Positions 1 to 29,829 of a stretch of DNA of 29,829 nt are shown one piece after another. A model generated the notes under the pieces. It made no database searches. It was not told the origin of the DNA and worked only from the letters and a program-made list of their open reading frames with translations. The position numbers and the translations under genes are program-made. Every line of letters begins with the position of its first letter. Positions within the stretch are counted from its first letter, which is position 1. Origin of the DNA: a virus (lineage: Duplodnaviria; Caudoviricetes); the IMG/VR virus record IMGVR_UViG_3300020044_002202, positions 1-29,829 of that record, one strand, 5' to 3'.

Positions 1-316
1 AAAGATTGGCGACAAGAGCACCAGCGTTGTAAGGGTCATAGCCAATTTCTTTAACTTCATAGGTTTCAGCCTCTTGTCGAATGTAGGACTCAATCTCGTT
101 CAGGTCGGTCACGTTGCCGGGCGTGAGGTGCAGGATGCCAGATGCCACAGCCTGACTAAAGATTGACTTGTAGTGGTTCGGAATCAGCTCAATCGACTCC
201 TCTGGCAAGAAGAATTTGAACTTGGCGTACAGGTCTTCCTCGGCATATCGGTGCAACGTCACCACGGCATTCAAGTCTCGGCTGTGGGCCAAGTCGAATC
301 CGATGAACGTGGCCTC
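1..316 (-). repeat. Inverted, diverged copy of terL nuclease-domain segment (reverse complement of 1205..1520)
   Basis: Base i pairs with base 1521-i. Hand alignment gives 25 mismatches in 316 nt with no indels. The minus-strand frame reads EATFIGFDLAHSRDLNAVVTLHRYAEEDLY...YDPYNAGALVANL and runs off the window start. Confidence 0.95.
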
Positions 317-1819
317 AAGTTCGCCAAGTTCTGTCGCCATGTCAAAGGGCCAGATGCAGGAAAGTCGATTGACCTGGAGGGATTCCAAGTTCTGTTCCTT
401 GCTGCGGTGTATGGATTCCGCAACAAGTCAGACCACAGAATTCGATGGGTGACGGACGTTATCCTGTTTGTGCCTCGCAAGTCTGGCAAGACCACGCTTG
501 CATCCATCATTGCCCTGTACGAACTGCTGTTTGGCGAAGCTGGCCCCGAAGTATTCACTTTGGCGACCAACCGTGAGCAGGCATCCATTTGCTTTGACTC
601 GTCCAAGGCCATCATGGAAAGCATGGCCCCTGAACTGCAAAGCCGATTCATCCCATTCCGAAGTGAGCTGAAAAAGGCGGGTGATTCGACATCCACCTAC
701 CGCGCCCTGTCCCGTGAGAACCGTAAGACTGGTGACGGCAAAAACCCATCGTGCGCGATGATTGACGAAGCGGCTCAGATTACCGAGCGCGGCTCAATCG
801 AGGTGTTGCACTCAGGTATGGCTGCTCGTAAGAATCCTTTAAGGATGTACCTGACGACAGCCAGCTTCACCAAAGAGACAAAGTTCTATGAGGACTTGAA
901 CCACTTTCGGGCTGTGCTGCGTGGAGCGGCGGAGGACTCGTTCCGTTGGTTTGGCTTGCTGTACTCGGTTGACCCCGGCGATGAGTGGTCAGACCCCGCC
1001 GTATGGGGCAAAGCCAACCCCATGCTTGGCGTGTCGGTCACAACCGAGGCCATTCAGCACATGGCTGATGAGGCCAAGAGTAAGCCTGCATCCCTTAACG
1101 AGTTCTTGTGTAAGCAGCTCAACATCTACGTCAGCTCCAACGCTGCGTGGGTTGACCGTCGATATTGGGATGAGTCCGTGGCTGAAATGCCCGTTGACAA
1201 GCCAGAGGCCACGTTCATTGGATTTGACTTGGCTCACAGTCGAGATTTGAATGCCGTGGTGACGCTTCACCGATATGACGAGGAAGACCTGTACGCCAAG
1301 TTCAAGTTCTTCTTGCCAGAGGAGTCGATTGAGCTGATTCCGAACCACTACAAGTCAATTTTCAGTCAGGCCGTCACATCTGGAATCCTGCACCTCACGC
1401 CCGGCAACGTCACCGACTTGAACGAGATTGAGTCCTACATTCGTCAACAGGCGGAGATATATGAAGTCAAAGAAATTGGCTATGACCCTTACAACGCTGC
1501 TGCTCTTGTCGCCAATCTTTTCTCCTATGGCCTTCCAGTCAAAAAGGTTGGACAAGGCATGGCAGTACTATCCAACCCGTCGAAAACGGCAGAACAGCTC
1601 ATCCTCAAAAAAGCCATCAAGCACGATGGAAATCCGTTTGTGGGGTGGCAGCTTGGTAATTGCGAGGTCTACACGGACGTAAACGGCAACGTAAAAGTGA
1701 GAAAAAACGAAGCCGACCCATCCGCCAAGGTGGACGGAATCATCGCCATGATTATGGCTTTGCACTGCCATTTGGATAACGTATTCGTGTCAGACTCTTA
1801 TGGACTTAGATTGTTCTAA
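314..1819 (+). CDS. terL: Terminase large subunit, 5'-truncated (Terminase_1/COG4626 type)
   Basis: Walker A VPRKSGKTT, Walker B AMIDEA, nuclease motifs GFDLA and KVDGIIAMIMA. Terminase-like sequence starts at LKFAKFCRHVKG (~314). The first ~47 aa of ORF 173..1819 are the antisense of the inverted copy. Confidence 0.93.
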   Translation, partial: LKFAKFCRHVKGPDAGKSIDLEGFQVLFLAAVYGFRNKSDHRIRWVTDVILFVPRKSGKTTLASIIALYELLFGEAGPEVFTLATNREQASICFDSSKAIMESMAPELQSRFIPFRSELKKAGDSTSTYRALSRENRKTGDGKNPSCAMIDEAAQITERGSIEVLHSGMAARKNPLRMYLTTASFTKETKFYEDLNHFRAVLRGAAEDSFRWFGLLYSVDPGDEWSDPAVWGKANPMLGVSVTTEAIQHMADEAKSKPASLNEFLCKQLNIYVSSNAAWVDRRYWDESVAEMPVDKPEATFIGFDLAHSRDLNAVVTLHRYDEEDLYAKFKFFLPEESIELIPNHYKSIFSQAVTSGILHLTPGNVTDLNEIESYIRQQAEIYEVKEIGYDPYNAAALVANLFSYGLPVKKVGQGMAVLSNPSKTAEQLILKKAIKHDGNPFVGWQLGNCEVYTDVNGNVKVRKNEADPSAKVDGIIAMIMALHCHLDNVFVSDSYGLRLF

Positions 1820-1863
1820 GCTCTAAAATACGCAAAGCCCTGATGCGTCAACATCAAGGCTTT
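1801..1863 (+). promoter_or_regulatory. Putative sigma70 promoter plus leader hairpin upstream of the GIY-YIG gene
   Basis: TGGACT (1801-1806), 17 nt spacer, TAAAAT (1824-1829). Hairpin AAAGCC-c-TGATG/cgtcaa/CATCA-a-GGCTTT at 1834-1863. Confidence 0.45.
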
Positions 1864-1896
1864 ACTTCCCAATCATCGTTAAAAGGCAACGACAGC

Positions 1897-2556
1897 ATGA
1901 GCGATTCTGATTCTAAACGCTTTTACGTTTACGCACACTTAAGGCCAACTGGAGAAGTTTTTTACATTGGTAAAGGAACCAATAAAAGGGCTTGGAGTAG
2001 GAGTCTTAGAAATAGACATTGGAATTTTATTGTGGATAAGCATGGTTTTAAAGTGACCATTGTGAGAGATCGTTTAACAGAAAAAGATGCTTTTGATTTG
2101 GAAGCTAGACTAATTAAATACTTTAGACAATTTGGTGATTTAGTTAATGTTGCAGATGGAGGAGGGGGAGTTTCTGGTACTCATGTCAATCTTGGTGTTC
2201 CAAAGTCTGACAAACACAAAGAAAATCTAAGAAAAGCAAATTTGGGCAAAATTCAATCATTGGAAACTGTTGAAAAGCGTAAGAAAACAATGAAAGAAAA
2301 AGTGCTTAAAGGCTGGATAAATCCAGCAAAGAAAGAAGAATATAAGCAGAAAGGGCAAAAAAATTATCATTTCATAGGGTTTTACATAACACCTAACGGG
2401 ACTTATGAATCTGTTGAGCAAGCTGCAAAAGCTAATGATTGCAGTTCAAAAGCGATTAGAGTAAGATGTTTTGGAAATCGTTGCATTGTTAAAGGTAAGT
2501 TGTATACTTACCTACCAAAAGACGGATGGTCTTTTATTCCAAAGGCAAAAACATGA
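1897..2556 (+). CDS. Free-standing GIY-YIG homing endonuclease with NUMOD3-like repeats
   Basis: FYVYAH...FYIGKG...R and conserved E (AFDLEARLI). Basic repeats KSDKHKENLRKANLGK and QSLETVEKRKK. Visibly AT-rich relative to terL. Start 1897 preferred over 1843. Confidence 0.85.
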   Translation: MSDSDSKRFYVYAHLRPTGEVFYIGKGTNKRAWSRSLRNRHWNFIVDKHGFKVTIVRDRLTEKDAFDLEARLIKYFRQFGDLVNVADGGGGVSGTHVNLGVPKSDKHKENLRKANLGKIQSLETVEKRKKTMKEKVLKGWINPAKKEEYKQKGQKNYHFIGFYITPNGTYESVEQAAKANDCSSKAIRVRCFGNRCIVKGKLYTYLPKDGWSFIPKAKT

Positions 2557-3947
2557 AATTTCTTGACATTTTCAAGCCAAAAGTAGCCGATAAATCGTCT
2601 AATACGCTATTCGGTCAGAGCAATTTGGGCAATAACGTGGTTTACTCGGGCAGTAATACGCGCCCAACAGTAAACACGCAAATCCTCTACGTTACAACGG
2701 CAAGTACCAATCAGGCGGGTCGTCCCGTTGATATGAGCCTGTTGACGCGCAACAGCACAGTCATGGCCTGTGTTGGTGCAAAGGCTCGTGCTTTGGCTCA
2801 GTTGCCAATTAAGATAATGTCGGAACAAGAGGATGGTTCGTATCTTGATGCCGTAAAAGACAAAGCTGTTGGTGCGCGTGATAAAAATAAAGCAAGACAA
2901 GTTGCCAAGCTGCTGAACAATCCAAATAATTTCCAATCTAAATATGAGTTCTGGTATCAGTGGTTGATGTGGTTGGAATTGTCTGGCGAAGCATTTACTC
3001 TTTGGTGGCGCGAAGATCAAAAGAACCCAACACAGACTCCAATGGAAATGTATGTGCTGGATTCAACGCTGATTGCCGTGACCATCAATCCAGCGCGTTA
3101 CCCTTCATATCGTTTGTCCACCCCTTCGTACGGTTTCAGCAAAGATGAGCCATTGGCCGCGCATCAAGTGATGCACGTTAAAGAAGCCGCATGGCAAGGT
3201 TCGGCTGGTTTCAACAAAGGCATTTTGGCATCTGAGTTGGTATCGCTCGATCAAGATATTGACATCTATGCCAACTTCATCATGCTCAATGGCGCAAAAC
3301 CAACGGGTATGTTTACGACCGAACAAGTAATTCCAGACGCAAAGTACAAAGAATTGGCCGCGCGTTTGAAAGAGGCTTGGTCTTCAATGGTGGGTAGTCA
3401 GCGCACCGATGAGTCAAAGCCCGGCCAAGGTATGTTGCTTGACCAAGGTATGAAATATACGCCCTTGGATATTCTTACTTTGCAAGATACACAAGCTGCT
3501 GAGTTGAAGATTCAAACCATGAAACGTATTTGTGGTTTGTTTGGTGTACCTCCGGCAATGATTGGGATTGGCGACTCTAAGTACAACAATACTCAAACCA
3601 TGTTGGATGAGTTTTATAAGTCAACAATGTATCCAACCATTGTTAACGTGCAAGACAAATTGAAGCAGCAATTGTTTAATGGCTATCCATCATTGAGTAT
3701 TCAATTTGATACGGCAAACTTTTTGAAGGGCGCTCCACTTGACCAAATGAATTACGTGAAAGCTGGTGTGGATGCTGGAATCTTGACTCCAAATGAAGCG
3801 CGTGAATATTTGGGCAAAGCCAAACTTGAAGGCGGTGACGAATTGAAGCAAGACACAAAAGCATCCGACCCAATTGCAGGTTCAAGCCCTCAAGATACTG
3901 GTGGTGGGGGCGGTAACCAACGTAATAAATTAAACATTGGCAAATAA
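2553..3947 (+). CDS. Portal protein, HK97 family
   Basis: STVMACV...LAQLP, LLNNPN.FQSKYEFW, NGAKPTG, ICGLFGVPPAMIG, GILTPNEARE. ATGA overlap with the upstream gene. Confidence 0.95.
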   Translation: MKFLDIFKPKVADKSSNTLFGQSNLGNNVVYSGSNTRPTVNTQILYVTTASTNQAGRPVDMSLLTRNSTVMACVGAKARALAQLPIKIMSEQEDGSYLDAVKDKAVGARDKNKARQVAKLLNNPNNFQSKYEFWYQWLMWLELSGEAFTLWWREDQKNPTQTPMEMYVLDSTLIAVTINPARYPSYRLSTPSYGFSKDEPLAAHQVMHVKEAAWQGSAGFNKGILASELVSLDQDIDIYANFIMLNGAKPTGMFTTEQVIPDAKYKELAARLKEAWSSMVGSQRTDESKPGQGMLLDQGMKYTPLDILTLQDTQAAELKIQTMKRICGLFGVPPAMIGIGDSKYNNTQTMLDEFYKSTMYPTIVNVQDKLKQQLFNGYPSLSIQFDTANFLKGAPLDQMNYVKAGVDAGILTPNEAREYLGKAKLEGGDELKQDTKASDPIAGSSPQDTGGGGGNQRNKLNIGK

Positions 3948-4166
3948 ATGTCATTGATTTTTAAGATTATGGTAGCATCGTTGGTAGCTAATAGACCAAT
4001 TGTGCCGCCTCCTCCTAAACGAGGTAGGCCACCAAAAACAATACACGACATTGATCTTTCCAAAGTCGATGAGGTAATCCATGACGCAAAAAAACTTGAT
4101 GATGGTATGCGAGGCCAAACTGGTTCTCGAAAAGGCAGGAAGCGCAGAGCCAACGGGCAATATTGA
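3948..4166 (+). CDS. Small basic protein with AT-hook-like KRGRPPK motif
   Basis: ATG directly follows the portal stop and the ORF fills the portal-protease gap. It overlaps the protease by 86 nt. Confidence 0.5.
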   Translation: MSLIFKIMVASLVANRPIVPPPPKRGRPPKTIHDIDLSKVDEVIHDAKKLDDGMRGQTGSRKGRKRRANGQY

Positions 4167-4884
4167 AGCCGTTATTACGACTTGGGGGCCGCGCGAAGGT
4201 GCTGATGGTCGCAAGTTCAACTATCAACCAGAGGCATTTATGCAATGGGCCGAAGATTTCAGCAAAGCTGGTCGTCCTCTCCCAATGTTTGTGAACCATG
4301 ATGCTGATTCCATTCCCGTGGGTGAATGGACATCATTTGAGTTTGACGATACTGGCATGAAAGCCTGCGGTCGTTTATATGTCAACACCACTCAAGGCTC
4401 TGACTTGTATCAAGTGATGAGCGAGTCGCCAAATATGTTTGGTGGCGTATCTGTTGGCGCATACGCCGAAGAATATCAATGGACAAAAGAAGACGGCACT
4501 CCAATGACCGTTGGTTCTGATGACCCATACGAAGATGGCTACTTCCAAATCACCAAAGGTGGTCTGCGTGAAGTTTCAGTCGTTATGTACCCTAACAACC
4601 CAATGGCAGAAGTGCAAAAGCTAGAGTTTTTCCGCGCTGATGGTTCTGCCGATTTGAAGATTTTGGAACAAGCCCTTCGTGAAGTTGGTCTATCCAAGAA
4701 AGATGCGGTCGCTGCCGCATCTACATTCAAGAAAGTGATTGAGCAACGTGATGTTGTTCAAAAGCCTATTGAAAATGCGACGAATCAGAGCGATTCTGGT
4801 GCGGAAGCGACCGAAGCGGAAATTCTCGCTGCTCTTGAGCAACGTGAACTCCTTAAACTCCTCGACAAACGCCTGAAAGGTTAA
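4081..4884 (+). CDS. Prohead maturation protease, HK97 family (S78)
   Basis: LPMFVNHD (His), GVSVG (Ser), LREVSVVMYPNNP. RBS GAGG at 4071. Lies between portal and capsid. Confidence 0.93.
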   Translation: MTQKNLMMVCEAKLVLEKAGSAEPTGNIEAVITTWGPREGADGRKFNYQPEAFMQWAEDFSKAGRPLPMFVNHDADSIPVGEWTSFEFDDTGMKACGRLYVNTTQGSDLYQVMSESPNMFGGVSVGAYAEEYQWTKEDGTPMTVGSDDPYEDGYFQITKGGLREVSVVMYPNNPMAEVQKLEFFRADGSADLKILEQALREVGLSKKDAVAAASTFKKVIEQRDVVQKPIENATNQSDSGAEATEAEILAALEQRELLKLLDKRLKG

Positions 4885-4886
4885 TC

Positions 4887-6230
4887 ATGTCTCAAGTCAT
4901 TCTCGACAAATTGGATGCCATCGAAGCTAAACAAGCTGAGAGCATCGTGGCTGTTGAAGCCAAAATCCCCGCTGCCGTTGAAGCTGTTAAAGCTGAAATG
5001 AGCGAAATGGTTGCTGCTTTGGAAGCCAAAGTTGCTGCTATTCCTGCTGCCGCAGTTCACAAAGAAAAAGCCAAGTCAGTTCGCGCTGATGTGAACCGTT
5101 CTGTCAAAGAACAGCTCAAGGCAATCGCTGACGGTAAGAATTCTTTTGAGAAGCAACTGCAAGTTTTTGCAGACGAATCTCAAATGGAAGCCTACATGAA
5201 AGAAGCCTCGGCTCTGACAGGTGGCGGTAACGGTCAAGGTGGTCGTACTGCTTATGACCCTGTGTTCGTTGCTCTGCGTTTGGCTAACCCAATGCGCGGC
5301 GTGTCTCGCACTGTGGCTACTGATGGTTCTAGCTATCAATTCCGTGTCAAGACTGGCAATGCTGGTGCTGCATGGGGTTACGCAATCCAGAACAACGGTT
5401 CGGCAACAACTGAAAACACTTCAATCTGGCAATTGGTTTTGCAAGACTTGAACGTGCAGTTCCCAATCCGTACTGCTGCTCTTGACGACATCGACGGTTT
5501 GGAAGCAAACGTGGTTGACGATATGTTGGCTGAATTCGCTCAAGCCGAAGCTCTGTCAATGATTCAAAACAACGACCAAGGCGCTACCAGCTTGCCATAT
5601 GGCGGCTCTAACGGCTTGCGCGGTTTGAACCAATACGCTGGCGCTAACGCAACTTACACTGGCGGCACAACTTCTGTTGCAGCTTTCGGTACAAGCGGCA
5701 CTGGCTCTACAAGCGGTTTGCATAGCTTGGCTACTTATGACCAGTTGACAACAAACGGTAACACTGTTGGCGCAGCTAACATCACTTACAAAGACGTTGT
5801 GAACTTCATCTACGCCTTGCCACAACAATACTGGACTGAGAGCGCCAAGTTCATCGTCAGCCCTGTCTTGTTGGCTCAAATCCGTGGCTTGACAGACGAC
5901 AACGGCACTCCTGTGTTCGAGCGTATGTCTCCTCTGGAAACCAACGGTATCGTTGGTCGCTTGTTGGGCTTTGATGTGGTTGTGAACAAGTATTTGGACA
6001 CTCCATCTCAAACCACAACCGGTTCTGCTGGCACAACTAGCCTGTACCCAATGTACTTCGGTGACTGGTCTCGCGGCCACACCATTGTTGACCGTTTGAA
6101 CATGGTTATGCGTCGCTACGACCAGACAGCCCCCGGCTACATCACCTTCTTCGGTGAGAAGCGTTTGGCTACATCGGTGCGTGACCCTAACGCTATCGTG
6201 CGTTATCGCTCAACTGGCACTGCAACCTGA
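4887..6230 (+). CDS. Major capsid protein 1, HK97 fold with ~105-aa helical delta domain
   Basis: Coiled-coil-like N-terminus, LRLANPMR, GRLLGFDVVVN, YFGDW, FFGEKR. Follows the protease. Confidence 0.93.
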   Translation: MSQVILDKLDAIEAKQAESIVAVEAKIPAAVEAVKAEMSEMVAALEAKVAAIPAAAVHKEKAKSVRADVNRSVKEQLKAIADGKNSFEKQLQVFADESQMEAYMKEASALTGGGNGQGGRTAYDPVFVALRLANPMRGVSRTVATDGSSYQFRVKTGNAGAAWGYAIQNNGSATTENTSIWQLVLQDLNVQFPIRTAALDDIDGLEANVVDDMLAEFAQAEALSMIQNNDQGATSLPYGGSNGLRGLNQYAGANATYTGGTTSVAAFGTSGTGSTSGLHSLATYDQLTTNGNTVGAANITYKDVVNFIYALPQQYWTESAKFIVSPVLLAQIRGLTDDNGTPVFERMSPLETNGIVGRLLGFDVVVNKYLDTPSQTTTGSAGTTSLYPMYFGDWSRGHTIVDRLNMVMRRYDQTAPGYITFFGEKRLATSVRDPNAIVRYRSTGTAT

Positions 6231-6241
6231 TAGTTGCCTTG

Positions 6242-6268
6242 GATGGGGGCTTCGGCTCCCATCTTTTT
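6242..6268 (+). terminator. Rho-independent terminator between the capsid paralogues
   Basis: GATGGGGGC-TTCG-GCTCCCATC forms a 9-bp stem (one G-U) with a cUUCGg loop, followed by TTTTT. Confidence 0.85.
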
Positions 6269-6287
6269 AACTCTCATTGGAATAAAT

Positions 6288-7304
6288 ATGACCATCACCG
6301 AAAAAATCCTGAACGGCATCAAGCAAGCCATCCACGAAGGTACGAAAGTTACCATTGACCTGAAAGAAGCCTCTGGAATCACTGGTTCTGGTTCGGGTGT
6401 TGGTGGTAATGTTGTATTTGATGACTCGTTTGCCGCTTTGCGTCAAGCAAACCCATTGCGTCAAGGCTCTCGCCAAATTACTGTGGCTGGTTCTGACGCT
6501 CAGTTCGTTGCCAAGACTGGTAACGCAGCAAACTCTACTAACCCTTGGGGTTACACATTCACTCCTAACAGTGGTTCACCCAATGTTAGTACCTCGATTT
6601 GGCAATTGCCAGTTCGAGTTTTGGTTGCTCAATTGCCAATCCGTACCGCAGTGCTGTCGGATGTAAATGCTCTTGAATCTTCGATTGTTTCTGACTTGGC
6701 GCTGGAATTCGCACAGTTAGAGGGACAATCAATGGTGCTGAATAATGACCAAGCTGGTTCTTTGACAACTTCCACCGGTGCAACAAACGGTTTGCGTGGT
6801 TTGGACTCTTATGTGTCGGCATCTGCCAGTGCATTTGGTTCATCTGGTACTGCCATCACCAACGGTATTCACTCGATTGCTACCGTGTCTTTGGGTGGCT
6901 CTCCTGTGACCTACAACAAGATTGTTGACATGGCATCGACTCTGCCAGCTCAGTATTGGGCGCTGCCTACAACTGCATGGCATATTCACCCTGACATGAT
7001 TCTCATGTTGCGTGAATTGAAAGACACACAAGGTCTGCCATTGTTCTTGGAAGTTGGTGATTCTGATGGCGCTTCTGTTGGTCGCATCTTTGGTTTCCCT
7101 GTGGTTCCAAACCCATTCCTCTCATCTGCATTTCCAATCTATCTTGCCAACTGGTCTAATTTCTTGACCATCGGTGATTCAGAGCAAATGAATGTTCAAA
7201 TGTTTGAGCAAACAGCCCCCGGCTTCATCACTATGTATGCTGAAAAGCGTATTGTTAGCTCTGTGCGCTCACCTTTCGCTGGTGTTCGCATGAGCGCAGC
7301 CTAA
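6288..7304 (+). CDS. Capsid protein 2, paralogue of MCP1 lacking most of the delta domain
   Basis: Shares KEAS.(L/I)TG, ALR.ANP.R, KTGNA, TSIWQL, Q.PIRTA.L.D, NNDQ, NGLRGL, LP.QYW, QTAPG.IT...EKR with 4887..6230. Confidence 0.9.
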   Translation: MTITEKILNGIKQAIHEGTKVTIDLKEASGITGSGSGVGGNVVFDDSFAALRQANPLRQGSRQITVAGSDAQFVAKTGNAANSTNPWGYTFTPNSGSPNVSTSIWQLPVRVLVAQLPIRTAVLSDVNALESSIVSDLALEFAQLEGQSMVLNNDQAGSLTTSTGATNGLRGLDSYVSASASAFGSSGTAITNGIHSIATVSLGGSPVTYNKIVDMASTLPAQYWALPTTAWHIHPDMILMLRELKDTQGLPLFLEVGDSDGASVGRIFGFPVVPNPFLSSAFPIYLANWSNFLTIGDSEQMNVQMFEQTAPGFITMYAEKRIVSSVRSPFAGVRMSAA

Positions 7305-7314
7305 GAGGTAAATA

Positions 7315-7986
7315 ATGTCCGCTGATGCACAACTCGGTTACTTGAATTACGGTGCGCCAACGCGCAATCCGTTCAATTATGCAAAGACAGAGCAAATCGG
7401 TCGTGACATTTCTACCGCTTGGTTGTCTTTGGAGGAAATCACCAATCAATTAAACCTGTTTGGTGATGACAGTCAAAACACATATCTTTCAAGTCTTGAG
7501 TTGGCCGTTCGCATGGCAATTGAAGACTTCTTAGGTCTATCAATTTTTGCGACTTCATATCGTGTCTGGTACAACTCTGCCAGCCTGTATGGAACTCCAT
7601 TGTCTTTGGATTTGCCAGAAGTTAGCCAGAACACAGACCCCTTGTTGTCTGGCGTGACTGTGGACGCAGTGAGATATTGGAATGACAACAGCCCTCCTGA
7701 GTTAATCACTTTGGCGGCAGATCAGTATTACTACGACCCATCTGGCAACAAGGTTGTGATTGCGAATTTGCCAACGAATTTGAATAGTTCGATGACTTCG
7801 CCTGTGATTTGCGAGTACACGACAGCAGCAAACCCCTTGGCTGATTACCCTGTAATCAAACAGGCTGGTTTGCTGTTGTTTACTCACCTTTACAACAATC
7901 GTAGCGATACGACTGATAACAAGTTGCAATCAATCCCGTTTGGTGTGCAAACTTTGCTTCGTCCATATAAGCCGCTTGTCATGTGA
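7315..7986 (+). CDS. Head-tail connector/adaptor (HK97 gp6/SPP1 gp15-like, long form)
   Basis: LSLEEI..QL, IKQAGLLLFTHLYNNR, IPFGVQTLLRPYK. Position after the capsid genes. Confidence 0.85.
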   Translation: MSADAQLGYLNYGAPTRNPFNYAKTEQIGRDISTAWLSLEEITNQLNLFGDDSQNTYLSSLELAVRMAIEDFLGLSIFATSYRVWYNSASLYGTPLSLDLPEVSQNTDPLLSGVTVDAVRYWNDNSPPELITLAADQYYYDPSGNKVVIANLPTNLNSSMTSPVICEYTTAANPLADYPVIKQAGLLLFTHLYNNRSDTTDNKLQSIPFGVQTLLRPYKPLVM

Positions 7987-7996
7987 GGTGATGTAA

Positions 7997-8341
7997 ATGG
8001 CAATTGCACGTTTTGAGAATATCACTGTCAATTCTTTGTCCTTTGGGCAAAGTTCATTTGGTGAACAATCAACTACGATAACAAAGTGGTTTGATACTCG
8101 TGCGCGTGTTCATTCTGTGGCAAACCATGTAAAGATTTCTGAGAAATATCGGGTGTATTCTGACCTTGTGAATTTCACATTGAATTACACGCCTAATACA
8201 GAAACAATCATTAACAGCCAAAACCTTTACTCAATCACTTGGAAAGGTGTTGATTGGAGGATTGATAATGTCCGTGAAGCTGATGATCGTATGACGGTTC
8301 AACTTCTATGTGTTCGTAATGATCCTGTGGTGGCTGTGTAA
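7997..8341 (+). CDS. Head closure / head-tail joining protein (SPP1 gp16-like)
   Basis: 114 aa. SSFGEQ...W, ITWKGVDWRIDNV...LLC pattern. Synteny. Confidence 0.75.
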   Translation: MAIARFENITVNSLSFGQSSFGEQSTTITKWFDTRARVHSVANHVKISEKYRVYSDLVNFTLNYTPNTETIINSQNLYSITWKGVDWRIDNVREADDRMTVQLLCVRNDPVVAV

Positions 8342-8757
8342 TGGCTCAAAATAACCCAGTTCAATACGGTAAAGCAATTCAGTATCAGTTGTCACAGATA
8401 GTGACCCCTGTGCCTGTTTATGCGGCTTTTAACCGTAATTTTGCAACACAGCCTAAGTTCATTACTTGGCATTTGCGAAATGTGCATCAACCTGTTTATA
8501 CGGGTCAAAATCAGAATAACAAAGGTATTGATACTCCTGTTTTTCAGATTTCCATCTTCACTCAACAGATAGAAGATGGTTTCACAATTTCCAATCAGAT
8601 ATTACAATCTCTCCACGGTTATAGTGGTTTGTTTGGCGGTTCAACAGATGGTTTTTGGGTTTCCAAGGCTGATGTTCAATGGCTTTATAACTCTTATAAC
8701 AATGATGAAAAGTTGGCTCAAGTTTTCCTAGATTGCACTCTGGATATTCCAACTTAA
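8341..8757 (+). CDS. Tail terminator/completion protein
   Basis: 138 aa. PKFITW, FQISIF...ILQSLHG pattern. Immediately precedes the tail tube genes. Confidence 0.65.
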   Translation: MAQNNPVQYGKAIQYQLSQIVTPVPVYAAFNRNFATQPKFITWHLRNVHQPVYTGQNQNNKGIDTPVFQISIFTQQIEDGFTISNQILQSLHGYSGLFGGSTDGFWVSKADVQWLYNSYNNDEKLAQVFLDCTLDIPT

Positions 8758-8795
8758 TACAGCACAAGACTCGTTCAACTTTTTAAGGAATCATC

Positions 8796-9290
8796 ATGGC
8801 TTTACCAAACAAAGTGCTACCCGGATTTAGTGCGGCAATGTATGCCCAACCCGGCGCAACCCCAACTCCTCTGACTCTTTCTCAATTGTCAACCTTGGCA
8901 AGCACTTCTGCTATTGCTGTTTCTGGCAACTTGTTGAACGTAGAAGCTATCCCTGCTTTTGGTCAAGATGATGCTGTTGCTTCATTTACCGTTGCTGGCT
9001 CGCGTCAATCTGACAAAATCCCAACTCAGTCAGCTCCAACTAGCATGACTATCACTGCTGCTTGGAATCCAAGCGATACAGTGTTGTTGCAAGTTCGTGC
9101 TGATGCTTATTCTGGCGTTACAGATCGCACTTATGTGATTTCTGCAACTGATGGCGCAAACATCATTTATTACGCTTTCAATGGTCGTGCTTCTCAATTC
9201 CAAATTGATTCGGCTCCCGGCGCAGAAGCCAAGGCAACTTTCACCATTCATCCCCGTGGCAACCTGTACGGTTGGTCTAACAACGCTTAA
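8796..9290 (+). CDS. Tail tube protein, paralogue 1
   Basis: Size, synteny and beta-rich tube-like pattern (TITAAWNPSD, YAFNGR, FTI.PRG). RBS AAGGA. Confidence 0.75.
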   Translation: MALPNKVLPGFSAAMYAQPGATPTPLTLSQLSTLASTSAIAVSGNLLNVEAIPAFGQDDAVASFTVAGSRQSDKIPTQSAPTSMTITAAWNPSDTVLLQVRADAYSGVTDRTYVISATDGANIIYYAFNGRASQFQIDSAPGAEAKATFTIHPRGNLYGWSNNA

Positions 9291-9302
9291 AGAGGAATTA
9301 TC

Positions 9303-9821
9303 ATGGCTGCACCTAACGTAGTTTTACCCGGCTTTGCCGCCTCGATGTGGATGCAAACCACAGCGACACCAACTCCTTTGTCAACTGCTAATTTGGCAGT
9401 TTGGACAGGGCAAGTGGCTACCATCGTTGGCACTTCTGCTAACGGCACTGGTGCTGCTGGTACTGCCTTGAATGTGGAGACTGTTCCTGCTTTCGGTCAA
9501 GATGACGCTGTGGCTTCTTTTGCTGTTGCTGGTTCGCGTCAATCTGACAAAATCCCAACTCAATCTGCTCCTACTAGCTTAACCATTACAGCGGCATGGA
9601 ATCCATCTGATGCGGCTCTTTTGTTGATTCGTGGCGATGCTTATTCTGGTACTGTTGATCGCACCTTCGTTGTGGCTGCTGTGGCTGGCACTACTACCGT
9701 TGCCTATGCTTTTAATGGTCGCGTGAGTCAATTTACGATTGATTCGGCTCCCGGCTCTGAAGCAAAATGCACTTTCACAATTCATCCACGAGGAAACCAG
9801 TTTGGCTGGTCGAACACCTAA
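9303..9821 (+). CDS. Tail tube protein, paralogue 2
   Basis: 40 of 42 residues identical to paralogue 1 over PAFGQDD...AAWNPSD and colinear throughout. RBS AGAGGA. Confidence 0.75.
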   Translation: MAAPNVVLPGFAASMWMQTTATPTPLSTANLAVWTGQVATIVGTSANGTGAAGTALNVETVPAFGQDDAVASFAVAGSRQSDKIPTQSAPTSLTITAAWNPSDAALLLIRGDAYSGTVDRTFVVAAVAGTTTVAYAFNGRVSQFTIDSAPGSEAKCTFTIHPRGNQFGWSNT

Positions 9822-10021
9822 TGAGTGACCAACTTGCAGCGGCAATAGAGGCTTTGGCCTCTACCTATCAATCCCTTGACTTGATTGCTCAAGGGATGGT
9901 TGTCGATGCCCAAGAAGTCTCGGATGCCTTGGCAAAAGCTGATGCTGATACCGCAGAGTTCATTGCTCTGACTGCTTTGGCAAAATTCAATCCCTATACT
10001 CCACCTGTAAAATCAAAATAA
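9821..10021 (+). CDS. Hypothetical protein (66 aa)
   Basis: TAATG overlap with the upstream stop. Ala-rich helical sequence MSDQLAAAIEALAS. Confidence 0.7.
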   Translation: MSDQLAAAIEALASTYQSLDLIAQGMVVDAQEVSDALAKADADTAEFIALTALAKFNPYTPPVKSK

Positions 10022-10024
10022 GAT

Positions 10025-10255
10025 ATGAATACAACAATACAAAATAGTAACGACTTGTTAAGTTTCCTTTCCTCTCGTGCAGAGGGAGGAAACAAACAAT
10101 GGTTTGGATTTCTTGAACAAAAAATGTCTAGCATTAGTTTGGCGCATCAAATCGCTGCCAACCATGCTGATAAATTGACTCCAAATGAGATTGTTGATTA
10201 TGTCAATGATCTAAACAATGCTTTGTTTCACAAGGTAATTAGCAAGAAAATTTGA
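10025..10255 (+). CDS. Hypothetical protein (76 aa)
   Basis: Tightly packed ORF in the tail operon. Confidence 0.7.
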   Translation: MNTTIQNSNDLLSFLSSRAEGGNKQWFGFLEQKMSSISLAHQIAANHADKLTPNEIVDYVNDLNNALFHKVISKKI

Positions 10256-10256
10256 T

Positions 10257-10814
10257 ATGTCTGGCATTACTTTCCAAATTAAAGGTTTGAAAGATGCTTT
10301 AGCCGTATTTGAAGAACTTGCTTTGGAAATAGGCGATAAAAAAGCCACCAGCAAAATTCTTGTCCCTGCGGCAAGAGAGGCAATTCAGCCTGTTTTAAAT
10401 ACGGCCCAAATGAATGCCCCTGTTGATACTGGAGGCTTACGCTTGTCACTTCAAGTTGAAGCAAGACGCCCAACTCGTAAAGACAAACGATCAAAATACG
10501 TCAATGATTCTGATACAGTAATTGCATCTGTTACCACGGCATCTGGCAAAAAACTTGCAAAGATGAGTGAAGGCGCTGGCTTGGCGGCTGCTAAAAGAAA
10601 ACTTGGTAAGATGGGGAATAAAGAGCAAGCTCAGAATTTTTCGGGCATCAAAAGTGATGCTCGTGCAATTGCTCAAGAATTTGGTTCTGCTCATAATGGA
10701 GCGCAACCTTATTTGCGTCCGGCAATGGAGGCAAACTCTCAGGCAGTAGCCAATAAACTTGGTGAAATTATTGGAAGACGTATAGACCAATTCCGGTCAA
10801 AAAATACAAAATAA
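10257..10814 (+). CDS. HK97 gp10-like neck/tail completion protein
   Basis: IKGLKD, NAPVDTGGLRLSL, AQEFGSAHNGAQPYLRPA. Confidence 0.85.
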   Translation: MSGITFQIKGLKDALAVFEELALEIGDKKATSKILVPAAREAIQPVLNTAQMNAPVDTGGLRLSLQVEARRPTRKDKRSKYVNDSDTVIASVTTASGKKLAKMSEGAGLAAAKRKLGKMGNKEQAQNFSGIKSDARAIAQEFGSAHNGAQPYLRPAMEANSQAVANKLGEIIGRRIDQFRSKNTK

Positions 10815-10823
10815 GGAAAACAC

Positions 10824-11312
10824 ATGACAAAATTAGCTTCTGTCTTAGGTTCTAAATATGAGAGCAAACGAAAACAGCTTTTCATTCGTACATTTGACCT
10901 TGGAGGCCATACTTTCCGAGTCAAAGTTCCAACCGTGTCTGAATCTGACGCAATGTATCAGCGCATCAATAATCCAGATGAACAAAAAATTGATGAAGTT
11001 TACAAAGCAATTATTGAGCCACTTCAACAATATAAAAATCAAACTGATCTACATTCAGAATTTGAATTTCTTGAAGATGATGTTTTAATCGGTGGTCGTT
11101 CTATTAAAGAAACCGCCAAAACAAAAGTAATGACTCAAAATCGTATCGTTGAGTTTATTAAACTTTTGATTCCAGAAGATGAAGCAAGTTCTTTGGAGGA
11201 TTTGACTTATGAAGACGTAGAAGCAGAATGGCCTATGTCAGTTCAAATGGCTTTGTTGGAAAAGATCGCCGAAGCTGTATCTCCTAACTACAAGGAATCT
11301 CGGGGAAACTAA
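10824..11312 (+). CDS. Tail assembly chaperone (gpG-like)
   Basis: Lies upstream of the tape measure gene and ends in the slippery heptamer G GGA AAC. Confidence 0.75.
   Translation: MTKLASVLGSKYESKRKQLFIRTFDLGGHTFRVKVPTVSESDAMYQRINNPDEQKIDEVYKAIIEPLQQYKNQTDLHSEFEFLEDDVLIGGRSIKETAKTKVMTQNRIVEFIKLLIPEDEASSLEDLTYEDVEAEWPMSVQMALLEKIAEAVSPNYKESRGN
11303..11309 (+). other. Programmed -1 ribosomal frameshift site GGGAAAC
   Basis: X XXY YYZ heptamer in the correct phase just before the TAA. The -1 frame is open (LIGSLRKQVEI...) to 11674. Confidence 0.85.
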
Positions 11313-11674
11313 TTGGCTCGTTGAGAAAACAAGTTGAGATCGCCATGATTTTCAACGGGCATACACATGACACATTGGCTGATATTGATGATGTAACCAT
11401 GCTTCAAATCCAGACAATGTACGCTGATGGCGTGATTGGGAATCGTGGAGTTTTAGAGGTTTTGGGGGCATTGACAAGTGGAGTGTTTAATTACATTCGA
11501 CCAGCAAATTCTCCTGCATATAAACTAGCCAACATTTTGGGAAGTGCGTATGATTACATCTATCCCCCTGCTACTCCAGAGCAGCAAAAAGAGGCGGTAA
11601 ACAACAGTTTGTTGGCGTTTATGAGTCAAGCCCCCGGCTTTGAAAAAGACAGATTTGAGGTAAAAAATGGCTAA
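11309..11674 (+). CDS. Tail assembly chaperone frameshift extension (gpT-like)
   Basis: In the -1 frame relative to 10824..11312, with no obvious RBS or ATG start of its own at the 5' end. Confidence 0.75.
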   Translation, partial: LIGSLRKQVEIAMIFNGHTHDTLADIDDVTMLQIQTMYADGVIGNRGVLEVLGALTSGVFNYIRPANSPAYKLANILGSAYDYIYPPATPEQQKEAVNNSLLAFMSQAPGFEKDRFEVKNG

Positions 11675-13601
11675 CATGATTGCGCGGCTTGGTGTTGTTC
11701 TAGGTTTAGACAGCGCCGAGTTTTCCAAAAATATCGAAGCGGCTGGTAAAAAGTTAGAACAACTTTCAGAAAAAGCCGAAACATTTGGAAAATTAGGAGC
11801 CGCCTCTTTTGTTGCTATGACATATAAAGCAATGGAATTTGCGGATTCCATTTCTGATGTGGCAAAAGCTAATGATGTTGCTATTGATACAGTCATTAAA
11901 TTAAGCGAGGCCCTTTCTCAAAATGGCGGTGAAGCAGAAAATGCGGGAAAACTACTTTCTTCTTTTACTGCTTTTGTCGACAATGCTGCTCAAGGTTCTT
12001 TTGAGGCGCAAAAATCTTTTCAAAAGGCTGGAATTGGCCTTAAAGAACTTGCCAAGATGTCTACTGAGGATTTATTCCAGAAGACGGTTGAAGGCATTGC
12101 ATCTATTGAAGACCCATTAACACGTAACGCAAAAGCAATGGAAATCTTTGGCAAGGCTGCCAAGGGTGTTGATTTTGTTGGCCTTGCAGAATCAATGCAA
12201 GAAACATCTCACATGACTGAGCAACAAGCTCAAGCCATTAAAGATGCTGGCGATGCTTGGGATATGTTAAATAAAGCCACTCACGAAACAATGTTGACTT
12301 TTACAACATCTGTTGGTTCTGGTTTAAAGGCTACGCTTGATTACATCAATGAAATTAAAGGCGAAACAAATGCTTTTGGACAAGTTGTAAAAACTGTCTT
12401 TGAAACAGTGGCTATTCTTGGTGCTAATGTTGCATTTGTTTTTGAAGGAATTGCCTCTGAAATTGGTCATACTATTCAAAATGCAAAAACATTAGCCACT
12501 CAAGGCATTGATGCAGCTATTGCTGAAAATAAGCGTTATGAAGATGATATGGCTATGCGCGCGCAAAGGCTTGAGGCTTATGAGCGCAAGATTATGGGAA
12601 CGGGTGGCGCTGGTAGAGGTTCTGCTAATGACCCAAGACGCTTGGATATGCAAAAGGCAGAAACTTTTGGTCGTCAAGTAAAGCCCGGTGTAGATAAAGA
12701 AGCAGAAGGCATCCAGCACGTACTTAATAAATTAAAAGAAAAACAAGCTGCTGAAAAATTGTCTTATGACACAAAACAAGCCATGTTTGAAATTGACATG
12801 GTTGGTTTGCACATGAGAAAAGAAGATGTTGATTTAGCCAAGAATCTTTTTGATATTGATTCAAAACGTCAAGTAATGATTGCTGAAATTCAGCGAACAG
12901 AAAAAATCAGTCAAAAACAAAAAAATGAATTGATTGAGGCTGAAAATAAAATTGCTGATGCCGCAAAACGTCAGGCAGAAGCGAGAAACGAAATGGTGAA
13001 AGCTCAACGAGAAATGAGTTTTAATCAAGGTTTTACTGATGCAATGGAAAAGTTTTTCCGTGAAGCCCCAACAGCAATGGAAAATGGCGGGAAAGCCTTT
13101 GAGTCTGTTGTTTCTAACATGAGTTCGGCGCTTGATAATTTTGTAAGAACTGGTAAGTTTTCCTTTGCTGATTTAACGGCCAGCATTATTAGGGACATGA
13201 TTTCCATTCAAATGAGAGCGCAAGCTACTTCTTTGTTTTCTATGGCAATTGGTGCGCTTGGTTTTGGTAGCAAATTCACTCCGGGTTCCAATTCCTTCGT
13301 TGGCCCAATGCCAGCCGTAGCAAGTAATGCCAGTGGAGGGGATGTGCTTGGTGGCACTCCTCATTATGTTGGTGAAAATGGCCCTGAACTTTTTGTCCCA
13401 TCTCGTTCTGGCTCAATCATTCCAAATAGCACTTTAGCTGGTATGAGTCAAAATCAACCAACCGTTAACTACAATGGCCCATACATTGCAAACATGAGTG
13501 CAATTGATACACAATCAGGTGTTCAATTCTTGGCTAAAAACAAACAAGCGGTATGGGCTGTGTATCAGTCTGCTAACCGTAGCGTACCTGTAACCCGATA
13601 A
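11667..13601 (+). CDS. Tape measure protein
   Basis: IARLGVVLGLDSAEF N-terminus, long helical Ala/Lys/Glu-rich body, lambda-type FVRTGKFSFADL, C-terminal VGENGPELFVP. Confidence 0.92.
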   Translation: MANMIARLGVVLGLDSAEFSKNIEAAGKKLEQLSEKAETFGKLGAASFVAMTYKAMEFADSISDVAKANDVAIDTVIKLSEALSQNGGEAENAGKLLSSFTAFVDNAAQGSFEAQKSFQKAGIGLKELAKMSTEDLFQKTVEGIASIEDPLTRNAKAMEIFGKAAKGVDFVGLAESMQETSHMTEQQAQAIKDAGDAWDMLNKATHETMLTFTTSVGSGLKATLDYINEIKGETNAFGQVVKTVFETVAILGANVAFVFEGIASEIGHTIQNAKTLATQGIDAAIAENKRYEDDMAMRAQRLEAYERKIMGTGGAGRGSANDPRRLDMQKAETFGRQVKPGVDKEAEGIQHVLNKLKEKQAAEKLSYDTKQAMFEIDMVGLHMRKEDVDLAKNLFDIDSKRQVMIAEIQRTEKISQKQKNELIEAENKIADAAKRQAEARNEMVKAQREMSFNQGFTDAMEKFFREAPTAMENGGKAFESVVSNMSSALDNFVRTGKFSFADLTASIIRDMISIQMRAQATSLFSMAIGALGFGSKFTPGSNSFVGPMPAVASNASGGDVLGGTPHYVGENGPELFVPSRSGSIIPNSTLAGMSQNQPTVNYNGPYIANMSAIDTQSGVQFLAKNKQAVWAVYQSANRSVPVTR

Positions 13602-13610
13602 GGATAGATC

Positions 13611-14342
13611 ATGGCAGTTCCAAATACATTTGCAAGCGATACAAGTCCAATTCCGTTATCACAACTTGATGCAAACTTTGCTTATTACGATACTGCGTTT
13701 TCGATTAGTGGCGCAAACATTACATTTCTTGGTGCTGTAAGTGGTGGTAACTTTGCGTTTACTCTTGCGAATACCACAACCAACATAAGCATTGCTGCTG
13801 GACAAACAACTGGCACGATTGTTATTGGTGGAACGGCTGGTACAGGTGCGATCACTGTTGGGCAATCAACAGGCGCTCAAACTCTAAACCTCGCAACAGG
13901 CGCAACGCTTAACGCAACAACCAAAACAGTAAACCTTGGCGCTGGTGGCGTTTCTGGTTCAATTACCAACATCAACATTGGCTCTGCCACTGCTGGTGCG
14001 ACTGGTAAAACTACTATCAATAGTCAGTGGACGCAAGTAAATGCTTTTGCCGCCGAAGCCCCTATAACTGTTAACGCTGCAACATACACAGTTCTCATAA
14101 CAGATTACTCTTTGTTGTTTACAACAACGGCCCCAACAGTAACTTTACCAGCGGCTGCGACTTACACAGGGCGTATTTTGATATTGAACAACATTACGGC
14201 AACTGCTGTGATTTCTGCCTCTGCTAACGTGGTTCCACTTGGTTCTGTAACCGCTGGCACGGCGATTCTTGCGGCAACGGCTGGTAAGTTTGCAATGATT
14301 CAATCCAATGGAACCAACTGGGTTACATTGATGGCTAACTAA
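13611..14342 (+). CDS. Putative fibre/decoration protein (Thr/Gly/Ala-rich beta repeats)
   Basis: N-terminal IPLSQLDANF, repeated T(I/V/L)x(I/L/V)G units, C-terminal TVTLPAA...GRIL...SNGTNW head pattern typical of phage fibres. Confidence 0.6.
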   Translation: MAVPNTFASDTSPIPLSQLDANFAYYDTAFSISGANITFLGAVSGGNFAFTLANTTTNISIAAGQTTGTIVIGGTAGTGAITVGQSTGAQTLNLATGATLNATTKTVNLGAGGVSGSITNINIGSATAGATGKTTINSQWTQVNAFAAEAPITVNAATYTVLITDYSLLFTTTAPTVTLPAAATYTGRILILNNITATAVISASANVVPLGSVTAGTAILAATAGKFAMIQSNGTNWVTLMAN

Positions 14343-14351
14343 GGTCAAGAC

Positions 14352-15035
14352 ATGAGCCTCCAAACTATTCTTTCTGTTGCTGAATCCGTTGGGATTAACG
14401 ACCACAAGTTTGCGGGGCAGATGCTTTCTCGCAACATGAGAATTAGCACATCTCAAATTTTGACTGCTCAACCATTTGAGTTCACGATTAAACCGATGAA
14501 CTATTTGTTGTATTCGCAAAATCGTGGAGTGCTTTCAACCTTGCGTCAAGCTGACCGAATCAATGAGCAATATCTCAATTTTGGTACTACTGGTTGGTTA
14601 AATTACATTAAATACCAAGGTGATATGACAGGGCCACAAGCTGCTGCTTGTCAAGTACAACCCGCTGCTATTGGTGCAACCTCAATTACTCTTGGCTCAT
14701 TGCCTGCTATCACCAGCACTTTGTTTGTGGTTGAAATTGGTGATTTCATTCAGATTGATCGTTATGCTTACATTGTGACGGCTAATGTTCAACGAGGCGT
14801 TGGTGCAACAGTGACAATTCCAATTCATCGTCCTTTGTTGACGACTGTGAGCGTAGCCACAAATGCTGTAATTGGTCAATACGGCACAACAGCATCTTTG
14901 GGTGGCTCTACTTATACAGGCATTACTTTTCCTGTTGTTTTGCGCGAGTATCCAACTTACACTCTTGTTCCTATGACTAATGATTCATTCATTTCTTGGG
15001 ATGGTGGTTTTCAAGCAATTGAGGTTGTTCTGTGA
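14352..15035 (+). CDS. Putative distal tail protein (Dit)
   Basis: Synteny after the tape measure gene. GDFIQI...YIVT beta-barrel insertion and terminal F..IEV. Confidence 0.6.
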   Translation: MSLQTILSVAESVGINDHKFAGQMLSRNMRISTSQILTAQPFEFTIKPMNYLLYSQNRGVLSTLRQADRINEQYLNFGTTGWLNYIKYQGDMTGPQAAACQVQPAAIGATSITLGSLPAITSTLFVVEIGDFIQIDRYAYIVTANVQRGVGATVTIPIHRPLLTTVSVATNAVIGQYGTTASLGGSTYTGITFPVVLREYPTYTLVPMTNDSFISWDGGFQAIEVVL

Positions 15036-15706
15036 ATATCATCACTCCAGTTCAAGGAACTAACACGATACGATATGCCGACTTTATGCGGCTTACCGTC
15101 AACGGGAATGTTTATCTGTTCGCAACAACACCAACGAATGTTACTGTTGCCGGAATTGGTACTTTTACTGGTTTAAGCCAATTGGTTAATGTTGGTCAAG
15201 TTCAACGCGACATTAAAAGTACAGCTAACGAAACCACGGTCACAATGGTTGGCATTGATACAACCATGCTTGGTATTGTTTTAAGCGCCAATATCAAAGG
15301 TTCTCAACTAGAGCTTTGGCATGGTTTCTTTGATTCCAACAATCAATTGATTACAACTATTGATTCGGCTTGGTCAAATTCTTCTGGAAATTTAATTCCT
15401 TGGGTGAACTTTGAAGGCGTAGAAATTCCTTGGGTTACAACCAACACCAATAATGGTCTGTATCAATATTTCAATGGATTTGTAAACTCTTTTTCGATCA
15501 CGGAAGATTGGATAGAAGCAGTTAGGATGTTTACTGGAACCATAACAATTAGTGCATCTAGCTTTCAACTTGTATTGCAAAACAGAACTGCTGGCCGTTA
15601 CACAAACAATAATTCTTGGCAAACATTTAATTCAACAGATACATCAATGAATCGTGTGAATTTCATTGAAACCATCAACTATCAATTTGGAAAAACGGCT
15701 TCATAA
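15032..15706 (+). CDS. Putative tail hub / minor tail protein (lambda L/DUF2163-like position)
   Basis: GTGA overlap with the upstream gene. F.G......G, LWHGFFD, FNGFV, GRYTN patterns. Synteny. Confidence 0.6.
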   Translation: MNIITPVQGTNTIRYADFMRLTVNGNVYLFATTPTNVTVAGIGTFTGLSQLVNVGQVQRDIKSTANETTVTMVGIDTTMLGIVLSANIKGSQLELWHGFFDSNNQLITTIDSAWSNSSGNLIPWVNFEGVEIPWVTTNTNNGLYQYFNGFVNSFSITEDWIEAVRMFTGTITISASSFQLVLQNRTAGRYTNNNSWQTFNSTDTSMNRVNFIETINYQFGKTAS

Positions 15707-16152
15707 TGAAAGTTCGTGAAGCATCGCCTTTTGATATTCCTGTTCTTTTGGATATGCTTCGCAATTACAGAAGCATGACGCCATTACCATTCTTGGCAGA
15801 AGCCAATGATGCTGAATACATAACCAAAATGTTGACGACCTTGATGGCTGGAAAAGGCTTTGTCTTGGTGGCCGAGCATGATGGGATTGTCGGAATGTTG
15901 TTAGCTGATATTTCGCCAAGCGTTTGGTCGCCAAAACATCTTTTGATGACAGAGCTAGCCTATTGGGTAGAGCCTGATGCAAGAGGAGGTACGGCTGGTT
16001 ACAGGCTTTTGACTGAATACAAGAATCGTGGAGAACAATTGAAGAAAGAAAAGCGCATCTGCAATTATTTAATCAGTAAAATGAGCAACAGCCCGAATCT
16101 TCAATATCAGAAGTTCGGTTTTATAAAAGTAGAAGAATCTTGGGTGGCCTAA
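15706..16152 (+). CDS. GNAT-fold acyltransferase-like protein
   Basis: MKVREASPFD, VLVAEHDGIVGML, YWVEPDARGGTAGYRLL (motif A), YQKFGF. Confidence 0.8.
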   Translation: MKVREASPFDIPVLLDMLRNYRSMTPLPFLAEANDAEYITKMLTTLMAGKGFVLVAEHDGIVGMLLADISPSVWSPKHLLMTELAYWVEPDARGGTAGYRLLTEYKNRGEQLKKEKRICNYLISKMSNSPNLQYQKFGFIKVEESWVA

Positions 16153-16153
16153 T

Positions 16154-19100
16154 ATGCCTTCAACGCTTGTCTTAGGTGCAATTTATGGTGACATGATCTT
16201 GGCTGGTGCTGCTCTTGGCGCTACTGGAGTTGCTGTTGCTAGTTTTGCTATCAACATGGTTGCTTCATCAATCATTGCTAAAGCATTTTCTCCTGATTCA
16301 AATCAAAATTTTGCACAAGATCAACAAAATCCCGGTAGTCGCGCTCAAGTACCTCCCGCTGGAAGCAATAAATTGCCTGTGCTTTATGGCACTGGTTACA
16401 TTGGTGGCACGATTGTTGATTTAAGCATCACATCTGATAATCAGCAGCTTTATTACGTTTTGGCATTGTCTGAGGTAACGAACTCAGAAAATGGCAATAC
16501 TCCTGATGTATTTACTTTTGGCGATGTGTATTGGGGCGGTAAAAAAGTAATTTTCAATAGTACAAACCAATATTCTGTTGACAGTCTTTATGACGAATCA
16601 ACCGGTTTGTACGATACGTCTGTTGCTGGCAAGTTGGAAATTTACAAATATCGTAATGGTTCAAATACACCAACAAACTCAAGTCTGACCGCAATTCAGG
16701 TGATGCAAAGCTCTGGATTGGTTTACACATGGGATAGCACAAAGCTGATGAGCAATTGTGCTTTTGCTATTGTAAAAATTACATATAGCCAAAATGCTGG
16801 TTTGACTGGTATTCAACAAACCAAATTCCAATTAACAAACCCTCGATACAAACCGGGTGATTGTTTTCTGGATTACCTTACTTCTGAGCGATATGGTGCG
16901 GCTATTCCATTGGCGAACGTGGATACGGCAAGTCTTACGGCATTAAATACCTATTGTGATGGGTCGTTCACTTACACGCCATATACAGGCGGCTCCACAA
17001 CTCAAACTCGATTCCGTTTTGATGGTACGTTAGATACCATTCAAAAAATTATGACCAACTTGCAGATTTTGGCAACAAACTGCGATTGTTTGCTCAAATA
17101 CAATGAAATACAAGGTAAGTGGGGCGTAATTGTTCAATCGCCAACTTATTCCATCACCGCAAATTTGGATGATTCAGATATTATTTCTGGTATCCAAGTA
17201 ACTCCAATTGATATTTCTAGCAGTTTTAACATTGCAGAAGTTGCTTTCCCTGATGGAACAGCTAAAGATTCATTCAATACATCTACGTTTGATTTATCTG
17301 TAATCAATCCATCATTGATGTATCCGAATGAGCCTGTTAACAAACAATCAATTAACTTGCCATTGGTTAACAATGATGTGCGTGCTCAATATTTAGCTAA
17401 TCGTTTCTTGGAATCTGCCCGAGAAGATTTGCAAATTAAATTGACTGTAAACTTTGTTGGACTTCAATATGAAGCTGGCGATATTGTCACTTTAACAAAC
17501 GTAAACTATGGTTGGACTGCTAAGTTGTTTAGAGTTAGTCAGGTTGTAGAAAATTTTGCATCTGATGGCTCTATTACGGTGGCTCTTACATTGATGGAAT
17601 ACAACCCATTGGTGTATGACGATATGAACATTACGCAGTTCTCGCCATCTCCAAATACAGGCATTGGTTCGCCGTCTAACTTTGGCACATTGACAGCGCC
17701 AGTTGTGACGAACTTGCAGCCATCCATTACCAACCCTTCGTTTGGATTGGATGTGACCGCTGCAAGCTCCGGCATTACTCAGTACGCGGAAATCTGGTAT
17801 TCGGCCTATGCCACACCAACGGACGCGCAGCGTATCTTTGCTGGCACAACGGTTGTTAATCCCGGCGGCAATCCATTCACACCCGGCGCAAGCATGGGTA
17901 TTGTGACTTTATCCAATATTCCAAGCGGTGATTGGTATTTTGCTGTTCGCATGGTTAACGCCCTAAGTTCCAGCGCGTTTTCTTCGTCATCTTCTGTGTT
18001 GATGTGGCGTCCAACAACATTCCAATACGACAAGCGTTATCTTGTAGTGGCATACGCTACGGCGGCTGATGGCTCTGCTGGCTTCTCAGCATCGCCCACC
18101 AACACGTTCTACTACGGCTTGCTTAACTCCGATACATCGGGCTTTTCCAGCACCTACACAGACTACACGTGGTATTTAGCTCCTATCGCATTCAGCACCA
18201 ACGCATACTTGCTCTACACGAACCGTGGTGGCCGTAAATTCAGCTTTGCGAGTGGATTTGCGGGTTACGCTGCTGGCACAGCGCAATTCGTCCCAACATC
18301 AACCGCAACATACGACCCTTCGATCTGGAACGGCTTGCCCAACGGTTTAAATTCGATTGACTTGGATATGCGCACAGGCCAATTGATTGAGACAGGGACA
18401 ACCACCGTGGGCGCGGGTGAAATCGCTATCACCAATAACCCAGATGGCAAGGTTGTAGCATCGTTGGCTACGCTGCTTGATTTCGGTGCGGGTGTCCAAC
18501 AGTTGACGGGTTCGGCTTCGACGTTAACGATTGATGTTTATGGTCGCGTGCTTGGATTCACATCGCCAGACGGCTTCTACTATACACGTTATGCGGCTGT
18601 CGCTACTGCGGCCCAAACGGTGTTTACGCCCACCGCGCGTCAAGCAAACTACATCGTCGGTCAAGACTTGGTATTCCAGAACGGCGAGTTGCTGGACACG
18701 ACCGAGTACACCGAGAACAGCACAACAGTTACTCTTAATACCGGAGCCGCTGTTGGCGACAACATTACGATTCTGTCTATGCGTGCTGTGGCGCAGGGTA
18801 ACTCCTACGTGTCGCAAAACATCACTGTTGCATCTATTGCTACCAACGTGGTTACATACAACACGCAGCTTCCTTGGCAAAACATTGTGGCTGGCGACAT
18901 TCATACTTTCATCAACACTGGCACGCCGACACAATACACCGTGTCTGCGTATAACGCCGCGACAAAGCAAATCACATACTCGGCTACAGTGACGGGTGTA
19001 TCGGCAGGTGCGACGATTTATCAATACCGCACCACGGGCTTGAGTTATCGCGCATTTAGCCGTTGGACGGCCACCCTGACAAGCGCATCTTCCTACACGC

Positions 19101-19486
19101 CGACAACGTGGGCGTTCCACAGCGGCTACGAAAAGCTATTTATCAACGGCATCTCGTTAAGCGATGTGGACTACGACCTAGTGGCCGGAGCCTTGACGAA
19201 CTTCCCCGCAGCGGCTACGGGCAACTTAACGGTAATTCAGTTTAACGACAATAACCAGACAGTCCCGATTGGCGGGCAGACCGCCACATCCGTTAACTCT
19301 ACTTCCGGCGTATCAACGTACAACTACAACTTCAACGCGCTGGCATTTGAGCTTTACTATAATGGGCCGTTGCTGACAGAGACAAGCGATTACACTCTCG
19401 GCAGTGGTTCGTACACGCTTTCGGTTGCTCCGGCTGCGGCAAACCTTCTTCTTCAAACAACATACTCACGAACAGGTGCAGCATGA
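16154..19486 (+). CDS. Central tail fibre / tail tip protein (lambda J-like)
   Basis: LPVLYG, PGDCFLDYLTSERYGA, GLQYEAGDIVTL, FnIII-like WYFAVRMVN, repeated C-terminal modules. Confidence 0.85.
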   Translation: MPSTLVLGAIYGDMILAGAALGATGVAVASFAINMVASSIIAKAFSPDSNQNFAQDQQNPGSRAQVPPAGSNKLPVLYGTGYIGGTIVDLSITSDNQQLYYVLALSEVTNSENGNTPDVFTFGDVYWGGKKVIFNSTNQYSVDSLYDESTGLYDTSVAGKLEIYKYRNGSNTPTNSSLTAIQVMQSSGLVYTWDSTKLMSNCAFAIVKITYSQNAGLTGIQQTKFQLTNPRYKPGDCFLDYLTSERYGAAIPLANVDTASLTALNTYCDGSFTYTPYTGGSTTQTRFRFDGTLDTIQKIMTNLQILATNCDCLLKYNEIQGKWGVIVQSPTYSITANLDDSDIISGIQVTPIDISSSFNIAEVAFPDGTAKDSFNTSTFDLSVINPSLMYPNEPVNKQSINLPLVNNDVRAQYLANRFLESAREDLQIKLTVNFVGLQYEAGDIVTLTNVNYGWTAKLFRVSQVVENFASDGSITVALTLMEYNPLVYDDMNITQFSPSPNTGIGSPSNFGTLTAPVVTNLQPSITNPSFGLDVTAASSGITQYAEIWYSAYATPTDAQRIFAGTTVVNPGGNPFTPGASMGIVTLSNIPSGDWYFAVRMVNALSSSAFSSSSSVLMWRPTTFQYDKRYLVVAYATAADGSAGFSASPTNTFYYGLLNSDTSGFSSTYTDYTWYLAPIAFSTNAYLLYTNRGGRKFSFASGFAGYAAGTAQFVPTSTATYDPSIWNGLPNGLNSIDLDMRTGQLIETGTTTVGAGEIAITNNPDGKVVASLATLLDFGAGVQQLTGSASTLTIDVYGRVLGFTSPDGFYYTRYAAVATAAQTVFTPTARQANYIVGQDLVFQNGELLDTTEYTENSTTVTLNTGAAVGDNITILSMRAVAQGNSYVSQNITVASIATNVVTYNTQLPWQNIVAGDIHTFINTGTPTQYTVSAYNAATKQITYSATVTGVSAGATIYQYRTTGLSYRAFSRWTATLTSASSYTPTTWAFHSGYEKLFINGISLSDVDYDLVAGALTNFPAAATGNLTVIQFNDNNQTVPIGGQTATSVNSTSGVSTYNYNFNALAFELYYNGPLLTETSDYTLGSGSYTLSVAPAAANLLLQTTYSRTGAA

Positions 19487-20346
19487 CCCAAGCCTTCAAT
19501 TTGGCGTTATTCGCCAACAACCTTAACACTGCGGGAAAGTTAAACGCTGCGGCGGGTTTGTATAACGCCACACCAGTCGCCAACGGTGGGACTGGACTGG
19601 CTACATTAACAACAAATAACATTCTGGTGGGAGCAGGCACAGCTAACGTAACCTTTTTAGCGCCGGGCGTAAGTGGCACAACACTTTTGTCAAACGGTAC
19701 GACTTGGACAGTTGCCGCATCTCCTTATTCTGGAAATCGAGGACAGGTTTTTACAACAAGTGGCACATTCACTATTCCCGCTGGCGTTAGCTCTCTAAAA
19801 GTTACTGTTGTTGCTGGCGGTGGCGGTGGCGGTGGCCTTGCAAACGTAAATCCTTGCGTTACTTCGTTTACGCAAAGCGGCGCGGGAGGCGGTGGCGGCG
19901 CGGCTATTAAATATTTAACAAGCGTTAGCGGTGGACTGACTTTGGCTATTACCGTAGGGGCAGCGGGGGCGGGCGGTTCATCTGGAGGTGGAAACGGTGG
20001 TACAGGTGGAACATCATCGGTTGCTTCCGGGACTCAAGCCATTACCACGGTTTCGACCACTGGCGGTAGTGGCGGTATAGGCGGTAATTCCAGCGGAGGA
20101 GGAGGGGGTGGAGGGGCTGGAGCTGCCGCCTCGGGGGGCGATTTGAATATGACTGGAACATCCGGGCAATCCTCCAATGCTTCGGGAGGTGTAGTTGGAG
20201 CTGGCGGTAATTGTTCTATGTTTGTTGGGGCTGGCCCAACCTCTGGCGCTGGCCTTTCTTATGGCGCAGGTGGCGGAGGGAGAGTATCATCTGTTGCTGC
20301 TGCCGGATATGCTGGTTCTCAAGGTTTAGTTATTATTGAATGGTGA
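19483..20346 (+). CDS. Tail fibre protein with glycine-rich domain
   Basis: PVANGGTG fibre repeat, VFTTSGTFTIPAGV..LKVTVVAGGGGGGG, terminal GLVIIEW. Confidence 0.75.
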   Translation: MTQAFNLALFANNLNTAGKLNAAAGLYNATPVANGGTGLATLTTNNILVGAGTANVTFLAPGVSGTTLLSNGTTWTVAASPYSGNRGQVFTTSGTFTIPAGVSSLKVTVVAGGGGGGGLANVNPCVTSFTQSGAGGGGGAAIKYLTSVSGGLTLAITVGAAGAGGSSGGGNGGTGGTSSVASGTQAITTVSTTGGSGGIGGNSSGGGGGGGAGAAASGGDLNMTGTSGQSSNASGGVVGAGGNCSMFVGAGPTSGAGLSYGAGGGGRVSSVAAAGYAGSQGLVIIEW

Positions 20347-20349
20347 AGC

Positions 20350-20580
20350 ATGAAAGCACTTATATCTAAAATTGAATCCCGTGAATCTGGATTCCGCGTG
20401 GCTCAAATTGAATTAGACGAAAACATTTTTGATGTTGCCAAAGATTTTGAATGGGTTGATTGTCCGGATGATCTTATTGCGGATTCCAAATGGTTTGACC
20501 CATCAACAAACTTGTTTAAAGATTTTCCAGAAGCAATTGTTATGTCCCAACCTGTCAGCCAAGGTGCTCAAACGCTATGA
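20350..20580 (+). CDS. Hypothetical fibre-associated protein (possible chaperone)
   Basis: Small acidic ORF (FEWVDCPDD) directly after the fibre gene. Confidence 0.65.
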   Translation: MKALISKIESRESGFRVAQIELDENIFDVAKDFEWVDCPDDLIADSKWFDPSTNLFKDFPEAIVMSQPVSQGAQTL

Positions 20581-20858
20581 CGCAAACAGTTTCGCCTGTG
20601 CATCAAGTCGCCTATGACGGTGCAGCCTTGAACGTGTATCACGCGGCCAAGGGCGAGGGCTTGCCACGCCACGAGCACCTCTACGCACACCTCACGATGT
20701 GTCATGCAGGATCTTTAATCGTGCGCAAAGAAGGCCGCGAGCTGGTGATGACCAAGCACACCCAGCCTGTAAATTTAGTCGCAAATGAATGGCACGAAAT
20801 TGAGGCTTTAGAGGACAATACGGTATTCGTAAATGTCTTTGCCGAAGGAAAATACTGA
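20577..20858 (+). CDS. Cupin-fold protein
   Basis: GLPRHEHLYAHLTMCHAGSL...ANEWHEIEALED..FVNV carries cupin motif 1 and 2 histidines. Confidence 0.85.
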   Translation: MTQTVSPVHQVAYDGAALNVYHAAKGEGLPRHEHLYAHLTMCHAGSLIVRKEGRELVMTKHTQPVNLVANEWHEIEALEDNTVFVNVFAEGKY

Positions 20859-21553
20859 TGGCTGTCCCATATGCTAGAGATAGGTCAATCTTTCGATCTT
20901 CCTACAATCCCAACGTAGGGACGACAGAAGCTACCATTTGGCCTAAAAATACAACGTATGTATTTCCTTCATCGGCTGGGCATATGATGCTTTACAGCTC
21001 ATCCGCAACAGACACAACCCAACTTGTGTTGATTGATGGCCTTGATGTTAATTACGCCGAGATTTCAGAAGTTTTGCCGCTTAATGGACATACAGGGACT
21101 CAAACTGTTCTTGAGTATCTCCGTGTCAACACCATGACTGTTCTTACAGACAGTCCTCAAGGTAATATTTCGTTGGGTACTGGTGTGGCAACTTTGGGTG
21201 TTCCCGCCAACACATACGCATATATCAATGCTGGTGACAATATAACCAATGCCGCCGTCTACACGGTTCCTGCTGGCTATACCCTTCGTCTTTCATCTGG
21301 TTCAATTTCCGCTGGCGGCTCTACTGGTTCGCAGACTGTAACGGCAAAATTTCGCAGTCGAATCAATGGTGTCCTATATCTTACGGCAAACATTTCAATT
21401 GCCAACAACTACCAATTTTTCCCATATAACCCTCCCTTAGACCTTCCTGAAAAGACGGATGTTTACAACAATGCTTCTACAAGCTCAAACGTATCATCCG
21501 TGTCTGCAACATTCAATGGTTGGTTAGTCAAAAACAACATTGTGAGAAACTGA
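20858..21553 (+). CDS. Hypothetical virion-associated protein
   Basis: 231-aa Ser/Thr-rich beta protein with a YTVPAGYT motif, in the late operon. Confidence 0.65.
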   Translation: MAVPYARDRSIFRSSYNPNVGTTEATIWPKNTTYVFPSSAGHMMLYSSSATDTTQLVLIDGLDVNYAEISEVLPLNGHTGTQTVLEYLRVNTMTVLTDSPQGNISLGTGVATLGVPANTYAYINAGDNITNAAVYTVPAGYTLRLSSGSISAGGSTGSQTVTAKFRSRINGVLYLTANISIANNYQFFPYNPPLDLPEKTDVYNNASTSSNVSSVSATFNGWLVKNNIVRN

Positions 21554-21554
21554 A

Positions 21555-21737
21555 ATGGCAACAATTAACGCAACAGACGCCCGTTTAAATTCGCATGAAG
21601 AAGTCTGTGCAATGCGGTATGAGCAAATCAATGCTCGTCTGAAACGCCTTGAGTCCGTCATCATCAAAGCATTTGGAATTATGACTGTAGGCATGGCCGG
21701 GGTAATCTGGTCAACCTTACTTCCTCACGTTAAGTGA
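21555..21737 (+). CDS. Small coiled-coil plus single-TM protein (XhlA-like lysis-region protein)
   Basis: HEEVCAMRYEQINARLKRLE followed by a hydrophobic helix. Confidence 0.7.
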   Translation: MATINATDARLNSHEEVCAMRYEQINARLKRLESVIIKAFGIMTVGMAGVIWSTLLPHVK

Positions 21738-21738
21738 T

Positions 21739-22452
21739 GTGCTTGACCCAATCACAATTGGGTTAGCTATTAAGGCAATGCAGGGTGCTTTTCATGGCAT
21801 CCAGTATTGTTGTGAGGCTTTGTCAGACGGCAAAGTTCAAGTCCAGAAAATCAAGAAGGCAGCGGAAGATGCTCAAGCCATCGTAAAAGAGGTCAAGGGC
21901 ATTTGGGCGCTAATTAGTGGAGTCTTTAAACCAAAGCAGGCTCCACAACCTGTTTTGCAGAGTCCAGCGATTCCACAACAAAAGCCCAAGGAAGTGTTCA
22001 TCAAGCACATCCCAACAGAGGCTGAGATTGTTCAACAGTTTGTAACTCATGTTGGTGACTTCTATCACCATCATTTCGAACTGTCGGAGTTATACGATAC
22101 GAAGTCAGAGGAGGTCTATGCAATGGATAGACCAGACCCGCGAGACATCCTAATACTCTCTCGAATCAGGCACGAGATTGATGGCTCGTATATGAAGATG
22201 AGCGGGATGATGCGCGGCGCTCATGTCCCGCCTCAACTTGGCCCATTGTGGGACAACTTTAACAAGATATACGAAAATGCCAAAGAGAAACAAGCCGCAA
22301 GGCGTGAACGTGAACGTATCAGGAAACAGCAAGAGTCATGGCTACACGAGGAGGAATATCTGGAAAGGGTAGAACTAACAGCGGCAGTGTTTCTAACCTT
22401 GCTGTTCGTTCTGGAGCTGTGGGCCGTATGGATAAACTCATTTATAGATTGA
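21739..22452 (+). CDS. Hypothetical helical protein with C-terminal TM anchor
   Basis: 237 aa. DPITI N-terminus, charged coiled coil, then TAAVFLTLLFVLELWAVWI. Confidence 0.7.
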   Translation: MLDPITIGLAIKAMQGAFHGIQYCCEALSDGKVQVQKIKKAAEDAQAIVKEVKGIWALISGVFKPKQAPQPVLQSPAIPQQKPKEVFIKHIPTEAEIVQQFVTHVGDFYHHHFELSELYDTKSEEVYAMDRPDPRDILILSRIRHEIDGSYMKMSGMMRGAHVPPQLGPLWDNFNKIYENAKEKQAARRERERIRKQQESWLHEEEYLERVELTAAVFLTLLFVLELWAVWINSFID

Positions 22453-22622
22453 TTGTGGGATTGACTTGCCTGATATTGGCAATCGTACTCATAGTCACTC
22501 CAATCGTCACCAAGATGTTCATTGAGATGGATAGGCGCGACAAGCGCATGGCAGAGCTGGAGAAAAGGTTACAGAAAAAGATAGAACAGTTTGAACAACC
22601 TGAACTACCGAAAGGCGAATGA
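22428..22622 (+). CDS. Small N-terminal TM plus coiled-coil protein
   Basis: GGAG at 22413, ATG at 22428. LIVGLTCLILAIVLIVTPIV followed by a charged helix. Confidence 0.6.
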   Translation: MDKLIYRLIVGLTCLILAIVLIVTPIVTKMFIEMDRRDKRMAELEKRLQKKIEQFEQPELPKGE

Positions 22623-23125
22623 TGCTATCTTTATTCTCAACCCTTGGCGGCTTGCTGCTGTCCATGTTTCCCAAACTGATTGAACTGTTCCAGAACAAAA
22701 ACGATCAAAAGCACGAAGCTGAACTAGCTCGTATTCAAACAGAACGTGAACTAGCTTTGGCCGCGGCTGGTTTTGCTGCTCAAGCCAAGATTGAAGAAGT
22801 CCGCACAGACCAAGTTTCAATTCAAGCTGATGCGGCTATGACTCAAGCAGCCTATGCGCATGACGCAAAGGTGCTGGAGAAGGCGGCAAGCTGGGTTTCA
22901 ACCTACGTTGGTACTGTGCGACCTACCATCACCTATTTGTTTGTCCTAGAGCTTGTATTCATCAATGCCGGTCTTGGCTACTATGTTTGGTGTCATCCAG
23001 AGATGATTAAGAGTGTTGATGACCTCATCCGAATTGGTAATGAAATATTTAGCGATGATGAGATGGCTATGCTTGGGTCAATTGTGGGATATTGGTTCGG
23101 TTCTCGCGGCATGAGCAAAAAATGA
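22619..23125 (+). CDS. Putative holin (GTA 3TM-holin-like)
   Basis: Hydrophobic segments with WV....GTVRPTITYLF and IVGYWFGSR motifs. Lies upstream of the lysozyme. Confidence 0.65.
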   Translation: MMLSLFSTLGGLLLSMFPKLIELFQNKNDQKHEAELARIQTERELALAAAGFAAQAKIEEVRTDQVSIQADAAMTQAAYAHDAKVLEKAASWVSTYVGTVRPTITYLFVLELVFINAGLGYYVWCHPEMIKSVDDLIRIGNEIFSDDEMAMLGSIVGYWFGSRGMSKK

Positions 23126-23126
23126 T

Positions 23127-23681
23127 TTACTCAATGAGGCTTGCCCAACGCTTGCCTTTTTGAATTAAGTAAATCGTTGATGGGTTGACATCTGCAATGA
23201 TTGACAACGAATTTGCTGAAACGCCCTTTTCAAGAGCTTTTCTGATGTGAATGACTTGCTTTGCAGATAGTTTGTGATTTGGCTGTTTCTCTCCTGTCAA
23301 ATCATTTAATCCAGTTTCTCTTGCGTGTTTGTTATTGTCGGATAGAGTCATCCACTCTAGGTTCTCTGGCCTATTGTCTGTCTTTACCCCGTTAATATGA
23401 TTTACGCAAAGATGAGACTCATACCCATCAACAAAAGCTCTTGCTATAAGTCTGTGAACGGCAACTTTTGGTCGCTTGTCGCCAATTTTTGCGGAAACAT
23501 ACATATAGCCGTTTCTATCAAGACATTGAGACATCTTTTTTTCTTTGACATTTTTCTTAAATTCTTGAGTTACGCCTTTTCTGACTCGCGTTGTTTTGCT
23601 TACAAATGCGGCCCTGTAAATAGAGCCATCATTGCAAACAATCCAATCAGCGCCTTTTTCGGAGATGTGTACTTTAATCAT
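23127..23681 (-). CDS. HNH homing endonuclease (HNH_3 type) with C-terminal HTH
   Basis: VHRLIARAF...VNHINGVKTDNRPENLEW...N..H, and a C-terminal KLSAKQV..IR...VNPSTIYLI...W. Confidence 0.9.
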   Translation of the reverse strand: MIKVHISEKGADWIVCNDGSIYRAAFVSKTTRVRKGVTQEFKKNVKEKKMSQCLDRNGYMYVSAKIGDKRPKVAVHRLIARAFVDGYESHLCVNHINGVKTDNRPENLEWMTLSDNNKHARETGLNDLTGEKQPNHKLSAKQVIHIRKALEKGVSANSLSIIADVNPSTIYLIQKGKRWASLIE

Positions 23682-23687
23682 GTCAGT

Positions 23688-23696
23688 ATTGTAGCA
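23688..23696 (-). promoter_or_regulatory. Extended -10 promoter for the HNH gene
   Basis: TG-c-TACAAT on the minus strand, 6 nt upstream of ATG 23681. Confidence 0.5.
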
Positions 23697-23716
23697 TGAC
23701 ACAGATAGGATACAAA

Positions 23717-24238
23717 ATGAATATCAGCACAAAAGGAATAGACCTCATCAAATACTATGAGGGAGTGAGAAACAAGCCGTATTTATGTGCGGCAAACATT
23801 TGGACGATTGGTGTTGGTTCTGTGCTTTATCAAGAGCAGATAAGGCTTCCAATGGTTAGAAAAGAAAGCTACGCTGGTTTGATTCGCAATGAGTTTCCAT
23901 TAAAACAGGAGCATAACCGTGTATGGTCTAAAGAAGAAATCGACTCGCTATTCCGACATGACCTCACTTCTTTTGAACGTGGTGTTCTTAGACTTGCTCC
24001 CAATTTGGTTGGTCGTCAAGGTGCTTTCGACGCTTGCGTTGCGTTTTCCTTCAATGTCGGATTGGGGAATTTTCAGCGGTCTACTATTCGGATGAAGATT
24101 GGCAGAGAAGAATGGGATGCCGCATCTGAGGCGTTTATGAGCTGGACAAAGGCAGGTGGAAAAGAGCTGCGTGGCCTTGTGCTTCGTCGCACCGCTGAAC
24201 GCAAGCTCTTTGATTCGTCTATCGAGAAAGAATCTTAA
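23717..24238 (+). CDS. Endolysin, GH24 phage lysozyme
   Basis: Catalytic E-x8-C-x5-T (YEGVRNKPYLCAANIWTIG), FSFNVG, GLVLRRTAERKLF. No SAR or signal segment visible. Confidence 0.93.
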   Translation: MNISTKGIDLIKYYEGVRNKPYLCAANIWTIGVGSVLYQEQIRLPMVRKESYAGLIRNEFPLKQEHNRVWSKEEIDSLFRHDLTSFERGVLRLAPNLVGRQGAFDACVAFSFNVGLGNFQRSTIRMKIGREEWDAASEAFMSWTKAGGKELRGLVLRRTAERKLFDSSIEKES

Positions 24239-24314
24239 TTGCAATCAAGAATGACGCAACACTGAGTGTCACGATTACAAACATAAACCCGATAAGGTTA
24301 ATGACGTTTTCCAA
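24219..24314 (-). CDS. 31-aa single-TM microprotein (not in ORF track)
   Basis: AAGGAG 7 nt before TTG. Translates as MENVINLIGFMFVIVTLSVASFLIAIKILSR. Confidence 0.55.
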   Translation of the reverse strand: MENVINLIGFMFVIVTLSVASFLIAIKILSR

Positions 24315-24459
24315 GATTGTGCTCCTTTGCTTCGCCTAATGTGTCAAAGTATTCATCGCAAACCTTGCATCGCCATACGATTTGTCGTGTGATCTTTGCA
24401 AGGTTTTGTTGTCTACCCTGAAAGCCGGTCAGAACCCTTGAGTCGCCTCTTAGAGCCAT
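24298..24459 (-). CDS. Small protein with C2H2-like zinc finger
   Basis: WRCKVCDEYFDTLGEAKEHNLGKRH matches C-x2-C-x3-F-x8-H-x5-H. Confidence 0.6.
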   Translation of the reverse strand: MALRGDSRVLTGFQGRQQNLAKITRQIVWRCKVCDEYFDTLGEAKEHNLGKRH

Positions 24460-24652
24460 TACTGACTCTATGTTTGTTGGCAATCTTTGCTTGGTTAATT
24501 TGTTCACAGGCTTGCGCAAAAAAGTCTAAGTCACCTTCCAAGTTTAACTTAGGTGGAGGTTTTCTCCACCCCACTTGACGGCCCCTCGGCTTCGGTTCCG
24601 GCTTCACTTCCGGTTTCGGCCATGGGGCGTTCGGCGCTAAGACTGTTTTCAT
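24413..24652 (-). CDS. Hypothetical Pro/Lys-rich protein
   Basis: MKTVLAPNAPWPKPEVKPEPKPRGRQ, within the early operon. Confidence 0.5.
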   Translation of the reverse strand: MKTVLAPNAPWPKPEVKPEPKPRGRQVGWRKPPPKLNLEGDLDFFAQACEQINQAKIANKHRVSNGSKRRLKGSDRLSG

Positions 24653-24740
24653 TTTTCTTCCCAAAGATTGCTTCAAATTGTTTTGCGAATGTATCGTGAC
24701 CAACGCTGAATGGCCGTGGTGCGCTTCCTTTGCCACTCAT
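24549..24740 (-). CDS. Hypothetical small protein
   Basis: ATGA overlap with the upstream gene. Starts MSGKGSAPRPFSV. Confidence 0.55.
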   Translation of the reverse strand: MSGKGSAPRPFSVGHDTFAKQFEAIFGKKNENSLSAERPMAETGSEAGTEAEGPSSGVEKTST

Positions 24741-25000
24741 TTTTTCACCTTTGGCGCTCCGGCCTTTGAGTAGATATGGAATTCAGTGACGGCGGTAGAC
24801 ACTCGCTTTTTAGTCTTGGGCACGACATTGATTGTGTTCACTGTTGAGCCGTGAACACTCTCTCTTGTTGCGCGAGACAGGCCGCCAAACTTTGTGCCAT
24901 TGGCTCTTTGAATTGCCTCTTTGCGAATCGTGGACATGAATTCAGGCATATACGTTTCGACGTAGGCGGGGTGGAATGCGTTAATCACGAAAGAATCCAA
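24737..25000 (-). CDS. Hypothetical protein
   Basis: 87-aa ORF in the tightly packed leftward operon. Start uncertain. Confidence 0.55.
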   Translation of the reverse strand: MDSFVINAFHPAYVETYMPEFMSTIRKEAIQRANGTKFGGLSRATRESVHGSTVNTINVVPKTKKRVSTAVTEFHIYSKAGAPKVKK

Positions 25001-25059
25001 TCTATAAAAGCAGCAGCTAAAACAAGCATGAAAAGTAAATGGGTATCAGTTATTGGCAT
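24985..25059 (-). CDS. 24-aa hydrophobic microprotein
   Basis: AAGGA 7 nt before ATG. Translates as MPITDTHLLFMLVLAAAFIDWILS. Confidence 0.5.
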   Translation of the reverse strand: MPITDTHLLFMLVLAAAFIDWILS

Positions 25060-25346
25060 TTCATAATCCTTTGTTGGCGTCCCGATCGCCCAATTCGTGT
25101 GCCGTCTATCTTGATGTAGCCCTTTTCCAAGAGCGCCTTGTATCTCGCTGTTACGCTTGAATAAGGGAGTGTTGGGAAGATTTCTAGAACCTGATCGCTT
25201 ATACATCCGTTGTCTCCAAATGATTTGATGGCTTCATAGACCATTTTTTCTGTTTTTGTGGTGTCTATTTTCTCTGCTGCTTCAAATGATGTCTGTGGGT
25301 CGTTTCTGCGAAATAGTTTGGCAATGTGTGTTCCGAAATTCATCAT
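25050..25346 (-). CDS. Putative winged-helix DNA-binding protein
   Basis: RRNDPQTSFEAA...YSSVTARYKALLEKGYI...R..RSGRQQRI. Confidence 0.65.
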   Translation of the reverse strand: MMNFGTHIAKLFRRNDPQTSFEAAEKIDTTKTEKMVYEAIKSFGDNGCISDQVLEIFPTLPYSSVTARYKALLEKGYIKIDGTRIGRSGRQQRIMKCQ

Positions 25347-25365
25347 ATCTTGTCCTGTTTTATAG

Positions 25366-25438
25366 GTGGGGGTACTCCGCTACGTCCAAGTCCTGTTACC
25401 CGAGAACTCCCGAGTCATGGCATCCGCTTTCCCCCCGT
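25366..25438 (-). ncRNA. Candidate structured RNA (intergenic)
   Basis: Minus strand GGGGG-GAAAGCGGATGCCA...TGGACGTAGCGGAGTA-CCCCC gives a closing stem, a GAA/AGUA internal loop and an inner hairpin ACTCGGG/CTCGGGT. Confidence 0.5.
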
Positions 25439-25443
25439 GAAAC

Positions 25444-25635
25444 TTACTCTCCGAATGCTTCCTCTTGAGCTTTAATCATGGCAATAGCCACGTTTTTAGC
25501 TGCTTGAGCAACATTGTTTGGGTCAACATTCACACCAAAAGGGATGCTTTGGATGATGCCATTGGTAGCCAATGCAAAGAAGATTTTGAAGTCTTCACGT
25601 TGGTTGTGTTTGATAATGAACTTTTCTTCGCTCAT
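25444..25635 (-). CDS. Hypothetical protein
   Basis: MSEEKF...REDFKIFFALATNGII...AKNVAIAMIKA resembles the tail of 29334..29555. Confidence 0.6.
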   Translation of the reverse strand: MSEEKFIIKHNQREDFKIFFALATNGIIQSIPFGVNVDPNNVAQAAKNVAIAMIKAQEEAFGE

Positions 25636-25636
25636 A

Positions 25637-25765
25637 TTACATTCCACAACCACAAAGCTGTTTACCGTTCATTTGAACTACGCAACGGTATGGAGCGTAA
25701 GAAGGGCAAGAAGCAGCGGCAATGCCAGAAGCAACCAAGAGAGCGATAGCAATGAGTTTTTTCAT
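25637..25765 (-). CDS. Secreted cysteine-rich peptide, 42 aa (not in ORF track)
   Basis: AGGA RBS. MKKLIAIALLVASGIAAA-SCPSYAPYRCVVQMNGKQLCGCGM fills the gap between its neighbours exactly. Confidence 0.75.
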   Translation of the reverse strand: MKKLIAIALLVASGIAAASCPSYAPYRCVVQMNGKQLCGCGM

Positions 25766-25773
25766 GTGATGTC

Positions 25774-26265
25774 CTATTTAATGGTTAAACGGTCTTTGCG
25801 AACAATCTGTGCGCCGCCAATAGCTTCGCCAGCCAAAATCGCATTTTTGATCTTGGTCTTGCTTGGCTCTGGTGGCTTTGGGTCGTTGCAAAGCTCGGGT
25901 GGAAAGGTTGCCCCTTCGTCAATCTCAACCGATTCATCTCGGCCAACATACAGCTTCACTTCAAAAGAGCCATCATCGGCTTTAATCTCTGTGATGCCTG
26001 AGACTTTCATGTTGTCAGCAAGGTACTCACGAAGCCGTTTGGCCTTGTTTTCCCTTGATGTTTGGAGAGCCTTGATGCGCTTGATGGCGGTCTTGGCTTG
26101 TTCTGCTTCTGATTCAGTGTTCAACACATAGGCTGCAACCTGTGTGATCTTGCTGCCAAGCTGAACACGGAATTCCTCAAACTCAGGCTTGGCTACGCCG
26201 TCCTCGTCGAACAGGTCGTCAAGTTGATTGCGGAACTCATGTGTGAGTTGATAAAGGGATGTCAT
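25774..26265 (-). CDS. Siphovirus Gp157-family protein
   Basis: MTSLYQLT...IKRIKAL...RLREYL..NM...KTKIKNAILAGEAIGGAQIVRKDRLTIK. Confidence 0.85.
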   Translation of the reverse strand: MTSLYQLTHEFRNQLDDLFDEDGVAKPEFEEFRVQLGSKITQVAAYVLNTESEAEQAKTAIKRIKALQTSRENKAKRLREYLADNMKVSGITEIKADDGSFEVKLYVGRDESVEIDEGATFPPELCNDPKPPEPSKTKIKNAILAGEAIGGAQIVRKDRLTIK

Positions 26266-26868
26266 TTAGAACCCTTCGCGTGGCATTGCAGCCAGCTCTG
26301 CGTACTGTGGGGACTTCTTGATGGTGTCTGACAACCATTCAGGCAAAGTCTCAAACGTAGCCCAATCAGGTTCGTCAAGATTGAATGTCACAACTTCATG
26401 GTCTGGAGCTGGTTTAGCGTTCTTCAAAGCTGATGGCAATGGAGTGATGGCAGAAATATTGGTGTAAGTCTTGCCGTCTTTTTCGCTGGTGGTGATGTTC
26501 AACATACAGTAAACATTCAAAATGTTTGTGATGTCGAAACCTTCCAACTCCTCTGGTGAGAAGTCACGACCACGCCAAGAGGTCAAATCCTTGCGTAGAC
26601 CAGCTTTTTCATTGAGGGATAGGGTATAGGTCTTCCCGATGGTCATTTGACGCTGTACGCCCTCGTATTCAACCGTCAATGGTGCGCCTGTTTCGTCTTC
26701 TCCGAACACTTCCCAACCCAAACGGATTTTGTGTTGAACGGATTGACCAAATTTGCCATCTGACAACTGCTCGCCCATGTCCACCAATAGGTAGCAACGA
26801 GCAATGTAGGAACCGGGTGGAATGCGTTTGAAGTCAGCATTACCTTTGTCTTTTGCAATAAATCCCAT
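26266..26868 (-). CDS. Putative ssDNA-binding/replication-recombination protein
   Basis: PPGSYIARC..LVDMG, YTLSLNEKAGLRKDLTSWRG, OB-like YTNI. Adjacent to Gp157. Confidence 0.6.
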   Translation of the reverse strand: MGFIAKDKGNADFKRIPPGSYIARCYLLVDMGEQLSDGKFGQSVQHKIRLGWEVFGEDETGAPLTVEYEGVQRQMTIGKTYTLSLNEKAGLRKDLTSWRGRDFSPEELEGFDITNILNVYCMLNITTSEKDGKTYTNISAITPLPSALKNAKPAPDHEVVTFNLDEPDWATFETLPEWLSDTIKKSPQYAELAAMPREGF

Positions 26869-26894
26869 TTTCTTCTTTCGTTTAAAAACCGCAA

Positions 26895-27101
26895 TTACAG
26901 GTCTGCGGAATGACCTTTTTCCATTTGTTCAATCAGACTTTTTTGAGCTTGCATGACTTTTTCAGCCGACTCCATCAAGATACAAAGTTCATAGATTGAT
27001 GATTCAAGGTAGCCAACTTGAAAAGCAAGCCTTGCTCTAGCGTCTTTGCTGTGGTTTTCTGATGCAGCTTTTGCTGCGTCAATTACGATTTGGGCATCCA
27101 T
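26895..27101 (-). CDS. Hypothetical protein
   Basis: GGGG RBS. MDAQIVID...RLAFQVGYLES. Confidence 0.6.
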   Translation of the reverse strand: MDAQIVIDAAKAASENHSKDARARLAFQVGYLESSIYELCILMESAEKVMQAQKSLIEQMEKGHSADL

Positions 27102-27102
27102 A

Positions 27103-27294
27103 TTACCCCCAAATCCTGAAAAACAGGTAGCCACCAAAGAAAGAAAGAGCAATGTAGTACCAAAACTCATAGCCAATTTCTTTTGGCTGATGTGGCTCAA
27201 ACCACAAGGAGCGTTCAAGCATGGCGTTGTGTTCAACGGTATCGGGAAATGCGTCATCCATTGTGCGCGGGTACATACGGGTTGTGTCATTCAT
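27103..27294 (-). CDS. Hypothetical protein with C-terminal TM helix
   Basis: ATGA overlap. TTRMYPRTMDDAFP...WYYIALSFFGGYLFFRIWG. Confidence 0.6.
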   Translation of the reverse strand: MNDTTRMYPRTMDDAFPDTVEHNAMLERSLWFEPHQPKEIGYEFWYYIALSFFGGYLFFRIWG

Positions 27295-27542
27295 GGCTGG
27301 TTCCATTCTTCAATAACTCGTTTCATGTCGATCTCACAGTATTGCTTAATCTCATCTTGTTCGGAAGGGGTTAGGTAATCCCAAATGTCTTTTTTGTCAC
27401 GGATAACGCTGATTTCAAATTGGTCTTGTTCACCAACTGATTTGTCACCCTCCATAAAGACGAAGTTCACGAGAACGTCAGGGAAGGTTTCTGTTGACCA
27501 TTCATCAAGGTAATGAATGAAAGTGCTGTGTAGGTTTTTCAT
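27291..27542 (-). CDS. Hypothetical acidic protein
   Basis: ATGA overlap. MKNLHSTF...EGDKSVG...DIWDYL. Confidence 0.6.
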   Translation of the reverse strand: MKNLHSTFIHYLDEWSTETFPDVLVNFVFMEGDKSVGEQDQFEISVIRDKKDIWDYLTPSEQDEIKQYCEIDMKRVIEEWNQP

Positions 27543-27670
27543 AGCCACCCCATCCCTATTGATGCTGCCGCGCCAATGAAAATCAAACCAGTGATTCGAC
27601 CAAGCAAAGGGTCGTGATGAGGAGCAATCCAGATGGTTGCAAGCAAGATTGCCATTTGTGTGTTTGTCAT
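27539..27670 (-). CDS. 43-aa membrane microprotein (not in ORF track)
   Basis: AGGA RBS. MTNTQMAILLATIWIAPHHDPLLGRITGLIFIGAAASIGMGWL. Confidence 0.55.
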   Translation of the reverse strand: MTNTQMAILLATIWIAPHHDPLLGRITGLIFIGAAASIGMGWL

Positions 27671-27699
27671 GTTGTTTCCTGTTTTCATCCTTATCGGAC

Positions 27700-27794
27700 A
27701 GACGTAGTATACACAACTAAACAGTCGAGTAAAGTAATCCCGACTAAGTTGAAGGGTCTATACCAGTATAGAGAAATCAACTATAATCCAGACC
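27700..27794. promoter_or_regulatory. Divergent early promoter/operator region
   Basis: Leftward TATACT (27711-27706) with TTTACT 16 nt upstream. Rightward TATAAT at 27782-27787. Palindrome CTATAC-ca-GTATAG at 27758-27771. Confidence 0.65.
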
Positions 27795-27965
27795 ATGAAA
27801 AAACAAGACGCAATCAAGTTGGCTGGCAGTGCCATCAAACTCGCCAAGGTTCTCGGCATCACAAAGGGTGCTGTGTCTCATTGGGGTGAAGACATCCCAA
27901 AGGGACGAGAGTATGAGCTTCGTTACATCAAGCCTGAGTGGTTCCAAGAGGAGAAAAAGAAATGA
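27795..27965 (+). CDS. cro: Cro-like HTH regulator, 56 aa (not in ORF track)
   Basis: MKKQDAIKLAGSAIKLAKVLGITKGAVSHWGEDIPKGREYELRYIKPEWF, an N15/P22-type Cro pattern. Confidence 0.85.
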   Translation: MKKQDAIKLAGSAIKLAKVLGITKGAVSHWGEDIPKGREYELRYIKPEWFQEEKKK

Positions 27966-28138
27966 GCTACGCGCCAGAATCAGAAACAGATGCTCTCATC
28001 AAGCCTGACACACGAACGCCAGCACAGAAAAAGTTGGATTGGCTTTTGGAAGTGAATGACGCTTGGGAGCAAGGCGCAGAGCCATACAATGTCTTGTACC
28101 AAATTGCAATTGATTTAATCGAAAAGGACATGAAATGA
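27962..28138 (+). CDS. Hypothetical protein
   Basis: ATGA overlaps on both sides. GAGGAG RBS. Confidence 0.7.
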   Translation: MSYAPESETDALIKPDTRTPAQKKLDWLLEVNDAWEQGAEPYNVLYQIAIDLIEKDMK

Positions 28139-28440
28139 GCTACGCAGAAGTTGAAATGAAAGTCATCCAATGGTCGGAGGCTCGTAAGATTATTCCGAAC
28201 AGCACCCCTATTGCCCAATGGAAAAAGGCCGCAGAGGAGCTAGACGAATTGCGCGATGCTTTGGTCAAGAATGACCTTGCAATGGCGATTGACGGTGTTG
28301 GTGATACCGTTGTATGCCTCATCAACATTTGCGCCTTGTTGGACATCAACTTGGTGGAATGCTTGAAGGTTGCTTACGAAGAAATCAAAGACCGCAAGGG
28401 TACGATGAACGCAGAAGGCATCTTCGTCAAAGAAGTGTGA
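28135..28440 (+). CDS. MazG-like NTP pyrophosphohydrolase
   Basis: KAAEELDEL...IDGVGD (EExxE...DxxxD) and AYEEIKDRKG. Confidence 0.85.
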   Translation: MSYAEVEMKVIQWSEARKIIPNSTPIAQWKKAAEELDELRDALVKNDLAMAIDGVGDTVVCLINICALLDINLVECLKVAYEEIKDRKGTMNAEGIFVKEV

Positions 28441-28450
28441 TATAGTTTTT

Positions 28451-28533
28451 GAAACAGCGGCTAGGTCTTGGGTAGCTCCCTTGACTGAAAAGAGTTACCC
28501 CCTTCTCCTGCCGATTGTTTCTTTTCTAAGGGG
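28451..28533 (+). ncRNA. Candidate multi-stem leader RNA upstream of the replication gene
   Basis: GAAACA-g-CGGC-t-AGG pairs with CCT-GCCG-at-TGTTTC and encloses two hairpins. Extended -10 TGaTATAGT at 28438-28446. Confidence 0.55.
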
Positions 28534-28548
28534 CGTACAAAGGCGGGT

Positions 28549-29337
28549 ATGCACTACTACCAATTCAACATTGGCGATTACGCCAGTCACACTCGGCATC
28601 TCGATTTGCTGGAAGACTTGGCTTATCGCAGGATTCTTGACCTCTACTATCTCCATGAACGCCCGTTGAGCGGCGATGCAACGCTCGTTGCCAAGCAGAT
28701 TGGCATGAGAGATGACGCTTCAATCGTTCGCGATGTTCTCAATGAGTTCTTTGAGAAGACGGACGATGGGTACGTCAACAGTCGAGCAGACAAGGAAATT
28801 GCTCACTACCACTCAAAAATCGAACAAGCGTCACGCGCTGGTAAAGCATCCGCTGAACGTAGGTCTAACGGACGCTCAACGGACGTTCCAACGGACGTTC
28901 AACCAAACAATAAACAAGAAACAATAAACAAGAAACAAACAAAAGAGAAGGTCGCTGACGCTCCCGTTGTTTTGCCAGATTGGATGCCTTTGGAAACTTG
29001 GGCTGCGTATTTGGCGATGCGAAAGAAAATCAAGAAGCCAGCAACCGACTATGCGATGAAGCTCTTGGTTGACAAGTTGGCGAAGTTCAAGGCCAACGGG
29101 CAGGATGTCCAAAAGGTCTTGGAGAAGTCAATCACCGCTGGTTGGCAGGATGTCTTTGAAATCCATGACAAGCAACCGTTTGGCAACAAGTTCGATGTAG
29201 CGCACACCACTACACCGCCACCGCCAAACCAAGACGCTGCTCTCAAGAAGATTGCGGAAGACCGAAAGAAGGCTGTGCCAATGCCTGCCGACATCAAGGC
29301 GAAGATGGCTGAATTGACAAAGGGGATGAAGGTATGA
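28549..29337 (+). CDS. YdaU/DUF1376-family putative replication initiator
   Basis: MHYYQFNIGDYASHTRHL..LEDLAYRRILDLYY, AGKASAERR, C-terminal LPDWMPLETWAAYLAMRK domain. Confidence 0.85.
   Translation: MHYYQFNIGDYASHTRHLDLLEDLAYRRILDLYYLHERPLSGDATLVAKQIGMRDDASIVRDVLNEFFEKTDDGYVNSRADKEIAHYHSKIEQASRAGKASAERRSNGRSTDVPTDVQPNNKQETINKKQTKEKVADAPVVLPDWMPLETWAAYLAMRKKIKKPATDYAMKLLVDKLAKFKANGQDVQKVLEKSITAGWQDVFEIHDKQPFGNKFDVAHTTTPPPPNQDAALKKIAEDRKKAVPMPADIKAKMAELTKGMKV
28867..28945 (+). repeat. Iteron-like repeats plus A-rich repeats, probable replication origin
   Basis: AACGGACGYTC at 28867, 28878 and 28890. AAACAATAAACAAG at 28905 and 28919. Confidence 0.7.
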
Positions 29338-29555
29338 AAAAAACAGGTGGACACGCATTTCCAGATTTCTTGCATGACGGAATGACATTGCGTGATTACT
29401 TTGCTGCCAAAGCGATGCAAGGAATTTTTGATAGTGCAATTGATTGGTTTCCTACTGGTCAAAAAGCAGATGAAGAAAGTTTGAAAGTATTTAAAGACAT
29501 TGCTCAAGATTCTTATGCAATGGCAGACGCAATGCTGAAAGCGAGGGAGGAATGA
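29334..29555 (+). CDS. Conserved phage hypothetical protein
   Basis: GGHAFP...GMTLRDYFAAKAMQG...SYAMADAMLKAR, a recurrent phage motif. Confidence 0.8.
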   Translation: MKKTGGHAFPDFLHDGMTLRDYFAAKAMQGIFDSAIDWFPTGQKADEESLKVFKDIAQDSYAMADAMLKAREE

Positions 29556-29829
29556 TTGGCAACGAAAAAACAGAAAGAAGCCCCAAGACTGTTTGGGCCA
29601 CCACTGGAGCGCCCAAGCACATACAAAGGCGGAATAACCCAAGCGGAGTTGGAACACATGAGGGACTGCGAAGCCCGAGAGTGGATAAGAAGGTACAAAG
29701 AGAAGGCGCAGACCACTTCTGCTATCGAAGCATCGAATTGGTGGCAGCACCATTTAGAACAAATGCAGCGAATCAGAGGCGAATCCGCTACTTTGGATTT
29801 GAGGCGGCGCATGACTGAACAACAAAAGA
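29556..29829 (+). CDS. Hypothetical protein, 3'-partial
   Basis: GGGAGG RBS then TTG. Open to the window end: MATKKQKEAPRLFG...CEAREWIRRY...WW...IRGESA. Confidence 0.6.
   Translation, partial: MATKKQKEAPRLFGPPLERPSTYKGGITQAELEHMRDCEAREWIRRYKEKAQTTSAIEASNWWQHHLEQMQRIRGESATLDLRRRMTEQQK

Follow-up and report, generated by a model that had tools for sequence, protein, structure and literature searches.

Paired capsid and tail tube proteins in described phages

Hexons and pentons made of separate proteins have been described as rare in tailed phages (PMC13595954). One such case is Jabs, an icosahedral siphophage of Mycobacterium abscessus, in which the genes for MCPh (ORF72) and MCPp (ORF73) are adjacent with the long gene first; MCPh sheds an N-terminal maturation domain that MCPp does not have, and MCPp's axial domain is made smaller by shorter loops (bioRxiv 10.64898/2026.07.24.740622). 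In Lactococcus phage Nocturne116 the vertex protein (VP, ORF19) is the adjacent downstream paralogue of the MCP (ORF18), has no scaffold domain and has a loop at its A-domain tip that is shortened across its clade, and a vertex protein has been proposed for all c2-like phages (PMC13595954). Further homologous HK97-fold pairs with a pentameric second protein are gp23/gp24 of T4 and phi12 CP with Ccm of SaPIbov5, the delta domain of Ccm being shorter (87 vs 128 amino acids) and cleaved (PMC8569155). The 'vertex protein' of phiCbK was rejected as a precedent, being processed MCP, and the accessible parts of the papers on the actinophage MCP dendrogram and on Melnitz hold no relevant precedent.

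Paired tail tube proteins have also been described. In cluster AU, AM, BI, DJ and CC actinophages the major tail protein is duplicated, giving two tube genes in one siphophage, and these copies are fixed and non-adjacent in Giantsbane (genes 18 and 23) (bioRxiv 10.1101/2020.01.10.891226). The tube of SPP1 is a mixture of two subunit forms, gp17.1 and gp17.1* (3:1), of which one is dispensable, the forms being made by a frameshift that adds an FN3 domain (PMC8718954).

The window analysed here (the whole stretch of 29,829 nucleotides of IMG/VR record IMGVR_UViG_3300020044_002202) carries the head-tail operon of a freshwater siphophage that is kin to the cultured Methylophilaceae phage P19250A, with two capsid genes (MCP1, MCP2) and two tube genes (types a and b). 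MCP2 resembles Jabs MCPp and Nocturne116 VP in gene order and leader loss, and its shorter A-domain loops may correspond to their smaller axial domain. The Jabs proteins are, however, 18% identical (39% here) in a T=9 shell with a disulfide network, and MCPp has no cleaved leader whereas MCP2 keeps 27 residues and an EAS motif; the penton role is demonstrated for MCPp and inferred for MCP2. Nocturne116 is unlike the window in its prolate head, 24% identity and protease fused to the MCP (PMC13595954), and in its VP the N-arm and much of the E-loop are gone, whereas MCP2 keeps both; MCP2 may work like VP, but falls outside the narrow Nocturne116/c2-like VP family. T4 is a large prolate myophage, and Ccm, which comes from a satellite, redirects capsid size (PMC8569155), again unlike the window. 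The tube pair is tandem and optional, in contrast to that of the actinophages, and has matched core segments without the added domain of SPP1. P19250A (KX815270) has the gene order of the window, with gp5 63% identical to MCP1, gp6 (annotated as hypothetical) 59% to MCP2, a hairpin between gp5 and gp6 as here, and gp10 68% to tube type a; it differs in having a single tube gene and in lacking both the 66-aa ORF and a homing endonuclease between terL and portal.

The capsid pair and its terminator

The window has an HK97-type head module, with TerL (PF03354), portal (PF04860), an S78 protease, a PF05065 capsid protein with a delta leader, and connectors of gp6 and gp10 type. The first-pass annotation had noted that capsid and tube occur as diverged intact pairs, with portal, protease, connectors and tape measure single copy, and that the duplications look selected. 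The ORF and family scan (30 + 30 ORFs) bears out the former, with portal, protease, gp6-type adaptor, head-closure, gp10-type and tape-measure genes found once each; selection was likewise supported, as dN/dS is 0.09-0.15 across the four duplicated genes (0.15 and 0.12 for the capsid pair), that is, purifying. Both duplications are real and intact, an assembly artefact being ruled out because the same gene pairs recur across many independent contigs. The features of the capsid region are:

4081 to 4884, + strand, prohead maturation protease (S78), single copy (PF04586, phrog_80)
4887 to 6230, + strand, MCP1, 447 aa, HK97-type major capsid protein, likely hexon (PF05065/phrog_10)
6241 to 6270, + strand, hairpin and T run like an intrinsic terminator, between MCP1 and MCP2 (z -3.4)
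6288 to 7304, + strand, MCP2, 338 aa, HK97-fold paralogue, likely penton (vertex) protein (PF05065/phrog_10)

The leader of MCP1 is a helical scaffold (delta) of ~105 aa that terminates at an invariant E106-A-S, and its gene has the strongest codon bias in the module. The start of MCP2 is placed at 6288, not at the TTG at 6234 given by the ORF finder, because an ORF from 6234 would span the terminator hairpin and because 338 aa is the length of the top homologues. Its 27-aa leader terminates at an invariant E27-A-S and matches MCP1 where the delta region ends, the EAS motif being invariant in both alignments. From this motif onward MCP2 aligns to MCP1 (39% identical over 354 columns, E 3e-67; 39-43% among pairs), with the N-arm kept and the E-loop region 3 residues longer. 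The leader is 104-112 aa in MCP1 vs 19-35 aa in MCP2, and the mature part is shorter in MCP2, in all 100 scorable pairs (of 146). The A-domain loops of MCP2 are the shorter, two of its three deletions lie in loops adjoining predicted A-domain elements, and it has a conserved A-domain motif of its own. Within-genome residue matching between MCP1 and MCP2 was not seen (0.431 vs 0.428).

The capsid pair is present in 101/101 distinct portal-anchored relatives and 142/142 overall, and the MCP2-type short forms group as a single clade (SH-aLRT 100). A model of MCP2 matches the capsids of RcGTA, D3 and HK97 at E 1e-13 to 1e-16, and MCP1, whose model is of low quality (pLDDT 59), has the same top match. 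In the closest long-form outgroup proteins (P0134, P0176) the A-domain loops are short too, which makes it probable that the loops were gained in MCP1 and not lost in MCP2; a 'reduced A-domain' thus counts for less as evidence of a penton role. A single-MCP outgroup locus was not found: searches with P0134 gave only unrelated local matches of 31-32%, with P0128 no match and with P0138 only further loci within the clade.

The terminator hairpin occurs at 62/65 distinct MCP1-MCP2 junctions, with varying stems, and after eight other genes at 0-3 of 32-85. Codon bias is higher in MCP1 than in MCP2 in 52/66 loci and MCP2 is not below MCP1 in the other 14/66; RNA runs covered only contigs of relatives, at small shares that are too little to rank genes by expression. 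Phages often have a terminator 3' of their main capsid gene, and the one after MCP1 says just that MCP2 is a minor product.

That MCP2 is the penton protein is, on balance, the reading we favour. MCP1 would be made in bulk and supply a built-in scaffold, with read-through of the terminator giving the smaller amount of MCP2. Genomes of ~38 kb go with T=7 shells, and if T=7 holds here the amounts would be 55 subunits vs about 360. The one protease presumably cuts both leaders, after a common (L/M/I/V)-x-E motif, and the compact A-domain of MCP2 would pack at the five-fold axis. The strict conservation, low inferred expression and retained short leader are compatible with any essential minor site, and the retained N-arm and E-loop likewise with MCP2 being a minor shell subunit elsewhere, at the five sites surrounding the portal or interspersed in capsomers instead of forming a homopentamer; this is unlikely, as the second HK97-fold shell protein is pentamer-specific in all four cases cited (Jabs, Nocturne116, T4, Ccm) and MCP2 has its own A-domain motif. 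It is more improbable still that MCP2 switches head size or shape to give two particle forms (small transducing, or prolate vs isometric), after the manner of Ccm with phi12. Ccm, an MCP homologue, does alter capsid shape, and the nearest solved relative of MCP1 and MCP2 is a gene-transfer-agent capsid, but MCP2 lies inside the operon in every member, with no separate promoter-like or switch feature seen for it and with portal, protease and tape measure single. Such a switch is also partly the same mechanism as a penton role, because Ccm acts as a penton.

The optional tail tube pair

The tube proteins are of the lambda-type siphophage kind by family and by the position of their genes, between the terminator and the tail chaperone or tape measure:

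8796 to 9290, + strand, tail tube protein type a, 164 aa (phrog_158)
9303 to 9821, + strand, tail tube protein type b, 172 aa, with some 9 additional residues around position 35 (phrog_158)
9821 to 10021, + strand, acidic ORF, 66 aa, of no known family, overlapping the type b stop (TAATG)

The two tube proteins are 66% identical without internal stops, match phrog_158 at E 5e-7 and 3e-6, and had no PDB sequence match; type b scores 0.95-0.96 against lambda-type TTP clusters (PF16460/PF16461) in the Atlas. Type a proteins are one clade (SH-aLRT 99). Among 79 portal-anchored relatives 22 have two tube copies and 57 have one (29 a-only and 9 b-only among them), and the order in doubles is always a, then b, with dN/dS of 0.12 and 0.09. 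The 66-aa ORF is found in 68/85 loci with a type a gene and 0/39 without, and its protein had no family in the Atlas or Pfam. Its ATG lies, depending on the locus, at offset -4, -1 or +2 relative to the tube stop; as it has its own ATG, a frameshift extension of the tube protein into it is not favoured. Tail length was rejected as a reason for the doubling, as tape-measure lengths show no pattern (medians of 669 aa for ab, n=22; 598 for a, 21; 666 for b, 3; 789 for c, 20).

Types a and b may each be sufficient alone, and where both are kept the ring-stacking and lumen segments would be matched but the outer faces not, so that the tube would present two types of surface. The a-b identity in segments 48-92 + 128-164 is 0.912 within genomes against 0.843 in shuffled pairings (0/20000), these segments being assigned to structure by a weak alignment to lambda gpV (E 0.096); the remaining segments have a small within-genome excess too (149/20000). 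In segments 48-92 + 128-164 a genome's own b is the closest b for 12/14, vs 3/14 elsewhere. This matching brings no codon excess, as minority residues shared by a and b have the same codon in just 21/54 cases and four-fold sites stand at 0.37 vs 0.35, so recent gene conversion was rejected. Residues 25-48 keep a and b distinct in all doubles (a-b 0.28, a-a 0.63, b-b 0.68). Predicted ring-stacking segments matched without codon excess, together with distinct predicted outer surfaces, suggest that doubles build one mixed tube.

For the tube alone it is quite possible, at somewhat under even odds, that the copies are redundant (dosage) or that one forms only a terminal ring, with the matching due to occasional gene conversion or to a shared chaperone or tape-measure partner. 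Each type being found alone fits this, as do stretches of identical a/b DNA, 25 nt at most, seen in a few genomes, and the matching would also be expected from old gene conversion if silent sites are saturated, or from co-evolution with a common partner. The constant order and the distinct residues 25-48 speak against it, as do silent sites that are not homogenised, with two serines common to a and b coded AGT vs TCN.

Two duplications in one operon

Two independent duplications within one operon, comprising a fixed MCP1 hexon and MCP2 penton (11 pentons) and an optional, co-assembling tube pair, form the reading to which we give a probability of about 0.6. Its established part is the anatomy, conservation, selection and distribution of the genes, the terminator pattern and the predicted HK97 fold. 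Specialised subunits in one particle, as the first-pass annotation had offered, are the best reading for each pair, and nothing was found in favour of its other suggestion, alternative particle forms. Its proposal of a single coupled two-component virion fared worse. Both pairs are intact and selected in the window and occur together in 46/124 distinct loci, but one tube gene stands beside two capsid genes in the other 78/124. On the MCP1 tree there are at least 10 switches in tube copy number, and a single tube gene is present both in P19250A and in a phage (L002) whose capsid proteins are 96%/97% identical. The distributions of the two pairs are thus independent, an obligate coupled system is refuted and the coupled design is highly improbable. 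Nor is this an undescribed kind of system, for which it had been put forward as a candidate, because duplications of both kinds are already in the literature (Jabs, Nocturne116, T4 and SaPIbov5 Ccm for the capsid; the cluster AU actinophages for the tube).

The detail that is new here is the matched, lineage-specific residues in predicted ring-stacking segments of paired tube genes. A fuller picture, doubtful as a whole, would be of an abundant freshwater siphophage clade in which hexon and penton work is split between 39-43% identical proteins, the least diverged among the cited pairs of this kind, with modules of ~70 aa inserted in some penton lineages, and of a subset with a two-subunit tube, its ring contacts co-evolving and its outer faces differing, one of them putatively bound by the dedicated 66-aa protein. 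The need for separate pentons in a small phage has been called unclear in discussion (PMC13595954). As the clade is large (an estimated 900 or so portal-bearing IMG/VR stretches), has a cultured member and has a pair that can be aligned residue by residue, it lends itself to testing directly how quasi-equivalence is partitioned once a capsid gene has been duplicated, and the optional tube pair provides natural one-gene vs two-gene controls for the purpose of a mixed tube.

Gene order and the two duplicated pairs

Family scans over 30 + 30 ORFs show that the structural operon is of the HK97/lambda-like siphophage type. The head part runs terminase, homing endonuclease, portal, S78 protease, two capsid genes, a gp6-type adaptor and head closure, it is followed by an unassigned 138-aa gene occupying the terminator position, a pair of tail-tube genes, two small ORFs and a gp10-type gene, and then by two genes in the tail-chaperone position, the tape measure and the tail tip. 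The duplicated capsid and tube genes reported in the first-pass annotation are real, MCP1 and MCP2 being 39% identical and tube a and tube b 66% identical.

4887-6230: MCP1, the long capsid gene
6241-6270: hairpin plus T run between MCP1 and MCP2
6288-7304: MCP2, the short capsid paralogue, with its ATG start at 6288, downstream of the hairpin and T run
8796-9290: tube a, the first tail-tube gene
9303-9821: tube b, the second tail-tube gene
9821-10021: 66-aa ORF

At 29,829 bases the window takes in an entire IMG/VR-type virus record, with a completeness of 79%. Its first bases (1-327) repeat a stretch within terL (1194-1520) in inverted orientation at 91% and replace the terminase N-terminus, which is probably a contig-end chimera. 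Homing/HNH endonuclease genes lie in the terL-portal gap (1843-2556) and near the lysis genes (23127-23702); most relatives have no insert in this gap and some carry inserts elsewhere in the module. When L002, L006, L026 and other loci were compared with the window (10257-11674), the gp10-type gene preceded the two chaperone-position genes in some and followed them in others.

Methylophilaceae phage P19250A is the sole match for MCP1 and for the tube protein among 50,697 GenBank phages. Described as a siphovirus infecting freshwater LD28 bacteria (10.1101/2020.04.27.064238), it has one tube gene, and its MCP2 counterpart, gp6, is annotated as hypothetical in its GenBank record. Eight genome-bin matches that might point to the host of the window's phage have mixed labels, several being on short contigs. 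Literature searches, read mostly at the level of their listings and without the original P19250A paper among them, showed no report of the capsid or tube pair of this clade.

Distribution and selection

Relatives were anchored on the portal proteins of the window and of P19250A, because selecting on the duplicates was to be avoided; each search scanned about 600 candidates and retained the 80 best, which over-represents phages close to these two. From the 160 rows those too short to span the region were left out, with "distinct" meaning different DNA rather than different species. MCP1 followed by MCP2 was found in 101/101 distinct stretches spanning protease to gp6, and in 142/142 loci overall, counting all those fetched up to and including the P19250A-portal search. 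The tube genes are double in 22 of the 79 distinct stretches spanning that region and single in 57 (29 of type a, 9 of type b and 19 of a third type, c), with the pair present in 46/124 loci overall. Double loci are ordered a then b, the first copy of L046 falling in the a clade. When mapped onto an MCP1 tree (105 rows), tube copy number requires 15 changes, at least 10 of them forced by well-supported branches. L002, whose two capsid proteins share 96% and 97% identity with those of the window, has a single c-type tube gene. Among 31 further in-clade loci, outside these counts, the spanning ones have both capsid genes and one has two tube genes (scored by eye). The duplications are thus distributed independently, the outcome that the first-pass annotation itself had named as refuting, and the coupled capsid and tube architecture first proposed is not supported.

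The 66-aa ORF is found in 68/85 loci with type a and 0/39 without it; in the double-tube locus L147 a homologue (4301-4519) lies upstream of terL rather than after the tube genes.

That the duplicates are under selection was correctly anticipated. Median pairwise NG86 dN/dS (pairs with dS 0.05-1.5, up to 45 sequences per gene, the pairs being non-independent) is 0.148 for MCP1, 0.116 for MCP2, 0.117 and 0.093 for tube a and b in doubles, about 0.12 for single tube genes and 0.061 for portal; no gene of the set looks relaxed.

The second capsid protein

A terminator-like hairpin of varying stem sequence stands 3' of MCP1 in 62/65 distinct junctions, compared with 0-3 of 32-85 junctions after eight other genes, and MCP1 uses C-ending codons more than MCP2 does in 52/66 loci (0.80 and 0.55 in the window). 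We infer that MCP2 is an essential minor shell protein. Its site is decided by precedent: in Jabs a downstream leaderless paralogue with a small A-domain forms 11 pentons (10.64898/2026.07.24.740622), in Nocturne116 an adjacent scaffold-less paralogue likewise forms pentons, with T4 gp24 cited as a case (PMC13595954), and Ccm makes pentamers together with phi12 CP (PMC8569155). By this analogy MCP2 would be the penton protein, with a probability of about 0.6. The retention of N-arm and E-loop in MCP2 counts against this, as does the finding that the nearest long outgroup forms are also short-looped.

Predicted models of MCP1 (pLDDT 59) and MCP2 (pLDDT 72) match HK97-fold capsids, the best being the Rhodobacter GTA capsid. 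The MCP1 leader is predicted to be helical to about residue 109, and E106-A-S is invariant across 43 MCP1 sequences, as is E27-A-S across 40 of MCP2; its position at the leader/shell border suggests a protease cut site, which we take to resemble the T4 L/I-x-E cut rule. In 100/100 pattern-scorable pairs out of 146 the leader is shorter in MCP2 (19-35 vs 104-112 residues), as is the mature part (median 312 vs 341). The differences amount to three loops, two of them beside predicted A-domain elements, and the short loops of the nearest long outgroup forms imply that MCP1 probably gained them. A profile search against 1.84 billion representatives brought in distant forms, both long and short, and in a quick tree (53 rows) a branch supported at 100 sets all 25 short forms apart, which argues for a single old duplication.

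Among distant proteins of the MCP2 clade P0129, P0131, P0133, P0135 and P0123 have insertions of ~70 aa, located behind the spine helix or within the E-loop, which gave no Pfam match and are possible vertex decorations. L125 carries an inserted ~95-aa ORF (5800-6184) between the terminator and MCP2, and sequence similar to it is fused to the N-terminus of the MCP2-type protein P0122. L083 has an MCP1 96% identical to that of the window and an MCP2 (5881-6900) only 63% identical, so MCP2 alleles are exchanged between MCP1 backgrounds that are nearly the same.

The optional tube pair

A quick tree (141 rows) places types a and c each on one side of a supported branch, with b in between. The alignment was divided into five segments ahead of seeing results. 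Across 14 representative doubles a-b identity is higher within than between genomes at residues 48-92 (0.94 vs 0.88) and 128-164 (0.88 vs 0.79), and residues 25-48 are type-specific (a-b 0.28, a-a 0.63, b-b 0.68). The closest b is a genome's own in 12/14 doubles for 48-92 plus 128-164, and in 3/14 for the remaining segments. With 13 representatives, the within-genome identity of 0.912 in the two matching segments was equalled by 0/20000 shuffles (mean 0.843), with a small excess in the remaining segments (149/20000).

In this fold, residues 128-164 presumably lie in the lumen sheet and 25-48 on the outside. Residues of about 53-80 align, weakly and colinearly (E 0.096), with lambda gpV 50-78, which is the beta2-beta3 loop responsible for contacts between rings (PMC8718954). 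The best reading, and a rather probable one, is that tube a and tube b co-assemble in a single tube. The rival explanation is that the a-b matching arises from old conversion or a shared partner. The silent sites of the pair are not homogenised, the same codon being used at 21/54 shared minority residues, with four-fold sites at 0.37 vs 0.35.

Duplicated tube genes have been published for cluster AU-type actinophages (10.1101/2020.01.10.891226), a tail tube built of two forms for SPP1 (PMC8718954), and hexon/penton splits too have published precedents, hence the suggestion of an undescribed system is not upheld. The duplications of the window are two separate stories, with a capsid pair that is likely a hexon/penton split, of a kind already known, in a new large clade, and an optional tube pair that is apparently co-evolving.
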